Source: Acinetobacter phage BS46
Reading direction: 5' to 3' (one strand)
DNA: 64,000 nucleotides
Sequence record: MN276049.1
Positions 1 through 64,000 of this stretch are shown here, piece after piece. A program made the translations under genes and the position numbers. Position 1 is the first letter of the stretch. The number at the start of each line of letters is the position of its first letter. The notes beneath the pieces were generated by a model. The model searched no databases, had not been told where the DNA came from, and saw nothing but the letters and a program-made list of their open reading frames with translations.

Positions 1-11
1 TCTCAAAGCCA

Positions 12-239
12 TTAACAACTTGAAGCGGTGCAATGTTTAATTTGACTTTCATTTAATTCTCCACGTACAACTAATTTAATTTCATCAAAATACCAAATAC
101 AACCATCAACATCAACACTATCTTTAAAAACACTACTAACAACACCTTTAGTTTTCAAAGGTACTTTACCTGTCAACCTTCCCCGTTCTTCGCTATCCAG
201 TATTTTAACTAACATCACTATATCACCAACTTTGTACAT
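12..239 (-). CDS. hypothetical early protein
   Basis: Complete ORF in the leftward operon; no recognisable motif. Confidence 0.4.
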   Translation of the reverse strand: MYKVGDIVMLVKILDSEERGRLTGKVPLKTKGVVSSVFKDSVDVDGCIWYFDEIKLVVRGELNESQIKHCTASSC

Positions 240-320
240 TTAATTCTCCAACTTTAAAAGTTAATTATTGAAATTTGATTATACTTATTTCCGACTTACA
301 ATACGATAAGTATAATCAAT

Positions 321-506
321 TTACATTTTTGTCATAATAAGACTTTCATCAAATATAAGTAATGCGTTAATATAATCCTTATAACACTCATCAATATCAA
401 CATCATTTAATTGTCTTGATTCAGCATCCTTGAAATAATCAATAGCACATTCAAGCTTTTGATAAAGTTTTTCTGTGTCTAGTTCTACATAGAGATATAC
501 ACTCAT
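321..506 (-). CDS. hypothetical protein
   Basis: Small ORF co-oriented and start/stop-coupled with neighbours. Confidence 0.35.
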   Translation of the reverse strand: MSVYLYVELDTEKLYQKLECAIDYFKDAESRQLNDVDIDECYKDYINALLIFDESLIMTKM

Positions 507-976
507 AATACTTCCTTCAACATATCTATAAACTCTTCTGAAGTACAGGTATTATCACTATCATCAAGATAGAACTTAGCTGTTCTAAATAATGAACAAA
601 CACCTTTTTGATCAATCAAATGTGTCTCTCCATTTATAATATCAACATTATGTACAAATTGACGATATGTCTTAGTATAAGGCATACGAACAAACTCACA
701 TCCTAATATAGACTTCTTAAATGACTCAAAAGAATTCTCATAAGGTTTAGGTTGATTAACTTTAGCGTAGAAATAAACAAGACCTAATTTAATATCAAAT
801 TGAACATCTTCTTCAAGAATAAATTCTTTTGTTCCTTCATAACGAATGCTGTAATTATCCGAATTATCACAATAACAAACATATGTAGCGTCTTTAGAAT
901 AGTTCTTTTCCAACTTTCTACCTAAATATGATTCTAGTTCTTCAACACTTTCATGTACTCTCTTAATCTCACTCAT
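503..976 (-). CDS. hypothetical protein
   Basis: ORF overlaps neighbouring start/stop by 4 nt (ATGA-type coupling). Confidence 0.4.
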   Translation of the reverse strand: MSEIKRVHESVEELESYLGRKLEKNYSKDATYVCYCDNSDNYSIRYEGTKEFILEEDVQFDIKLGLVYFYAKVNQPKPYENSFESFKKSILGCEFVRMPYTKTYRQFVHNVDIINGETHLIDQKGVCSLFRTAKFYLDDSDNTCTSEEFIDMLKEVL

Positions 977-1179
977 TTCTCATTCTCCTCAAACATATCT
1001 TCTGTATATGGACAACGTTTAGTATTAACACAAACACTGTTCTTATCGCAGAAATCTTTAAAATCCTCATAACCTAAAATATGTGCAACCACATCATTCC
1101 AAGTTCTACCTTCTTTATACAACATCTCAATGTGATCAACAAGCTCACCATTAAGTTGTAAAGTTCTAATTCTCACCAT
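973..1179 (-). CDS. hypothetical protein
   Basis: Small ORF, translationally coupled. Confidence 0.4.
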   Translation of the reverse strand: MVRIRTLQLNGELVDHIEMLYKEGRTWNDVVAHILGYEDFKDFCDKNSVCVNTKRCPYTEDMFEENEK

Positions 1180-1405
1180 AATAGTTTACCCACCATTGTT
1201 TTACTGCATTATCAAAGATTGGACTATCTTCAAAAAGCACAGTATTAAATTCTTTATCATACCCAACCAACTTATATGTGCTGTGAAAACTTCCAACATT
1301 CACCCGTTCCACTTCATATTCTTCGTCAATATTCAGAATACCACAAGCCTCTGATTGCTCAAACGGATACCCGCCATTACCATGAAACTTAACTTTTCCC
1401 AACAT
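1166..1405 (-). CDS. hypothetical protein
   Basis: Small ORF in operon. Confidence 0.4.
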   Translation of the reverse strand: MLGKVKFHGNGGYPFEQSEACGILNIDEEYEVERVNVGSFHSTYKLVGYDKEFNTVLFEDSPIFDNAVKQWWVNYYGEN

Positions 1406-1582
1406 ATAGACCTCAAATAAAATCTCTATGACTTAAACCACGAATTTCCATACCACACTCGATTGAACATATTCCAAAATCTTTCGGATTCATTTTCTCA
1501 ATTGGAAGGTATGCACCACAATTCTGACATACATAAAACCATTCAAACTGGAAATCTTTTGGATTAGTTAGAATAATAAAAT

Positions 1583-2002
1583 TTATACATTCGATATCTC
1601 CTCTTCAAAACTAACTATAAATCCAAAACTGTTAATGATTTCAATAATACCATCTCTAAAATCATAACCATCAACCTTCGCTTCGCTTAGTAAGAAGTAA
1701 GAGAAAAATGTGACCATTTTACTTGAAGAACCATCAAAACCACGAAGAACGCTACATTGATAATTAAAATTATTAAATACAACATCACCATAAATTTCCC
1801 CTAAAACATAGAGGATTACACCTTCTATTGTTGGCTTATTTTCCAATATCAATTCTCGTTTAATATAAAATAAAACAAGCTCTTTAGAATTTTCAATTAA
1901 GTTCTTCGTATTTGTCTCAACTAATTTCTTCTCATTGATATGTTCTTTCTTTATCTCTGATAATTCTTCCTCAAAGTTTCTTATATTACTTATAACACTC
2001 AT
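1583..2002 (-). CDS. hypothetical protein
   Basis: ORF in operon; acidic, no motif recognised. Confidence 0.4.
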   Translation of the reverse strand: MSVISNIRNFEEELSEIKKEHINEKKLVETNTKNLIENSKELVLFYIKRELILENKPTIEGVILYVLGEIYGDVVFNNFNYQCSVLRGFDGSSSKMVTFFSYFLLSEAKVDGYDFRDGIIEIINSFGFIVSFEEEISNV

Positions 2003-2358
2003 AACATTGACCCACTCACTGTATACTTTTTTGCTCCAAATAAATCATCAACTAAAGCTTGTGCTGTTTTAAAGTCTTTAGCTTTAATAAAAAATCTATG
2101 GTCTAATGCTGACTTAATGTGAAATTTATATTTAGGAAACGTATTGTTCTTTCTGGTGTGACAACTAACAAACAAAGTTTTCTTTTTGCCTTCATATGTA
2201 AATGTATATTGTGAAACCCCGCCTTTCTCTAAGATTGAATAATCGAATAACTCTTCTTTGTTAGTTTTCTTAACCTTCTTCGTCTTACTTCCAACCTTAT
2301 CAGAAGCTTTAACATTCTTCTTGTGTGCAGCCAATAATGCATTTAACATAGAACTCAT
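1999..2358 (-). CDS. hypothetical basic protein (start moved to MSSML)
   Basis: On the minus strand a GGAGG lies 6 nt upstream of the ATG at plus 2356-2358. The more upstream ATG in the ORF track has no RBS. Confidence 0.4.
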   Translation of the reverse strand: MSSMLNALLAAHKKNVKASDKVGSKTKKVKKTNKEELFDYSILEKGGVSQYTFTYEGKKKTLFVSCHTRKNNTFPKYKFHIKSALDHRFFIKAKDFKTAQALVDDLFGAKKYTVSGSML

Positions 2359-2433
2359 AGTAACCTCCATAAAACATATATACATAATAAAACACACCCT
2401 AACTATTGTCAAGGTGTGTTCATAAAATAATAT

Positions 2434-2982
2434 TCATTCTGTGTTATATTTTTGTTCAAGTTCTTTCCATGCTTCAGTTAGTATCTCCACAGAATTAGCT
2501 AATCTGTCAGCTTCTTCTCCCATATCTGCATATTCTGTTGCACACATTTTAAATGACTCTTGCAGCCCTTGTAATTCTCTCCCTTGTACACTGTCGGAGG
2601 TTTTGGTATTACTACCTTCAGTGGAACTACTCCGACTTCCGAGTTTATCGGCTTGGTTGAACAAGCGATTAAGGTTGGAATCAAGCAGATCACGAGAAGA
2701 AGAGATTTCCTCAATATCATGTTTGTGTTTCTCCTGTAACTTTAAATACTCTTTATTTAATTCATTAACCTTTCTTATTGAATTATTTTGCTCTTCAAGA
2801 AGCTTAGCAGACATATCATTCTTTAAGGAAATATAAGCGACATCTTTATCAGATAGTTTTTTCTCATAATTTCTTTTAAGACTGTCTGTGTGCATTAACA
2901 TCCCAATTAATGAGATTGCAAATACAACAATTAATATTTCACGCCATAATTTAATAAGATAAGAAAAAGCTATCATGTACAT
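2434..2982 (-). CDS. i-spanin (Rz-like): N-terminal TM anchor plus periplasmic coiled coil
   Basis: N-terminal hydrophobic helix (ILIVVFAISLIGMLM) followed by long predicted coiled-coil. A lipoprotein ORF is fully embedded in the +1 frame. Confidence 0.6.
   Translation of the reverse strand: MYMIAFSYLIKLWREILIVVFAISLIGMLMHTDSLKRNYEKKLSDKDVAYISLKNDMSAKLLEEQNNSIRKVNELNKEYLKLQEKHKHDIEEISSSRDLLDSNLNRLFNQADKLGSRSSSTEGSNTKTSDSVQGRELQGLQESFKMCATEYADMGEEADRLANSVEILTEAWKELEQKYNTE
2499..2720 (-). CDS. o-spanin (Rz1-like) outer-membrane lipoprotein, embedded in the i-spanin gene
   Basis: Signal peptide with lipobox LIAC. Pro-rich mature part (PKPPTVYKGENYKGC) with Cys residues. Entirely inside 2434..2982 in another frame. 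Confidence 0.6.
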   Translation of the reverse strand: MILRKSLLLVICLIPTLIACSTKPINSEVGVVPLKVVIPKPPTVYKGENYKGCKSHLKCVQQNMQIWEKKLTD

Positions 2983-2983
2983 T

Positions 2984-3664
2984 TTATTTTAACCTCTTCT
3001 TCAATTCTGTACGAATCATTTTAATATCTTCTTGATATAATCCTAATTCAGCCTCAAGCTCTTCTGTTGTGTAATCAGATAAATCAGCAGGTTTGTTAAC
3101 TTCGTCTAGCCTACGATTATTACGAATATTTTCACGAGCAATCAGACGTTCACGAATTTCAAAATCCTCTAAATATATCTCTTTACCATCTAATATTTTT
3201 TCAATCTCCTCTTCTGAGAGGAAGTCCTCGTAGGTCTCTCGAACAAAACGATCATTAAGACGTTTATTATGTTCTGCTCTTGTCATGATCTTATGTGTAT
3301 CATCATAACCAGTACCACAAATCATATTATGAATCATCAAACATGAATTATCATGAACACGATAACTGTGTGCAGCTTCTAAGAATAACGCACCACCAGC
3401 ACTAGCTGCCATACCAAGTAAATTCATATGGATATTTGCTTGTGTTGCTCTGATAGCATTCCTAAGAGCAATTAAACTGTATAAATTACCACCATCACTG
3501 TTAATATTAAATGTGATATGATCATCGGGTGTTGCGATACTTAAAATGTGAATAACTTCGTCAAATGTATAAGCATCACCAAAGACTTGACTCACATTCA
3601 CTGTATAATTATACCCATTAGCAGGTGTTGCGAATATCGCTGGATATTTATTTTCGTCTTGCAT
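2984..3664 (-). CDS. ClpP-family (S14) serine protease
   Basis: INSDGG, GMAASAG (Ser), MIHNM (His) and NDRF (Asp) line up with the ClpP catalytic core. Confidence 0.7.
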   Translation of the reverse strand: MQDENKYPAIFATPANGYNYTVNVSQVFGDAYTFDEVIHILSIATPDDHITFNINSDGGNLYSLIALRNAIRATQANIHMNLLGMAASAGGALFLEAAHSYRVHDNSCLMIHNMICGTGYDDTHKIMTRAEHNKRLNDRFVRETYEDFLSEEEIEKILDGKEIYLEDFEIRERLIARENIRNNRRLDEVNKPADLSDYTTEELEAELGLYQEDIKMIRTELKKRLK

Positions 3665-3906
3665 TATTCCTCCAAATCCGATTTAAGAACTACGTAATGT
3701 TCTTCGCCTTCTAATATTTCAAAAGAGTCAAGATAGTTGTAATAATTATTTTCTGCTTCATATGTATCAGAATCTCTGTTTCTCTCATACCGAAATGCAT
3801 CATATAAAGCAGACTCAATAGCAATAAACTCATCATAATCTTCTTTAGGAATTAAAAGCTTGTGACCGTCACCATCTTCCCAAGTTACATATAATTTCAT
3901 GAGCAA
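3664..3906 (-). CDS. hypothetical protein
   Basis: Small acidic ORF coupled to the ClpP-like gene. Confidence 0.4.
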   Translation of the reverse strand: MLMKLYVTWEDGDGHKLLIPKEDYDEFIAIESALYDAFRYERNRDSDTYEAENNYYNYLDSFEILEGEEHYVVLKSDLEE

Positions 3907-4407
3907 CTACTCCTTATTAAAACCATAATATTTTATCTCAGCAGCACTTCTTGCCTTAATTGCATCCTCTTTTATTTTATAACGACCTAAATTAATTTTT
4001 TTATAATTCACCATTATGTAGGCTGACCAAAGACACCTAGATGAATCCCAACTAACCCCTGTTCTACCAGAGGTATTATTCTTACTTTTTCTAGTGTTAT
4101 ATGACTGAATATTTTTATCAGCCCATCTGCAATTCTCTTTACAATAATTGCCATTTGGATCAATTCTATCTAGACTATAGTTATCATAAGGTTTTCCACC
4201 AATATCCTGATAAAACTTTATAAATCCACCACGACCAATCCAAGAAGGATCAACAGAAATACCACGACCTCCGTAGTTGTCATATCCAATAGAGTTTTTG
4301 TTAGTACATCTCTGAATCATTGCTTCCCAAGCTTGATACTCTGAAGTATTAGTCATATCATGTGTAACAATAGCTTCTCTTAATTTTTTAATTCTCAAAT
4401 TACTCAT
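3907..4407 (-). CDS. HNH endonuclease with AP2-type DNA-binding domain
   Basis: HNH-like core (RIDPNGNYCKENCRWADKNIQ). AP2-like segment (GVSWDSSRCLWSAYI...LGRYKIKEDAIKARSAAE). Confidence 0.6.
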   Translation of the reverse strand: MSNLRIKKLREAIVTHDMTNTSEYQAWEAMIQRCTNKNSIGYDNYGGRGISVDPSWIGRGGFIKFYQDIGGKPYDNYSLDRIDPNGNYCKENCRWADKNIQSYNTRKSKNNTSGRTGVSWDSSRCLWSAYIMVNYKKINLGRYKIKEDAIKARSAAEIKYYGFNKE

Positions 4408-5228
4408 GATCTATAACCACCCTCTTTCTCAAAAGCAATAACCAGCTCTTTAACCATACCAGAACGCACAATATCATCATGTGTAAACTTAACCACACCA
4501 ATACTAGGAATTTCATGTTTATCAACCAAGTTTTCAAACCACTTCAAACCACTGTTGTTTGTGTCACATTGAGCATTATCACCGATACAAAACCAACGAG
4601 TGTCTTTACCTAGTCGTGTAGATAGTGCCTGAAACTCACCAATCGTCATATTCGAACTTTCATCAGAGATGATAATTGCAGAATCAAAGTTTCTACCTCG
4701 AATACTCTCAAGAGGGGCTAGTTCAATTGTTCCTCCCATTTGAAGTTGATTCTCAACATATTCTTCACCAAGAACCTCTCCTAAATAACCTAACATAGGT
4801 AAGACAAAAGCTCTAAGTTTTTCAATATCAGTGTTTGGTTTAAAACCTGTTGTTCTTCCAGATACAGCAACGTATGGTCGCGTTATTACAATCTTCTTAA
4901 TGTTTCCAGCAAGTAACTCAGAAGCAGCATATCGACAAGCTAAATAGCTTTTTCCAGTACCGCTAGAACCAGAACCTATTGTGATTGTGTTCATTCGCAT
5001 ACTTCTTAAAAACTTACTCTGGTTTTCATTCAGAGTTTGGATATGAAGCTGTTGAGCTTTAAGAGATCGGTCATTTTCCCATTTATCTTTTGCTACCTGC
5101 TTTTTGTCATTATCTAGTAATCCTTGTAAACGCTCCAATCGTCTTTGTTCAGACACAGATAACTTTGTAAAACCACTTTTCTTCTTTAACTTCTCAAGTT
5201 CTTTATATTCTCGATTGTTTAAACCCAA
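4404..5228 (-). CDS. phoH: PhoH-family ATPase
   Basis: Walker A GSGSSGTGKSYLA. Conserved PhoH blocks LAPLESIRGRNFD, IIISDESSNMT and CIGDNAQCD. Confidence 0.85.
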   Translation of the reverse strand: MGLNNREYKELEKLKKKSGFTKLSVSEQRRLERLQGLLDNDKKQVAKDKWENDRSLKAQQLHIQTLNENQSKFLRSMRMNTITIGSGSSGTGKSYLACRYAASELLAGNIKKIVITRPYVAVSGRTTGFKPNTDIEKLRAFVLPMLGYLGEVLGEEYVENQLQMGGTIELAPLESIRGRNFDSAIIISDESSNMTIGEFQALSTRLGKDTRWFCIGDNAQCDTNNSGLKWFENLVDKHEIPSIGVVKFTHDDIVRSGMVKELVIAFEKEGGYRS

Positions 5229-5500
5229 ATCACACCTCCAGATTAAAATTCCTTATCAACACAATCTTCTACAGCTAACTCGTTATAGCACACTAATATA
5301 AACACATCCTTGTGCATTGCTCCTAATTTACCAACTCAACACCTCTAATAAAGAAAAGTCGTCCCAGCCTTCTTTCAAAGAACCATCCCAACCCTCTTTA
5401 CTAATACCATAACCCTCTTTAGCTAGAGTGGTTGGTTTACCGAGACCATGACCATCTTTACCACAGAAAGCGATAACGCCAATACCATAACCATCCATAA

Positions 5501-5791
5501 TCACACCTCCTTAGTTGCTGCTTTTTTAGCAGTAGTTTTAGTATCAGTTTTAACTTGAGTTTTTACAGGCGTTACTTTTTCAGAAACTTCTTCATTAGCA
5601 GTAGTTTCAGGTTTAACGTCACTTTTTACTTCTTGTTTTACTGATCGTTGAAAGTTTGCAACTAATTGAACGCCAAAGTTTGTACTACCAGCAGGAACGA
5701 AACTCCAACCATTACGAATAAGCTCTTCAACTTCTAACATAAATTGAACATACTTAGTGTGTCGGATTCGCTTTGTTTCTACGTTTGACAT
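5501..5791 (-). CDS. hypothetical protein with Lys/Thr-rich tail; first gene of the leftward operon
   Basis: ORF directly downstream of a minus-strand promoter; low-complexity basic C-terminus. Confidence 0.4.
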   Translation of the reverse strand: MSNVETKRIRHTKYVQFMLEVEELIRNGWSFVPAGSTNFGVQLVANFQRSVKQEVKSDVKPETTANEEVSEKVTPVKTQVKTDTKTTAKKAATKEV

Positions 5792-5825
5792 TGTTTTATT
5801 TTCCTTTATATATAAATGAATATTA

Positions 5826-5855
5826 CTTATACCATAGTAAAAATATCAATGTCAA
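5826..5855 (-). promoter_or_regulatory. sigma70-like promoter for the leftward early operon
   Basis: On the minus strand: TTGACA, 18-nt spacer, TATAAG. Confidence 0.4.
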
Positions 5856-5913
5856 GTTAATTAACAATTCATAACAATTAATAGATTAAATTGTTATTGT
5901 TTTGTAAAAACTA

Positions 5914-5942
5914 TTGACATAGGGTATTGACAAGTATATAGT
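5914..5942 (+). promoter_or_regulatory. sigma70-like promoter (rightward)
   Basis: TTGACA, 17 nt, TATAGT; a second overlapping TTGACA 13 nt downstream. Confidence 0.45.
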
Positions 5943-6087
5943 GAATTTTTCTTTGGTTACTTTCTTTTTAAGCGATAGCGTATAATAAGTAAATAACATT
6001 AGTGTCTAATCTTTAGATTAGTAACGATATGTATGAGTGAAACGAAATACATATTGGTAATAGAATAATAACAATATATAATAATAC

Positions 6088-6792
6088 GTGTCAATACGCA
6101 ATAGGAGAAATATGAAATATCATGATGACATTATGGAGATGTTCCATATTAATCAAGGTAAGTTAACAATACAAGATGCTTACTACCAATCCAATACTGA
6201 ATACATTAGAGAAGACAAATTGTTTTATGTTTATCTGTTTTATAAAAACAATAAGATTCTTTATGTTCATTACGGACTAAAAGGAACAGAGAAAATTCAT
6301 TACACTAAAGACTCTCCTGTTAAACAATTTAGGAATATGGTTAAGTGTGGTACAACAGGAGACTTAAAACACTACAAGTTAACTAGATTTAGTGTTGAAG
6401 CTGACTGCTTGTTCTATGTCGATTTTCTAATTAAGAAGTTCTCACCTGAATACAATAAAAAAATACGACTCCCTAGTGAAACATATTACAATAAACAAAC
6501 AAGATTTATTAGTGACTACGAAGTGAAAGAAGATGAAGACAATCTTATTGCTTTATTGTGTCATAAGAAATATCCAAGTAAACTTATTTCTGATATGTCG
6601 TCTTTACCAGTGGACTACGTACAGAGTATCAAGAATAAAGACTTGTTTTTTGTTAACTCTTGTTTCTTCTTTGAATATGTCGATATAAACAATAATATTT
6701 GTGTTGATAAAAACTTAGTTAACTTTTTTTGTGATGTGTACAAGTCAACTTTAGTGTCTTGTGAGGCAAGAGACACAATATCTTATCATTAA
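6088..6792 (+). CDS. GIY-YIG homing endonuclease-like protein
   Basis: FYVYLFYKNNKILYVHYG (GIY...YIG spacing) and a downstream LIKKFSPEYNKK (E/N motif). Confidence 0.6.
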   Translation: MSIRNRRNMKYHDDIMEMFHINQGKLTIQDAYYQSNTEYIREDKLFYVYLFYKNNKILYVHYGLKGTEKIHYTKDSPVKQFRNMVKCGTTGDLKHYKLTRFSVEADCLFYVDFLIKKFSPEYNKKIRLPSETYYNKQTRFISDYEVKEDEDNLIALLCHKKYPSKLISDMSSLPVDYVQSIKNKDLFFVNSCFFFEYVDINNNICVDKNLVNFFCDVYKSTLVSCEARDTISYH

Positions 6793-6826
6793 TTGCTATT
6801 TATATTGTAAAGTTTTGTAAAAATAC

Positions 6827-6856
6827 TTGACATTGATTTCAAAGCGGTGTTATAGT
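6827..6856 (+). promoter_or_regulatory. sigma70-like promoter
   Basis: TTGACA, 17-18 nt, TATAGT. Confidence 0.45.
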
Positions 6857-6928
6857 ACAAACATAAAGCAATAAGAACAATATAACAATAAATTATAATA
6901 ATTCCTTTTCCTCCAACACCACTCTTTT

Positions 6929-6992
6929 ATTCTACTAACAATAATAACAAAGACTCTCCGTAGAAGAGTGGTGTATTTTTAATACTCTATCT
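6929..6992 (+). terminator. stem-loop plus U-run, intrinsic terminator or structured small RNA 3' end
   Basis: CACCACTCTT ... AAGAGTGGTG (10-bp stem) followed by TATTTTTAAT. Confidence 0.35.
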
Positions 6993-7105
6993 TTGAGCAA
7001 TCTATCTGTTAATACAGATAATAATTTCACCCATGATCAGATTACGGTGGGTACGAAACGTGTAGAGGTATCACTACCATGTGAGCGAATGTGATACAAT
7101 TAATT

Positions 7106-7187
7106 GTAGTAGTGCCTGAGAGGTCGAAAGGGACGGACTGTAACTCCGTTATATCACACGTTGGTTCGAATCCAACCTACTACACCA
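7106..7187 (+). tRNA. tRNA-Tyr (anticodon GTA)
   Basis: Manual fold: acceptor GTAGTAG/CTACTAC, anticodon stem ACGGA/TCCGT with loop CTGTAAC, T arm GTTGG-TTCGAAT-CCAAC, discriminator A, CCA encoded. Confidence 0.7.
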
Positions 7188-7191
7188 CAAT

Positions 7192-7269
7192 CGGTTGTTG
7201 AAGGGAATCGGTATACCTTCCAGTCTTAGATATTGGAGTTTCTGAGTTCGAGTCTCAGACAACCCACCA
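7192..7269 (+). tRNA. tRNA with anticodon TAG (reads CUA) but class I short variable loop
   Basis: Manual fold: anticodon stem CCAGT/ATTGG with loop CTTAGAT. T arm CTGAG-TTCGAGT-CTCAG. Acceptor 3' strand ACAACCC then A-CCA. Position 1:72 appears mismatched. Confidence 0.5.
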
Positions 7270-7496
7270 AATATCATAAGTAGTAGCACTTAACAACTAT
7301 TCGAAAGATAAAGAATAATCCCATGCGCGATTATTTTGGTGTGTTAAGTCAAAGGTTTTCCGCTACTTTAAATGCGGATTTTCAATCCTCTGTCGGTTGT
7401 CACGTACTGATGGAGGTGTTGCTTTTAAACGAGATTGGTGTGAATCATTTTCGACCTATCCCTCCATAACGTGATTGGATTCGCAATAGGTAAGCT

Positions 7497-7535
7497 GACT
7501 GCTAGGAATAGACTAGCAAACTTAGAGAAGTGAAT
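7497..7535 (+). repeat. 39-nt element GACTGCTAGGAATAGACTAGCAAACTTAGAGAAGTGAAT (copy 1)
   Basis: Exact copy again at 46850..46888. A second shared block GTTCACTTCAT(T/C)TAAGTTTA follows in both places. Confidence 0.85.
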
Positions 7536-7585
7536 TCTGATGGGGATTCTCGTTGGTTACTAGCGTTCACTTCATTTAAGTTTAT

Positions 7586-7670
7586 GCGGAGACCTGGTTG
7601 GTGTATTGAAGCAAACGACTAGTTAAGTTTGTGGATAGAGAGTGGTTTGAATCCATGTGACTCCGCTCCA
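7586..7670 (+). ncRNA. tRNA-like element (possible degenerate or class II tRNA) just upstream of the SleB-like gene
   Basis: 5' GCGGAG pairs with 3' CTCCGC followed by T-CCA. T-loop-like GGTTTGAATCC. Interior does not fold into a clean cloverleaf by eye. Confidence 0.3.
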
Positions 7671-7685
7671 GTATTAAGGTGATAT

Positions 7686-8063
7686 ATGACAAGTACGCTG
7701 ATGTGCCTGTCGTTACTAGTTTTTCATGAGGCTCGTGCTGAACCGCTAAAAGGTAAAGAAGCTGTTATTGAAGTTGTAATGAACAGGACTAAGGATTCAA
7801 GGTATCCATCAAAACCTTGTGATGTGATAAAACAGAAGTCACAGTTTAGTTGGGCAAATAATCCAAATAATTTAAAACCTCCTAAGTATGAAATAAAGGC
7901 TTGGGAAGATTCGCAGAAAGTTGCGAAAGATTATTTATCCAAACAAACAAACGGTAATTATACCAATCATACCAAAGGTGCTTTGTTTTTTAACACAAAT
8001 CGTTTAGGTGTTCGCTTTGGGAAAACATTAAAATGTAAAATCGGAAACCATGTCTTCTTTTGA
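7686..8063 (+). CDS. secreted cell-wall hydrolase, SleB/Hydrolase_2 family
   Basis: N-terminal signal-like segment. HEARAEP...AVIEVVMNRT...PCDVI...QFSW matches the Hydrolase_2 signature. Confidence 0.6.
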   Translation: MTSTLMCLSLLVFHEARAEPLKGKEAVIEVVMNRTKDSRYPSKPCDVIKQKSQFSWANNPNNLKPPKYEIKAWEDSQKVAKDYLSKQTNGNYTNHTKGALFFNTNRLGVRFGKTLKCKIGNHVFF

Positions 8064-8075
8064 TTACATGGTTTT

Positions 8076-8453
8076 TTGTTTTTTATTGTCGAGGAATATA
8101 TGGCAGCAAGAAATTTTGATAAAGTTTTTGATGCGAAAGTTATTAAAGCAAAAATGAATTCTGATGTCGAGTTAGCTATTCAAATTTTACGTGATGGCTT
8201 GGTGTCGAAGGAAATAAGTGCAAAAGATAAAATTAAATTAGCAAATGATTATTTAGGGTTGTTTCTTAAATTGGATGACAAGATCATTCGTGATGAATTT
8301 AATAAAGAAGCATTAAAACAAACAAAGCTAAAAACACTATCTTTACAAGGGGATTTGTATACAGAGAAATCTGAAAAGCTTCTTGATGAAACAACACCTC
8401 TGAATCAACCAAAGTTCTCACCTTTTATGAGTGATGATGACAATTATAGTTAA
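8076..8453 (+). CDS. putative terminase small subunit
   Basis: 125-aa protein immediately upstream of the large terminase; position-based call. Confidence 0.4.
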   Translation: MFFIVEEYMAARNFDKVFDAKVIKAKMNSDVELAIQILRDGLVSKEISAKDKIKLANDYLGLFLKLDDKIIRDEFNKEALKQTKLKTLSLQGDLYTEKSEKLLDETTPLNQPKFSPFMSDDDNYS

Positions 8454-8464
8454 GGAGGTGTTAG

Positions 8465-10264
8465 TTGACTGCGGTGTTTAAGCCAACCTCTAAACGACAA
8501 GAGATGTTCCTAGCATCAAACAGCTTTTTAACTATTTTTGGAGGTGCAGCCTCTGGCGGCAAAAGCTTCCTCGGTTTGATGAGATTCTTGAATTATGTAG
8601 AAGACCCTAATTTTGTGGGTTATGTTTTCCGACAAACAAGTACAGATATTAAAAAAGAAGGTGGTTTGTTCTGGACTGCTGTTAAGATGTTCCAAGATTA
8701 TGATCCAGCCGTGACATATACCACTCAACCTATGGTAATTAAGTTTCCACATCCAGACCCAATCAAAAGAAAAAAGAAGATAAAGGGTGCTACAATATCC
8801 TTTACTGGTCTTGATGATCAGGATGGTATGAACGCTATTCAGGGTATTAATATTTCCGCAGCAATGGTCGATGAAGCAACTCAGATTGGTGAAGAAGAAT
8901 TCTGGTGGTTGTTAACACGATTACGTACAGAAGCAAATATGGTTCCTAATATATGGTTGACATGTAACCCTGATGATCAATCGTTTATTCTAAGACAATT
9001 TGTTCATTGGTGGTTATATCCACGAGGAACTATTGCTGATGTTGTATCGTCAAACATTTACACGAAAGACTTAAAGCATATTAAAGTTGGTGATCGTGTA
9101 TTTATTGAAGTTCACAGAAACGGTGAGTTTGTTAAAGAGTACGATACAAGTGGACACATCACCTTATCAGAGAACATTAAGTTTTTTGGTGTTGCTGGAA
9201 GCTTATCTGTCCACAGAGGTTTTGTTGAAGATGGTGTTAGACTATTTACATCTATTCCGAGATTAAAAGAAGATGAAACAGCTACTCTTGTCTTTAAAAG
9301 AAAAGGTAGTGTTGTTTTTAAACTTGATATGGAAGTTTATGGGCAGGAAGATGTTGGTGGTAGACCAGATATCGAGAAAGTTGGTAAACAACTTTATTAT
9401 CTAAACGTCAACAATAAGGTTCATTTAGCAGAAACTCTTGACGAGATGTACGAACTTTTACCTGAATATAAAGACCATCCGATTATAAAACCTGACACTG
9501 TAAGTTTTATTGGTGCAACCTGTAAAGACAATCCAACATACCTTCTCAAAAACCCGTCATACGAATCTCAACTTCAAAACCAACCAAGATTGAAGAGAGA
9601 GCAATTATATTACGGTAACTGGTACGCAAAAGAAGAAGGTGCTGGTTATTTCCGAAGAGAGTGGTTGTTTGAACCATTAGATCATCCTTATCCTGAAGAT
9701 GAGATTAAAGCTCGTGTCCGTTGTTTTGACTTAGCATCCTCTGTACCTACAGAAGCAAACCCCGATCCAGACTACACAGTTGGTGTTTTAATTGCTAAAA
9801 CAAAATCAGGTATATATGTGATTGAGGATATGGTTAGGTTCAGAAAAAGAGCTGGTGAAGTTGAACAGGCGGTTATTGATATAATCGAAAAAGATAGAGA
9901 TATGTTTGGTTCTAAATATACTGGTTATCTTCCTGTTGACCCTGCTGCTGCTGGTAAAACTACCAAGATATACTACTCAAAACTTTTTGCTGAAAGAGGA
10001 GTTCCAGTAAGGTTTGCTAAAGTTGGGACAAAGAACTCGAAATTAAAACGTTTTGAACCATTCTCAGCTTCTTCAGAAAATGAATTGGTTCGTATTTTAA
10101 AAGCAGATTGGAATGAAGAGTTTTTCTACGAGCTTGAAGCTTTCGATGGAACGAGAAAGAAAATTCATGATGATATTGTGGATAGCGTAAGTGATGGTTT
10201 TAATATCTTAGCTACCAAGAAAGAACTTCCACAAGTAAATGCAAAATTATTAAAGATGTCGTAA
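8465..10264 (+). CDS. terminase large subunit
   Basis: TTG start 6 nt after AAGGAGG. Walker A GGAASGGKS; large ATPase plus nuclease-sized protein ahead of the portal gene. Confidence 0.9.
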   Translation: MTAVFKPTSKRQEMFLASNSFLTIFGGAASGGKSFLGLMRFLNYVEDPNFVGYVFRQTSTDIKKEGGLFWTAVKMFQDYDPAVTYTTQPMVIKFPHPDPIKRKKKIKGATISFTGLDDQDGMNAIQGINISAAMVDEATQIGEEEFWWLLTRLRTEANMVPNIWLTCNPDDQSFILRQFVHWWLYPRGTIADVVSSNIYTKDLKHIKVGDRVFIEVHRNGEFVKEYDTSGHITLSENIKFFGVAGSLSVHRGFVEDGVRLFTSIPRLKEDETATLVFKRKGSVVFKLDMEVYGQEDVGGRPDIEKVGKQLYYLNVNNKVHLAETLDEMYELLPEYKDHPIIKPDTVSFIGATCKDNPTYLLKNPSYESQLQNQPRLKREQLYYGNWYAKEEGAGYFRREWLFEPLDHPYPEDEIKARVRCFDLASSVPTEANPDPDYTVGVLIAKTKSGIYVIEDMVRFRKRAGEVEQAVIDIIEKDRDMFGSKYTGYLPVDPAAAGKTTKIYYSKLFAERGVPVRFAKVGTKNSKLKRFEPFSASSENELVRILKADWNEEFFYELEAFDGTRKKIHDDIVDSVSDGFNILATKKELPQVNAKLLKMS

Positions 10265-10273
10265 GAGGGAGAC

Positions 10274-11749
10274 ATGGCAACAAGAAAAACGAAAAAAGAA
10301 CTTGTCTTACCTAAAGAGGTCGGCACTACAGATAGTGGTCGCTATGATTCATTTCGTTTAGATAGACGGGGTGGATTAAGAAGAGAATTAACCTTCCCAT
10401 ACAGTATTTATACTTATGATGAGATGGCTAAAAACTCCACTATTGCATCAGCACTTATTGCCATTTACTTAATTGCATTACGTGTACCACGTTATATTGA
10501 ACCTTATGATGGGTCAGCTACTCATAAGAAAAGAGCTGAGTTTCTAGATGAGTGTTTAGGTGTTACAAGACCACAAAACGACATGACACATACTTTTGAC
10601 GATCTTATCCGTGAAGCATTATCCATGAATAAATATGGATTCAGTATTCACGAGAAGGTATTCAGAGTACGAAGATTGAAGAATGGTAGTAAGTACGATG
10701 ATGGTAAAGTAGGTATTAAAAGACTTCCTATCAGACCACAATATTCTATTGAAGAATTTGAATATGACGACATGGGAAGAGAATTGGTTGCTATCAAGCA
10801 AGCAGTTAATACAAAGAATGTAAGTCAGTCTGCTTTATCTACATTCATTAATGGAAATTTAAAACGCATTCCACGAGAAGATTTCTTATTATTTAATGCT
10901 GAAGCAACTACTGGTGCTGCAATAAGTGTTTCTCCTTTAGCTCATGTGTATGATGTTTGGGTAGAATTAATTAAGTATAAAGACCTTGAGAACATTGCAT
11001 CATCCAAAAACTTGAATGGTTTACCTGTTTTATGGATGCCAGCAGAGCATATGGTTGATGATCCAGAAGACCCAGCAAGTGAAGTGTTTAAAGTATTACG
11101 TGATGGTATCAGTAAGATTTCTGTTGGTCAACAAACATCGTTGATGCTTCCTAGTGACCGAGAATCTGAATCTAATACTGGTGGTAAGCTCTATGATTTC
11201 CAATTAATGTCTGCATCTTCATCAAACATTACAGCAATTCAACAAACAATCAAACGATTAACTGATGAGATTCTTCAGTGTTTATCTGCTGACTGGTTGA
11301 AAGATGAGAATGAGATTGATACTGCAAAGACATCTTTGATGATTATGTTGGTTGAAGGTCGTATTAGAGAAATCTTTACTCGTTTGAATACTGACTTAAT
11401 TCCTCATTTGTGGAGATTAAATGGTTGGGATGACACCAAGACTCCTCAGATCAAATATGGAACATTGAAAGAAGTTAGTATGTCAGATTTTGCTAAAGCA
11501 ATGCAACAAACGAAAGCAACTAAATTGATTGCTGTAACTCCTAAGAACATCAACTACATTGCTGAGAAACTTGGATTACCTGAACGTTTAGATGAAAACT
11601 TAACTCAAGAAGAGTTAGATAAGATTTTAGGTGTTGAACAAGCGGATGATTCAAGAAGTGGTGATGGTCTTGAGAAAGGATCAGGAAACGGAACATCCGA
11701 TACTGTTTCAGAAGCAGACACTTCAGCAAATAATTTAAGTAATAAATAG
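10274..11749 (+). CDS. portal protein
   Basis: 491-aa protein between terminase and protease with acidic C-terminus; typical position and size. Confidence 0.8.
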   Translation: MATRKTKKELVLPKEVGTTDSGRYDSFRLDRRGGLRRELTFPYSIYTYDEMAKNSTIASALIAIYLIALRVPRYIEPYDGSATHKKRAEFLDECLGVTRPQNDMTHTFDDLIREALSMNKYGFSIHEKVFRVRRLKNGSKYDDGKVGIKRLPIRPQYSIEEFEYDDMGRELVAIKQAVNTKNVSQSALSTFINGNLKRIPREDFLLFNAEATTGAAISVSPLAHVYDVWVELIKYKDLENIASSKNLNGLPVLWMPAEHMVDDPEDPASEVFKVLRDGISKISVGQQTSLMLPSDRESESNTGGKLYDFQLMSASSSNITAIQQTIKRLTDEILQCLSADWLKDENEIDTAKTSLMIMLVEGRIREIFTRLNTDLIPHLWRLNGWDDTKTPQIKYGTLKEVSMSDFAKAMQQTKATKLIAVTPKNINYIAEKLGLPERLDENLTQEELDKILGVEQADDSRSGDGLEKGSGNGTSDTVSEADTSANNLSNK

Positions 11750-11761
11750 TGGAGGTCATAA

Positions 11762-13198
11762 TTGGCTAAATATAAAAGAGGTAGCTTAGCATTAGCTAGA
11801 CAGGTGTTTAACACACCTCAGTTAATTATTGAGTCTGACCTACAACGCATCTCTCAATTCCTTGTTGACCGTGCGAACGGTGTTGAGTTATTTACTTCAA
11901 ATAAAGATGTCGATAAAAACACAGAAATAACAGCAGAAGTATTACAATCTCTTGCTTCGTATGATAATGAAGAGGATCGTAAATCCTATCAAAAAGCTAT
12001 CGGTATTACAAACGATGGTAAACGAGGAAATCTCTTTGTTGAAGGAACATTGGTTGCTAAAGCTGGTGAGATTGATGCTGATTGCATGGAACTAACTTCC
12101 TATGAAAAGCTGTTCAGCACATTTCAGATGCAAGTTAAAGAAGGGATTCAAGAGTTATTAATTACTGTAGATTCAGGTGGTGGGGCTGCGTTCTCGTGCT
12201 TTGAAATGGCACAGGAAGTTAAAAGTCTTGCTGTGAAAAACAACATTAAGATATATACATATATTGATGGGCTAGCAGCTAGTGCTGCATATGCATGGGC
12301 TTCGATTGCAGATGAAGTTATTGCACGACCTCAATCAGAGGTTGGTTCTATTGGTGTTGTTGTGCAGTTAATTAATAACAATAAGATGTTAGAAAACATC
12401 GGTATCACCAGAAAGTTTATTACCTACGGTGAAAGTAAAGTACCTTTCGGTGATGATGGCGAGTTTACTAAAAACTTCCTAGAGTCATTACAAAAGAAAG
12501 TCAATAAGACGGGTCTGGAATTTACTTCCTTTGTTTCAAAAAACCGAAACATGTCTACAGATGAAATCATTTCAACCCAAGCTGAAGTGTTTGATGCTGA
12601 AGAAGCGTTGTCTATCGGGTTAATTGACAAGATTATGACCAAATCAGAGTTCTTTAATGACTACTTACCTTCTAGACAAACTTATTCAAGTAACCAAACA
12701 TATTTACAAACTGAGGAACATATGAAACAAGAACAAAACAAAGCACCAGTAGTTGCTACCGTTGAGGAATTACAAGCTCAATTAAGTGCTTCTGAGGCTA
12801 CCAAAGAGCAACTTACAACTGAAATTGAATCTTTAAAAGAGCAGTTATCTGTTGCAAATGAATTTCAAGAAAAATTAGCAACATTACAAGCAAGCTATGA
12901 CGCTCTTGTTGTTGAGAAAGAAGCTTCAGAGAAAGCTGCACAAGTAGCTAAACGTCAAGCATCATTAGAAGCTGCGATTGGTAAAGATAATGAGCAACTT
13001 GCTTCACTGTTGGAATCTACAGCAATGCTCGAAGACTCTGCTTTTGAAATTGTTGTAAAAGGTTTATCTACACAACAAGAATCAAAACAAGCAAAACTAG
13101 AAGAGAAGGGTGGTGAAGGCGCTCCAACAACAGCACAACTATCTATTGAAGAAAAACTTGCTGCTACAGCAAAACGTATGACAAAGCAACCTGCTTAA
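11762..13198 (+). CDS. prohead protease (S49/SppA-like) fused to coiled-coil scaffold domain
   Basis: DSGGGAAFSCFEM...IDGLAASAAYAWA...GSIGVV resembles S49 peptidases. The C-terminal 160 aa is Ala/Glu/Gln-rich coiled coil. Confidence 0.7.
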   Translation: MAKYKRGSLALARQVFNTPQLIIESDLQRISQFLVDRANGVELFTSNKDVDKNTEITAEVLQSLASYDNEEDRKSYQKAIGITNDGKRGNLFVEGTLVAKAGEIDADCMELTSYEKLFSTFQMQVKEGIQELLITVDSGGGAAFSCFEMAQEVKSLAVKNNIKIYTYIDGLAASAAYAWASIADEVIARPQSEVGSIGVVVQLINNNKMLENIGITRKFITYGESKVPFGDDGEFTKNFLESLQKKVNKTGLEFTSFVSKNRNMSTDEIISTQAEVFDAEEALSIGLIDKIMTKSEFFNDYLPSRQTYSSNQTYLQTEEHMKQEQNKAPVVATVEELQAQLSASEATKEQLTTEIESLKEQLSVANEFQEKLATLQASYDALVVEKEASEKAAQVAKRQASLEAAIGKDNEQLASLLESTAMLEDSAFEIVVKGLSTQQESKQAKLEEKGGEGAPTTAQLSIEEKLAATAKRMTKQPA

Positions 13199-13216
13199 TA
13201 AAAGGAATCTAAACAA

Positions 13217-13696
13217 ATGGCAGTTATTACAAATTTATTTCAAACCCCTGTAGTTCCTTCTGACGTATTCGGTTACGAAGTAAACACAGACGCTGGTTAT
13301 GGTCGTGAAACATTCAACATTACGATTGCAAGCGGTGTGGTTCGTGTTGGTACAATTTTAGAAGTTGACTATGCAGCAGGTACAGCTACTCCTATCGCAG
13401 CTCCAGCAGATGCAGCAGCAGTTGCAGCTCTCGGTGACTTAGCAGTATGGGTTGGTCGTGATCTTCCTACAAACCCTGCTACAGCACAAGACTTTGATCG
13501 TCTTACACAAACAGCTTCAGGTGAAGGTGTTGCAATCGTTAAAGGTGATGGTCGTGGTATCTTGAAGAAAGGTAACTTAGTTGCTGGTACAACTCAATAT
13601 TACCAACTTCCTGCTGATGTTATCGCAGCATTAGATGCTAAATTTACAAAAGAAAACCGCTTCAAAATGGTTGAACAACAATACACCCCTGCTTAA
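13217..13696 (+). CDS. putative head decoration protein
   Basis: Ala/Gly-rich 159-aa protein between scaffold and capsid genes; position-based call. Confidence 0.4.
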   Translation: MAVITNLFQTPVVPSDVFGYEVNTDAGYGRETFNITIASGVVRVGTILEVDYAAGTATPIAAPADAAAVAALGDLAVWVGRDLPTNPATAQDFDRLTQTASGEGVAIVKGDGRGILKKGNLVAGTTQYYQLPADVIAALDAKFTKENRFKMVEQQYTPA

Positions 13697-13714
13697 TAAA
13701 AGGAATTAAAACAC

Positions 13715-14791
13715 ATGGCACAAATTCGTAACCCTATTAACCCGAATACTACGATTGATCTTGGCTCGGTATTAGAAGTCATTAATCCTCAGTATGGTCG
13801 TATTGATCAATCAGGTTTATTTGAAGAACAAGGCATCTTATCTCAAGCACATATGTACAAAATTGTGGATCAAGGTGTCACTAAAATGACCAAACTTACT
13901 TCACGTACAGAGCGTGATGCTATGGCGGTTGAAAAACCAAAAGAGAAGTATGTAACAATGGCAGGTGTAACCATCAAAGAGACTGGTGGTGTTACTGTAG
14001 AAGATTTAATTGGCGTTGTTTCAGGTGGTATTGATTTTGAATCTGATTCATTCCAAGAAGCTCTTATTAAAGAAGCTACTCGCTTAGCTAACGTTGGTGC
14101 AGCTAACATGGAATACGTTAAGCTTACAGCTACTCAAGGTGTTGTACTTGACCCGTATGACGGTTCTGTTGCTATTGACCAATATGCTAACACTGGTACT
14201 GTTCGTTCAACAGCAACGATTACAGCAGCTCCGACAGCAGACCTTATTGGTTCATTAACTGCTTTACGTAACCAGTTAGAAGTTCTTAACGGCTATAACG
14301 GCAACATCTCTGAAGTTGAGATTATTCTTGGCGAAACAGCGTTTAATGCTATTGTCAACCACCCTGACTTTGTAACTCTTTACCAATTAGCGTTTACTGG
14401 TTTAGGTATGTCAGCAATTAACCAACCTGTCCTTAACGGTAGTCTTGGTATGCAACAAAAAGGTCAATACGGTTATTCTCGTGAATTCCGTTGGGAAAAC
14501 TTAGTGTTCCGTACTTACCCACAAAAATTCTACCGTTGGAATGGTACAGCAGTTGATGCTGTTGCAGCTAACAAAGGTTGGACAATTGTTCATGGTGTTT
14601 CTGGTCTTTACCAAGTTAAGTACACACCAGCACCTTACGTTTCTAAGTACAACCAAGTTGGTCAAAAATGGGTAGCTCGTTCTACTGGTATCATTGACGA
14701 TACTCACGCAGATATTACTCTAGAATCTCATTTGATTCCATTTATGCAACGTCCTGAAATGTCTCTTGACATCACCGTGACTACAGCGTAA
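13715..14791 (+). CDS. major capsid protein
   Basis: 358-aa protein after protease/scaffold/decoration, followed by a hairpin; canonical position. Confidence 0.75.
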   Translation: MAQIRNPINPNTTIDLGSVLEVINPQYGRIDQSGLFEEQGILSQAHMYKIVDQGVTKMTKLTSRTERDAMAVEKPKEKYVTMAGVTIKETGGVTVEDLIGVVSGGIDFESDSFQEALIKEATRLANVGAANMEYVKLTATQGVVLDPYDGSVAIDQYANTGTVRSTATITAAPTADLIGSLTALRNQLEVLNGYNGNISEVEIILGETAFNAIVNHPDFVTLYQLAFTGLGMSAINQPVLNGSLGMQQKGQYGYSREFRWENLVFRTYPQKFYRWNGTAVDAVAANKGWTIVHGVSGLYQVKYTPAPYVSKYNQVGQKWVARSTGIIDDTHADITLESHLIPFMQRPEMSLDITVTTA

Positions 14792-14800
14792 TAGGGATGA

Positions 14801-14826
14801 GAGCTACGCAATGTAGCTCTCTACAT
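14801..14826 (+). terminator. hairpin after capsid gene
   Basis: GAGAGCTAC-gcaat-GTAGCTCTC palindrome followed by T-rich tract. Confidence 0.4.
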
Positions 14827-14889
14827 TCTTTAGTAACTTAATAACAGGTTATTAAACAATGTAGAGACGCATTATTATAAGGAAAATAC

Positions 14890-15375
14890 ATGGCAGATTT
14901 AGACCCAATAAATAATCCAATTGACGCTCTACGTCTTGAGTTTGGTGATACAGATGAATATGATTATGTTCTTTCTGATCAAAGTTATCAATACTTCATT
15001 AACACCTATGGAAATTCACCTACACTTTTAAGAAAGAAACTTGGTATGGCTATCCTAGCTGTATTTGCTAAGGAAGGTTTTAGACAACGTGTTGGTCAAG
15101 AAGAAGCCTATCTTGGTGAGCGCTATACAAACTATCGTGAATGGCTTAAAGATAAAGTTACCAACCCAATGCTCACAGGTAATATTCCTAAAGTTTATGT
15201 TGGTGGAGTTGTTAGAGAAACTGTTGCTGAATATGAAAATCGCTTAGATTTGATTGACAGTTATTTCTATCGTGGTCAAGGCTTTAAGATGCCTGATTGG
15301 AAATATAAGCGTAACTTTTTCTTAAATACAGTGGTTGAGCCTGAAGAAACAGCTTGTAAATACCTTTATGAATAG
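14890..15375 (+). CDS. head-tail adaptor/connector protein (putative)
   Basis: Position after the capsid gene. Confidence 0.4.
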   Translation: MADLDPINNPIDALRLEFGDTDEYDYVLSDQSYQYFINTYGNSPTLLRKKLGMAILAVFAKEGFRQRVGQEEAYLGERYTNYREWLKDKVTNPMLTGNIPKVYVGGVVRETVAEYENRLDLIDSYFYRGQGFKMPDWKYKRNFFLNTVVEPEETACKYLYE

Positions 15376-15386
15376 AGGGTATTAAT

Positions 15387-15986
15387 ATGGCTAAAATGAG
15401 TAGTGCTAGAATTAGACAATTAGCTCAAGGTGTTGATGTTGATTTACAAATAACAGAAGACTTAACTGGATTTAAAAATCTAATTAAAGCTTGTAAGAAA
15501 GCCCACAACAGACAAATCAGATTTGGATGGTTAGAGAAAAAGAGATATCCAGCAGCTAAGAACAAACCTTCTTTGTATGTTGCACAAGTGGCTTTTTGGC
15601 AAGAGTTTGGTACAGATCGCTTTGTTGCAAGACCTTATTTTAGACAACTTATTAACCAAGTTAAGTATCGTTTCAATGATGATATACGATGGTTTTTAAA
15701 AGGTGTTACTGAGGGTGTTGTAGATGATCAGCAATTACTAAACTTAGCTAATGAGATTGAATACACTTATCATTCTACTGTCAGTCGTCAACAATATAAA
15801 AAATTATCACCAATCACCATTCGAATTAAAGGGCATGACTTCCAGTTAGATAATACAGGAGTCATGCTCAACTCGTTTAAAGCTAAGGTTTTTTATCAAA
15901 ATATAGACAACCTAAAACAACATGATGTCAAGATTGATGATTATAAAAGTTTTTGGCAAGCAGTTAAATCAAGGAGATCATCATGA
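15387..15986 (+). CDS. head completion / minor capsid protein (putative)
   Basis: Position in the neck module. Confidence 0.35.
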   Translation: MAKMSSARIRQLAQGVDVDLQITEDLTGFKNLIKACKKAHNRQIRFGWLEKKRYPAAKNKPSLYVAQVAFWQEFGTDRFVARPYFRQLINQVKYRFNDDIRWFLKGVTEGVVDDQQLLNLANEIEYTYHSTVSRQQYKKLSPITIRIKGHDFQLDNTGVMLNSFKAKVFYQNIDNLKQHDVKIDDYKSFWQAVKSRRSS

Positions 15987-16384
15987 GTAGTATTACCAAC
16001 TTGGGAAAAAGAATTCATATTGTTCTGAGAGATAATGGAACTGGTGGAGAGTATGTAGATGGTGAATGGATTCCAGCAGTAAGAAAGATTGTAGAGATAA
16101 AAGCGAACATACAGCCTGCATGGAGCTTTACACAAACTCAATTACTTCCTAGTGGTGATAGAGATAAGCGCTCTATTTGGATAAGTAGTAATGATTGGTT
16201 ATATGAAGCTGGACATGGTGAAAACCCTTTAGAACCAGACATCATTCAATATAATGGCGCTCAATGGGAAGTTAAAGCTGTAATGCCTTATGGTAACTTC
16301 GGTCAACATTGTGAAGCAATTGCTGTCAAACTTGACACAAGTCAAAGACCGAGAATTGAAGGTGAAGTCGGAGTTATTAATTAA
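15983..16384 (+). CDS. neck / head-tail joining protein (putative)
   Basis: Position; translationally coupled to neighbours. Confidence 0.35.
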   Translation: MSSITNLGKRIHIVLRDNGTGGEYVDGEWIPAVRKIVEIKANIQPAWSFTQTQLLPSGDRDKRSIWISSNDWLYEAGHGENPLEPDIIQYNGAQWEVKAVMPYGNFGQHCEAIAVKLDTSQRPRIEGEVGVIN

Positions 16385-16908
16385 TGAAATTTGAATCAGC
16401 AATTATTAAGTCCCTTCAGACATGTTTACCTTCATTTAAATTTATCTTAGCTGATCGTAATGGTGTAGAACCAGCAGCTCCTTATTGTTTAGTCACAATT
16501 ATTGATGTGATCAATCGTGGTAAACCATATGTCACTACAGCAAGTAAAGCTGGTGTTGAAATAGAACAGATTACACAAAATAAAGTTGTTAATTTTTCTT
16601 TAACCTTACATGCTCTCGCTACTGACATTCAACAAGACGAGTTTGAAAGATTTCATGTTGGATTAGGAAGTACATTTGTTACTTCAGCTTTTTATGGTAA
16701 TGGTCTAGGTATCACTGAATATAGTGACATCATTTATCAATCCACACCTGTTAATGACATATCATACAAAAGAGCAATTATTGATATTTCATTATTCTGT
16801 TCTAGAACTGAAGAATACTACTCACCATTTATTAAAGTCGTTGAGACTCATGGTGAACTAGAGGATTCAGAAAGTAACCTAGACATAACAACTGATTTTA
16901 ATATTTAA
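16384..16908 (+). CDS. tail completion / neck protein (putative)
   Basis: Position in the neck module. Confidence 0.35.
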   Translation: MKFESAIIKSLQTCLPSFKFILADRNGVEPAAPYCLVTIIDVINRGKPYVTTASKAGVEIEQITQNKVVNFSLTLHALATDIQQDEFERFHVGLGSTFVTSAFYGNGLGITEYSDIIYQSTPVNDISYKRAIIDISLFCSRTEEYYSPFIKVVETHGELEDSESNLDITTDFNI

Positions 16909-16917
16909 TGGTGAAAT

Positions 16918-18267
16918 ATGGCAGAACAAAAAATAAATGAATTACCAATAACACCTTCTACTGGTTTCACCGAAAATGATAGCTTTGTAATTATTGACGA
17001 TAATAAAGCTAGATTACTTCAAAGACCTACACTCTTATCATGGATACAGCAGAATGTTCAAGGAGAGAAAGGTGAACAAGGTATTCCCGGAATAAATGGT
17101 TCAGACGGAAAAGATGGTGCGGATGGTAAGGACGGAGCAAACGGATTATCGGCATATCAAATTGCAGTAAATAATGGCTTTGTTGGAACAGAAGCTCAAT
17201 GGTTAGCTTCATTAAAAGGTACTAAAGGTGATGCAGGGACAAACGGTAATAATGGATGGAGTCCACATTTAGCTGTTGTAGCAACAGGTGAAAGAAGAGT
17301 TTTACAAATAACAGCGTGGACAGGTGGAACAGGAACACCCCCTCCTACAGGGTATATTGGTTCTACTGGTATTGTTGATAATATTGCTAATGCTGTTGAT
17401 ATTAGAGGTTCTATTGGTTTACAAGGTGTTGCTGGGGAAGCTGGATGGAGTCCTGTTCTAGCAATTGCTAATAACTCAAGCTCACAACAAGTAATTCGTG
17501 TATTAGATTGGACTGGCGGTACAGGAACAAAACCTGCTGTAGGTTACATCGGATCAACTGGTATTGTTTCAACGGCAGATGCAGCTTCAGCATTAACTGT
17601 TACTGTAAATCAAAATGATGTTCGAGCGACATCATTAACTGGTTTGGCTCTAACTAACAAAACAGACGTTACTGCAAGTGATACAGTATTACAGGCATTT
17701 GGTAAACTACAAGCACAGCTTGATGCTATGTCTAACCAAGCAGGACAAGTTAAAGTCACATACACAGGATTAACAGTAAGTAATTTTACTGCAAATACAT
17801 TTAAGACTTTTGATATTGTTTCAGCTACACAGACTATTGCTCCTTCTCCTACAACTACATACCCTAAAGCCACTCCGAATAACTATGCTGGCTTCTTTGA
17901 TGCTAACAGAGGAAGTTCACCGAATGGCAGACTGATTGAAAACCCTGTTAGTGGTCAAGTGCATGGTTGGAGAATTCAAGGAACATTTAGTGGTAAATCA
18001 ACAAGCGGTACAAATACAGAAGTTCTTAGTATAAGAATTCGAAACCCTATTAGTGGTTTTACTTATACCAAAGCAATAACACTACCTAACAGTTTAGCTT
18101 CAGGAACATTTGCTGATGAGCTTTTAACAATTGCTGATGACAACAGCATACCTTCACCAAATGGTTATATCCTTGAAGTTGCTTTGTCTGAAACTGATGC
18201 GGGTCTAAGTGTCAGCATTAGTGCATTAACTAGAATGTCTTTCGCTAAAGAAGTTTATATTTCTTAA
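16918..18267 (+). CDS. collagen-like repeat fibre protein (whisker/head or tail fibre)
   Basis: Gly-X-Y run GEKGEQGIPGINGSDGKDGADGKDGANG. Two tandem approx 60-aa repeats (WSP.LA...TGGTGT...GYIGSTGIV). Confidence 0.6.
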   Translation: MAEQKINELPITPSTGFTENDSFVIIDDNKARLLQRPTLLSWIQQNVQGEKGEQGIPGINGSDGKDGADGKDGANGLSAYQIAVNNGFVGTEAQWLASLKGTKGDAGTNGNNGWSPHLAVVATGERRVLQITAWTGGTGTPPPTGYIGSTGIVDNIANAVDIRGSIGLQGVAGEAGWSPVLAIANNSSSQQVIRVLDWTGGTGTKPAVGYIGSTGIVSTADAASALTVTVNQNDVRATSLTGLALTNKTDVTASDTVLQAFGKLQAQLDAMSNQAGQVKVTYTGLTVSNFTANTFKTFDIVSATQTIAPSPTTTYPKATPNNYAGFFDANRGSSPNGRLIENPVSGQVHGWRIQGTFSGKSTSGTNTEVLSIRIRNPISGFTYTKAITLPNSLASGTFADELLTIADDNSIPSPNGYILEVALSETDAGLSVSISALTRMSFAKEVYIS

Positions 18268-18278
18268 TAGGAGAGTTT

Positions 18279-19424
18279 ATGCAAGATATAAATACATCTC
18301 CTGTTAAAGTTGATATTAAAGTTGAAAATTCTGTCCTAACCTCAGAAGGATTTTATCAAGTTGGGTTTATTACAGAAAATAATACAGCTCCAAGAACACT
18401 GATTGTAGACAGATTAAAAGACCTCCTTGATAACGGCTTTGACAGGGGTTCTGAGGCGTATAACTTCTGTCTAGGTGTATTTGCACAGAAACAAATGGAA
18501 CGTGTCGTAGTGCGCTCTAAAAGAGCTTCTGAGAGCTATATTGATGCCTATCTTGCTGATGATAATTCTAACTACTACTTTGTAGTAATTGAGTCTAAAG
18601 ATATTAACGAAATAACAGCATTTAATGATGCGATTGATGGAGAATTAAAATTACAATTCTTCTCATCTTCTGAAAATGTTTCAGATCAAGTCTCTGGTAG
18701 AAAGTTAGTTTACTACTATCAACCTTACTTTGGTAATGAATGGTTGTTGTATGACTCATCAAGTATTGTCGAAACAGATGAAGGTAAATGGTTTTCTATT
18801 GGTGAGCTTGGTAATTACTCCGATGGAACAGGAGATTGGACGTTTGATGATGGCTCTGTTGCTGATTGGGATAATACAGACGATGTTCAATTAGAATACC
18901 AAGATTTAACAGAAGGAGAAGCTCAGTCTCAAGCGTTAATGTATCCAGAAGGCGCTTGGATTGGATATTGTGGTTATCTCTTTCCGAGTCAAGTACAGTG
19001 GTTGTACAAAAACTTAGTTCGTGTCGATACATTTGAATTAAAACAAATACCAAACTTTTCCAATACAACAATCATGTTATATGGAACAAGTAAGTCAACT
19101 GTTGGTACAGGAATGACTTGCCAACAAATACACATTAATGAACAAGTTTCATTGGATTGGTTAGTGTATGCCCTACAACGAAAGTTGTGGAAATTACTTT
19201 ATACAAGTAAAAAAATCAATGCAACAGTCTATGGACTACAATCTTTAGAAAATCAAATAAAAGAAATATTAGATGTTTCTGTAGAGCAAGGTATTTTCTC
19301 AAGCTATATCATAACAGAAAGAAAACTTGATCGAATAAACAATAAAGCATCTTTTAAATTTTCAGCTACTTTAACTCAATCTATCTTAGGGGTAGATAAA
19401 GTTGAAGGAACTATTTATCAATAA
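18279..19424 (+). CDS. virion structural protein (function unclear)
   Basis: 381-aa protein in the structural block upstream of the sheath. Confidence 0.35.
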   Translation: MQDINTSPVKVDIKVENSVLTSEGFYQVGFITENNTAPRTLIVDRLKDLLDNGFDRGSEAYNFCLGVFAQKQMERVVVRSKRASESYIDAYLADDNSNYYFVVIESKDINEITAFNDAIDGELKLQFFSSSENVSDQVSGRKLVYYYQPYFGNEWLLYDSSSIVETDEGKWFSIGELGNYSDGTGDWTFDDGSVADWDNTDDVQLEYQDLTEGEAQSQALMYPEGAWIGYCGYLFPSQVQWLYKNLVRVDTFELKQIPNFSNTTIMLYGTSKSTVGTGMTCQQIHINEQVSLDWLVYALQRKLWKLLYTSKKINATVYGLQSLENQIKEILDVSVEQGIFSSYIITERKLDRINNKASFKFSATLTQSILGVDKVEGTIYQ

Positions 19425-19436
19425 AAAGGAAAAATA

Positions 19437-20480
19437 ATGTTAACAATTGATCAAATTGTTCGTGTTGTAATTAGTAGAGAGACTTCAACAAAAACAGTTC
19501 GTGATCTTCAAAAGATTGCAATTCTCTCAGAGCATACACGTTTTGCGGAAGCATACCGTAGATACCAATCAACCACAGCCATGTTAGCTGATGGTTTTTT
19601 AACAACAGACTTTGCATATATTGCAGCACAAAGAATCTTCTCTCAAAACCCTCAAGTACGTGAAGTTATTGTTGGTAAAATCGTAGATGGTGGTACTGGT
19701 GTAGATTATGTATCAGAAATTACAAAACTTCAAGCTGAAGTTAATGATTGGTTCTTCTTGATCACTGATGCAACCGATGACGCAGATAAAATCGCTATTG
19801 CAACATACATTGAAACTCAAACAGCAATTTATGTATTCAGTGATCACAATACAGCAACTCTTACAAGTGCTACAACTGACATCTTTAGTGTTCTTAAAGA
19901 ACAAAGTCTTATGCAGTCAATTGGTATTTATGTTAAGGATACAGCAGTTGTTGCAGCAGAAGCAGCATTGGTTGGTAAGTTTGCAGTAGATATTATTGGT
20001 AGTAACTTATGGTTGCATAAAACACTTACAACTCTTACTCCAGAAAACTTTGGACCAACTCAAGTCGGTTATCTCAACAGTAAGAACGCTCTTTACTACA
20101 CTAAAGTCGGTGAAGATTTAGTTGTTGAAGGTATGGCTAATGTAGTTGGCGGTGAGAAGATTCATGTAATTCTTGGTTCTATCTGGTTAGAAGTACGAAT
20201 CGGTGAAGCATTCTGGAACTTATTATACACCAAGAACCGTATCCTTTATACAAATGGTGGTATTGACCAATTTAAAGCTGTTCTTGTTCGTATCTTGAAT
20301 GAAGCTGTAGATAACAACATCTTAACTGATGATACTCCATTCCAAATCTCTGTACCAGATGCTAACAAACTTACTTCTGCTGAACGTGCAAGCGGTATTC
20401 TTTCTAAGATTACTTTCCGTGCTCGTCTTGCAGGTGCAATTATCTTTGTTGATGCTGTTGAAGGCACTGTTTACGCTTAA
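19437..20480 (+). CDS. putative tail sheath protein
   Basis: Immediately precedes tube-like proteins, as in contractile-tail gene order. Confidence 0.4.
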   Translation: MLTIDQIVRVVISRETSTKTVRDLQKIAILSEHTRFAEAYRRYQSTTAMLADGFLTTDFAYIAAQRIFSQNPQVREVIVGKIVDGGTGVDYVSEITKLQAEVNDWFFLITDATDDADKIAIATYIETQTAIYVFSDHNTATLTSATTDIFSVLKEQSLMQSIGIYVKDTAVVAAEAALVGKFAVDIIGSNLWLHKTLTTLTPENFGPTQVGYLNSKNALYYTKVGEDLVVEGMANVVGGEKIHVILGSIWLEVRIGEAFWNLLYTKNRILYTNGGIDQFKAVLVRILNEAVDNNILTDDTPFQISVPDANKLTSAERASGILSKITFRARLAGAIIFVDAVEGTVYA

Positions 20481-20497
20481 TAAAAGGAAATTAAAAC

Positions 20498-21034
20498 ATG
20501 GCAAATACAATTGGTTCATACGTTCCATCAGCATTAACAATCGTAATTAACCATCCAGCAACTAACACTACACACGTTATTGGTGGTTACTCTCAAGATT
20601 CATCTGTGTCAATTGAGTTTCCAGACGAAACTTGGACAGAGACAGTTGGTATTGATGGTCGTACAACTCGTACACATCGTCTAGATAAGACATATCGTGC
20701 AACAATCAGTTTAGACCAAACATCTCGTAGTAATGATGTGTTGTCAGCTATTGCACGTTTTGATGAACAAGACTTAACAGGTATTCAAGGTATCTTCACT
20801 TGTACCATCACTGATAAATCTGGTCGCTCATATATTTATTCAAGTGAGTGTTTTGTTAAGAAACCTCAGACACAAGAATTTGGTAGCTCAACATCTACTC
20901 GTGAATGGATGATTGTTCTTGCTGGAAGTGATTCATGGATTGGTGGTGGTGATCGTATTGATCAAGAAACATTAGATGTGTTAGACGCATTTGGTATTGT
21001 GATTGATGATCAATGGAAACCTCTAACCGCTTAA
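20498..21034 (+). CDS. tail tube protein (putative)
   Basis: 178 aa, position after sheath; shares N-terminal SYVPSA motif with the next ORF. Confidence 0.5.
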   Translation: MANTIGSYVPSALTIVINHPATNTTHVIGGYSQDSSVSIEFPDETWTETVGIDGRTTRTHRLDKTYRATISLDQTSRSNDVLSAIARFDEQDLTGIQGIFTCTITDKSGRSYIYSSECFVKKPQTQEFGSSTSTREWMIVLAGSDSWIGGGDRIDQETLDVLDAFGIVIDDQWKPLTA

Positions 21035-21048
21035 TCTTTTGGTGATAT

Positions 21049-21627
21049 ATGTCTGGATTTTTACATAGTTATGTTCCTAGCGCTACAAGGATTAAACTCT
21101 TCGGGATTAATGTTGAAGGATTCACAGCAACAAACTTATTTGAGATAGAGCGTGATGCTCCTGCTGCTACATTCCGTAAAGCAATGGATGGTAGTCATAC
21201 TGCATTCCTTGATCGGTACGGTAGCTATAGAGTTAACATCTATGTAATGCAATCAAGTGAAGCTAACACATGGCTTCATTTGATATTCAAAGCATATCAA
21301 AAGCTAGGTGCAGATTTAAAAATTCCCCTTGAAATTGAAGATAAGAGTGGTGGTTTACATTTTACATCAATGGATTGTTTCTTTGAAACAGAACCGACAA
21401 TCAATAGAGGTTCAGAACTTGGTGAAGTAGTGTGGACATTCGTTTGTCACAATGGAGCATATAACATTTCTGGTAACGGTAATGTTGATGATCTTTATGA
21501 GAAGTTGAGTTCAATTATTCGATTAATTGAGATTGGTGGTTTAGTTGGAATTGATTTTTCAGAATTCACTGACAAGATTAAAGAGTCTGCTGACTCAGCA
21601 ATAACTCGATTGAAATCTTTGGTGTGA
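21049..21627 (+). CDS. tube-like paralog
   Basis: N-terminus HSYVPSATRI parallels GSYVPSALTI of the preceding ORF. Confidence 0.4.
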   Translation: MSGFLHSYVPSATRIKLFGINVEGFTATNLFEIERDAPAATFRKAMDGSHTAFLDRYGSYRVNIYVMQSSEANTWLHLIFKAYQKLGADLKIPLEIEDKSGGLHFTSMDCFFETEPTINRGSELGEVVWTFVCHNGAYNISGNGNVDDLYEKLSSIIRLIEIGGLVGIDFSEFTDKIKESADSAITRLKSLV

Positions 21628-21660
21628 TAAACATTACATGTAATTGACAAGGGGTAAGTA

Positions 21661-22185
21661 GTGAGTGTACTAGATGAAATTGCTTCCAAAGCAAAAGATT
21701 TGTTTCAAGGAAGTAATATACTTAATCGAAGAACTCGTTCTTACGATGCAAGTAAAAACAAAATAATCATTGCAGGTTTTGAACTAGATGGTGTTGTTGA
21801 GGCAACACTTTCTGGTAAGACTGTAGCAAAGGTAGATCAAGGTGTAAGTAAGCAATATTACGCTTATTACGAAACACACGAACCAAGAACATTAAATATT
21901 ACAGTATTACCTACAGCAAAATGTAATGGTGTTTTAGAACTACTAGCCTATTCGCAAAACAAAAAGAAAGGGTGGTTCACAACATACATTGTAGAAAACG
22001 GTGTACCTGTAGATATTTATAAATCTGTATTTCTTAATTTAAGTGAAATAGGAATGCAACAAGAAGGACAAAACAAAGTTTATGTTATTGGTATTTGTGA
22101 TGCATCAAATAATGCTGTATCTCAAACAACAAGCGAAGCTGAATCAGTAACAACAGAAACTACTGTAGAAAGTGTCCCTGAATAA
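21661..22185 (+). CDS. tail structural or assembly protein
   Basis: Position between tube and chaperone genes. Confidence 0.35.
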   Translation: MSVLDEIASKAKDLFQGSNILNRRTRSYDASKNKIIIAGFELDGVVEATLSGKTVAKVDQGVSKQYYAYYETHEPRTLNITVLPTAKCNGVLELLAYSQNKKKGWFTTYIVENGVPVDIYKSVFLNLSEIGMQQEGQNKVYVIGICDASNNAVSQTTSEAESVTTETTVESVPE

Positions 22186-22193
22186 GAATACTT

Positions 22194-22598
22194 TTGGAGA
22201 ATATAATGACAGAAAGAACAAAACAAGTTATTAAAACAATTAATGATCGAACATACGTAATCAACTCTTTTCGTGGAGAAAAAGGTTGGGAATTCTTACC
22301 ACGTTTATCTAAATACATCTTCCCTTTCATTGGTTTCTTGGGTGGTGAAGAATTAACTGACGAACAAGCTGGTGAATCTTTAAGTCGATTACTTGAAGGT
22401 GAAAACTCAAGAGAGATTTCAATTCTTATCAAAGAGCTTGTGTCTGATGTAGAAGTTGGTGGTATGAAAATCAATTTCAATGAAGAGTTCTCTGAAAACT
22501 ATGATGCTTTGTTAATTCTAGCTCTTGAAGTTATTAAGCTCAATTATGCTAAATCTTTTCAAAGACTCGTTACGAATTTCAACAACGTATTGGCGTAA
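22194..22598 (+). CDS. tail assembly chaperone (G-like)
   Basis: Acidic 134-aa protein immediately upstream of tape measure. A -1 frame continues open across its stop. Confidence 0.45.
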   Translation: MENIMTERTKQVIKTINDRTYVINSFRGEKGWEFLPRLSKYIFPFIGFLGGEELTDEQAGESLSRLLEGENSREISILIKELVSDVEVGGMKINFNEEFSENYDALLILALEVIKLNYAKSFQRLVTNFNNVLA

Positions 22599-22840
22599 AT
22601 GAAACGTATACGAGGGTAAACAAAGCAGAAATAGAGAAAATTGAAAAGACATTCTCTATGCCGTTAGCTTGGATTGCTATTTTATCCAGCCCTGATGTTG
22701 ATTTTGTTTCAGCATTCCAGAAATTAAAATATGAGTTAACCATTGAAGATGTTTATGACTTATTAGAGATCATAGAATTCAAGAAATGGGAGAACTTCGA
22801 GAAACAACAAGCACAAGAAGAAGCTAATAAAAGAAGGTAA
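22553..22840 (+). CDS. -1 frame extension of the chaperone (GT-like product via programmed frameshift), candidate
   Basis: Frame -1 is open from 22553 to 22840 and overlaps the chaperone 3' end by 45 nt. Overlap contains U-UUU-C at 22555-22560. The ATG at 22658 has no RBS. Confidence 0.35.
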   Translation: MFSKTRYEFQQRIGVNETYTRVNKAEIEKIEKTFSMPLAWIAILSSPDVDFVSAFQKLKYELTIEDVYDLLEIIEFKKWENFEKQQAQEEANKRR

Positions 22841-22845
22841 TTAGA

Positions 22846-24888
22846 ATGCAGATAGCAAGTTTATTCGCATCGTTAGGGTTTAAAGTTGATACTAAAGGAC
22901 TAGATGCATTCCAATCAAAACTACGTGAGGTTCGTGGTGATACAGCACTCTTTGCAAGAAACGCTAGAGTGTTAGCTGCTAACCTACGTAGTATGTCTTC
23001 TGGTTTAGATGGTGTAACAAGTCGGTTAGACAAGCTCTCATTAAAGAGAGCAAACACAAACATCTCTGAGAGTTATAGTCAAGTTGCAAAATCAGTTAAA
23101 GATTTAAGTTCAGCTCTTAACTCTATCGACAATAACAGAAAAAAGATCACCCTTAGCTTAGGTAAAATCCATTCATCAGTTAAAGCTGGTGAACCAATTT
23201 GGGATAAATACAAACAAACAGTTTTAGAAACAAAAGCTGCTCTAGTTGCTGTTAATGGACAAATGCAACAACTTAGAAAAAACTCTAATGTTGGTGTAAG
23301 AACAAGTGGAATGGGTGGTGGTAGCGGAGGTAGTTCTACAGGTGGAAGACCACGATCTTCATTCGGAATGTCTTTAGGTGGTAGTGAAGGTTTATTAGCT
23401 GGTGGTGGTTTCTTTAGAGCCATGCTCCCTGCTGTAGCTACTGCTGGTGGTTTACCTACTCTTGGTTATGCTGTAGCGAAGGTTGTTGAACAAGGACGAG
23501 AAGTTCAGAAGATGGACATCGTTCTTAAAATGGCATCGTCAAGTGCTGAAGAGTTTGGTAGAAACTTAGAGTTTGTTAGGAAGACAGCACAAGAAGTTGG
23601 TGTTGATGTAACAGAGTTTGGTCAAGCATACGCTAAAATGCTTCAAGCAACTAAAGACGTAAAAGGTCTTGGTCTTGAAGATAAAGAGAAAATGTTTAAA
23701 GACTTATCAATTTACATGCGTACAATTGGTAGCTCTACGGATGACCAACAAGGTATTTTCCGCGCATTAACCCAGATGTTTACGAAAGGTAAAGTTCAAG
23801 CGGAAGAACTCTTACAGATGGCAGAGCGTGGTGTACCTGCTGCTATCGAGATTAAGAAAGCTGCTATTGAAGGTCTTAAAATGACTGATAAGCAGTTTGA
23901 CTTAGCTCAGAAGAAAGGTGAGCTTGATCCAGCTAAACTTCTACCTATCATGGCTGCTAACTTAGCTAAACTAGCTCAAGAAAGTGGTGCATATGAGAAA
24001 GCACTCGATACTTCTGCAACAGCACAACAACGATTCAAGAACGAATTAAAACTTCTTTCTGATGAAATCCTACAAGGTGGTTTAGATCAAGGATTGAAAA
24101 ATCTATTTAATAGTTTGTCTGATTTAATCAAAATCACTAAAGAAGCTATTGGATGGATGAAAGGATTCAAAAAAGGGCTGGATGAAGTCAGTGGTGGTAA
24201 CAGTGGTTTAATATTAAGTATTGCTGCTTTATCGCTTGTCTTATTTAGATTTAGAAAACCAATCATAATGATTTGGCAATACTTCAAACTTGTCAGAGCA
24301 ATGGGTGGTGGTTTATCAACATTCTTTAGTGGGACATTTGTTAAGAGTGTATTAAGACTTGGTGGTAAATTATTCTGGTTAGTGACAGCTTTTGAAGCAG
24401 TGTTAGCTATTGGTGATGCGCTAAATAAAGAAGCTGAAGGAACTCCAACATGGATTAGTTGGTGGATATTAAACCTAGAAACACTTTGGGTTAATGTTGT
24501 TTATTATATTGCTAAGATGCGATATGAGTGGGCTAAGTTCACAAACGATATGAGCAACAACGCTAAAATGTCATTTTTTGGTGGTGAACTGGAATCAGAT
24601 CGAATCCTCAACAAGTATCGAAAGCAATCTCCAGCAACAAATCAAGGTACAGGTACAACAGAAAAACTGAAAGGTAGTAGTTTTGCAGTACTAGAAGCTC
24701 TTAAATATTTGCAGTCTGAAATTACGAGTGGTCGTTTCGGTCGTATAAGTTATGACCCTAATCAATACGGTTCTCAAGGTAGACTTGGTTATATTGAAAT
24801 CATGCAGAATGGTAAAGTTGTAGATAGACTTAGTCTTGATTCGGCAGGTAATAACCATGCAAAAATAGCATCGGAGACATACTTTTGA
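22846..24888 (+). CDS. tail tape measure protein
   Basis: 680 aa, coiled-coil and Gly-rich segments, hydrophobic region, directly downstream of the chaperone pair. Confidence 0.8.
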   Translation: MQIASLFASLGFKVDTKGLDAFQSKLREVRGDTALFARNARVLAANLRSMSSGLDGVTSRLDKLSLKRANTNISESYSQVAKSVKDLSSALNSIDNNRKKITLSLGKIHSSVKAGEPIWDKYKQTVLETKAALVAVNGQMQQLRKNSNVGVRTSGMGGGSGGSSTGGRPRSSFGMSLGGSEGLLAGGGFFRAMLPAVATAGGLPTLGYAVAKVVEQGREVQKMDIVLKMASSSAEEFGRNLEFVRKTAQEVGVDVTEFGQAYAKMLQATKDVKGLGLEDKEKMFKDLSIYMRTIGSSTDDQQGIFRALTQMFTKGKVQAEELLQMAERGVPAAIEIKKAAIEGLKMTDKQFDLAQKKGELDPAKLLPIMAANLAKLAQESGAYEKALDTSATAQQRFKNELKLLSDEILQGGLDQGLKNLFNSLSDLIKITKEAIGWMKGFKKGLDEVSGGNSGLILSIAALSLVLFRFRKPIIMIWQYFKLVRAMGGGLSTFFSGTFVKSVLRLGGKLFWLVTAFEAVLAIGDALNKEAEGTPTWISWWILNLETLWVNVVYYIAKMRYEWAKFTNDMSNNAKMSFFGGELESDRILNKYRKQSPATNQGTGTTEKLKGSSFAVLEALKYLQSEITSGRFGRISYDPNQYGSQGRLGYIEIMQNGKVVDRLSLDSAGNNHAKIASETYF

Positions 24889-25739
24889 TATATACATTAC
24901 TTATTAAAAACTCTGATGGTCAAACATCCTCTGTTATTTCTTTTAGCTCTGTTCGTTCTTTCTCTGAATCCCTTGCTGCAACAACTACAGATAATGTTGT
25001 TGAATACGGGTTTCCTGTTTCAGATCATATGTTAGTGAATAACATTACGTTTGATCTAGATGTAATCGTTACAGGATTCTCTGTTTTTAATGACGATCTT
25101 GAATTGTTTTGGAATGGAACAGATTTTGTAACTAATGCTCCTGAACAGCTATCAGCACAGAATGCTCATTTGATTATGAGAAAGCAACTAAAAGATTTAA
25201 TCTTAAATCGGATTGTTTTCTCATTACTAATCTCAGAAGATAATTCCTTTGTTGAGGATATTAACTCCAAAGAAAGTCAATTAAGAAAAAGCATAGTAGA
25301 TGAATATAGTAACTGTGTTTGTACAAGCTTAGTTTTATCTGAGAGTGAAGCTACAACAGGAGCAATATTTGCTAAGTTAAATCTTAAACAGATTCGTGCT
25401 GCTCTTGTTAAAACAAGGGAATTAGAGTCTGGTGAAAGAGTTAGACAGATTGATCGTATTTCACCAACACCAACAGTGAGTATGCAAAACTCGACAGAGG
25501 CAAGTAATGGTAAAGACTCTAGTGGTGCTGATGACTTATCAAAAGAAAGCAAATCAATTAAAGATGGTATTAATCAAGGAAAGCTTCCTAAGTCTGGTGA
25601 AACTGGATTAACTCAAGCAGAGATCAATAGAAGACAAGTTGAGGCTAATACAATTGCGACAGGACATGCTGAAAACAAAATGAAATTGGCAGAAGCAGCA
25701 AGATTAGACGCCAAACGTGAAGCTGGAGACTTTAAATGA
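24885..25739 (+). CDS. distal tail / DNA-circulation-like protein (putative)
   Basis: Position after tape measure as in the Mu/P2 order. Confidence 0.35.
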   Translation: MIYTLLIKNSDGQTSSVISFSSVRSFSESLAATTTDNVVEYGFPVSDHMLVNNITFDLDVIVTGFSVFNDDLELFWNGTDFVTNAPEQLSAQNAHLIMRKQLKDLILNRIVFSLLISEDNSFVEDINSKESQLRKSIVDEYSNCVCTSLVLSESEATTGAIFAKLNLKQIRAALVKTRELESGERVRQIDRISPTPTVSMQNSTEASNGKDSSGADDLSKESKSIKDGINQGKLPKSGETGLTQAEINRRQVEANTIATGHAENKMKLAEAARLDAKREAGDFK

Positions 25740-26128
25740 TTACAGATGATACTGACGTTTGGTACATCATCAAACTAGCTTTATTTAATAATCTAAATTA
25801 TTACAACGATGTTGTTATTGACGGAATATCGTGTAGATTTACTTTTGAGTATAACGAGAGAGTAGGTACTAGATACTTATCAATTGTCACTGCATCAGGT
25901 ACGGTTCTTTTAAGTCAAACACCTTTATTTAAAGAACATGAATTATATTTAGACGTTAATGCAGATTTAATCGGAATACATGAATGTATGATTAAATTAG
26001 TGAAGCTTGATAACTTAATTGATGATGATCTACTTAATTGGGCAGATAATTATATTATCTATATTAAAGGTGTTTTTGATGATGTGTACGAAGATTATTT
26101 AGATTTGAAAAAATCATTAGTTATTTAA
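25736..26128 (+). CDS. tail/baseplate protein
   Basis: Position. Confidence 0.35.
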   Translation: MITDDTDVWYIIKLALFNNLNYYNDVVIDGISCRFTFEYNERVGTRYLSIVTASGTVLLSQTPLFKEHELYLDVNADLIGIHECMIKLVKLDNLIDDDLLNWADNYIIYIKGVFDDVYEDYLDLKKSLVI

Positions 26129-26132
26129 GGAG

Positions 26133-27452
26133 ATGAATGTGGCAGACATTAAAGGTGTTCAGTTTGGACGATTACTAGAAGTTAATGTTTTTAACTTCAA
26201 TACAAATGAGGTTGTCACATTCTCTGGATTCGATATGGAATGCGAATTCTATAAAACTGATGATGCAGTTAATGAAGCTTCTATTGGTCGTGTTGCTATT
26301 TATAACATGACAGATGAAACTTTCAATAAGATTGATGTTGCAGGATGTGAGTTAGAAGTTAAGTTCGGGTATGAAGAAACAGACAGTAAAGCTCAGAGAC
26401 TTTTTCTTGCTTCCGTTGTCTCTGTTGATAGACATATTGACGGAAGTAACATTATAACAGTATTTCAAGTGTCTCTTAATTTTAGAGAGTATAATTTCAC
26501 TCCTGTATCATTATCTAGAAGAGAAAAAACAATTGCTTCAATTATCACTCAAGTTGGTGAATATTATGATGCAGTATTTAAAATTGATTTAGCAAACATT
26601 CCAAAAGAACATCAATCTAAAGTATCTGACTACTTAACATTAGGATTATTACCAAAATTTACTTTTAATGGAACACTCAATGAGTTTCTTAAAAGGTTGA
26701 ATAATGATTTTGGGTTAACAAACCATTCTGTAACTGAAGGGGCGGCAGGAAACAATTCAAAGGTTGTTAAAGAGCTGGTTTTTACTTTTAGAGATAACTA
26801 CGTACCAACCATTATAAATAAAGCAAATAAACCGTATGCTAAAATCAAAGAACAACAAGAACTAGACATCTTATTTCAACGAGACACTTCAGATGTTGTA
26901 ACAATATTAACTCACGATACAGGGTTAATTGGAACACCTCAAGTTGAATATAAAATCCAACGGGTTTCTGAATATTGGCAATTTACTGAAACAGATCAAC
27001 AAACATTCGAATCTCAAGTAAGACAACAGAATAAAAACATTCGAGAGGCTAATGCTGCTGCTAAACGTGCGGAAAGAGAAGCTAAAGCTAAGGAAAAAGG
27101 TAAAACTTTAAAACCTAGAAAACCTAGAAAAGCAGGGACAATTTCTGTAAAACGCAAGTATCTAAAAGCAAGAGCTTTACCAAACGTTGCTGTAAGACCT
27201 TTGAGTATTATCGAAATACAATCAAAATTAAAAGAAAATAGTGGGTTATATCGTGTTCGTGGTGTTCATTTTAGTATTAATAATTTCAAAGCGGATGTCT
27301 ATATGGAAATGACATTGGAGAGTGTTGATACAGAAGATAAAGTTGTTTATGTTGATCCAACCAGTGATGGTGACTTTAATTTTAGTGGTAGTTTAGGCTC
27401 AGAATATACTGTCGGTAGTGAATCTGATCTTGATACAGGAGGTTTTGACTGA
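26133..27452 (+). CDS. baseplate hub protein (putative)
   Basis: 439 aa preceding the spike/W/J/I block. Confidence 0.45.
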   Translation: MNVADIKGVQFGRLLEVNVFNFNTNEVVTFSGFDMECEFYKTDDAVNEASIGRVAIYNMTDETFNKIDVAGCELEVKFGYEETDSKAQRLFLASVVSVDRHIDGSNIITVFQVSLNFREYNFTPVSLSRREKTIASIITQVGEYYDAVFKIDLANIPKEHQSKVSDYLTLGLLPKFTFNGTLNEFLKRLNNDFGLTNHSVTEGAAGNNSKVVKELVFTFRDNYVPTIINKANKPYAKIKEQQELDILFQRDTSDVVTILTHDTGLIGTPQVEYKIQRVSEYWQFTETDQQTFESQVRQQNKNIREANAAAKRAEREAKAKEKGKTLKPRKPRKAGTISVKRKYLKARALPNVAVRPLSIIEIQSKLKENSGLYRVRGVHFSINNFKADVYMEMTLESVDTEDKVVYVDPTSDGDFNFSGSLGSEYTVGSESDLDTGGFD

Positions 27453-28174
27453 TGAGAGATTTAAACCCCGTAATTAGAAATATTGCTTTAAATGAAATTA
27501 AAGGTTTAAACTTTTGTATGCCAGCAGTTGTTGTTAGTATTGAAAGACTAACTGACGGCTTAATTGATGTAGCACCAGTGATTGATAAATTCACATCAAC
27601 TATTGGTTATACTGAGTACGATGTAATCTATGATGTACCAATTGTCTCCGTAAACACCTCTACAAGCTCCATACAGGTCCCTATTAATCAAGGTGATGGA
27701 GTACTACTAATCTTCACACAAAGTGACGCTAGTGAGTATCTACAGGGCTTAAAAGAGGCACATGAACCTAATAGTAACTCATTTTTATCTTTAGACAATG
27801 CTGTAGCTTTTATTGGATTTAATCCGTATCAAGAATCTGTTTATAATAATAACAATTATAAAAATTCAATCAACAATAAATCATTAACTATTGTCCACAA
27901 CAAGAACACCGATAATGAAATTATGATGTCCTTAAATCCTGATGGAACATTAGGAGTTATTGCAAATAAAGTTGATGTTAAGTGTAAACAAGCAGACGTT
28001 AAAGCTGATACTGTAAATGTTGATGCTTCTACTATTGATGCTAAAAACTCTCTTATAAAAACAGAAAATGATTTATCAATTAAAGGCAAGTCAGTTTATC
28101 AATTTATGACATCTCACACACATGCTGGTGTACAAAGTGGTTCAAGCAATACAGCTCCACCTAACCCATTATAA
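27452..28174 (+). CDS. baseplate central spike (gpV/gp45-like)
   Basis: The C-terminal tip SHTHAGVQSGSSNTAPP is typical of gpV-family spikes; position before the W-like gene. Confidence 0.55.
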   Translation: MRDLNPVIRNIALNEIKGLNFCMPAVVVSIERLTDGLIDVAPVIDKFTSTIGYTEYDVIYDVPIVSVNTSTSSIQVPINQGDGVLLIFTQSDASEYLQGLKEAHEPNSNSFLSLDNAVAFIGFNPYQESVYNNNNYKNSINNKSLTIVHNKNTDNEIMMSLNPDGTLGVIANKVDVKCKQADVKADTVNVDASTIDAKNSLIKTENDLSIKGKSVYQFMTSHTHAGVQSGSSNTAPPNPL

Positions 28175-28186
28175 CAAGGACAATAT

Positions 28187-28603
28187 ATGGATTTCTTTTT
28201 AGACCAAAATACAAAAGACCTTGTTTTATTTGATGGTGATTTTAAAATTATTACTAACCAACCAGATCAACTTGTACAAAGGTTATTTATTAGATTAAAA
28301 ACTTTCATTAGAGATTTATTCTGGAATCCATCTTACGGAATCGACTACTTAAATAAAGTGTATGGATTGAATAGAAATAAAAGTACAGTTGATGCTTTAT
28401 TTATTAATGAAATTCAAAAAGAGGAAATGGTTGATTACGTAATAGAATACGATTCAGAGATTCGTGATTATAAATATGGATGTAAATTTTCAGTTAAATT
28501 ATTAAGTGTAGATGTTCCAGTTATATTCTACACACTTATTACTGAAGAAGGATTAACACTTACAGATGAGAATGGAAATATTCTTGTTGCACAGTTAGCT
28601 TAG
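28187..28603 (+). CDS. baseplate wedge protein (gpW/gp25-like)
   Basis: 138 aa between spike and J-like genes. Confidence 0.45.
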   Translation: MDFFLDQNTKDLVLFDGDFKIITNQPDQLVQRLFIRLKTFIRDLFWNPSYGIDYLNKVYGLNRNKSTVDALFINEIQKEEMVDYVIEYDSEIRDYKYGCKFSVKLLSVDVPVIFYTLITEEGLTLTDENGNILVAQLA

Positions 28604-28611
28604 AGGACACA

Positions 28612-30066
28612 ATGGCAATATCATTTAGTGAAACAGGATTAGTAATCCCCACACAAGAAGAAATTAGAGATGAGATGTCTGCTAATGCAAAAGTTAACCT
28701 TGCACCATTTCTAGGAAATACAGAATTAAAAACAGATGACTCTAGTGTTATCGGCAGACAATTAGCTACTGTTGCTAGACCTGCTGCACAGAATGCTCAA
28801 ATATTACAACCAATCCTTGATCAATTTGATATTAACAAAGCTAGTAAGATTCAACTTGATAACCTCTTATGGCAGATTCATCGTATTAAAAGAAAAGGTA
28901 TTTCACAAGCTGAAGGCTTGGTTATGTTATACGGTGATGTCGGAACATTAGTTGCTAAAGGTAGTGAGGTTTCTAATTCAAAAACAGGTGATATTTACTC
29001 AACAAACCAAGATATAACTTTCAATGAAAATGACTGTAACGGTATTGAGCTGTTAATATCTTCTATTGGTGGTACTTACACAATTAATTATTCTGTAAAC
29101 GGATTTCTATCTCAATCACCTAGTATTACCGTTGTTGCTGGTTCTAATGATACTACTATTGAAAATATTGCAGATAGGATTGTTGATGCAGTAAATTCTC
29201 AAGCATCTTATTTAACAGCTTCAAAGAATAATGACTTAACTGTTAAAATTGTTATCACAGATCAAAACAGCACTGGTGACTTCTCAGTTTCAGGCAACAT
29301 GACAATCAACAGAACATATAAACCTGTTTATGTTACATCGAATACTTATCAATCATCTGAAAGTGCCGTTAATCAAATTACAACTATTCGTACAACAGTG
29401 CTAGGTTGGAGAGGAGTTACTAATCCGTTTGTGGTTGAATCTTCTCAAGGTGTTGAGTTAGACGATGATTATAAATACCGTGGTAATTTAATCAAGGGTA
29501 GTAATAACGCATCCTCACGTAACTCATTACTTGCAAGAATATTAGCAGTTCGTGGAGTTAGTTTCTTAAACATTCAAGCAAATACTACGTCATCAACTAC
29601 TGGTTCTGGAATCATTAACAATGGTTTAGCAATCACTGTACAAGGTGGTAATGAAGATGAAATTGCTATTGCTATTGCGGATGCGATTGCAGACGGTATT
29701 GAAACATCAGGAACAATTACTAAAGTCGTAAAAGATATTAATGGTGGTGATCAAACTGTAAGATTCTCAAGACCACAAGCTGTTCCACTTAAAGTATCAA
29801 TGGCAATCACCATTTCTCCAACTTTCCCTACAAATGGTAAAAACTTAATTAAACAAGCAATTGTTGATTGGTTTAATAGTATGCAAGTTGGTGACGATAT
29901 TTATTATTCAAGATTATACGAACCAATTAACTCTGTTAGCGGATTTAGTGTTCGTAATCTTCAAGTTGGTAAATTAAATGGTAGTTATGGAACTGAAGAT
30001 ATTATCTTAGATCATAATGAAGTAGCAACAATCAGTGCAGAGAATATTTATATTGGTGGTAGCTAA
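28612..30066 (+). CDS. baseplate J-like protein
   Basis: 484 aa following the W-like gene, in the conserved W-J-I order. Confidence 0.55.
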   Translation: MAISFSETGLVIPTQEEIRDEMSANAKVNLAPFLGNTELKTDDSSVIGRQLATVARPAAQNAQILQPILDQFDINKASKIQLDNLLWQIHRIKRKGISQAEGLVMLYGDVGTLVAKGSEVSNSKTGDIYSTNQDITFNENDCNGIELLISSIGGTYTINYSVNGFLSQSPSITVVAGSNDTTIENIADRIVDAVNSQASYLTASKNNDLTVKIVITDQNSTGDFSVSGNMTINRTYKPVYVTSNTYQSSESAVNQITTIRTTVLGWRGVTNPFVVESSQGVELDDDYKYRGNLIKGSNNASSRNSLLARILAVRGVSFLNIQANTTSSTTGSGIINNGLAITVQGGNEDEIAIAIADAIADGIETSGTITKVVKDINGGDQTVRFSRPQAVPLKVSMAITISPTFPTNGKNLIKQAIVDWFNSMQVGDDIYYSRLYEPINSVSGFSVRNLQVGKLNGSYGTEDIILDHNEVATISAENIYIGGS

Positions 30067-30689
30067 TGACAGTATCAATTATAGATTACGTTAAAGAAGC
30101 AGAAGAAGGAAGTTCTTCTCTTCTTAATCAAAGTCCGATATATCTAGCATTCCTTGACGCAATTGTAGAGTATTATCACGAGCAGCAAAAAGACTTTATC
30201 TGGTTATCTGAAAACTTATTAAACATTGAGGTTGCTGAAAAATGGCATCTTGATTTTATTGGAATGATTGTTGGACAACCAAGATTGTTAGTTTCATTTA
30301 ACACAGAGCCTTATTTTGGATTCGAAGGAAGTTATCAGTCTGAAACGTTCTCAACAGCCTCCAACCCCTCTCTTGGAGGTTATTGGAACTCAATGGATAC
30401 TTTCAACACCGCTTCTGCTAGAAAGCTGACAGATGAAGAATATAGAAGAATAATTAAAGCTAGAGTTATTTTTAATAATAGCTTTTGCACCAGAACAGAC
30501 TTATTAAATGTAATTAACCTAATAACAGGAAATACTTCTGCATCAATCACAAGAGAACGTCATGGTCTCTTAAAAATAAGAGCTGTAGATGATAGTGGTT
30601 TATTAGCTTATTTTATGTCTCGATTAGAATTAGATGACAACATCTTACCTATCGGATATGGAATAAGAGCAGAACAAGTGGAGATATAA
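30066..30689 (+). CDS. baseplate/tail protein I-like
   Basis: 207 aa coupled to the J-like gene. Confidence 0.5.
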   Translation: MTVSIIDYVKEAEEGSSSLLNQSPIYLAFLDAIVEYYHEQQKDFIWLSENLLNIEVAEKWHLDFIGMIVGQPRLLVSFNTEPYFGFEGSYQSETFSTASNPSLGGYWNSMDTFNTASARKLTDEEYRRIIKARVIFNNSFCTRTDLLNVINLITGNTSASITRERHGLLKIRAVDDSGLLAYFMSRLELDDNILPIGYGIRAEQVEI

Positions 30690-31853
30690 ATGGCGGTAGT
30701 TAATAGACCAGATTATTCTGTAGGAGTATGGGCATCGAACGGTGATATTGCTGCTCCTACATCAGAAAAGATTGAGATTGGTCATATTGTAGAAAAACCT
30801 TTAAAAGAGGTAATGAACTGGATTCAAAACAGACAAGATAAAGGGATTGTCTACTTATTTCAGCAAGGTATTTCAGAGTGGGTGTCAACAGAAACTTATC
30901 CTGAAAACGGGTACGTAAAACGTTCTGGTGTTATTTATAAAGCATTATCACAAAATACAGACCGTGATCCTCTTACTTATACGGATATTTGGAGACAAGC
31001 TTTCGATACTTTTGGTAGTGCTGCTGAAGTGCAATTAGAAGTTGATGAAATAACCTCAACAGATGGGTATTTAAGCTTTTACATCCAGAAATCAAATCCT
31101 CAGTCTTCTGTTCGCTTTGATGGCGTTGCTTATTCAGCAGCACAAGGGATTCCAAACTCTAGTGCAGATCAAATGGGTTATGTCTTTAAAAATGTTGAGA
31201 CATCTGGCTTATTTTATTCAGACGCACCTATAGTCCTAAATAATGGGTTAGAAGTTGTTAAGTTTAAAAAAACAGAAGATTTGACAGACTCATCAAACAA
31301 TGTAGCTACAACCGAATGGGTTCAAAATTTAGTAGCGCAGGCTATGGATGCTATTGTACCTATTGGTGCAATTATTGAATATACAGATCAAGTTGTACCA
31401 ACTGATAACTTCATGTATGCACACGGTCAAGCAGTAAGTCGAACTTTATATCCTATTCTTTTTGCACGAATTGGAACTAAATTTGGTTCAGGTGACGGAT
31501 CAACAACATTCAATCTTCCTGATAAACGTGGTTTATTTACTCGTGAATGGGACAATGGTAAAGGTATTGACGCGGGTCGAGAGTTAGGTTCAAAACAAGA
31601 AGATGCTGTTGAGAAACATAAACACATCCAGTCTTTAGGGGAAGCTTACGATACAGCAGGTATCTTTGGTAAATCTACAGCAAAGGGTTATCAAGGGTCA
31701 AGTGGTGGTTTGGATAATGATAACTATCTATGGTATACAAATGATGGTACTCCGTATCAAGGAACTAACCCCAATAGTGAGAACCCTAACGTAATCGGAG
31801 ACGAAACTCGCCCTAAAAACATAGCAATGGTTTCCTTAATTCGCGTCAAATAA
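30690..31853 (+). CDS. tail fibre protein with phage tail-collar domain
   Basis: YPILFARIGTKFGSGDGSTTFNLPDKRGLFTREWDNGKG matches the tail-collar motif. Confidence 0.6.
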   Translation: MAVVNRPDYSVGVWASNGDIAAPTSEKIEIGHIVEKPLKEVMNWIQNRQDKGIVYLFQQGISEWVSTETYPENGYVKRSGVIYKALSQNTDRDPLTYTDIWRQAFDTFGSAAEVQLEVDEITSTDGYLSFYIQKSNPQSSVRFDGVAYSAAQGIPNSSADQMGYVFKNVETSGLFYSDAPIVLNNGLEVVKFKKTEDLTDSSNNVATTEWVQNLVAQAMDAIVPIGAIIEYTDQVVPTDNFMYAHGQAVSRTLYPILFARIGTKFGSGDGSTTFNLPDKRGLFTREWDNGKGIDAGRELGSKQEDAVEKHKHIQSLGEAYDTAGIFGKSTAKGYQGSSGGLDNDNYLWYTNDGTPYQGTNPNSENPNVIGDETRPKNIAMVSLIRVK

Positions 31854-31865
31854 TAGGAGAAGAAA

Positions 31866-32264
31866 GTGGATGGCACTTCAACAACCTCTCTAATAGGTCT
31901 ACTAAAGTTTTTATACCCTTCTTTAATCGGAAGTGCTTTAGCAGTATGGTATAAAAGAAATGATATAAAATGGAAAGAAAAAACTTTAGATGAAAAGATT
32001 TTCTACAGCTTTGTAGGGATTGCAGCAATAGTTGTTGGTGTCTCCATTGGTCTTGCTCTTGGTAATTCACTTATTATTTATTTTGGTCTTGTAGAATACT
32101 GGTATTGCTTCGGTGTATATATGTTCTCAAGTCTGTCATCACTAAAGTTATTGGATGCTATTGTTAAAAATAGTGATGATATATTGTCAACTGTTTTCAA
32201 CGGAATTAAAGATGTTGTTACTACATTCTTTGAAACTATAACTTCAAGATGGAAGAAAAAATGA
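31866..32264 (+). CDS. holin (multi-TM)
   Basis: 3-4 hydrophobic helices with charged C-terminus, immediately upstream of endolysin. Confidence 0.5.
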   Translation: MDGTSTTSLIGLLKFLYPSLIGSALAVWYKRNDIKWKEKTLDEKIFYSFVGIAAIVVGVSIGLALGNSLIIYFGLVEYWYCFGVYMFSSLSSLKLLDAIVKNSDDILSTVFNGIKDVVTTFFETITSRWKKK

Positions 32265-32578
32265 TCATTTATATCGCTTTAATCCAGCTATTTCTTTTAA
32301 TTAATACAATTATTATATTTATATGTGAACACAGCCCATTATGGGCTAACACATGGAAGAGCGTTCTGCTACGCTTTATTATAGCCATATTATTTTTAGT
32401 TATTGGTAGTTATGTTCCTATGTTAGCACTACTCCCATATTATTGTACATTTATTGCTTTCTTTGCGTCAATTGTGTTCACAGTCTTATTAGTGAAATAT
32501 ATCATGCTTGAATATTTTGAAAGAGTTAGAAGAATATCCAAATTAAGGAGAAAAAATAAAAATGAAAATGAACTTTGA
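32249..32578 (+). CDS. second holin/antiholin-like membrane protein
   Basis: Three hydrophobic helices, basic C-terminal tail, overlaps neighbours. Confidence 0.4.
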   Translation: MEEKMIIYIALIQLFLLINTIIIFICEHSPLWANTWKSVLLRFIIAILFLVIGSYVPMLALLPYYCTFIAFFASIVFTVLLVKYIMLEYFERVRRISKLRRKNKNENEL

Positions 32579-33158
32579 TAAAATTAGAAACTCTTTATTT
32601 GGTGGCTCATTAAAACAATCTCAAGTTGATGGAATTAATGCAATACTAGAATCCATTAATAAGCACGGAATTTCAAAAGAACAAGCAGCATATGTTTATG
32701 CAACTGTTTACCATGAGACAGCAAGAACAATGCAACCAATCGAAGAGTACGGTAAAGGTCAAGGTAGACCTTACGGAACTTGGTATAAAAACTCAAAAGG
32801 TGAATTATATTCTTGGAAGAATGGAAATAAAAATACAGCCTATTTACATAAAGACTTTCCACACTTGTATTATGGCAGATCATTTCCTCAATTAACTTGG
32901 TTTGATAATTACAAAAAAGCAGGAAATATTCTTGGTGTCGATTTCCTTAGAAACCCAAAACTTGTTATGGACTTAAAATATGCATCTGAAATTCTAGTGG
33001 TTGGGATGATGGATGGATGGTTTACAGGTCGTAAGTTATCAGATTATATCAACCACTCAAAAACAGATTATTATAATGCAAGAAGAATAATTAATGGTAC
33101 AGACAGGGCTAAATTAATTTCTGAATATGCATCAACATTTAAAGAAGCATTGTTTTAA
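32562..33158 (+). CDS. endolysin, glycoside hydrolase family 19-like, single globular domain
   Basis: YHETARTMQPIEE and YYGRSFPQLTWFDNYKKAG match the GH19 lysin catalytic region. No cell-wall-binding domain. Confidence 0.7.
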   Translation: MKMNFDKIRNSLFGGSLKQSQVDGINAILESINKHGISKEQAAYVYATVYHETARTMQPIEEYGKGQGRPYGTWYKNSKGELYSWKNGNKNTAYLHKDFPHLYYGRSFPQLTWFDNYKKAGNILGVDFLRNPKLVMDLKYASEILVVGMMDGWFTGRKLSDYINHSKTDYYNARRIINGTDRAKLISEYASTFKEALF

Positions 33159-33167
33159 GAGGAATGT

Positions 33168-35645
33168 ATGGCTAGTACAAAAATACAAAACTTACCAATA
33201 AAATCCCCAATCGGTTCAATGAAAATACCTACTGGTGGTTTTGGGGATTATAGCATAACAGTTAACAGTATCGGTGAATTTATTATTGATACGTTCAATC
33301 TTGCAACAACCAACTACGTTGACAATATTGTAGCGGATAAAGAAGATAGAATTCTAACTACTGGTGGAAATCTATTACCAGTTTCTCAACTTAGTGAAAT
33401 ACCTGATACAAATAACGACATTATTGATGAAGTTGCTCAAGCACTATTAAACAGAATAGAGTACGTTAAGGATAATTTTAGCACAGCTCCTTCACACAAT
33501 GAGTTATTGGGAAGAAGTGCATCAGGTGCTCACCCATCTACATCAATATCTCATAAGTCTGGAACTGTATATACATATCTTCAAAACAATGAAACAGATA
33601 TTAATCAAATTAAAAATACAGATATTCCAAATTTAAACATTAATTTATCAAACAAACAAGATATTATTTCTATAGGGGATGCTTTATCTTCAACACCCAA
33701 TCTATCACAAGTTCCGTCTGTTTCTCATACTGGTATCAATACGGCACTGCAAGCTTTACTAAACAGAAATACATATTTTAGTAATCACAATAATCTAACA
33801 AATAAATCAGATGAAAATAGTCACCCTGCTTCAGCCATACAGGACGAAACTGGTTTTTCTCAACAAGAGATTAACAACAGTATTAAATTAAAGACTTTTG
33901 ATGATCTAAAAAACTTCAAACCAATAATGAACGGTCAAACAGTTTATGTTGGACAAAGAAGCAACACCTATTTGCAAGGCGGTGGACTTTTTTATGCTGA
34001 TACATCTGATACCACTAGCTTAGATAATGATGGGACAATTCTAGTTGGTATTGATGGCACAAGATGGAAGAGAAAATGGAATACTTACGCAGACCCTTGC
34101 TGGTTTGGTGCTGATTATACAGGTACGGATGATTGTTCTGCCCAAGTACAGAAAGCAGTTGATGTATCATATGGACGCGTTTGGTTTGGAAATGCTGATC
34201 GAAGTTTCAAAATGATGACACCTGTTGGACTGCCAACTAATAGTATCGTTGGCGACATGCTAATGGAAATCTGCGGAGATGGAGCTAGGGTTTGGGTTTA
34301 CTCAAATACAGGGATTTTTACATCAAAGAGATCAATAGGATTAGAAACATCAACCGATGATCTATATACAGCAGCTCTTGAAATCGGGCGTGGTTTGAGA
34401 TTTCAGGGAGATGGAACAAGTCAATCAGTCGTTGTTAATGGTGATCGTCTTTATAACGTTAATATGAAAGGTGGTCGATATTTGCGAATATCAGCACTAG
34501 TTAGAGCAACACAGCCACGCAGGAATGAAACAACTGGATACGTACAATCCGTGACGATTGAAAGTAATCATTTAGCCCTTTGTAATCGTATCATTGATTC
34601 TAAGCGAGGTTTTAACGTCACGGTTAGTCGCAACTTTGGTGAATCATGCTATGGAGGTGTTTATTTAGATGGTGATGGCAGCCCTGCGGTTAACGTTATT
34701 CGCTGTGATGGAAACTTATGGGAATCCAGCGGGGTATTTGCAAAGCTTGGAGCTATTTACGCTGGTACATTTATTGGAAACTATTTCGAAGGTAATAATT
34801 CTGGTGATTTACCTACACTTAAATGTCTTATTGAGTTGGGTAAAACTGGTACAACTGGGTATTCAAGCGGAGTAACATTTATTGGGAATCAGTTTGGCGC
34901 TGCTAATGCCTACAAGACAGATGTTGATTATGCTGATGTTAAGTTTACCTCATCATTAAGCGGAACTAGTTTAGATATTTTAGCGCCACCAACTTTTGTT
35001 GGGAACTGGACGAATGCATATAGAATGTGGACAGCAGGTCAAGTAGTTACACAATTCGGCAACGCATTTAGTGGTGGTAATGCGCGAAGACACCAAGCAC
35101 CAAAATTACACACAGAAGCCAGAGTCACTTTTGATTTATCTCGAAAGGAGTTTTTAAGCTCTACGAACTTGGTTGGTGGTGTTCACACTATTGCTGAGGT
35201 TGACACAAACTTGATATCAAATTTAGTGAACCAGTCAGCAAGAGCCTGTACAGCTGATATGAATATATTCATGCAAATGAAGAATTCAAGTAACGTTGTT
35301 TTGGGGGCTGCGGTTGCTAAGGTTTCTCTAGTAGTGCAAGGTTCAGAGGGTATCGGTACTGGAGCAACAACAGATGTTTATGTTGCAGCATCTCTAACTG
35401 GATTCACTCAATTAGAAGGTGGAGTTATTGATACAGTTAACAATGTTAGCTTGTTCAAGCATTTTACATCACCAGTTTTAACAATTGAGCGAGTAGGTAC
35501 AAAATACTTATTAAAATTGTCTGGTTATGTTGCAGCAAGTGGTTCTCTGTATGGGGCAACGGCTAAAGTTTTTTCAAATACAACTATGACGATTTACTCG
35601 TTAAATAGTGGTGCTTCATTAGCTGGTCAAATATATCCAACATAA
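33168..35645 (+). CDS. large tail fibre / tailspike (receptor-binding)
   Basis: 825 aa. N-terminal approx 120 aa paralogous to the next ORF. Internal repeats ALLNR...HPSTSISH. Gly/Asn-rich beta-helix-like C-terminal part. Confidence 0.6.
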   Translation: MASTKIQNLPIKSPIGSMKIPTGGFGDYSITVNSIGEFIIDTFNLATTNYVDNIVADKEDRILTTGGNLLPVSQLSEIPDTNNDIIDEVAQALLNRIEYVKDNFSTAPSHNELLGRSASGAHPSTSISHKSGTVYTYLQNNETDINQIKNTDIPNLNINLSNKQDIISIGDALSSTPNLSQVPSVSHTGINTALQALLNRNTYFSNHNNLTNKSDENSHPASAIQDETGFSQQEINNSIKLKTFDDLKNFKPIMNGQTVYVGQRSNTYLQGGGLFYADTSDTTSLDNDGTILVGIDGTRWKRKWNTYADPCWFGADYTGTDDCSAQVQKAVDVSYGRVWFGNADRSFKMMTPVGLPTNSIVGDMLMEICGDGARVWVYSNTGIFTSKRSIGLETSTDDLYTAALEIGRGLRFQGDGTSQSVVVNGDRLYNVNMKGGRYLRISALVRATQPRRNETTGYVQSVTIESNHLALCNRIIDSKRGFNVTVSRNFGESCYGGVYLDGDGSPAVNVIRCDGNLWESSGVFAKLGAIYAGTFIGNYFEGNNSGDLPTLKCLIELGKTGTTGYSSGVTFIGNQFGAANAYKTDVDYADVKFTSSLSGTSLDILAPPTFVGNWTNAYRMWTAGQVVTQFGNAFSGGNARRHQAPKLHTEARVTFDLSRKEFLSSTNLVGGVHTIAEVDTNLISNLVNQSARACTADMNIFMQMKNSSNVVLGAAVAKVSLVVQGSEGIGTGATTDVYVAASLTGFTQLEGGVIDTVNNVSLFKHFTSPVLTIERVGTKYLLKLSGYVAASGSLYGATAKVFSNTTMTIYSLNSGASLAGQIYPT

Positions 35646-35663
35646 TAAAAAGGAAAATAAAAA

Positions 35664-36434
35664 ATGACGGATTTAAGAATTGCTGATGCTCCTGAATTAG
35701 CGTTGGAAACTATAACAGGTAATGAAAAAATACCTACGGGTGGTTATGGTAATAATTCTGTGACTATTTCAAATATTGGGCAGTTTGTAAAAACTGCCCT
35801 TACTTTAGCAACTGAAGCTTACGTATCAAATGTATTTAGTCAAACAGAAAATAAGATAATTTTAACAGGAAATAATTTAATTCCTTCTTCAAATTATGTT
35901 GAAATACCACAAATAAATAATATTGTTCTAAATAGTATTCATCAAAATTTACTTAACAGAATGGAATGGATTAAAAATAATGTTTCTGTTATTACAGATC
36001 ACCAAGTACTATTAAATAGGTCATCAGTTAATACCCACCCATCAACATCAATATCTCATAACGGAACATCCAATGTTTCAATTGAAATTGAAGAGTTAAA
36101 AAATGATGTTTTAAGAATCAACACGGAAACTATTCCAGAATTACAAAATTATATTGTAGGTAAACAAGATGTAATTGTTAGTGATGCTAATTTAACACCA
36201 GTTTCCAGTTTATCAAATGTACCTTCTACAAATAACATCTCCCTAAATTCATCTCTTCAAGCTTTGTTAAATAGGATTGAATATGTGAGATTGAATAATA
36301 TTGAAAAATCAGGAACTACAGCACAAAGACCAGCTGGTGTCACAACAGGTTATCAATTCTTTGATACAACATTAGGAAAACCTATTTACTGGAACGGTAG
36401 CTCATGGGTTGACTCAACAGGAGCATCTGTATAA
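35664..36434 (+). CDS. second tail fibre (paralogous N-terminus, distinct C-terminus)
   Basis: KIPTGGYGNNSVTISNIGQF...LLNRMEWIKNN...HPSTSISH parallels the N-terminus of 33168..35645. Confidence 0.55.
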   Translation: MTDLRIADAPELALETITGNEKIPTGGYGNNSVTISNIGQFVKTALTLATEAYVSNVFSQTENKIILTGNNLIPSSNYVEIPQINNIVLNSIHQNLLNRMEWIKNNVSVITDHQVLLNRSSVNTHPSTSISHNGTSNVSIEIEELKNDVLRINTETIPELQNYIVGKQDVIVSDANLTPVSSLSNVPSTNNISLNSSLQALLNRIEYVRLNNIEKSGTTAQRPAGVTTGYQFFDTTLGKPIYWNGSSWVDSTGASV

Positions 36435-36436
36435 CA

Positions 36437-36466
36437 AAATCCTCGCCTTCGGGTGGGGATTTTTTA
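36437..36466 (+). terminator. intrinsic terminator ending the late operon
   Basis: AAAATCCTCGCC-TTCG-GGTGGGGATTTT stem with UUCG tetraloop, then U-run. Confidence 0.7.
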
Positions 36467-36548
36467 CGTCTGTTATTTTATAAAATTAAATGTTTTGATT
36501 CTTTAATGATTATTTAATGTTTATTAAAAGATTCCGTGTATCATCTTT

Positions 36549-36660
36549 GATACCGTTATCAAGCAAACTTGATACTGTTTATATGCAAAGATGTAACTGT
36601 TACTGGCAAAGATGTACCTGTTTAGAATTAATTAATTTGACAAGATTGCTACTGTTTATG
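36549..36660 (+). promoter_or_regulatory. iteron-like direct repeats with promoter: candidate replication origin/operator
   Basis: GCAAAGATGTAACTGTT and GCAAAGATGTACCTGTT 21 nt apart. GATACTGTTTAT and GCTACTGTTTAT. TTGACA, 18 nt, TATGAT at 36637-36666. Confidence 0.45.
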
Positions 36661-36744
36661 TATGATCATTTCAGTTAGATTGATAGACGATTAAATTAGT
36701 GAAGGAAGTTAATTTAGTCTGTTATAAGTTAGAGGTTGTTTATT

Positions 36745-37509
36745 GTGAGTTTTAAGTACACTAAATCTGTTTGGAGCTTTTCTTTTAATGGGAAGAACAG
36801 AGCAATAAAAAAGTTAATCATGTTAAATCTTGCAGACAGGGCAGGAGATGATGGTTTGTGTTTTCCTTCTGTTGCTAAGATAGCAGAAGATACTTTATTA
36901 GACAGAAGAACAATCATGACTGCTATAACATCTATGATTGAAGAAGGTTTATTGGAAGACACAAAAATGAGAAAAGGACAAACAAAACAGGTTAGGGTGT
37001 TGAGGATTTTAATAGATGTTGAAGATGACAATAAATCACTGTCAGATCACCGTAGCAAGAAGAAAGAGGATTCAGGTACGGTAGTACCACATACACCTAA
37101 AATTAAACCATGTCATGCGAAAAACACGTTTAAATCGAATGTTTCTTCTGGTGTCTCAGAATCTATGAAGAAGTCTTTTGAAGAGCAAGGGAAACCAAGA
37201 GATAATGTTGTTAAGGGTGGTGTACCAGAATCACTGAAACACTTGCTGAAAAGAAAGAAAGATGTTGTTGAAGAATCAAATGTTGAACAACACCAAGAAT
37301 ATTTAGAGGATTTTGAATTAACACAATCTGAATACGATGAGTGTGATGCAGCAATGTCGCATTCTCTCAACAATCCTATTGAATATGAGGATAAAGATTT
37401 GACATTGAGTGAATTAGTTGGTAGTGTGTTCAAACAAGGTGCTTCAGAAGATAGAAAGAAGATATATCAGATGGGGCAAATACAATACAAATTTAGTGAA
37501 GACTATTGA
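36745..37509 (+). CDS. replication initiator / replisome organiser with winged-helix HTH
   Basis: LADRAGDDGLCFPSVAKIAEDTLLDRRTIMTAITSMIEEGLLE is a typical initiator N-terminal HTH. Acidic C-terminus. GTG start 9 nt after GAGG. Confidence 0.5.
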   Translation: MSFKYTKSVWSFSFNGKNRAIKKLIMLNLADRAGDDGLCFPSVAKIAEDTLLDRRTIMTAITSMIEEGLLEDTKMRKGQTKQVRVLRILIDVEDDNKSLSDHRSKKKEDSGTVVPHTPKIKPCHAKNTFKSNVSSGVSESMKKSFEEQGKPRDNVVKGGVPESLKHLLKRKKDVVEESNVEQHQEYLEDFELTQSEYDECDAAMSHSLNNPIEYEDKDLTLSELVGSVFKQGASEDRKKIYQMGQIQYKFSEDY

Positions 37510-37793
37510 GAATATTTTTGTTAACAGGAGTATTTATGAGACATAATTATAATGAAGTATATACAAGGCTTAGAAAGATGAATGAGAATCTTGAAACTGA
37601 TGAAGAGAAGATTAATAAACGTTGTAAGAGAACAAAAGATATTATTTCTGAAAATATTGAAAAGCTTTATGATGTTGGATTTGATTTAGATTATTTCCAA
37701 GATTATACTGGTGATGAAAATCTTAAAGAAGCTTCTGAATTAATTAATAAATCATTGGAATTAATGAAGAAGTTTGTGAGTAGTGTAAAGTGA
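37506..37793 (+). CDS. hypothetical protein
   Basis: Coupled small ORF. Confidence 0.4.
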   Translation: MRIFLLTGVFMRHNYNEVYTRLRKMNENLETDEEKINKRCKRTKDIISENIEKLYDVGFDLDYFQDYTGDENLKEASELINKSLELMKKFVSSVK

Positions 37794-38086
37794 CTTACAT
37801 ATTTGATGTCAACAACGAGCTTCAGTGGCTAAACGACCATAGATTTATTTGGGATTATTATGGAATTGATATTCCAGATGGTAAACCTTATGTTTTTTGT
37901 AGAACAGAACATTGGTCAATTGCACTAACAAGAATTAAAGGTGAATTGTTATTTGAAGCCTATCACACACCAATTGGGAAAAGAATTGACGCTGATGCTG
38001 AATACGATTATAGTAGTATTAACTTACTGGATGTTTTGGACTGCATTCAATCCATCAGTGGTGAAGAAGAGTTGTTATATTATTAG
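37790..38086 (+). CDS. hypothetical protein
   Basis: Coupled small ORF. Confidence 0.4.
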   Translation: MTYIFDVNNELQWLNDHRFIWDYYGIDIPDGKPYVFCRTEHWSIALTRIKGELLFEAYHTPIGKRIDADAEYDYSSINLLDVLDCIQSISGEEELLYY

Positions 38087-38096
38087 GAGACATATT

Positions 38097-38534
38097 ATGG
38101 GTATGTATGGTGGAATGACAGGTTCAGTTTTATTGTCTAAAGATAACGTAGAAGACTTAAAATCTATTGACATAATGAATTATATCTTTGGTTGTTGGAA
38201 TAGTGATGGGTTGGATTTTATTGAACATGGTATGGAAGGTTTTAGCCGAGAATTCAAATTTGATGATAAGGTCAATTTAAGTTTTGCTACTGGAACTAAG
38301 GCATACCGATTGACTGAAATTTTAGAAATAATATTTCGTGTCGCTGAAGCTTATCTTATTTATTATGCTGATGAGTATGGAAGAAAAAGTGTCTTCTATA
38401 AAGATACAGAAGATGGTTGTTATATATTTAATAGTATGAAGTTAATATCTTATTGGGTTGAGGATTTTGACTACTCTAACACAACTAAAAATCAGCATGT
38501 TATTAAGGAAGATGATTGGAGAAGCTATTTATGA
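38097..38534 (+). CDS. hypothetical protein (start moved to MGMYGG)
   Basis: AGGAGA 7 nt upstream of the ATG at 38097. The longer ORF-track version overlaps the previous gene. Confidence 0.4.
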   Translation: MGMYGGMTGSVLLSKDNVEDLKSIDIMNYIFGCWNSDGLDFIEHGMEGFSREFKFDDKVNLSFATGTKAYRLTEILEIIFRVAEAYLIYYADEYGRKSVFYKDTEDGCYIFNSMKLISYWVEDFDYSNTTKNQHVIKEDDWRSYL

Positions 38535-38731
38535 TTGCTGTAAGACTATACGAAGATTACGATGTTGACATTTATGGTAATCCTAAAAGAAGTGGTAAGA
38601 AGATTCTTTGGGTTGATTATGGTGTTAATCTTGATTGGTTGACAACTGTTTGTTTACCCTGTGTTAGATGGGAAGTTTTTAAACAACATTGTTATTATGA
38701 TTCTGGAATTGGAGAGTGGATTTTAAAATGA
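38516..38731 (+). CDS. hypothetical protein
   Basis: Coupled ORF. Confidence 0.4.
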   Translation: MEKLFMIAVRLYEDYDVDIYGNPKRSGKKILWVDYGVNLDWLTTVCLPCVRWEVFKQHCYYDSGIGEWILK

Positions 38732-38868
38732 TTATGATATGTTTAGGATGTTATAATAAGTTCCCATTCTATTTAGAACCATTTCGAGATTATCCTTATT
38801 GTCCTGAATGTGGTTCAGGTAAAACAGGCTATTATGATGAAGATGGTAAATTGGTTATGAATAATTGA
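38728..38868 (+). CDS. small zinc-ribbon protein (46 aa, CxxC...CxxC), not in ORF track
   Basis: MIMICLGCYNKF...PYCPECGSGKTGYY; ATGA overlap with the upstream stop. Confidence 0.4.
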   Translation: MIMICLGCYNKFPFYLEPFRDYPYCPECGSGKTGYYDEDGKLVMNN

Positions 38869-38877
38869 GGTTATGAA

Positions 38878-39216
38878 ATGAAAAAAGAAGTTGAACTATT
38901 GAAAGAGAATATGAAGAAGAAACGTGGTACAGGTCGAACTAGACGTATGATCTTTGAAGCTGCGCGTCAAGTATTCTTGGAAGGTAGGTCTGTTGTAATC
39001 GTAGCTAAGACAGAAGCTAGTAAAGTTGAAATAGCTTCACAAGTTACTAAATACTTTAACAAGTCAATATCGAATAATATTGACGTTAAGTCAATGGAAT
39101 ATTCTGGTGAGTATCTAAAATCTTTAGATAAAGATAAGGTTGTACTATATGACCATTATTGTTTTGAGCAGGACTTGCTTGACCTAATGGAAAAGTATAC
39201 AATGTATGATAAATAA
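38878..39216 (+). CDS. hypothetical protein
   Basis: ORF with upstream GAGG. Confidence 0.4.
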   Translation: MKKEVELLKENMKKKRGTGRTRRMIFEAARQVFLEGRSVVIVAKTEASKVEIASQVTKYFNKSISNNIDVKSMEYSGEYLKSLDKDKVVLYDHYCFEQDLLDLMEKYTMYDK

Positions 39217-39259
39217 ATTAAGGATTTAAAATGTGTGATAGAATCTTTGGAATTATCTC

Positions 39260-39499
39260 TTGGAGAGATTGATGAGTAATAAACAATATTATTATCAAGA
39301 TGAATTATACATCATTGAGAAAGATGAGATATGGGAAGAGGATTGGTACTTCTTGTATGAATACACAGTAGAGAATGGTAAGGTTAAGAAAGGTCATACA
39401 ATCAAAGCATCTACTAACCACAGTGACATTGTAGAAGCAATGAGTGTACATAACATGTATTTAAGATCAAAGGATAAAGAGAAGGAGATGAACAAATGA
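39260..39499 (+). CDS. hypothetical protein
   Basis: ORF. Confidence 0.35.
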   Translation: MERLMSNKQYYYQDELYIIEKDEIWEEDWYFLYEYTVENGKVKKGHTIKASTNHSDIVEAMSVHNMYLRSKDKEKEMNK

Positions 39500-39840
39500 A
39501 AGGACATGTGTTATTGAAAAACAAACAAGACACATTAAGAATGGTGAATGAATGCTTAGAGATTGTGTCTAATCTAAAATTAGAAGACATGAAGAAAGAA
39601 GAAGTAATTAGTTATAAGTTCTCTTGGAGAACATTGAGGTTTGAGAAGGTTGTAAAAGAGATTTATGTTAAGAATTTCTTATTACAAAAACAAGAGGAAG
39701 TTAAAGACTACTTAAAAGACTTAGTTAACATGATAATGACAGATAATGAGATATATTTATCAACAACATCATATAACGAGTTAGTTAAGTTAAGTAAAGG
39801 AGATATTGATATTAACGCTTATTGGTTATTGTATTATTAA
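39496..39840 (+). CDS. hypothetical protein
   Basis: Coupled ORF. Confidence 0.4.
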   Translation: MKGHVLLKNKQDTLRMVNECLEIVSNLKLEDMKKEEVISYKFSWRTLRFEKVVKEIYVKNFLLQKQEEVKDYLKDLVNMIMTDNEIYLSTTSYNELVKLSKGDIDINAYWLLYY

Positions 39841-40078
39841 TTATTTAGTGTTATATTAAGATAAACCAAATAAACTATAGTTTATTCGTAGCAATCATTT
39901 TAATGATTGACATTAATGTTGTTCACATAGTTCACACATTATCGTTTAAAAGAAAGTGACCAAAGAAAAATTAACTATAACATTGTCAAGAGGGTGTGTC
40001 AATATATTTAACAAAACAACAACAATTTAATTGACTTTGTTGTTAAATTGTATAAAGTGTTGACGAACAAACACTCAA
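39841..40078 (+). promoter_or_regulatory. intergenic control region with palindromes and promoter
   Basis: Perfect palindrome AATAAACTATAGTTTATT. Inverted repeats ACAACAA...TTGTTGT. Repeated GTTCACA/TGTCAA. TTGACG, 17 nt, TAATGT near 40052. Confidence 0.4.
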
Positions 40079-40405
40079 ATGATAATGTTATCTTATATGA
40101 AAGTTATGAGATTTTTTGGAGGTAGTGTGGATATACGTGAAGATTATTTGAATCAAATAGAAGACGATTGTAATAGTTTTAATTTTCATCACATTGAGTT
40201 AGTAGAGATTGGTCGTCATGCACCAATAAACCTAGTTGTGTTTCAAGTTTATGATGGGGATGATGCTGTGTACTTCGGTGCTGAAGTTGAGTCTTGGGTT
40301 TTTTATTCTGATTGTGGAGATGATTTTTCGTTTGAGGATATTGTTGATGATTTAAAACCAATTGAACATGTTGAAGTTAAAGAAATGAAATGGAGGTTTA
40401 AATGA
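40079..40405 (+). CDS. hypothetical acidic protein
   Basis: ORF. Confidence 0.4.
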   Translation: MIMLSYMKVMRFFGGSVDIREDYLNQIEDDCNSFNFHHIELVEIGRHAPINLVVFQVYDGDDAVYFGAEVESWVFYSDCGDDFSFEDIVDDLKPIEHVEVKEMKWRFK

Positions 40406-40659
40406 CAACTAATTTTTCTATTTTAATAATCGATGGTCTTGCGATTGAGTCTGTGTATGTTCGAGAACTTACTTCTGAAAGTGAGTATGACCTCTCTGAT
40501 GTTGATCAGGTTGTTGATTTTGTAGCTTATTTTCTTGGTCTCGAGAATTCAACTTTAATTATTGAAAAATATAGTCGTTTTGCTAGATATGCTAGTATAA
40601 ACTATGAAGACACGTATGGAGTAAAAGAAATTATTTTAACTTGGGAGAATTTTCAATGA
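40402..40659 (+). CDS. hypothetical protein
   Basis: Coupled ORF. Confidence 0.4.
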   Translation: MTTNFSILIIDGLAIESVYVRELTSESEYDLSDVDQVVDFVAYFLGLENSTLIIEKYSRFARYASINYEDTYGVKEIILTWENFQ

Positions 40660-40910
40660 TTGGTCAAGATATTGAGAATAAAGCTATTAATGATTTTAAA
40701 GATGCTTTATTAAAGATTAACGGAGCATTACTTAAATCTGGAACAGATACGAGTGAAGTTGTTATTATGTTACCAAAAGAAGATTGGAATTATTGGTACA
40801 CTGTGTTAAGCTATGAGAATTCAAATGCAAATAAGTTCTTTAAACCAAGTGATGAATTACCAAATGAGTTTAAACTTGCTGGGATTAAAGTTAGATCATT
40901 TAAGGGTTAA
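40641..40910 (+). CDS. hypothetical protein
   Basis: ORF. Confidence 0.4.
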   Translation: MGEFSMIGQDIENKAINDFKDALLKINGALLKSGTDTSEVVIMLPKEDWNYWYTVLSYENSNANKFFKPSDELPNEFKLAGIKVRSFKG

Positions 40911-40961
40911 TTAGTTTACGGTTTAAAAACATTATTAAATTGTGATATTGGAGGAAATATA

Positions 40962-41264
40962 GTGTATAATATTATTAAACTAACAGTTAAGAATAGATCA
41001 ACAATTAAATCTGGAAGTGTTGTTGATGTTGAGGTAAATGAAGAAGTTGTAATTCCGTATGTCAAAGGTCTTGGTTGTAAAGCATATGGTCAGTTCTTCT
41101 TGCGTAAATCCATTACAAAGCGTGGGGTAATCCAGATGGTAAATTCACCATTTCCTGAAGGTTATATCGGTAAACCGTTGGTGGTGCTAAAGAACGATGA
41201 TGTTTCTGATATTGAGCTACTAGCTGGTGATGAATTAGGTGAGTTGTGGATTTTTGATAAGTGA
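40962..41264 (+). CDS. hypothetical protein
   Basis: ORF with GGAGG upstream. Confidence 0.4.
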   Translation: MYNIIKLTVKNRSTIKSGSVVDVEVNEEVVIPYVKGLGCKAYGQFFLRKSITKRGVIQMVNSPFPEGYIGKPLVVLKNDDVSDIELLAGDELGELWIFDK

Positions 41265-41287
41265 GTTATACAGAGGTTTTATAGTTT

Positions 41288-41467
41288 ATGAATTTTACAG
41301 AGTATTTAAGTAATATTGATGATATCCTAACAGACAATGGTTTTTATATGGACACATTGGAAGAAGATGAATATAAAGAATTAGTTGCTAAATTTAAGAA
41401 ATGTTTTAAATCTGGTGTTGAAGTTGATGCTGCTGTTGATAAAGTAATGAACTGGTAATTGAAATTA
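41288..41467 (+). CDS. small hypothetical protein (59 aa), not in ORF track
   Basis: ATG at 41288, open to TAA at 41465-41467. Confidence 0.3.
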
Positions 41468-41516
41468 GAATATCTTTTAACATATAGGAGAGTGTTATGC
41501 ATTTCTCCTTTTTGTA

Positions 41517-43343
41517 TTGGAGGGAAAATTGGGTAATTGTATTGGACATCAACCATGTCCACAATGTCAATCTGAAGGTAGAGATACTAGTGGTGACAAT
41601 TTAGCAGTGTATGATGATAATTCTAAGTATTGTTTTAGTTGTGGATATAGCGAGAAAGGTGATAGTAATTTAGGGTTAAAGGAGAAAAAGTTGATCAGTT
41701 CAGAAAAAGAATTGGAAAAGTTATTAAATAAGAAATTAAGTAAAGAAGAAATTGACGCGATTGTCAAGGAAACGAGTTCTGATCCTAAAGGTTGGCGTGG
41801 ATTACAGGATCGTTATTTAAAAGGATTAGGGATTCGATTTAAGCATGATGATAGTGGTAATCCTTGTGAAATGTTAACTCCAACAACGACAACGTTGAAT
41901 GGTAAGACAGAATTTGTTGGTTTTAAATCTCGTAAATTTCCTAAAGATTTCTCAAGTCCTAAGGGGTATGTTGGTAATCTTTGTGATTTAATTGGTTATC
42001 ATAAATTTAAAAACAACAAGAGAACTCTTGTATTGGTCGAGGGCGAAGGAGATTTTGCTTCTGCTTATCAAATGTATCAAATGGATATGGAAGCTAAAGG
42101 TAAAAAATATGAAGTCCCTGCTGTTGTTTCTGTAGTTAACGGTATTAGTTCTCTTATTAAGTTGTTTAAAGAAAATGATAATAACTTTAAATTCTTTAAA
42201 CAATTCGAACGAGTAGTTATTGCCGTTGATAACGATGAGGTTTCAAATAAGATAGTTGCAGAGTTTATTGAGCAGATGCCACGAGAGACACTTTATCGGG
42301 CTACATTGCGATATAAAGATGCTAATGATTATTTGACACGAGGTGCTATCAATGAGTGGGTAAATGACACTTATTGGAATCCTACTCCTTGTTCTGTTGC
42401 TAGTATTGCTGGTAGTAATGATTGGTTGTCAGATGCTAAAGAAGAGTTGACAACACCACGATTATTATTACCACCATTCATGCAAGGTGTTAATGCTGCA
42501 ACACGAGGTGGTTTACCAATGGGAAGATATGTTATCTTTGCTGGTGCTAGTTCGATTGGTAAGACGGTTTTTGTTAACTCTATGATCTACGATTGGATTA
42601 TTCAAGACACACACCGAATTGGTGTTGTCAGTTTGGAATTGTCAAGAGGTCAATATTATGTTGAGATGTTGTCTCGTCATATTGGAGTAAACATTGACGA
42701 TATTGATGACAATAATGAGCGAGCTGTACTACTTGATAATGTAGATGTTGTTGATCGTGGTAATGAATTATTCATGCGTGAAGATGGTACAAGTCGTTTC
42801 CATGTTGTTGATGATCGTGACGGAAGTATTGCTAAGATTCAAGAGTTGTGTGAAGAGCTTGTTCTTAAACACAATATTGATGTTTTAATTCTTGATCCAA
42901 TCAGTGATTTAACACAAAGACTTGACAACCAACAACAAGTAGTGTTTAATAGCTGGATTAAATCATTTATTAAAAAACACAACGTGTTAATTGTTGGTAT
43001 TAGTCATGTTAAGAAAGGTGACAAGAACTACGATAATGGTGATATTCCAGATGAAGGTGATCTAATTGGTAGTTACTCTGGTGCTTCTTCTGCTGCTGCA
43101 ATTTTCTTCTTGAGTCGTAATAAGATGAGTAATGATTTGGTTGAACGAAACACTACATTAGTTACAACTCCAAAGATTCGTTGGACTGGTAGAACAGGTG
43201 TAGTTGATAGAGTTTTCTTTGATCATACAACTAGACGCTTAATCAATTATAAAGATTATATGTCTGGAGATTATGTTCGAACTACAGAAACAGAAGAAAA
43301 GTCAGAAGATAATGAGACAAAGAAAGAAGTTATAGATTTTTAA
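41517..43343 (+). CDS. DNA primase-helicase (zinc-binding primase domain plus DnaB-like helicase)
   Basis: N-terminal CPQC...CFSCG zinc motif. Walker A GASSIGKT in the C-terminal half. Acidic C-terminal tail. Confidence 0.75.
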   Translation: MEGKLGNCIGHQPCPQCQSEGRDTSGDNLAVYDDNSKYCFSCGYSEKGDSNLGLKEKKLISSEKELEKLLNKKLSKEEIDAIVKETSSDPKGWRGLQDRYLKGLGIRFKHDDSGNPCEMLTPTTTTLNGKTEFVGFKSRKFPKDFSSPKGYVGNLCDLIGYHKFKNNKRTLVLVEGEGDFASAYQMYQMDMEAKGKKYEVPAVVSVVNGISSLIKLFKENDNNFKFFKQFERVVIAVDNDEVSNKIVAEFIEQMPRETLYRATLRYKDANDYLTRGAINEWVNDTYWNPTPCSVASIAGSNDWLSDAKEELTTPRLLLPPFMQGVNAATRGGLPMGRYVIFAGASSIGKTVFVNSMIYDWIIQDTHRIGVVSLELSRGQYYVEMLSRHIGVNIDDIDDNNERAVLLDNVDVVDRGNELFMREDGTSRFHVVDDRDGSIAKIQELCEELVLKHNIDVLILDPISDLTQRLDNQQQVVFNSWIKSFIKKHNVLIVGISHVKKGDKNYDNGDIPDEGDLIGSYSGASSAAAIFFLSRNKMSNDLVERNTTLVTTPKIRWTGRTGVVDRVFFDHTTRRLINYKDYMSGDYVRTTETEEKSEDNETKKEVIDF

Positions 43344-43348
43344 TATTC

Positions 43349-43376
43349 ATGAGAGCTTCGGCTCTCATATTTTAGG
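43349..43376 (+). terminator. intrinsic terminator
   Basis: ATGAGAGC-TTCG-GCTCTCAT then ATTTT. Confidence 0.6.
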
Positions 43377-43386
43377 AGGATATTTA

Positions 43387-45579
43387 GTGGGTAAGTTTTT
43401 TAAAAATGATTGGCTGTACGATATTGAAGTTTACCCGAACATTTGTACATTTGCATTCAAGGAAGCGGAAACAAATCGAAAGTTATTATTCGAGATTTCA
43501 AAGCGAAGAAATGATTTAGATGATTTTTTGGAATTTTGTAGAGAAAGTGTGAGAAATGAATATAGATGGGTAGGGTTCAATAATCTAGGGTTTGATTATC
43601 CAGTTATACATTGGATTTTACTTAAAGCTTCGTCCGCTAAATCATCTAGAGAAAAACTAAAACTTACTGCTAATCAGATTTATAAATACGCAATGAAGGT
43701 TATTGATAGTAAACGTGATGGTCAGTTTGGTATTAACATTAAATCTGAAGATTGTTTAATTATACAATTAGATTTATTTAAGATCAACCATTATGATAAT
43801 AAAGCTAAGATGACCTCGTTGAAGTTATTAGAATTTAATATGCGTTTGGACAATATTAGTGATTTACCATTCCCTGTAGGTAAAACTTTAACATCAGAAG
43901 AGATGGATACATTAATTGAATATAACTTCTCAGATGTTGATGCTACACATATTTTTTATGAGTTGAATTATGATGCTATTAAATTTCGATCTGAATTAAC
44001 AGAAAAATACGGGTTTGATTGTACAAATTTAAATGATTCGAATATTGGAGAACAGTTCTTTATTCGTAAGATTGAAGCAGAAAATCCTAATGCATTTTAT
44101 GATTATGATATTGTTTCTGGAAAGAAGATTAAGAAACAAACTAAACGACCATTTGTTCGAATTGGAGATTGTTTGTTTGATTATCTGAAGTTTCAAACTA
44201 AAGAAATGCAAGCTTTACATGCATGGTTTAAGAAGCAAGTAATTACTGAGACGAAGGGTGTATTTAGTGATATCGAAGAACACGATCTTGGTGAGCTTGC
44301 TAATTACTGCGAGTTGGTTACAAAAGAGGTTAAGTTTAAAACAGAACCAACAGAACAGGAAAAAGAAGAGTTTTTGAAAGCTCATCCTATGGGGTGGTTT
44401 GAAGTTCGTGAACTTAAAGCAATGGAGACATTGAAAGATGAAAATGGTAATCCAGTAAAAGAATCTTATGTTGACGATAAGGGTAAAACTAAAGAGCGTG
44501 TAGTGAAGGTCCATAAAAAGGCTTTTTACGGCTGTTATAGGCTTGCTGATACACTCAATGTGGTGTTAGGTGGTATGAGGATTGATTACGGTGTAGGAGG
44601 GCTTCACGGGGCTGTACAAGGACATCATAAAAAGACAGCAGACAAGAGAATTAAATCTTGGGATGTTGCCTCAATGTATCCTAATATTGCAATTGCAAAT
44701 AGAGTTTATCCTGAACATCTTGATGAAACTTTCTGTGATAGTTATGAAGATTTTTATAATGAACGTAAGAAGTTTCCTAAAGGTACAGGTGAGAATTTGG
44801 CAATTAAACTTGGCTTGAACTGCGTGTACGGTAAGTCTAATAGTGAGTTTAGTTGTTTCTACGATACAGCATATACAATGAAGATTACTGTAAATGGACA
44901 GTTAACGTTATCTATGCTTTTAGAAAGACTTATTATTGATTGTAATGTAAAACCTCTTATGGCTAACACAGATGGTTTTGAGGTATTGATTGATAATGAT
45001 CAAATTGAAAAAGCTGATTCAATTGTAACACGTTGGGAAAAATACGTAGGATTACAAATGGAAGCTGTTGAATACTCAGATATGTTTATTCGAGATGTAA
45101 ACAACTATACAGCAGTATATGTTAATGGTGATATTAAGCAGAAAGGTGCTTATGAATATAAACCATTCTTGAGTAAAGATTTGGGAATGATGCATAAAAA
45201 CCATTCAGCAATTATTGTACCAATGGCAGTTGAACATGAGTTAATGGGTAAAGGCAGTGCTGAAGATTTTATTCGAAGTCATAAAGATAAGTTTGATTTT
45301 ATGTTGAGAGCGAAAGTTCCACGTAACTCAAAATTGGTTCTTGAAATTGATGGTGAGGATATTGAGCAGCAAAATATCTGTCGCTACTACGTTTCTGAAG
45401 AAGGTGGTTATTTAACAAAAATTATGCCACCATTACATGAAGGTGGTGAGGATAGACGTATGAGTATTGAGAGTGGTATTAAAGTAAAGACATGTAATGA
45501 TATTAATGATTTCAAATGGGATATTAATTACAGTTATTATATTGAACAAGCAGATAAGTTGCTTGAATTTTTTCGTTAA
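43387..45579 (+). CDS. family B DNA polymerase with 3'-5' exonuclease domain
   Basis: Exo I YDIEVYPN, Exo II FNNLGFDYPV, Exo III YNFSDVDATH. Motif A DVASMYPN, motif B KLGLNCVYGKSN, motif C ANTDGF. Confidence 0.8.
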   Translation: MGKFFKNDWLYDIEVYPNICTFAFKEAETNRKLLFEISKRRNDLDDFLEFCRESVRNEYRWVGFNNLGFDYPVIHWILLKASSAKSSREKLKLTANQIYKYAMKVIDSKRDGQFGINIKSEDCLIIQLDLFKINHYDNKAKMTSLKLLEFNMRLDNISDLPFPVGKTLTSEEMDTLIEYNFSDVDATHIFYELNYDAIKFRSELTEKYGFDCTNLNDSNIGEQFFIRKIEAENPNAFYDYDIVSGKKIKKQTKRPFVRIGDCLFDYLKFQTKEMQALHAWFKKQVITETKGVFSDIEEHDLGELANYCELVTKEVKFKTEPTEQEKEEFLKAHPMGWFEVRELKAMETLKDENGNPVKESYVDDKGKTKERVVKVHKKAFYGCYRLADTLNVVLGGMRIDYGVGGLHGAVQGHHKKTADKRIKSWDVASMYPNIAIANRVYPEHLDETFCDSYEDFYNERKKFPKGTGENLAIKLGLNCVYGKSNSEFSCFYDTAYTMKITVNGQLTLSMLLERLIIDCNVKPLMANTDGFEVLIDNDQIEKADSIVTRWEKYVGLQMEAVEYSDMFIRDVNNYTAVYVNGDIKQKGAYEYKPFLSKDLGMMHKNHSAIIVPMAVEHELMGKGSAEDFIRSHKDKFDFMLRAKVPRNSKLVLEIDGEDIEQQNICRYYVSEEGGYLTKIMPPLHEGGEDRRMSIESGIKVKTCNDINDFKWDINYSYYIEQADKLLEFFR

Positions 45580-45591
45580 AGGAGAGTTAAT

Positions 45592-46617
45592 ATGAAATAT
45601 AAAAAAGGTGATAAAGTAGAGGTTGTAGAGTTTCTTAGTTCTACAGCAGCAAGTTATGGGGTTAAAATCGGTGATATTGGTGTTGTAGCTATTGCATATG
45701 ATGTTGGTGATGGTGTTCCGTATTTTGTGAAGTTAGATGCTATCAAAACTGGTAGTAATGGTTTATGGTTTAGTGAAGAGGGTATTAAATTGGTTAAAGA
45801 AGATGGTGTTGAAAAGAAAGTTGGTGAGCTGAAAGCTGGTGATAAAGTTATTTTAACTAATGCTCGTGCTGATAATGCAAGATATTATAATTTAAAAGAA
45901 GGTATCAAAGGTACTGTACGTGAAAATGATGGTGGTACTTATAAACCTATTCTTGTTGACTTTGAGGAGGCTTCAATTTGGGTTGATGCTGGTGATTTAC
46001 AATTAGATGTTGTAGTTGAAAAAGAGAAAATTGAAACTGGTGATATTGTAAGTATTATTTCTAAGGAAAAGACCACTGATAAGTACGGTTGGTCCTGTCT
46101 TATGAAGCAGGTCGGAGAATCAATGAAAGTTGATGGTATTTATGGTGTGACTGTTGAGAATGGTATTTTTAAATATCATATTGACGATCTTGTTCTGCTT
46201 CGTAAAAGTAATGATGTTGATGAGTCTCACACAGAAAATCAAGACAAACCAGTAGACGATGCAGTTAATAAACCTAAACACTACACTTCAGATGAGAGTG
46301 GTGTTGAATGTATTGATATTACAAAGAATATGTCTTTTGTTTACGGTAATGTTTTAAAATATTGTTGGAGAGTTGGTAAGAAAGACGATGATGTTCAAGA
46401 GCTGAGCAAAGCTCTTTGGTACTCTGAGTTTGGTATTAACAATAACATTCCAATCTTTATTAGTGAAACATCTCTTGAGGATGAGAAGAATATACACAAA
46501 GTGTTAAAATTCTCAAAAGGGTGGAAGTACGTATTGTTAAATGCTATTTATTGGAATGACAAAGAAGAAGTAAATCGTGCAGTAAAAGGGCTTCTTGAGG
46601 ATATTAACATTTCTTAA
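45592..46617 (+). CDS. protein with C-terminal DUF3310-like region
   Basis: C-terminal KPKHYTSDESGVECIDIT...GNVLKYCWRVGKKDD resembles the DUF3310 signature. Confidence 0.4.
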   Translation: MKYKKGDKVEVVEFLSSTAASYGVKIGDIGVVAIAYDVGDGVPYFVKLDAIKTGSNGLWFSEEGIKLVKEDGVEKKVGELKAGDKVILTNARADNARYYNLKEGIKGTVRENDGGTYKPILVDFEEASIWVDAGDLQLDVVVEKEKIETGDIVSIISKEKTTDKYGWSCLMKQVGESMKVDGIYGVTVENGIFKYHIDDLVLLRKSNDVDESHTENQDKPVDDAVNKPKHYTSDESGVECIDITKNMSFVYGNVLKYCWRVGKKDDDVQELSKALWYSEFGINNNIPIFISETSLEDEKNIHKVLKFSKGWKYVLLNAIYWNDKEEVNRAVKGLLEDINIS

Positions 46618-46628
46618 CATTGTTATTG

Positions 46629-46657
46629 TTGACAAGGGAATTTATGTTTGCAATAAT
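46629..46657 (+). promoter_or_regulatory. sigma70-like promoter starting a 0.7-kb noncoding leader
   Basis: TTGACA, 17 nt, AATAAT. Confidence 0.45.
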
Positions 46658-46849
46658 ACTTATCTAGATTGATCGAATCTGTAGGCGATACAGCATGGCA
46701 ATATGTGGTCAGATAGTATATAAGGCGGTTGCTGCAAGCCTTGCACTTAAAATTCTGACATGCAACTATTCGCACGTTGCCGATCAATCTATTAAACAAG
46801 TGATTTATTCTGTATAGAGGATTGCTTAGGCGGTCGGTTGCTTGTTTTG

Positions 46850-46888
46850 ACTGCTAGGAATAGACTAGCAAACTTAGAGAAGTGAATA
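46850..46888 (+). repeat. 39-nt element (copy 2), identical to 7497..7535
   Basis: Exact match. Partner block GTTCACTTCATCTAAGTTTA at 47005-47026. Partial third copy CTGACTGATAGGAATAGACTA near 47232. Confidence 0.85.
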
Positions 46889-47341
46889 GCTTAGGTGCTA
46901 GAATATTGCAGTTCACATTACAATATTGAATTAATTACTCAATCGGTTAATGTGGCGGTGGGATTGATCAACCATTGTAAAATACTGTTGTATTGGTGAG
47001 TTAGATTCTCCCATGTTCACTTCATCTAAGTTTAAATTAAACTGATGATCACGTAGCTTTCGGCGTAACTAAAACCGTTGGGTTATGAAACGTTAAGTAC
47101 AAGATATTCTCGAAAGTCCAAACGCCTTGAGCGATATTACGAGATGGTGACGGGAACAATGAAAGGACAACCCCAACCCCCTACTTGCAATGTGGTATTA
47201 GCGTCAAGTCAAAATGACAAAGTGCAAGATTGTAGACTGACTGATAGGAATAGACTATCACTTTCACAATTAAAAAACGCATAAAGCGTCTATTAATATT
47301 TAAAATAAAACACAAAGAGTGTAATAATAGGAGTAAATAAA

Positions 47342-48358
47342 ATGGCTTTTAACGCATACAATACATCTACAAGTTCAGAAACTAAACCAAAAGTAACTGT
47401 CAATTTCGAAGCGCTCAATCAATACGTTATAGATACAGCAGAGTGTGAACAACCAGAAACTTTAACTGGTGTAATTTCTGCAATCGTTGATTTAGGTAAT
47501 CAAAAACAACCTGACTCAGAATATGATGTTGATGCTGGTGATGAGAATTTAACTGTTGAAGAGTTAATGGAGAAGTATAAAGATCAATTAGCATCTAACT
47601 TCCCTGATGATGAACAGTACGGTAAAATTACTAAATTCGCTAAAGCTTACGATGGTCAAAAGAAAGATTGGATTATTAAGAAATTTGTAAAGCAGAAAGA
47701 TCGTCAATCGGTTGCATTTGCTGTTGATTTCCCATCTATCCAATTAGATAAAGGTAAGTTCTTCGGTGATGATTCTGGTGAAACTAAACCATTGCGTTTA
47801 TGGTCTGGTGGTCAATTCTATAATCCTTTCCAAAAGAAAATGATTATTCAAAACCTTTTACCTTTGAAGGTTACAAACATTTCAAAAGTTGATGGTGAAA
47901 AGGTTTGGTCACTTAATCCAAAATCTGTTTTACATAAAATGGCAGTAGCAGCTAAGATTATCAAGCAAGAGGAAGCTTTCCTTCCACAAGACATTGATAA
48001 ACTTCTTGGTAAGACATTGCAATTTAAAGTTCAGATTAAGAACACAATTGGTAAAGATGGTAAGAAGTATTACACAGAGAAAATGTCTTTTGTTGGTGCT
48101 TTAGGTCGTGGTCAAAAAGAAGAGAGTGTTGATAAAGTACATTTGATTCAGTTTGATGAGGTTAACGATCAGGAGTCTTTGAAAGAATTACGTAAGCATG
48201 TAATCAATACAATTGAGAATGCTACTAACTTTGAAGGAAGTGCTATTCAAGCTCAATTACTTGAAGTTCGTCCTCAGTCTTTTATGAAGAAAGAGGAAGT
48301 TAAAGTTAAAGAGTCTGTTTTTACTGATGAAGATTTGGATGATAGTCTGCCATTCTAA
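47342..48358 (+). CDS. hypothetical protein (possibly DNA-binding/recombination-associated)
   Basis: 338-aa ORF with AGGAG RBS after a long leader; no confident motif. Confidence 0.4.
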   Translation: MAFNAYNTSTSSETKPKVTVNFEALNQYVIDTAECEQPETLTGVISAIVDLGNQKQPDSEYDVDAGDENLTVEELMEKYKDQLASNFPDDEQYGKITKFAKAYDGQKKDWIIKKFVKQKDRQSVAFAVDFPSIQLDKGKFFGDDSGETKPLRLWSGGQFYNPFQKKMIIQNLLPLKVTNISKVDGEKVWSLNPKSVLHKMAVAAKIIKQEEAFLPQDIDKLLGKTLQFKVQIKNTIGKDGKKYYTEKMSFVGALGRGQKEESVDKVHLIQFDEVNDQESLKELRKHVINTIENATNFEGSAIQAQLLEVRPQSFMKKEEVKVKESVFTDEDLDDSLPF

Positions 48359-48426
48359 TTTGAACAATAATCTTAAATAAGGGGCACAAGGCCCCTTCCT
48401 AAGTAATTATATTAAGGAGATAAGTT

Positions 48427-48654
48427 TTGATTAGTCGTAACGGTATTGAGTTGACTGTAGGGTTGAAGGTTTTGGTTCTTCGAACACCTATAAAAAATCA
48501 ACACGAGTTTTATGAAGGGGTGATCACCAAACTAACAGATAAACAAGTTGTTGTTGAGGGTAAAGGACAGCAGCATAAATGGAGGTATGGTGGTGACGAT
48601 AAGGAAAGTACGTTTGAGTACAAGCGTTATCCAGAACAAGTAATCGTAATCTGA
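48427..48654 (+). CDS. hypothetical protein
   Basis: ORF after GGAG. Confidence 0.4.
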   Translation: MISRNGIELTVGLKVLVLRTPIKNQHEFYEGVITKLTDKQVVVEGKGQQHKWRYGGDDKESTFEYKRYPEQVIVI

Positions 48655-48664
48655 GGAGAAATAA

Positions 48665-48817
48665 ATGACTAAAGTAATTAAAATTGGAATGCTAACTTTA
48701 GATATGGGTAGTGTTTCTGATGCAATTTATGTAAACACAAAGAAAGCTGATCAATTTAATACAGCTTTACAGTTTGCAACATATCAAGCATCATTTGAGA
48801 AAAAGAAAGCTAAATAG
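48665..48817 (+). CDS. small hypothetical protein (50 aa), not in ORF track
   Basis: GAGGAGAAATAA ATG strong RBS. Confidence 0.4.
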   Translation: MTKVIKIGMLTLDMGSVSDAIYVNTKKADQFNTALQFATYQASFEKKKAK

Positions 48818-48828
48818 TTTGGTGTATT

Positions 48829-49182
48829 ATGAATGATGATGTAGATGATGAGTTTGTAGAGGAAATTGATACAGTTGAAGACGAGGATGATCTAAAGGAT
48901 TTATCTACATATGAAAGAGCAAAACTTGCTCGTAAAGCTGTTCAACATCGAAGGTTTTTTGTTACTCTGAGAAGTAAGCAAATTTACAGATCATTTAGAA
49001 AGACAATCAAGAAAGATCTGGACGATTTTACAGAAGATGAAATGTTAACAATATTTCGTGTTGTTGCTGATGCTTTGAATATGAAGAATCCTGATCTTAA
49101 CTTACAAGCATATCGACATATGAGAGCAAGAGTTGAGCGAGCTTATAATCGTCAGAAACAGCTTTTAGGGAGAACTAAATAG
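48829..49182 (+). CDS. hypothetical protein with acidic N-terminus
   Basis: ORF. Confidence 0.4.
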   Translation: MNDDVDDEFVEEIDTVEDEDDLKDLSTYERAKLARKAVQHRRFFVTLRSKQIYRSFRKTIKKDLDDFTEDEMLTIFRVVADALNMKNPDLNLQAYRHMRARVERAYNRQKQLLGRTK

Positions 49183-49379
49183 TGTCACAAGTAAATAACA
49201 ATACAAATCATGGTGGTATCGGTTTTGTTGGTTTGTTAACAATTGTATTTATTACGCTGAAGTTAACAGGTGTTATTACATGGTCATGGTGGTTGGTATT
49301 TTTACCTATGATCATTTCTTTTGGTTTGTGGTTAATTATCATGTTATGTGTGTTGATTTATTTAGCATCTAAAAAATGA
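49182..49379 (+). CDS. small membrane protein (2 TM)
   Basis: Two hydrophobic helices. Confidence 0.4.
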   Translation: MSQVNNNTNHGGIGFVGLLTIVFITLKLTGVITWSWWLVFLPMIISFGLWLIIMLCVLIYLASKK

Positions 49380-49446
49380 TAACACTTTATATTTTAATTT
49401 TATTTTTATGGTTGTGTTATATTGATTTATTCACATAGGAGGGATA

Positions 49447-50388
49447 GTGTCAAAAAGAGATTACTCTTGTTATGATTTTGACAAGTTTGATTATAATAAG
49501 AAATATAATTTATATGTTGATATGGATACTTGTATATTCTCTGCTGCTGCTTCATGTGCAAAACAACCATGTCAAGTTACACATAAGAAAACAGGAAGAA
49601 CAAAAACATTCGAAAACTTTGATGCTTTCCAGAACTTCTTAGATCATGATGATAAAGGTAAGAACTTTACAATAAATGACTTTGAAGTTCCAATTCTATA
49701 TTTCGCATACGGAAACATAAACGCAAAAGTTGATGCTATCTTAGATAGAGAGTGGATTGATAAAGTTTCTTATTATGTTGGTGGGGTTGATAATTTCCGA
49801 AAAGGGGTGGATGAGAATTACAAAGGTAATCGAGCTGCAAAACCTTTATTACATAAGTATTGTTACTCATACGCTGTTAAGAAATACAAACCAATTGTCT
49901 GTCACGGATATGAAGCGGAAGATCATTGTCTAGCAGACGCTTTAGCTGATGAGAATGGTGTTATATCTTGTGTTGATAAAGACCTGTTTAATCAATCAGC
50001 CTTCTTTTTAAACTACGGTTATCTTGATATGGGGGTATTCTGGATTTCACCAGAACAAGCTTTTTACAATCTCTGTATTCAGTTGATGATTGGAGATAGA
50101 GGGACAGATAATATTAAAGGTATCGACTTTGTTTCACCAGAACTAAAAGAGAAGTATAAAGTATCAACTAAGTCTATTGGTGAAGGAACAGCTAAGAAGT
50201 TATTAGAAGATGTAAAAGAATCTATTCCTGCAATGAAGAATCGTTTAGTAGATGTTTATAAGTTATCTTATGGTGATGGTTGGAAGGAAGCTTTAGATTT
50301 TACAGGTAAGTTAATTTACATAACACCAAAAAGAAATAAGATTTTCGATGTTAATGATTTCTTAGGGGATGATGATAATGACACCTGA
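49447..50388 (+). CDS. 5'-3' exonuclease / flap endonuclease (RNase H-like)
   Basis: KGNRAAKP and CHGYEAEDHCLADALA resemble the PolI 5'-exo/FEN motifs YKAxR and GYEADD. Confidence 0.7.
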   Translation: MSKRDYSCYDFDKFDYNKKYNLYVDMDTCIFSAAASCAKQPCQVTHKKTGRTKTFENFDAFQNFLDHDDKGKNFTINDFEVPILYFAYGNINAKVDAILDREWIDKVSYYVGGVDNFRKGVDENYKGNRAAKPLLHKYCYSYAVKKYKPIVCHGYEAEDHCLADALADENGVISCVDKDLFNQSAFFLNYGYLDMGVFWISPEQAFYNLCIQLMIGDRGTDNIKGIDFVSPELKEKYKVSTKSIGEGTAKKLLEDVKESIPAMKNRLVDVYKLSYGDGWKEALDFTGKLIYITPKRNKIFDVNDFLGDDDNDT

Positions 50389-50947
50389 AGAAAAACTAGA
50401 AGAGATTCTTGAGAAGCACTCTGATATTTGGAATACAAAATCTAAATATTTAAGCTTTATACGTGGCGGTATTCGTAGAGGATGTTGGGAAAAACATCCT
50501 GTTAAGCTCCAGATCATTCTGGAGCGAAGAGTTCAAATTCCAAATCCAAACCCACGAGGTAATAAACCTACAGTATGGGGTTGTAAATGTGAACTTTGTG
50601 AAGGTTTGTTTAAACAATCTGATATTCAGGTAGATCATATTCGGTCACACTTTAGTAAATTCACAGAAATTAACGATATCCAACAATTCGTTATTGATAT
50701 GGTTATGGTTACAAAAGATGATTTACGTCTTGTTTGTAAAGAATGTCATGAAGTAGTGAGTCTTTCTCAGAAAGACGGTATTACATTCGAACAAGCTAAA
50801 ATTAAAAAAGAGTTTATTAATATTTGTAAAGATAGTAATAAAGTTGTTGACCAACTTAAATCACTTGGAGTAGAATTAATACCTAAAACAAAGAAGGCTC
50901 AAAAGCAGCTTTTAGAGGAAATTATGTTGGGAGGAAGTAATGCCTAG
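50369..50947 (+). CDS. HNH endonuclease
   Basis: CKCELC...DIQVDHIRSH...CKECH form an HNH/zinc-finger core. Confidence 0.6.
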   Translation: MMIMTPEEKLEEILEKHSDIWNTKSKYLSFIRGGIRRGCWEKHPVKLQIILERRVQIPNPNPRGNKPTVWGCKCELCEGLFKQSDIQVDHIRSHFSKFTEINDIQQFVIDMVMVTKDDLRLVCKECHEVVSLSQKDGITFEQAKIKKEFINICKDSNKVVDQLKSLGVELIPKTKKAQKQLLEEIMLGGSNA

Positions 50948-51245
50948 TTTATTTGTTAAATTAGAAGATTTTGAAGATGTTGAATATGCTCGTATCGACC
51001 CGATTGAGGGTGATAAGTGGCAGATGATTGAAGAAGGTGATTGGATTTCTGATGGTAAGTATGACACACAAACAAGTGTTGTTAAATGCACTTTCACTGG
51101 AAAGTATTACGAGTATACTTTGAGTCGATCAGGAAGTTATTCCTCAGAATACTATTACCCACACCGAGATGCTGGTGGTGTTAATTTACATGAAGTAATT
51201 CCAGTTGAAAAGACTGTCGTTATTACTGAATGGAAACTTGTATAA
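50940..51245 (+). CDS. hypothetical protein
   Basis: ORF. Confidence 0.4.
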   Translation: MPSLFVKLEDFEDVEYARIDPIEGDKWQMIEEGDWISDGKYDTQTSVVKCTFTGKYYEYTLSRSGSYSSEYYYPHRDAGGVNLHEVIPVEKTVVITEWKLV

Positions 51246-51269
51246 TTTATTTATTATTGGAGATTTAAA

Positions 51270-51572
51270 ATGACTGATTTAAAAACTATTGAACAAAACG
51301 AAAACAAAACATTTGATGAGATTATTGCTAAACCAGAAGGTCGAAAGCAGTTTGTCGAAGCTATCCATAATTTAGCTCGTCAGAAAGTCTCTGTACAGCG
51401 ATCACAGGAGATTTTGAAGGATGATGTATCAGTAGTAGCGGATGCATTTAAACTTAGTAAGACGGAAGTTAACAAGCTTGTGGAAGCTCAATTGAAGGAC
51501 GATATTGAAGGTAGTGTTGAGAAACTAGAATCACTGATTGATAAATATCAAATTCTATTAGATGAGCAGTAA
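51270..51572 (+). CDS. hypothetical protein
   Basis: ORF. Confidence 0.4.
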   Translation: MTDLKTIEQNENKTFDEIIAKPEGRKQFVEAIHNLARQKVSVQRSQEILKDDVSVVADAFKLSKTEVNKLVEAQLKDDIEGSVEKLESLIDKYQILLDEQ

Positions 51573-52330
51573 TGAGAATTTGCAAGGATAATTTTATAGG
51601 TAAAGAGTTCTTAACTAATAACAACGGTAGTTGTTTCATAATCGATTATGATAATGAATTAAACGTTACAGTGATTTTTCATAAAACATTGTTTATTAAG
51701 AACTCAACAATGAAGCAACTAAAAAGAGGTGCGGTGAGAGATCCGTTTCACCCCAATAGTAGAAAGTTAGGGGTTGGTGTTGTTGATGTTCGAGCGGTTA
51801 AAGATGGTGTTCGTGATCTTGAGTTTAAATATTGGTCATCTATGATTGAAAGATGTTATAGTCCAAGCTATCATAACGCACAACCTACTTATGCGGATTG
51901 TTGTGTTGAAGGTGAGTGGTTAATTTATTCTATCTTTAAAAAAGATGTTCAAGATATGATTGGATTTGGACAGGAGGGTTGGCACTTGGATAAAGATATT
52001 CTTCTTAAAGGCAACAAGAAATATTCAAAAGACACTTGTTGTTTTGTACCAAGAGAAATAAACTCTTTCTTTAATGTAAAAAGAATATCTAGAGGTGATT
52101 TTCCTGTCGGTGTAAGTTTAAAAAAAGAAACAGGAAAATTTGTTTCCCATATATCTATAGATTCAAATCGAATTTCGTTAGGTACTTACATGACACCTGA
52201 AGAAGCCTTCTATGCTTACAAGAAAGCTAAAGAAGGTTATGCTAAAGAATTAGCTTACAAATGGAAAGATCAAATTGACCCTAGAGCTTTTGAAGCTTTA
52301 ATAAATTATGAGGTAGATATTAATGAATAA
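51572..52330 (+). CDS. AP2-domain homing-endonuclease-like protein
   Basis: C-terminal PVGVSLKKETGKFVSHISIDSNRISLGTYMTPEEAFYAYKKA fits the AP2 DNA-binding pattern. Confidence 0.5.
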   Translation: MRICKDNFIGKEFLTNNNGSCFIIDYDNELNVTVIFHKTLFIKNSTMKQLKRGAVRDPFHPNSRKLGVGVVDVRAVKDGVRDLEFKYWSSMIERCYSPSYHNAQPTYADCCVEGEWLIYSIFKKDVQDMIGFGQEGWHLDKDILLKGNKKYSKDTCCFVPREINSFFNVKRISRGDFPVGVSLKKETGKFVSHISIDSNRISLGTYMTPEEAFYAYKKAKEGYAKELAYKWKDQIDPRAFEALINYEVDINE

Positions 52331-52574
52331 ACCACTAGAAGTAACATTGTCTGATTTCTTACCAACAACAGAAGAGCTTGAAAAGTTCTATTTGGTGTAT
52401 AAGAATCACGAGAATCTTCTAAGTATTGACATCAAGGAGGAAGACGAAAGTCTTCTCTCTGCTTATGATGAATTCTTTGAAGGTAAAGATATGGATGCTG
52501 AGTTATTGTTTAATGCTTTATTTATTTCAAAATTATTCTATGAATCAATTAACCATGTGGAGATTGTTGAATGA
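52323..52574 (+). CDS. hypothetical protein
   Basis: ORF. Confidence 0.4.
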   Translation: MNKPLEVTLSDFLPTTEELEKFYLVYKNHENLLSIDIKEEDESLLSAYDEFFEGKDMDAELLFNALFISKLFYESINHVEIVE

Positions 52575-52741
52575 GTAAGTTTAAGGAGAATGTTGGTAGT
52601 ATTGTAATGCCGTCAGAATGGTCGAGTGAAATGCAAGGTACTATTCTTACTTATATTGAGTTATTTTATAATCGAGGTTACAATGCTGGTTATGAAGATG
52701 GTGTAAAAGATATTACGGGTCATAATGAGGATGAAGAATGA
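52571..52741 (+). CDS. small hypothetical protein (56 aa), not in ORF track
   Basis: ATGA couplings at both ends. Confidence 0.35.
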   Translation: MSKFKENVGSIVMPSEWSSEMQGTILTYIELFYNRGYNAGYEDGVKDITGHNEDEE

Positions 52742-52944
52742 GTGTATATTGGTTTACTGTTCCTATTAAGGGTGAGGAAACCTTCGCTGTGGAAGCTAAT
52801 TCATTAGAAGAAGCTTTAGAGAGAGTGACTAAAGGAGAATACGTATCAGAACCTGAGATTCGAGATGTTGATTGGGATTTTGATTGGAGACCGGCAAAAG
52901 AGTGTTTATCAAATTGTGTATGTTCAATTGAGGAAAATGAATGA
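52738..52944 (+). CDS. hypothetical protein
   Basis: ORF. Confidence 0.4.
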   Translation: MSVYWFTVPIKGEETFAVEANSLEEALERVTKGEYVSEPEIRDVDWDFDWRPAKECLSNCVCSIEENE

Positions 52945-53912
52945 AAGATTGGCAAATTAAAGCTCTTGAGTATCGAGAACAAGGGTTATCATCAAGAAAG
53001 ATTTGTGAGAAGTTAGGTTGGAGAAAAACACAGAAGAGTTCTGTCAACGATTTTTTCGCACGACACGATGCAGAACAACAAGCTGTTGACGTTCTATTGA
53101 ATAAAAATCAGAAAATCTTATATATTGATATTGAAAAGACTTTTGCTTTTTCTGGGCATTTTTCACAATGGGGTGTCAATTTAGCTCAAGAGGCGAAGTT
53201 AAAAGAGAGTTACATTCTTTCTTTTTCTTATGCGTGGGGTGATGGAGATATTCACAGTGAGGTTTTAAAAGCAGAAGCAATTCGAGGTGATTTACTTCGA
53301 TCTATTGTGCAGAATGATGTAACAACAGATATTGATTTTGATTTGGTTCTAAAAATTTGGCATTTATTAGATCAGGCAAATGTAGTTGTAGCTCACAATG
53401 GTCGTGGTTATGATATTAAGGAAATTAATGCAGCATTCCTTCGTTATAACTTACCTTTACCATCCCCTTATAAAGTTATTGATACATTGAGTATTGCTAA
53501 GAAGATGTTTAGAACACCTTTTAAGAGTCTAAAATATTTAGCACAATATTTAAATGTAACTCAGAAAATTAGTAATGATGGTAATAAATTCTGGAAGCTT
53601 GCCTCTATTGGTTATTCGGATGAAATTTTAGAAGAGATGGCTGCCTATAACCGAGGTGATATACAAACCCTTCGGGAAGTGTATTTAAAATTAAGAGGGT
53701 ATTCAAATGATGGGGTCAATCTTGCTACATTTAATGATAGTTCTGAATTGGCATGTCCTAATTGCGGGCATCATAACGTATCTAAGTTGAATAAGTTAGC
53801 AACTACTACTAGATACCAATACGAAGCATATCGTTGTGGTAATTGTGGTGCTGTTAGTAGAGCAACAAACTTACGTGGTGAAACTAAAGCTTTGACAACG
53901 GTGTCTAAATGA
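52941..53912 (+). CDS. DnaQ-like (DEDD) 3'-5' exonuclease with N-terminal HTH and C-terminal zinc ribbon
   Basis: Exo I YIDIEKT, Exo II VVAHNGRGYD, Exo III YNRGDIQTL. C-terminal CPNCG...CGNCG. Confidence 0.55.
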   Translation: MKDWQIKALEYREQGLSSRKICEKLGWRKTQKSSVNDFFARHDAEQQAVDVLLNKNQKILYIDIEKTFAFSGHFSQWGVNLAQEAKLKESYILSFSYAWGDGDIHSEVLKAEAIRGDLLRSIVQNDVTTDIDFDLVLKIWHLLDQANVVVAHNGRGYDIKEINAAFLRYNLPLPSPYKVIDTLSIAKKMFRTPFKSLKYLAQYLNVTQKISNDGNKFWKLASIGYSDEILEEMAAYNRGDIQTLREVYLKLRGYSNDGVNLATFNDSSELACPNCGHHNVSKLNKLATTTRYQYEAYRCGNCGAVSRATNLRGETKALTTVSK

Positions 53913-54136
53913 TAAAATTTCTAGAGAAAGAAAATATTTTTGATATTGTAGAGGATTTCAAAAACTATGTATGGGCTGAGTCAGAGACTTCTGGTCGGTG
54001 TGCAGTACACACGTATTGGAACGTTTCTTGTGATAAACTTGTAATTGAGAAAGTTGGTTGCGAGTATTCGGTTACTTTAAATGGTAAAGTGATATACACG
54101 TATGTTAATGTTCTAGAAGCTATAGAGGTTTTATAA
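53909..54136 (+). CDS. hypothetical protein
   Basis: ORF. Confidence 0.4.
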   Translation: MIKFLEKENIFDIVEDFKNYVWAESETSGRCAVHTYWNVSCDKLVIEKVGCEYSVTLNGKVIYTYVNVLEAIEVL

Positions 54137-54137
54137 G

Positions 54138-54407
54138 ATGGAAGTTAAAGTTAAGTCTAAAGTAACTGAGGTTGATATCAATTCTAAAATCCTTCAACTG
54201 AAAGGTTTGACACGGATGAATACTCATACAATAAGTATGGAGAGAACATTTGGTCGTTATGGGTTGTATTCACAAGTTGTTGAACTGTTAATCTTTGATG
54301 AAGATTTAGGTCAAGTCAAGATCGAGATTAAATCTGAAGGTGTTGTTCAAAATGAGAACTTGCAAAAACTTATTGAAGGTATATTCAGGCTTAAAAACTC
54401 TGACTAA
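54138..54407 (+). CDS. hypothetical protein
   Basis: ORF. Confidence 0.4.
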   Translation: MEVKVKSKVTEVDINSKILQLKGLTRMNTHTISMERTFGRYGLYSQVVELLIFDEDLGQVKIEIKSEGVVQNENLQKLIEGIFRLKNSD

Positions 54408-54484
54408 AATAACAACACTTAGACTTTAAATTGAAAATAAATCTTGACACATTCTAGTTGGTGTGTCATTATTCATCTCATAAA

Positions 54485-54561
54485 GCGCTGTTAGCTCAGT
54501 TGGATAGAGCATTCGCCTTCTAAGTGAATGGTCACAGGTTCAAGTCCTGTACAGCGCGCCA
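54485..54561 (+). tRNA. tRNA-Arg (anticodon TCT)
   Basis: Manual fold: acceptor GCGCTGT/ACAGCGC. D arm AGCTCAGTTGGATAGAGC. Anticodon stem TTCGC/GTGAA with loop CTTCTAA. T arm CAGGTTCAAGTCCTG. Discriminator G plus CCA. A TTGACA promoter lies about 35 nt upstream. Confidence 0.85.
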
Positions 54562-54585
54562 AATTAATTATTATAATTTAATACA

Positions 54586-54675
54586 GGTCGTGTAGCTTAA
54601 AGAAAGCAGGTGGATTTATAAACCATTTCCCTAGATAAGGGCTTGATTCGGGGGCAGTACCCGACACGACTACCA
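54586..54675 (+). ncRNA. tRNA-like element (class II-like, atypical anticodon and T loops)
   Basis: 7-bp acceptor GGTCGTG/CACGACT plus A-CCA. T stem TCGGG/CCCGA with loop GGCAGTA. Variable-arm hairpin CCCT-agata-AGGG. Anticodon arm GGTGG/CCATT encloses a 9-nt loop ATTTATAAA. Confidence 0.4.
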
Positions 54676-54696
54676 AATCAATGTAGGAGAGAAGAG

Positions 54697-55347
54697 TTGG
54701 TAAATAATGTTGAGCAATATAAAAGTATTTTGAATAAAGCGTTACAATCTGCAATATTATTAAATAAAATTATTCGTGGTAAAGCAGTAGAAGAATATAC
54801 AAAAGAAGAATTAGAAGAAGCAATTTTCACTCAGTCTAATGTCGTAACAAAAGAAGAAATTATTGAGTGGATTGATAACTATGGATTAGATTTAGTAGAA
54901 GAAATTGATGGTGCTGTTGATGTTATTTATACACTTTCTTATTTGCACTATTTAATTGAAGAAGCTAAGAAACGTGAAGGTATTATTGTTAATTATAAGC
55001 ACACAAACTTAATTTTAGCTGTTGGTAATTTTGTATTGTCTAATCTACCTACCGATGTGGATGGTAGTTATAACGTTCTTGAAAAAGCTGTTGATCGTAT
55101 TATTGAAAATAATATGTCAAAAGTAACAACAGATGTTGATTATTTCAGAACATGGGTGTCACCAAAAGGAGAAAATTTATTCCCTAAATCTACAGTGGTC
55201 GATGGTGTTCGTTATTATCTTCTTGTTAATGAAAATGGTAAGTGTCGTAAACCTGAACATTTTGTTGGTGTTGACTTGGAGGATTTAGCTGAAGAGCTAA
55301 CAGAGCAATATATGAATATGGAAATTAAAGATGAAAAAGAAGATTAA
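54697..55347 (+). CDS. MazG-like nucleotide pyrophosphohydrolase (start moved to TTG after RBS)
   Basis: EELEEAIF ... EEIDGAVD (ExxE...ExxD pattern). The frame has no internal ATG until the C-terminus. AGGAGAG lies 5 nt upstream of TTG at 54697. The ORF-track start at 54643 would overlap the tRNA-like element. Confidence 0.45.
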   Translation: MVNNVEQYKSILNKALQSAILLNKIIRGKAVEEYTKEELEEAIFTQSNVVTKEEIIEWIDNYGLDLVEEIDGAVDVIYTLSYLHYLIEEAKKREGIIVNYKHTNLILAVGNFVLSNLPTDVDGSYNVLEKAVDRIIENNMSKVTTDVDYFRTWVSPKGENLFPKSTVVDGVRYYLLVNENGKCRKPEHFVGVDLEDLAEELTEQYMNMEIKDEKED

Positions 55348-55759
55348 AGAAGATAAAATACAACATCGTGTTGGGGTGTTTGCTACAGAGAGTGATTTAA
55401 AAAATGCTGATGTTGCTTTTCTTGCTGTTCAATGTGGATTGATTAAACCAGAAAATTACATGATTGTAGAGAAAGAAGTTGGTGAGGGTGATGATAAAAA
55501 AGTTGTTAAAGAACTTATTGTCACCAATTACACAGAAGAATCAATTCAAGCTATTCTTAAAAACTTATTTGGTTTTAGGAATGGATGGTATGAAGTTGAA
55601 GTTGTTGAAAAACAAAAAACATTATTGACAGGTCAGATTGTTCTCAATGAGAAACGATATACTGGTTTGGAGAGAGAAGATAAAGCTTGGGTAAGCAGTA
55701 GAATGTGTTCAGATCAAATGAAGACTGCTGTACTGTTTGGTAGTCACGGAGAGATTTGA
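55331..55759 (+). CDS. hypothetical protein
   Basis: ORF. Confidence 0.4.
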   Translation: MKKKIKEDKIQHRVGVFATESDLKNADVAFLAVQCGLIKPENYMIVEKEVGEGDDKKVVKELIVTNYTEESIQAILKNLFGFRNGWYEVEVVEKQKTLLTGQIVLNEKRYTGLEREDKAWVSSRMCSDQMKTAVLFGSHGEI

Positions 55760-56013
55760 TGTTCTATGTATTTGTGTTATACTTACTTGTTGGTGTAGTG
55801 TTAACAACTTTATTAGTGAAGAATGTTGAAGATAATAAAGAAGAGTTTCGTGAGTTTGTTGGTAATGATGCAACAGTAGATCATTACTTTAAATTCAAAG
55901 GTGTTTACTTTTCTATCTTAATTTTCATTACACCAATTTGGACACTGTGGAAATTAACAGAGATGTTAGTAGTTTGGATTTATAGTTTAATTTTTAAACG
56001 AGGTAATAAGTGA
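55756..56013 (+). CDS. small membrane protein
   Basis: Two hydrophobic helices. Confidence 0.4.
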   Translation: MMFYVFVLYLLVGVVLTTLLVKNVEDNKEEFREFVGNDATVDHYFKFKGVYFSILIFITPIWTLWKLTEMLVVWIYSLIFKRGNK

Positions 56014-58187
56014 AAGTTGTAAAACGTAACGGAAAGCTTGAAGAGTATAATTGTAAGAAAATTAAGAAAGCGATTACGTTTGCTTGTGATGGTTTGGAAG
56101 TAAATCCTTTGGAGTTGGAAGCTAAGTTTGACGAATTCTTGTTCGATGGTGTTACGACTAAAGCCATTCAAGATAATCTTATCCATCATGCTAAAAACTT
56201 AGCGTCACCATTAAATGATGCATGGTTATTAGTAGCTGGTCGTCTTGCTACGATGAATCGTTGGAATGATACCCGTGCTTATGAGTTATCATTTCTTGAT
56301 TACTTTAAAAAGCAGCAAGCAACAGGTGAGTGGTCTCATGAGAAGTTTGATGTTTACAGTGAAGAAGATATTGTTAAGATTGGAACTTTCTTGAAGAAAG
56401 AGAATGATCTACAACACACTATTGCTTCTGTTGAAACAGCAGAGAGTAAGTATCTTGGTAAGAATGAGTGTATTCAGCATGTCTTACTTGGTAATGCAAT
56501 GCTTTATGCTAGTGTTGAGGAAGAGAGTATTCGTTTATATTGGGTAGAACATTTTTATAATTACCTAAGTAGTTTAGAGTGGTCATTAGCATCTCCTCAG
56601 TTAATGAATATGCGTAGAGGATTAAATAATGCCTCTTGCTTCATTATCGCACCTGATGATGATATTAATAGTATCTACGATGCGTTTAAAGATGTTGCTA
56701 AGATTTCAAAGAGTGGGGGAGGTTTAGGCTTCTTTGCTGGATTGATTCGAGCTAAAGGAAGTAAACTGATGGGACAAGATGACGCTTCTGGTGGTGTTGT
56801 TCCTATGCTTAAAGTGTTTAATGATACTTTAGTGTATGTTAACCAAGCAGGTAAGAGAAAAGGCGCTGGAACAGCAGCGTTACCGATTTGGCATAATGAC
56901 ATTCTAGACTTCCTTGATATTCAGACAGAGGTCGGTGATCCACGTAGTAAATGTTTTGATATCCAACCTCAAGTAACAATCTTTGATTTGTTCATGAAGA
57001 AACTGGAAGAAGATAAAACACAAACTTGGTTGACTTTCTGTCCTCATGAAGTTAAAGAAGTTCTCGGTATTAACATTGGCTACTTGTTTAATGAAGAATT
57101 CGAAGAAGCATATTCAGAGATTGAAAAAGCGTATGCTGAAGGAAAGCTGAAAGTTGTAACAGAGCACGTTGTTAATGACTTATGGAAACACTTATTAATG
57201 GTGTTCTTTGAGCGTGGTAGACCTTATCCAATCTTTATAGATAAGATTAACCGTGATAACCCTAATAAACATGATGGTGTTATTTTTTGTGTGAATTTAT
57301 GTATTGAATCGTTTAGTAATACATTACCAGATTATTATGCTCATACTTGTTCTTTAGCTTCTTTAGTTGTTGGTCGAATCCCCGTAAACAAGTTATCAGA
57401 CAGTGCTTCTGATTTGACACGCTTATTAAGTAATGGTATGGAGATTACAACAGCACCTATTAAGCAGTCATTAAATCATATGAGAGATTACCGTACAATT
57501 GGTATTGGTATTCAAGGAATGGCAGACATTCTTGCTCGTGAGGGTAGAACATATGAAGATTTAGATTTCATTACTGAGGTAGCAGAACGTATTCAATTTG
57601 GTTTTGTTCGTGAGAGTATTAAGTTAGCTAAAGAACGTGGTGCTTATCCTAAGTTTAAAGGTTCTCGTTGGGATGTTGGGGATATCTTTGATGAATATCA
57701 TAAGAACAGTGTGTGTCCTGACTTGGATTGGTTAGAGTTGAAACGCCTGTGTAAGTTGTATGGTATTTACAGTAGTCAAGGTACAAGCCCTGCACCCAAC
57801 ACAAGTACCTCATTGTTTATGATGGCTGCTGCTGGATTTATGCCACATTATGCTGAATACTTCTACGAAGACAACAAGGATGGTAAGACTCCAGTTTCAT
57901 CTATGTATTTAAATGAAAACCCGATTTTCTACAGTTTCTCAATCGGTTATTTCAAGCAATACGAATTGACTAAAGCTGTAGGAGCTGCTCAGAAGTTCGT
58001 TGATACAGGTATCTCTGCTGAGTATGTGATGGATCGTAATATACATGAGATTACAGCATCGGATATTGATAAACTTGTTAAAGACGCTTGGCGTAACGGA
58101 AACAAAGGTGTATACTACCTACGTACTGTTAAGAAAGGTGAAAGTCTTGTTAAGACTGATGATGCTTGTTTAGCATGTGCTGGTTAA
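56010..58187 (+). CDS. nrdA: ribonucleotide reductase large subunit (class I) with N-terminal ATP-cone
   Basis: VVKRNGKLEEY...KIKKAI is ATP-cone-like. VNLCIESFSNT and SPAPNTSTS active-site blocks. C-terminal CLAC. Confidence 0.85.
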   Translation: MKVVKRNGKLEEYNCKKIKKAITFACDGLEVNPLELEAKFDEFLFDGVTTKAIQDNLIHHAKNLASPLNDAWLLVAGRLATMNRWNDTRAYELSFLDYFKKQQATGEWSHEKFDVYSEEDIVKIGTFLKKENDLQHTIASVETAESKYLGKNECIQHVLLGNAMLYASVEEESIRLYWVEHFYNYLSSLEWSLASPQLMNMRRGLNNASCFIIAPDDDINSIYDAFKDVAKISKSGGGLGFFAGLIRAKGSKLMGQDDASGGVVPMLKVFNDTLVYVNQAGKRKGAGTAALPIWHNDILDFLDIQTEVGDPRSKCFDIQPQVTIFDLFMKKLEEDKTQTWLTFCPHEVKEVLGINIGYLFNEEFEEAYSEIEKAYAEGKLKVVTEHVVNDLWKHLLMVFFERGRPYPIFIDKINRDNPNKHDGVIFCVNLCIESFSNTLPDYYAHTCSLASLVVGRIPVNKLSDSASDLTRLLSNGMEITTAPIKQSLNHMRDYRTIGIGIQGMADILAREGRTYEDLDFITEVAERIQFGFVRESIKLAKERGAYPKFKGSRWDVGDIFDEYHKNSVCPDLDWLELKRLCKLYGIYSSQGTSPAPNTSTSLFMMAAAGFMPHYAEYFYEDNKDGKTPVSSMYLNENPIFYSFSIGYFKQYELTKAVGAAQKFVDTGISAEYVMDRNIHEITASDIDKLVKDAWRNGNKGVYYLRTVKKGESLVKTDDACLACAG

Positions 58188-58193
58188 TATATG

Positions 58194-58220
58194 GCAGGGT
58201 TAATTCCCTGCTTTTATTTT
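58194..58220 (+). terminator. intrinsic terminator / attenuator between nrdA and nrdB
   Basis: GCAGGG-ttaatt-CCCTGC then TTTTATTTT. Confidence 0.5.
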
Positions 58221-58230
58221 CGGAGAAATA

Positions 58231-59280
58231 ATGAAATTAAATATTGAAAAACTCAACCCTATTTATCAAAATATACCCTTAGAGAAGGCATCTATATTTA
58301 ATGAAAACGGTAGTGACGCTTACGAAGATCAATTGTTGGTTGGTGGTAGTCCTACTGGTATTGTTAACTTAAACACTGTGCGCCATCAATGGGCTGTTTC
58401 GATCTATAATCAAATGTTAGCAAATTTTTGGATTCCTCAAGCTGTAGATATGACGGATGATAAGAGAACTAAAGAATTACTAACACCAGATGAAGAAGAA
58501 TCAACATATGACACAGTAAGTTTCTTAATATTCTTGGATAGTTTTCAAGTAACAAACTTGCCCAATATTGCTGAAGTAATTACTTCTAAAATTGTGAATA
58601 ACTGTTTAACAAGTCAGGCATTTGATGAAACAATTCATACGTTGGCATATCAGTATATTGCTGAAACACTTTTACCAACTATGACTCGTGATGACATTTA
58701 TAATCGCTGGAGAGATGTAGAGCCATTAAAAGAACGTATTCTAACAATGACAAAAATTGCTGAAGAATATGTTGCTAATCCGTGCTGGGATACTTTCTAT
58801 AAAGTATTGGTTATGAATTTAATTCTAGAGGGTTTATACTTCTATCAAGGATTTAATTACTTTGATCAGTTAGCCCATCGTAAAAAATTGGTTCAATGTG
58901 CTAAACAGATTGATTATATTCGTAGACAAGAGTTTGTACACAGAGGATTGTTTATTCAAATCATTAAAGAGCTTGGTGTTGATGATGAGCTAATTATCTC
59001 TATGATTAAAGAAGCTGTAAAGAATGAAATAAAATGGTGTCATTATGTTTATGGTGATAGAATCTTAGGTATTAGTAAGAAATCTAGTTCTGCTTATGTA
59101 ATGTACTTAGCAAACGGTTTGTTAAAGGCTCTAGGTATTAAAGAAATCTATGATGTTGAAAACCCGTATAAACACTTAGAGCAAGCTGCTAAACAAGGTG
59201 GGACTAGAGAAAATATGTTTGAGACTACAGTAACTTCTTACGATACAGCAGGAAGCTTATCAGGATGGGATACGATTTAG
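58231..59280 (+). CDS. nrdB: ribonucleotide reductase small subunit
   Basis: Di-iron ligand blocks (FDETIHTLAYQYI, LILEGLYFY) and C-terminal tail typical of R2. Confidence 0.85.
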   Translation: MKLNIEKLNPIYQNIPLEKASIFNENGSDAYEDQLLVGGSPTGIVNLNTVRHQWAVSIYNQMLANFWIPQAVDMTDDKRTKELLTPDEEESTYDTVSFLIFLDSFQVTNLPNIAEVITSKIVNNCLTSQAFDETIHTLAYQYIAETLLPTMTRDDIYNRWRDVEPLKERILTMTKIAEEYVANPCWDTFYKVLVMNLILEGLYFYQGFNYFDQLAHRKKLVQCAKQIDYIRRQEFVHRGLFIQIIKELGVDDELIISMIKEAVKNEIKWCHYVYGDRILGISKKSSSAYVMYLANGLLKALGIKEIYDVENPYKHLEQAAKQGGTRENMFETTVTSYDTAGSLSGWDTI

Positions 59281-59291
59281 GAGATATGTAT

Positions 59292-59513
59292 ATGGTTAAA
59301 ATTTATGGTAAGTCGTCATGCTCGGCTTGCGAAACAGCAAAAGCATATTGTCAAACAAATGGTATTGAATATGAGGCTCTAACACTTGGTAAGGATTACC
59401 AGTTAAATGAGTTTATGAAGATTGGTCAAGGTAAGTGGAAAAGTTTTCCATTGATTACTTACAATGATGAATTTGTTGGTGATTTAGAATCACTGAAAAA
59501 TATTTTAAAATAA
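59292..59513 (+). CDS. nrdH: glutaredoxin-like NrdH-type redoxin
   Basis: CSAC redox motif near the N-terminus, approx 75 aa. An ATG is chosen 9 nt after AGGAG at 59279-59283; the ORF track offers a longer 59265 start. Confidence 0.6.
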   Translation: MVKIYGKSSCSACETAKAYCQTNGIEYEALTLGKDYQLNEFMKIGQGKWKSFPLITYNDEFVGDLESLKNILK

Positions 59514-59518
59514 TTTTA

Positions 59519-59552
59519 AGATGTCAGGTCAAAAGGCTTGACATCTTTTTTA
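59519..59552 (+). terminator. intrinsic terminator with embedded downstream promoter
   Basis: AGATGTCA...TGACATCT stem then TTTTTT. TTGACA, 17 nt, AATAAT at 59538-59566 overlaps the 3' half. Confidence 0.5.
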
Positions 59553-59596
59553 TTGTCGGTAATAATATAAAAAGTTAACAAGCAATATTTTTTAGT

Positions 59597-59809
59597 GTGA
59601 GGTTTAAAATGATTAGTGTTGGTGATAAGGTAACTTATATAAAACAAACACACAGAGTTAAAGTGGATAGTGAGATAAAAGTAGGGATGTCTGGTATTGT
59701 GGTTGATAAAGACAATGACCCTGATTTAAACCACTATGTTGTTTTTATAATTGATGGTGGTAATGTGGGTGAATGGTTCTCAGAAGATGAATTGGAAGTA
59801 TATAAATGA
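59597..59809 (+). CDS. hypothetical protein
   Basis: ORF. Confidence 0.4.
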   Translation: MRFKMISVGDKVTYIKQTHRVKVDSEIKVGMSGIVVDKDNDPDLNHYVVFIIDGGNVGEWFSEDELEVYK

Positions 59810-60003
59810 AACGTTTGGACGTAAGTAATTTTAAATCTGACTATGAATATGAGCAAGCTAAGAAACGTATTAAGAAAGGTGCTGTAGAAGCTCGAAATAA
59901 GCGCTTACAGCGTGATTATGATGTTGATAGTATGTTTGTATCAGGCGAGAGTGAAAGTATTCAGGACAGCTTATATTACAGCTTAAATAAGGAGTTTTGT
60001 TAA
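59806..60003 (+). CDS. hypothetical protein
   Basis: Coupled ORF. Confidence 0.4.
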   Translation: MKRLDVSNFKSDYEYEQAKKRIKKGAVEARNKRLQRDYDVDSMFVSGESESIQDSLYYSLNKEFC

Positions 60004-60155
60004 TGGATGAGCAACGGTGGTTGGAAATTGTAGATGAGGTTGATAAAATTCTCAATGATGGAGATTGGGTTGAAGGTTTTGCTAATTTAAGCAAAGAAGA
60101 GTGTAAGTTGGTTATTTCTGTCCTTGCTAATAACATTCCTTTTACAATAGATTAG
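60003..60155 (+). CDS. small hypothetical protein (50 aa), not in ORF track
   Basis: ATG overlapping the previous stop (TAATG). Confidence 0.35.
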   Translation: MDEQRWLEIVDEVDKILNDGDWVEGFANLSKEECKLVISVLANNIPFTID

Positions 60156-60165
60156 GAATGTCTAG

Positions 60166-60402
60166 ATGAATGATATAAGTTTAAGTGAATTAAAGTTATC
60201 ACTATATACAAATGTTGATGAAGATAAGTTAAACTCTTATATTGACACACTCGTTGAACAGTGTAGAGATAAGTGGTCTGATCTTAGTCAAGATTATAAT
60301 TTGTTTGAAGAATATATTTTGGATCAATTCGATGTTGACTATTTATTTGAATCAGGTATTATAAAGATCGAGAGTGAATTTTTAAAAACTAAGGATAACT
60401 AA
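60166..60402 (+). CDS. hypothetical protein
   Basis: ORF. Confidence 0.4.
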   Translation: MNDISLSELKLSLYTNVDEDKLNSYIDTLVEQCRDKWSDLSQDYNLFEEYILDQFDVDYLFESGIIKIESEFLKTKDN

Positions 60403-60403
60403 C

Positions 60404-60886
60404 ATGTCAGATGTGAAAGTATTTAAGTTGAATAGATTTGAATTTATACCGTGGGATAATGTTGAGATTGTTCGTCATATTGGCGATGTAACTTATAAAG
60501 CATTTGATGGTAAGGTTTTTACATCAGAAGTGGTTTTGCAAGATTATATTGAAAAATCCTTGAAAGACAGAACTCGAATGCTTGCACTGGAGAAAAAGGC
60601 TGTATTGTCTAATGAAGAATTGTTTGCAATTTTTCCAAACTATAAACATCTACATAAAACACCAAAGCAAATAAAAGAATATGAAACAAGAAAATCATAT
60701 TTTTATGTAGCGAGTATTGTTGATGAGTATGGAGATGGTAGTCAAATTGCTCAATCCGACGATCTTGATAGATTAAAAGATCAATTAAATAACTATTTTG
60801 ATGCTAGATGGAATCTTGAAATGGTTTTAGAGGAAATTAAGGAGGAAGGTGATGTTAATTCTGAAACATCCGATTCAGTTGGATGA
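60404..60886 (+). CDS. hypothetical protein
   Basis: ORF. Confidence 0.4.
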   Translation: MSDVKVFKLNRFEFIPWDNVEIVRHIGDVTYKAFDGKVFTSEVVLQDYIEKSLKDRTRMLALEKKAVLSNEELFAIFPNYKHLHKTPKQIKEYETRKSYFYVASIVDEYGDGSQIAQSDDLDRLKDQLNNYFDARWNLEMVLEEIKEEGDVNSETSDSVG

Positions 60887-61169
60887 CGGGAATGTAGAAG
60901 TTGGTTATGCAATTGATGGTGATGATTTTAACATTATTTTGTATAAACTAACTATTTCTCAGAAAGGTAAGAGTGTTGGAGAAGTTGCAAGATATGTTGT
61001 AGGTTATTATTCAAGCCTTAGTGCAGTGTTACAGCGCATTTACTCATTAGAGGTAGGATTGGTAGGGTTTGAAGATTTACAAGCTCTACATGAGCGTGTA
61101 AGCTCTACAATTGACCGTTGTGTAGAGACTCTTGGTAAATTAAATTATATTCGTGGAGAGATTAAGTAA
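60849..61169 (+). CDS. hypothetical protein
   Basis: ORF. Confidence 0.4.
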   Translation: MMLILKHPIQLDDGNVEVGYAIDGDDFNIILYKLTISQKGKSVGEVARYVVGYYSSLSAVLQRIYSLEVGLVGFEDLQALHERVSSTIDRCVETLGKLNYIRGEIK

Positions 61170-61381
61170 TGAAGAAAATTGTAATTGAGCAAATGACTGA
61201 TTATTCTGATTGCGAACAATGTGGTGGTGGTTCAGAACAAGGTGGTCGAGTAACCGTTGATGGTAAGGTTGTTTTTGAGCACATTCCTGTTGGGAGTTGT
61301 TACGGAAACAATGATTTTTTCGTTGAGGACTTGCTTGTAAAAGCTCTGAATTATTTGGGATATGATGTTGAGATTAAGTAA
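61169..61381 (+). CDS. hypothetical protein with CxxC
   Basis: ORF; SDCEQCGGG motif. Confidence 0.4.
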   Translation: MKKIVIEQMTDYSDCEQCGGGSEQGGRVTVDGKVVFEHIPVGSCYGNNDFFVEDLLVKALNYLGYDVEIK

Positions 61382-61409
61382 TGGTTATGTTCGAAGAGGG
61401 CGATGAATA

Positions 61410-61715
61410 GTGACTACAAGTAAATACTATGATGATGATCGTGAATTTCAGTATAAAGAAGCAGAAAAGTTTATCCGTAAAGTTAGTGATATTGTTCTAT
61501 ACAAAGGAAAGAAATGGTTTGTTTCTGACTCAACTATGATAAAAAGCAGGGGTGGTGTTTATTACATTAATGATTGTATTTGTTGTTATACGGTTTTACG
61601 TATTAATAAGAAAAATAATCAAGTAGAGGAAATGCATCTTTATAATGATGAAATTGAAACACTACCACTAATTGCTAGTAATAACACTAAATATGTAAAA
61701 TTTGAAAAGGAGTAA
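61410..61715 (+). CDS. hypothetical protein
   Basis: ORF. Confidence 0.4.
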   Translation: MTTSKYYDDDREFQYKEAEKFIRKVSDIVLYKGKKWFVSDSTMIKSRGGVYYINDCICCYTVLRINKKNNQVEEMHLYNDEIETLPLIASNNTKYVKFEKE

Positions 61716-61717
61716 AG

Positions 61718-61963
61718 ATGAGCGCAAGAGATTATTACGATAATTTAAATTCAAACTTGAAAGTTCAAACTGAATGTAATAGAAATTCATCTGATGTAAA
61801 ATTTGACATTGATAAGTTTATTGTGTTTGGAACTAATGATTATGGTGAAACTGAACAAGTTTCAATTGGTTTAAATACTTATGAGGAAGCTAAAAGTTTT
61901 ATTGATAGACACACTAACAGAATAGGAAGTTCTTTATTTATTATGGTAACAATTAAGGAGTAA
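61718..61963 (+). CDS. hypothetical protein
   Basis: ORF. Confidence 0.4.
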   Translation: MSARDYYDNLNSNLKVQTECNRNSSDVKFDIDKFIVFGTNDYGETEQVSIGLNTYEEAKSFIDRHTNRIGSSLFIMVTIKE

Positions 61964-61965
61964 AA

Positions 61966-62622
61966 ATGTTTGATTTTAATAAAGTAAGAGTAATTGGTGT
62001 AACACAGCCTGTAGTTGATGAGATTCCAGATAGTGAAGGAATTTTAAGTTATGCAGCCCGTGTTTCAAATCCAAGTAATCAGGATAATTTTGAGACAGCA
62101 GGTAAACTATTGCAGTATTGTGTTAAGCATAAGCATTATTCTGTTTTTGAAACTTGTAATATAGTAATGGAAATCGAAACTCCACGAGATATTGCTCGTC
62201 AAATTTTACGTCACCGTTCATTTTCATTTCAAGAATTTAGTCAACGTTATGCTCAATCAACTAACTTTATTATTCGTGAGTGTAGAATGCAAGACCAAAA
62301 GAATCGTCAAAATAGTCTAGAATGTTTTGATGAGGATACTACTCATGTTTGGAAAGTTATGCAAGATGAAGTTTTAGCAGTTGTTGAGAAGAATTACCAA
62401 CACGCTCTTGATATTGGTATTGCAAAAGAAGTTGCTCGTACAATACTCCCTGAAGGATTAACAATGAGTCGAATGTATATGAATGGTACAGTGCGTTCGT
62501 GGTTACATTTCATTAATGTTCGTGATGATGAGGGTACGGCTCAGAAAGAAGTTGTTGATGTTGCTCGTAAGGCAAAAGAACAAATTCTACAACACTTTCC
62601 ATTCTTGGAGGAATTAATGTGA
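61966..62622 (+). CDS. thyX: flavin-dependent thymidylate synthase
   Basis: ThyX signature RHRSFSFQEFSQRY. Confidence 0.85.
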   Translation: MFDFNKVRVIGVTQPVVDEIPDSEGILSYAARVSNPSNQDNFETAGKLLQYCVKHKHYSVFETCNIVMEIETPRDIARQILRHRSFSFQEFSQRYAQSTNFIIRECRMQDQKNRQNSLECFDEDTTHVWKVMQDEVLAVVEKNYQHALDIGIAKEVARTILPEGLTMSRMYMNGTVRSWLHFINVRDDEGTAQKEVVDVARKAKEQILQHFPFLEELM

Positions 62623-62903
62623 ACATCTACTTAGTATCTCAAGACGATGTTTATGGTTATGATACCTACGATAGTTTTATTTGTTATGCTGAAAGTGAGG
62701 AAGAAGCTAGGTATATGTCACCAGACAACTTTTATCGTTGGATAAACGGAAGCTGGCATTTCTGCTGCTCTGACGGGACAACAAAGGAATATGGTTGTAG
62801 AAGTGATTGGAGTTTACCAAGCGAAGTTGAGGTTGAATTAATAGGTACAACAGCAGATGATGTTGAAGCTGGAGTTATCTTGGCATCTTTTAATGCTGGT
62901 TAA
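62619..62903 (+). CDS. hypothetical protein
   Basis: Coupled ORF. Confidence 0.4.
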   Translation: MNIYLVSQDDVYGYDTYDSFICYAESEEEARYMSPDNFYRWINGSWHFCCSDGTTKEYGCRSDWSLPSEVEVELIGTTADDVEAGVILASFNAG

Positions 62904-62919
62904 AAGTTAATGAAACTAT

Positions 62920-62985
62920 TTGACAACTAAAATTTAAATGGTTATATTAAGGACATGAGCAAACAGCTTGTGTCCTTTTTATTTG
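62920..62985 (+). promoter_or_regulatory. promoter (TTGACA, 17 nt, TATATT) immediately followed by hairpin and U-run
   Basis: -35 at 62920, -10 at 62943. GGACA...TGTCC stem at 62951-62975 then TTTTTATTT. Confidence 0.4.
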
Positions 62986-62994
62986 GAGATAAAT

Positions 62995-63228
62995 ATGAAG
63001 CTTAAAAAGTTTGTTTCAAAGCTAAACAAGTATTTGGAAGAAAACCCTAATGATGGAGATTTGAAAGTTACTGTGTCAAAATGGTCAAATGGAGATGTTA
63101 AAGACAAGGTTCTTGGGGTAGATATTGGTAAATCAAGACGTAATCCTGATAACACTCGCTATGACCCTGATTATGATTCTGATGAGTTACACAGAACAGA
63201 AGTTACAATAAACATTGGAGAGATTTGA
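62995..63228 (+). CDS. hypothetical protein (start at MKLKKF)
   Basis: GGAGATAAAT ATG. The upstream ATG in the ORF track lies inside the hairpin. Confidence 0.4.
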   Translation: MKLKKFVSKLNKYLEENPNDGDLKVTVSKWSNGDVKDKVLGVDIGKSRRNPDNTRYDPDYDSDELHRTEVTINIGEI

Positions 63229-63418
63229 AATGAAAACCAGAAATGAAGTGGTTAGGTTAATTCTTCTTGATTTTCTTGAGTCAAAACTTTGTACGGATTT
63301 GTTTGAAAAGACTGATAAAAGTTATGAATGGATTAATGGAGTACCTACGTTCAAAAATGAGAAAATACAAATTTGTTTTACTGGTTATTTTTATTCAAAA
63401 GTTGAGGGTTTGAAATGA
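63215..63418 (+). CDS. hypothetical protein
   Basis: ORF. Confidence 0.4.
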   Translation: MERFEMKTRNEVVRLILLDFLESKLCTDLFEKTDKSYEWINGVPTFKNEKIQICFTGYFYSKVEGLK

Positions 63419-63795
63419 CAGATTTGAATAAGTTAATAAGTGAGTTTGAGACTTGGTTCACCACTACTGATGTTTATAAAAGAATTAGCCATCAGATAGA
63501 GATGTGTGGGTCTGGAAGGCATCAAGATATATCTACTGTATTTCAGCGTGACGACTGGAATGAAGATAATTATGCGCAAGTTTCCGTTATGGCATCTTGG
63601 TTAGCATGGCAAGAAAAATCCAAAGCTCAGGTAGTACCAGATGGTTATTTTTTAGTTCCTAAAGATATTCCAGATAGAGTTGTCAGTTGTTTAGAAAACA
63701 GTAGATTCCATTGGGGTGATAGGACTCGTGATTATTACACACCTATTTATTCTTTGATGGTTGAAGTAGCAAGCGAATCGGGAGATGAGGGATGA
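63415..63795 (+). CDS. hypothetical protein
   Basis: ORF. Confidence 0.4.
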   Translation: MTDLNKLISEFETWFTTTDVYKRISHQIEMCGSGRHQDISTVFQRDDWNEDNYAQVSVMASWLAWQEKSKAQVVPDGYFLVPKDIPDRVVSCLENSRFHWGDRTRDYYTPIYSLMVEVASESGDEG

Positions 63796-63970
63796 GTGAA
63801 TACAACATCGAATTAAGTGTAATGGGTTATGTCAGCTTCACCATAACTACAGCTTGTAGTGAAGAGCATGCAAAAGAATTAGCTATTCAATACTTACAAC
63901 AAGACTATCCAGATTTAACCGCCATTGTTGTTAATGCTGAAGAAGTTAAAGAGGAAAGTGAGGATGAGTA
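63792..63970 (+). CDS. small hypothetical acidic protein
   Basis: GGGATGA overlap start; 59 aa. Confidence 0.35.
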
Positions 63971-64000
63971 AACCAAGATCAATAAAGGAAATTATAGAAC

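What the first reader, a model, noticed from the sequence alone, without database searches (positions are those of the whole stretch)
7290..7685. Two distant noncoding tracts share a conserved two-block repeat module
The 39-nt element GACTGCTAGGAATAGACTAGCAAACTTAGAGAAGTGAAT is exactly duplicated at 7497-7535 and 46850-46888. In both places it is followed (after about 30 nt and about 115 nt respectively) by GTTCACTTCAT(T/C)TAAGTTTA, with a degenerate third copy near 47232. Both copies sit in unusually long noncoding regions just upstream of gene blocks. Coding sequence cannot explain them. Candidate explanations are paralogous structured RNAs, shared operator/late-promoter elements for a phage-encoded regulator, or processing/recombination sites.
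Basis: seen in the sequence. Interest (0 to 1): 0.6.

Follow-up and report, generated by a model that had tools for sequence, protein, structure and literature searches.

The report
tRNA-derived RNA cassette in Acinetobacter phages
The two repeated blocks are the two strands of a conserved RNA helix, preceded by a small conserved hairpin, that looks like the outer shell of a tRNA precursor and belongs to an apparently undescribed family of modular structured RNAs shared among unrelated Acinetobacter phages; what these RNAs do is unknown.

Summary
The repeat is real. A 40-nt stretch is identical at 7496-7535 and 46848-46887, and each copy is followed by GTTCACTTCAT(T/C)TAAGTTTA. A third copy, of the hairpin half only, lies at 47238-47260. 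Block A holds a 6-bp hairpin (H, loop GAAUAGA) plus the 5' strand of a helix; block B is the 3' strand. The helix is 8 bp, one bulged A, then 8-9 bp, and it encloses a variable insert (29 or 127 nt). Both H and the helix covary across 38 copies, and mismatches are G.U on the + strand, so this is RNA. The geometry matches a phage pre-tRNA-Phe whose leader pairs with its CCA-trailer, with the bulged A at the discriminator position.

- **Copy 1** follows tRNA-Tyr and tRNA-Leu and precedes an 85-nt tRNA-like RNA ending in CCA.
- **Copy 2** is the middle of a ~620-nt multi-domain RNA gene with its own sigma-70 promoter, colinear with a noncoding RNA gene of Obolenskvirus phages.

The family occurs in three unrelated Acinetobacter phage lineages. 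It was not found in bacterial genomes or plasmids and matches no Rfam family. Function is untested; I favour a tRNA-derived scaffold for processing and stabilising phage small RNAs.

The parts
7106..7269 (+). tRNA-Tyr (7106-7187) and tRNA-Leu (7192-7269). These are context: tract 1 starts right after them and probably shares their transcript, given a promoter-like site at 6827-6856.
   Evidence: ARAGORN; Rfam tRNA; promoter scan
7270..7495 (+). 5' part of tract 1. It is rich in hairpins, including a terminator-like hairpin at 7387-7416, and is conserved only in the closest relatives (Ab3-TPeters, MD-2021a).
   Evidence: Fold; alignment; scan
7496..7518 (+). Hairpin H, copy 1: UGAC, then stem 7500-7505 paired with 7513-7518, loop GAAUAGA at 7506-7512.
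7519..7535 (+). 5' strand of the long helix, copy 1 (AACUUAGAGAAGUGAA-U). This is the second half of block A.
7536..7564 (+). Apical insert of copy 1: a short hairpin, CUGAUGGG-GAUU-CUCGUUGG, with WC/wobble exchanges among relatives.
7565..7584 (+). Block B, copy 1: the 3' strand of the long helix. The conserved bulged A is at 7574.
7586..7670 (+). 85-nt tRNA-like RNA. It has acceptor stem GCGGAG/CUCCGC, then U and CCA; a T-arm GUGG-UUUGAAU-CCAU; and a covarying anticodon-like arm. tRNA finders do not call it.
   Evidence: no hit
46629..46657 (+). Sigma-70-type promoter, TTGACA-17-(TG)AATAAT, 11 of 12 matches. It places the transcript start at the first bases of module 1.
   Evidence: the same arrangement occurs upstream of module 1 in 26 of 41 distinct copies
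46664..46795 (+). Module 1: P1 closing helix, AAU, P2 hairpin CUGUA-GGCGA-UACAG, a hypervariable arm, and P4 hairpin GCAAC-UAUUCGCAC-GUUGC. The P2 loop GCGA is complementary to the P4 loop UCGC.
   Evidence: model R1 scores 94.6 bits and this is the only copy in the window
46848..46870 (+). Hairpin H, copy 2: stem 46852-46857 paired with 46865-46870.
46871..46887 (+). 5' strand of the long helix, copy 2.
46888..47014 (+). 127-nt insert of copy 2. It begins with a D-arm-like hairpin (AGC-UUAGGU-GCU) and ends with a T-arm-like hairpin (GGUGAG-UUAGAUU-CUCCC). It is 94-97% identical in more than 40 Obolenskvirus genomes.
47015..47034 (+). Block B, copy 2: the 3' strand of the long helix. The bulged A is at 47024.
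47102..47236 (+). Module 3: a third conserved structured domain. Helix Pa is UCUCG/CGAGA, and the conserved unpaired motifs are CGAAAG, AAAC, AUAUUA and CAAUGAAAG.
   Evidence: 12 of 24 predicted pairs carry compensatory changes
47238..47260 (+). Hairpin H, copy 3: UGAC-UGAUAG-GAAUAGA-CUAUCA. No long helix follows it.
   Evidence: 20 bits
47275..47291 (+). Small hairpin ACGC-AUAA-AGCGU near the likely 3' end of the tract-2 RNA. The scan flagged it as terminator-like only on the minus strand.

Best explanation
**What it is (shown).** Blocks A and B are parts of one RNA element read from the + strand. It consists of:
- a conserved hairpin H: UGAC, a 5-6 bp stem and a GAA(U)AGA loop;
- two A residues;
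- a helix formed by the rest of block A with block B: 8 bp, one bulged A, then 8-9 bp;
- a variable insert of 29-127 nt in the window (23-153 nt across the family) at the apical end of the helix.

**Where the shape comes from (inferred).** The element is the shell of a phage tRNA precursor.
- The inner 7 bp correspond to the acceptor stem.
- The bulged A corresponds to discriminator position 73.
- The bases where CCA would be (UCU or UUU) and the trailer pair with the 5' leader.
- The tRNA body has been replaced by other RNA.

**Setting (shown).**
- Copy 1 lies in the tRNA-Tyr/tRNA-Leu unit and is followed two bases later by an 85-nt tRNA-like RNA ending in CCA.
- Copy 2 is the central domain of a ~620-nt noncoding RNA gene: sigma-70 promoter, module 1, H plus helix, module 3, and a third H.
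- That gene is colinear with a promoter-to-terminator noncoding gene of Obolenskvirus phages.

**Function (inferred, not shown).** The H-plus-helix cassette acts as a tRNA-derived scaffold. It lets host RNA-maturation enzymes (an RNase III-type cut in the bulged helix, RNase E at the A/U stretch after H, RNase P on the neighbouring tRNA-like RNA) excise and stabilise the inserted RNAs from polycistronic transcripts. The released structured RNAs then act in trans on a host factor specific to Acinetobacter.

**My confidence by layer.**
- Structured + strand RNA element: about 0.9.
- tRNA-precursor-derived shell: about 0.6.
- Processing and stability scaffold as the function: about 0.35.
For: **Structure.**
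- Single-sequence folds pair block A with block B in both tracts.
- RNAduplex gives the same geometry, with one bulged A at a fixed position, in 21 of the 22 family members tested, despite three sequence flavours. The 22nd (L014) was a mis-extracted 3' strand.
- On a MAFFT alignment of 20 copies, 92.6% of cells pair, against 26-46% when partners are slid. Three of 6 H pairs carry double changes.
- On 38 copies aligned to the model, 96.9% of cells pair, against 32-47% slid. Thirteen of 22 pairs carry double changes, and the covariation score is 0.351 against 0.157 in shuffles (0 of 500 reach it).

**Strand.**
- Single-sided departures are mainly G.U. One helix pair is U.G in 23 of 38 copies, which would be A.C on the other strand.
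- The model scores 97 and 84 bits on the + strand, and 23 and 18 bits on the - strand.

**tRNA link.**
- The same model aligns H plus a genuine tRNA-Phe (L054:3420-3533, 38.8 bits). Acceptor stem, A73 and CCA fall on the inner helix, the bulged A and UCU.
- Some inserts hold degenerate tRNAs: L036 at 40.8 bits and L066 at 28.1 bits.
- In AM24-type phages the elements lie between tRNA-Tyr and tRNA-Ile.
- A tRNA-like RNA with encoded CCA follows copy 1.

**Larger RNAs.**
- Module 1 covaries: 13 pairs with double changes, covariation 0.256 against 0.119.
- Module 3 covaries: 12 of 24 predicted pairs.
- A promoter sits directly before module 1 in the window and in 26 of 41 distinct copies.
- The Obolenskvirus RNA ends in an intrinsic terminator.

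**Distribution.**
- 25, 63 and 89 phage records match, nearly all Acinetobacter phages: Obolenskvirus, Friunavirus and the ~95-kb myoviruses.
- Copy 2 is 94-97% identical to Obolenskvirus copies, while same-lineage phages share primase/helicase at about 80%.
- Of 27 hits in the bacterial-genome scan, only one is real, and it is a phage-like contig. Plasmids give no match.

**Not coding.** Only ORFs of 68 aa or less are present. Insert lengths are not multiples of three, and there are 1-nt indels between relatives.
Against: - No transcript, end-mapping or cleavage data exist for any member, so expression, processing and function are all inferred.
- The mapping onto a pre-tRNA rests on one genuine tRNA example (L054/L056) plus geometry. 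tRNA models do not detect the window copies.
- The helix is 17-18 bp, shorter than a classical RNase III substrate. Its sequence is far more conserved than RNase III would require, which points to a sequence-specific partner instead.
- Hairpin H has no assigned role.
- Many copies are related by recent horizontal transfer, so the counts of covarying cells overstate the number of independent events.
- Alignment A3 was fitted to the model's structure and therefore leans towards it.
- The exact 40-nt identity of the two copies within one genome could reflect DNA-level gene conversion rather than RNA constraint.
Confidence: 0.6

Rival explanations
1. The conserved part (H plus the bulged helix) is itself the active ligand. 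It would be a decoy or sponge for a host RNA-binding protein or nuclease, for example a tRNA-targeting defence nuclease or a tRNA-maturation enzyme of Acinetobacter. On this reading the inserts are tolerated decoration, not cargo.
For: - The helix and H are conserved at the sequence level, while the inserts are unrelated in sequence and length (23-153 nt).
- The element mimics the acceptor end of a pre-tRNA.
- It sits in phage tRNA clusters.
- It is restricted to phages of one host genus but occurs in three unrelated lineages, at higher identity than core genes.
- It is absent from bacterial genomes.
- From general knowledge, not tested here: phage tRNA clusters are known to counter tRNA-cleaving defences.
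Against: No binding partner has been identified and none can be tested here. Some inserts are themselves conserved and structured: the 127-nt insert is 94-97% identical across families, and others hold nested tRNA-like RNAs. That suggests the inserts matter.
Confidence: 0.2
2. The repeat works mainly at the DNA level, as a linker for homologous recombination that shuffles modules between co-infecting phages. On this reading RNA structure is secondary.
For: - Similarity between phages breaks at H and at the helix arms. In Ab15, Herod and Bestia the 3' part of tract 2 is joined at H to the tract-1 module.
- Block A alone is shared by 12 Obolenskvirus genomes that carry other inserts.
- The closest relative, Phab24, lacks the helix at the tract-2 locus.
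- The two copies within the window are identical over 40 nt.
Against: A recombination linker needs sequence identity, not base pairing. Yet H stems and helix positions change by compensatory substitutions and mainly G.U intermediates, and one copy (L040) carries a compensatory 2-bp insertion in the helix. The geometry, with one bulged A, is kept across sequence flavours. Recombination at conserved sequences is an expected by-product of any conserved element.
Confidence: 0.1
3. The tracts are decaying remnants of tRNA genes (pseudo-tRNAs) with no present function. They would be conserved only because they were acquired recently.
For: tRNA-like fragments occur in and around the elements. tRNA finders fail on them. 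High identity between phage families is compatible with recent transfer.
Against: - Decay does not produce compensatory changes that preserve four different helices (H, long helix, module 1, module 3) across divergent copies.
- Dedicated promoters sit at a fixed distance from module 1 in most copies.
- The elements persist in three phage lineages whose genomes are otherwise densely coding.
Confidence: 0.07
4. The hairpin and the inverted blocks are DNA binding sites for a phage regulator (operators), or a promoter for late genes.
For: - H is an inverted repeat preceded by TGAC, which resembles part of a -35 box.
- In some copies TTGACN is followed 16-17 bp later by an A/T-rich hexamer.
- Both window copies lie upstream of gene blocks.
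Against: - The base before TGAC is not conserved; it is C in two of the three window copies.
- The putative -10 matches the consensus at only 2 of 6 positions, and the scan does not call it.
- In L054 a genuine tRNA starts two bases after the A/U stretch, too close for a promoter.
- Departures from pairing in the stem are mainly G.U on one strand.
- No common regulator gene accompanies the element in the three phage lineages.
Confidence: 0.03

Closest known systems
Bacterial and phage tRNA precursors (tRNA, Rfam RF00005)
   Same: - A 7-bp acceptor-like helix, with an unpaired A where the discriminator sits.
- A leader that pairs with the CCA-position bases and the trailer, as in the phage tRNA-Phe of L054.
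- A location inside phage tRNA clusters.
- D-arm-like and T-arm-like hairpins, or whole degenerate tRNAs, inside some inserts.
   Different: - There is no cloverleaf body and no anticodon arm.
- UCU or UUU stands in place of CCA.
- The helix runs continuously on both sides of the acceptor region.
- ARAGORN and the tRNA covariance model do not detect it, even at E up to 10.
GOLLD and ROOL large ornate RNAs of phages and prophages
   Same: They are large (several hundred nt), multi-domain, noncoding, phage-borne and often next to tRNA genes, with function unknown. That description comes from my own knowledge and from the abstract of PMC12286853 listed. Tract 2 is ~620 nt with at least three covarying domains.
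   Different: No Rfam model, GOLLD and ROOL included, matches either tract. The host group differs, and no evidence of multimer formation is available.
Phage T4 stable RNAs species 1 and 2 (rnaD, rnaC) in the T4 tRNA cluster
   Same: From my own knowledge: these are small stable RNAs of unknown function, co-transcribed and co-processed with phage tRNAs. Tract 1 is arranged the same way, with tRNA-Tyr and tRNA-Leu followed by structured RNAs.
   Different: The T4 RNAs are not known to share a cassette like H plus the bulged helix.
RNase III processing stems (rRNA leader-trailer stems; phage T7 R1.1-type sites)
   Same: A leader-trailer helix brackets an RNA that is to be released. An interruption in the helix (here one bulged A on the 3' strand) resembles the internal loop of T7 sites, which directs a single cut and leaves a protective 3' hairpin. 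This comparison rests on established knowledge.
   Different: The helix is only 17-18 bp. Its sequence is conserved far beyond what RNase III needs. Cleavage has not been shown.
Bacterial Y-RNA-like YrlA RNAs
   Same: Both have a long helix made by the two ends of the RNA, with a conserved bulge, combined with a tRNA-like module.
   Different: There is no Rfam match. Here the tRNA-like parts are nested inside the helix, rather than the helix replacing the anticodon stem. No Ro/Rsr gene context was seen in the annotated loci inspected.

Membership tests
tRNA (RF00005) | Cloverleaf with D, anticodon and T arms, detectable by a covariance model or ARAGORN | tested here: not met
   ARAGORN calls only tRNA-Tyr, tRNA-Leu and tRNA-Arg. 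cmscan at E up to 10 finds no tRNA in 7270-7750 or 46550-47400 other than tRNA-Leu.
tRNA (RF00005) | 7-bp acceptor stem followed by an unpaired discriminator base and CCA | tested here: inconclusive
   The helix aligns position by position with the acceptor stem, A73 and CCA of a genuine phage tRNA-Phe (L054). However, the CCA positions read UCU or UUU and are base-paired.
Any Rfam 15 family (including GOLLD, ROOL, Y RNA/YrlA, tmRNA, ribozymes, CRISPR repeats) | Match to the family covariance model | tested here: not met
   Nothing reaches a gathering score. At E up to 10 the only non-tRNA hit is a 15-bit CRISPR-DR18 match on the minus strand at 7379-7430, with E = 8.5.
Intrinsic terminator | G+C-rich hairpin followed by a run of U | tested here: not met
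   H is followed by AAACUUAG. The scan does not call H or the long helix.
Sigma-70 promoter | -35 and -10 hexamers at 16-18 bp spacing | tested here: not met
   The scan does not call the H region. The hexamer after H matches TATAAT at 2 of 6 positions, and the spacer covaries as a hairpin. A true promoter is called elsewhere in tract 2, at 46629-46657.
RNase III processing site | Double-stranded RNA of roughly two helical turns that is cleaved by RNase III | not testable with these tools
   A helix of 8 + 8-9 bp with one bulge is present. Cleavage cannot be assessed computationally.
MITE / terminal inverted repeats of a transposon | Terminal inverted repeats flanked by a target-site duplication; DNA-level conservation of both ends | tested here: not met
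   No direct repeats flank the arms. Mismatches between the arms are mainly G.U on one strand, with a fixed bulge. A hairpin always precedes the 5' arm.
Protein-coding gene | Conserved open reading frame | tested here: not met
   The longest ORFs are 48 aa (tract 1) and 68 aa (tract 2). Insert lengths modulo 3 vary, and 1-nt indels separate relatives in module 3.
Large modular phage noncoding RNA of Obolenskvirus type (defined here, unnamed) | Promoter, then module 1 (P1, P2 with GGCGA loop, P4 with UAUUCGCAC loop), then H plus bulged helix, then module 3 | tested here: met
   Tract 2 holds all parts in the same order as Abp95 and XC1. Tract 1 holds only H plus the helix.

The most novel reading that the evidence does not exclude
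These tracts may represent a previously undescribed class of large, modular, tRNA-derived phage RNAs. The class would be specific to phages of Acinetobacter, built from exchangeable cassettes (module 1 with a hypervariable arm, H plus bulged helix with variable insert, module 3) and passed horizontally among unrelated phage families. The RNAs would act in trans on the host, for example as decoys against tRNA-directed immunity or as takeover RNAs. The acceptor-like shell would be nature's version of the 'tRNA scaffold' used to express stable recombinant RNAs.
Probability: 0.3. Interest if true: 0.85.

Novelty: new variant of a known kind. Interest (0 to 1): 0.65.

Why it matters
Acinetobacter baumannii phages of exactly these groups (Obolenskvirus, Friunavirus, and AM24/TaPaz/Phab24-like myoviruses) are being developed for therapy. 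Their genomes are annotated with strings of tiny 'hypothetical proteins' over these tracts.

Recognising the tracts as conserved structured RNAs would:
- correct that annotation;
- add a new RNA family to the few large phage RNAs known, whose functions are still open;
- offer a genetically tractable lytic system in which to ask what tRNA-cluster-associated phage RNAs do.

The cassette is better conserved between unrelated phage families than replication genes are within a family. That argues it gives a real advantage on this host. If it counters a host defence or hijacks tRNA maturation, it bears on host range and on the design of therapeutic phages.

Tried and rejected
**Searches that found nothing**
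- Rfam at gathering and at permissive thresholds on both tracts and on related loci gave only true or degenerate tRNAs.
- A possible hammerhead core (CUGAUGAG) after H in L099 was checked and is not supported.
- Eight keyword literature searches and paper look-ups found no description of these RNAs. This covers only the held library.
- No extended antisense match of the tracts to the rest of the window was found.

**Scans with little yield**
- The 17-mer of the helix in viral contigs gave mostly chance hits; only L013 and L014 are real.
- One viral scan was wasted on a pattern with an extra T and returned only known loci.
- In the bacterial-genome scan, 26 of 27 hits were chance matches.

**Readings considered and set aside**
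- Module 1 in tract 1: model R1 finds none. The shared CAACTATTCG is not a module 1.
- H as a promoter, terminator, CsrA site or boxB-like site. The promoter and terminator readings fail the scans. The CsrA GGA motif is absent from many copies. The boxB reading remains only a loose resemblance.
- The long helix as integron attC, a MITE, a group II domain 6, a K-turn or a GAAA-receptor. The sequence or geometry does not fit, and these readings rest on recall only.
- The pseudoknot in module 1 (GCGA with UCGC) cannot be tested, because both loops are invariant in all copies retrieved.
Full report
**1. The observation**

The 39-mer GACTGCTAGGAATAGACTAGCAAACTTAGAGAAGTGAAT occurs exactly twice in the window, at 7497-7535 and 46849-46887. 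None is expected in 100 shuffles.

Block B, GTTCACTTCAT(T/C)TAAGTTTA, lies at 7565-7584 and 47015-47034. It starts 29 nt and 127 nt after block A.

The 'third copy' repeats only the first half of block A, at 47237-47260. It carries a compensatory C-G to A-T change in a 6-bp stem.

Both tracts lack ORFs longer than 68 aa. Tract 1 is 7270-7685 and tract 2 is 46618-47341.

**2. Anatomy of the repeat**

Block A contains a hairpin, which I call H. It is UGAC, then stem UGCUAG/CUAGCA, with loop GAAUAGA. After H comes AAACUUAGAGAAGUGAA, which is complementary to UUCACUUCAU(U/C)UAAGUUU in block B.

Minimum-free-energy folds of both tracts pair the two blocks. The helix is 8 bp, one bulged A on the 3' strand (7574 and 47024), then 8-9 bp. 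It encloses the variable insert. So the 'two-block module' is one helix and its preceding hairpin.

**3. Source and relatives**

The window comes from an Acinetobacter phage of the ~95-kb myovirus group. Phab24 is 93% identical over the replication region. Ab3-TPeters, TaPaz, AM24, Bestia, Herod and Mithridates are more distant. G+C is 34%.

The noncoding tracts match 25, 63 and 89 phage records. Nearly all are Acinetobacter phages, and they belong to unrelated lineages:
- the 45-kb Obolenskvirus myoviruses;
- the 41-kb Friunavirus podoviruses, which carry module 1 only;
- the ~95-kb myoviruses.

In a 12-kb query, the only DNA shared with more than 40 Obolenskvirus genomes is 46846-47038, at 94-97% identity. 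Phages of the window's own lineage share primase/helicase at about 80%.

Environmental contigs carrying the elements are distant relatives of Acinetobacter phages. A 17-mer of module 1 was scanned over one genome for each of 185,579 bacterial species. It gave 27 hits, of which 26 are chance matches and one is a 41.5-kb phage-like contig binned as a Streptococcus MAG. Plasmids give no match.

**4. Evidence that the helix and hairpin are RNA structure**

- RNAduplex shows the same geometry in 21 of the 22 copies tested (the 22nd, L014, was a mis-extracted 3' strand). The copies come in three sequence flavours...AGAGAAGUGAA/UUCACUUC-A-UCUAAG...UUUUAGAGAGUGAA/UUCACUCU-A-CUAAAG, and GAGGAGUGAA/UUCACUCC-A-UCAAAG.
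- On a MAFFT alignment of 20 copies, 92.6% of cells pair, against 26-46% with slid partners. Three of 6 H pairs carry double-sided changes.
- A covariance model built from that alignment (R2) finds two full copies in the window, at 97.4 and 83.6 bits. The minus strand scores 23 and 18 bits. The third hairpin scores 20 bits.
- R2 finds 45 matches at E < 0.01 in 69 related loci.
- On 38 matches aligned to the model, 96.9% of cells pair, against 32-47% slid. Thirteen of 22 pairs carry double-sided changes. Covariation is 0.351 against 0.157 in shuffles, and 0 of 500 shuffles reach it. This alignment is fitted to the model, and many copies share recent ancestry, so the cell counts overstate independent events.
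- Single-sided departures are mainly G.U on the + strand. One helix pair is U.G in 23 of 38 copies.
- One copy (L040) has a compensatory 2-bp insertion in the helix.
- At least nine different H stems, all paired, precede the helix.

These features fit a + strand RNA. They do not fit an operator, a promoter or a recombination linker.

**5. The tRNA connection**

Model R2 also matches L054:3420-3533 (38.8 bits). This is hairpin H followed by a genuine tRNA-Phe.

In the model alignment...AAUUUU-GG|GGAGAGG|UA... and ...U|CCUUUCC|A|CC|A-AAUUU of the tRNA fall on ...AACUUA-GA|GAAGUGA|AU... and ...U|UCACUUC|A|UC|U-AAGUUU of the repeat. This gives the following correspondences:
- the inner 7 bp correspond to the acceptor stem;
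- the conserved bulged A corresponds to discriminator position 73;
- the bases at the CCA position pair with the 5' leader;
- the outer helix is leader:trailer pairing.

Other observations point the same way:
- Some inserts contain degenerate tRNAs with shortened anticodon loops: L036:7075-7145 at 40.8 bits and L066:2088-2154 at 28.1 bits.
- The 127-nt insert of tract 2 starts with a D-arm-like hairpin and ends with a T-arm-like one.
- In AM24 and Mithridates the order is tRNA-Tyr, a helix of the second flavour, module 3, H plus helix, a tRNA-like RNA, then tRNA-Ile.
- In the window, tract 1 follows tRNA-Tyr and tRNA-Leu.
- Two bases after block B of tract 1 there is a conserved 85-nt RNA at 7586-7670. 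It has acceptor stem GCGGAG/CUCCGC, U, encoded CCA, a T-arm, and an anticodon-like arm that covaries (CAAGU/ACUUG versus CAAAC/GUUUG). tRNA finders do not call it.

I therefore read the repeat as a tRNA-precursor shell whose body has been replaced. This is an inference that rests on one genuine tRNA example plus geometry and context.

**6. Tract 2 is a complete multi-domain RNA gene**

*Promoter.* A sigma-70-type promoter, TTGACA-17-(TG)AATAAT with 11 of 12 matches, lies at 46629-46657. It places the start at the first bases of module 1.

*Module 1 (46664-46795).* It consists of:
- closing helix P1;
- AAU;
- hairpin P2, CUGU(A/G)-GGCGA-(U/C)ACAG;
- a hypervariable arm;
- hairpin P4, GCAAC-UAUUCGCAC-GUUGC.

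In 36 distinct copies, 92.9% of cells pair, against 25-45% slid. Thirteen pairs carry double changes, and covariation is 0.256 against 0.119. Model R1 finds it once in the window, at 94.6 bits. The P2 loop GCGA is complementary to the P4 loop UCGC. Both loops are invariant, so the pseudoknot is untested.

A promoter with its -10 box ending 6-7 nt before P1 is present in 26 of 41 distinct copies. The exceptions are mostly the Friunavirus copies, which sit in a late transcript between capsid-side ORFs and tail tubular protein A and have P1 extended to 17 bp.

*The rest of the gene.* After a linker come H plus the helix (46848-47034) and then module 3 (47102-47236). Twelve of 24 predicted pairs in module 3 carry compensatory changes; for example helix Pa reads UCUCG/CGAGA, AGACG/CGUCU, UAGCG/CGCUA or AUCCG/UGGAU. 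The third H (47238-47260) and a small hairpin follow.

*Colinearity.* The order is the same as in the Obolenskvirus noncoding gene: Abp95 L002, about 2890-3430, and XC1 L003, about 2860-3260. That gene ends in an intrinsic terminator.

*Known families and literature.* No Rfam 15 family matches either tract, even at E up to 10. Eight keyword literature searches and paper look-ups found no description.

**7. Mosaicism**

Similarity between phages breaks at H and at the helix arms:
- Block A alone is shared with 12 Obolenskvirus genomes that carry other inserts.
- In Ab15, Herod and Bestia the 3' part of tract 2 is joined at H to the tract-1 module.
- Phab24, the closest relative, has H but no helix at the tract-2 locus.

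Cassettes are evidently exchanged at these conserved sequences. I regard this as a consequence of their conservation rather than their purpose, because pairing and not sequence is what is maintained across divergent copies.

**8. How it most likely works**

*Shown.* A conserved + strand RNA hairpin plus a bulged helix brackets variable inserts. It sits inside tRNA-cluster transcripts or a dedicated RNA gene, and it is restricted to Acinetobacter phages.

*Inferred.* The shell is tRNA-derived and serves as a scaffold. Host RNA-maturation enzymes would excise and stabilise the inserted RNAs and the adjacent tRNA-like RNA. Candidate steps are an RNase III-type cut at the bulged helix, as at T7 R1.1-type sites, RNase E in the A/U stretch after H, and RNase P at the neighbouring tRNA-like RNA. 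The products would then act in trans.

*Main rival.* H plus the helix is itself a decoy for a host protein that recognises the acceptor end of tRNAs.

None of this can be decided without transcript and cleavage data. My confidence is about 0.9 that this is a structured RNA element, about 0.6 that it is a tRNA-precursor-derived shell, and about 0.35 for the scaffold function.

**9. Comparison with known systems and novelty**

The element works most like a pre-tRNA end or an RNase III leader-trailer stem. The whole tract 2 resembles the large phage RNAs found next to tRNAs (GOLLD, ROOL) and the T4 stable RNAs of the tRNA cluster.

It fails the membership tests for tRNA and for every Rfam family. 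I therefore file it as a new variant of a known kind, a tRNA-derived structured phage RNA, and not as a member of a named family.

Noticed in passing
window 7586-7670: A conserved 85-nt tRNA-like RNA with a 6-bp acceptor stem, discriminator U, encoded CCA, a T-arm and a covarying anticodon-like arm with a 10-nt loop that contains CUA. ARAGORN and the Rfam tRNA model do not call it. It is present in seven related phages, either before the endolysin gene or before tRNA-Ile.
   Followed up: partly
window 46664-46795; L004 2495-2615: Module 1 has a cloverleaf-like topology: a closing helix, a D-like hairpin, a hypervariable arm and a T-like hairpin that abuts the closing helix. Two invariant loops (GCGA and UCGC) could kiss. 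In Friunavirus podophages it stands alone between capsid-side ORFs and tail tubular protein A, with a 17-bp closing helix (fold z-score -7.8).
   Followed up: partly
window 46711-46764; L116 1201-1254; L117 1201-1243: The hypervariable arm of the window's module 1 is 83-88% identical to noncoding DNA of enterobacterial phages. These are Cronobacter ENT47670 (in the gap between the Q-like antiterminator and holin), Klebsiella KLPPOU148 and two Shigella phages. No tRNA and no Rfam family lies at those places. This is unexplained.
   Followed up: partly
L036 7075-7145; L066 2088-2154: Degenerate tRNAs with shortened anticodon loops are nested inside the long helix in two environmental phage contigs. 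They score 40.8 and 28.1 bits with the tRNA model, and ARAGORN does not call them.
   Followed up: partly
L001, L005, L069 (GenBank PP763256, PP171454, PP763259): Deposited annotations place strings of 29-55-aa 'hypothetical proteins' over these structured RNA tracts. They are probably false gene calls.
   Followed up: no
L079 (CAZPYI010000001.1, 41,575 bp): A contig binned as an 'uncultured Streptococcus sp.' MAG carries module 1, H plus helix, and module 3. Its size fits a complete Acinetobacter-type phage genome, so it is probably mis-binned.
   Followed up: no
window 7387-7416: An 11-bp hairpin followed by a U-rich stretch (terminator-like) lies in the middle of tract 1, upstream of hairpin H. 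It would end some transcripts before the repeat.
   Followed up: no
window 6827-6856: A strong sigma-70-like promoter (TTGACA-18-TATAGT, 11 of 12 matches, with TG) lies upstream of tRNA-Tyr. It is probably the promoter of the tRNA and tract-1 unit.
   Followed up: no
L112 1261-1365; L113 1179-1283: In AM24 and Mithridates a second-flavour helix without hairpin H starts 12 nt after the CCA of tRNA-Tyr. H is therefore not obligatory for the helix.
   Followed up: partly
window 7290-7350: The start of tract 1 shares CAACTATTCG with the P4 hairpin of module 1, and CCATGCGCGA with a P2 variant. They occur in the reverse order, and no module 1 is detected there. This may be a rearranged remnant, or a module-3-like domain.
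   Followed up: no
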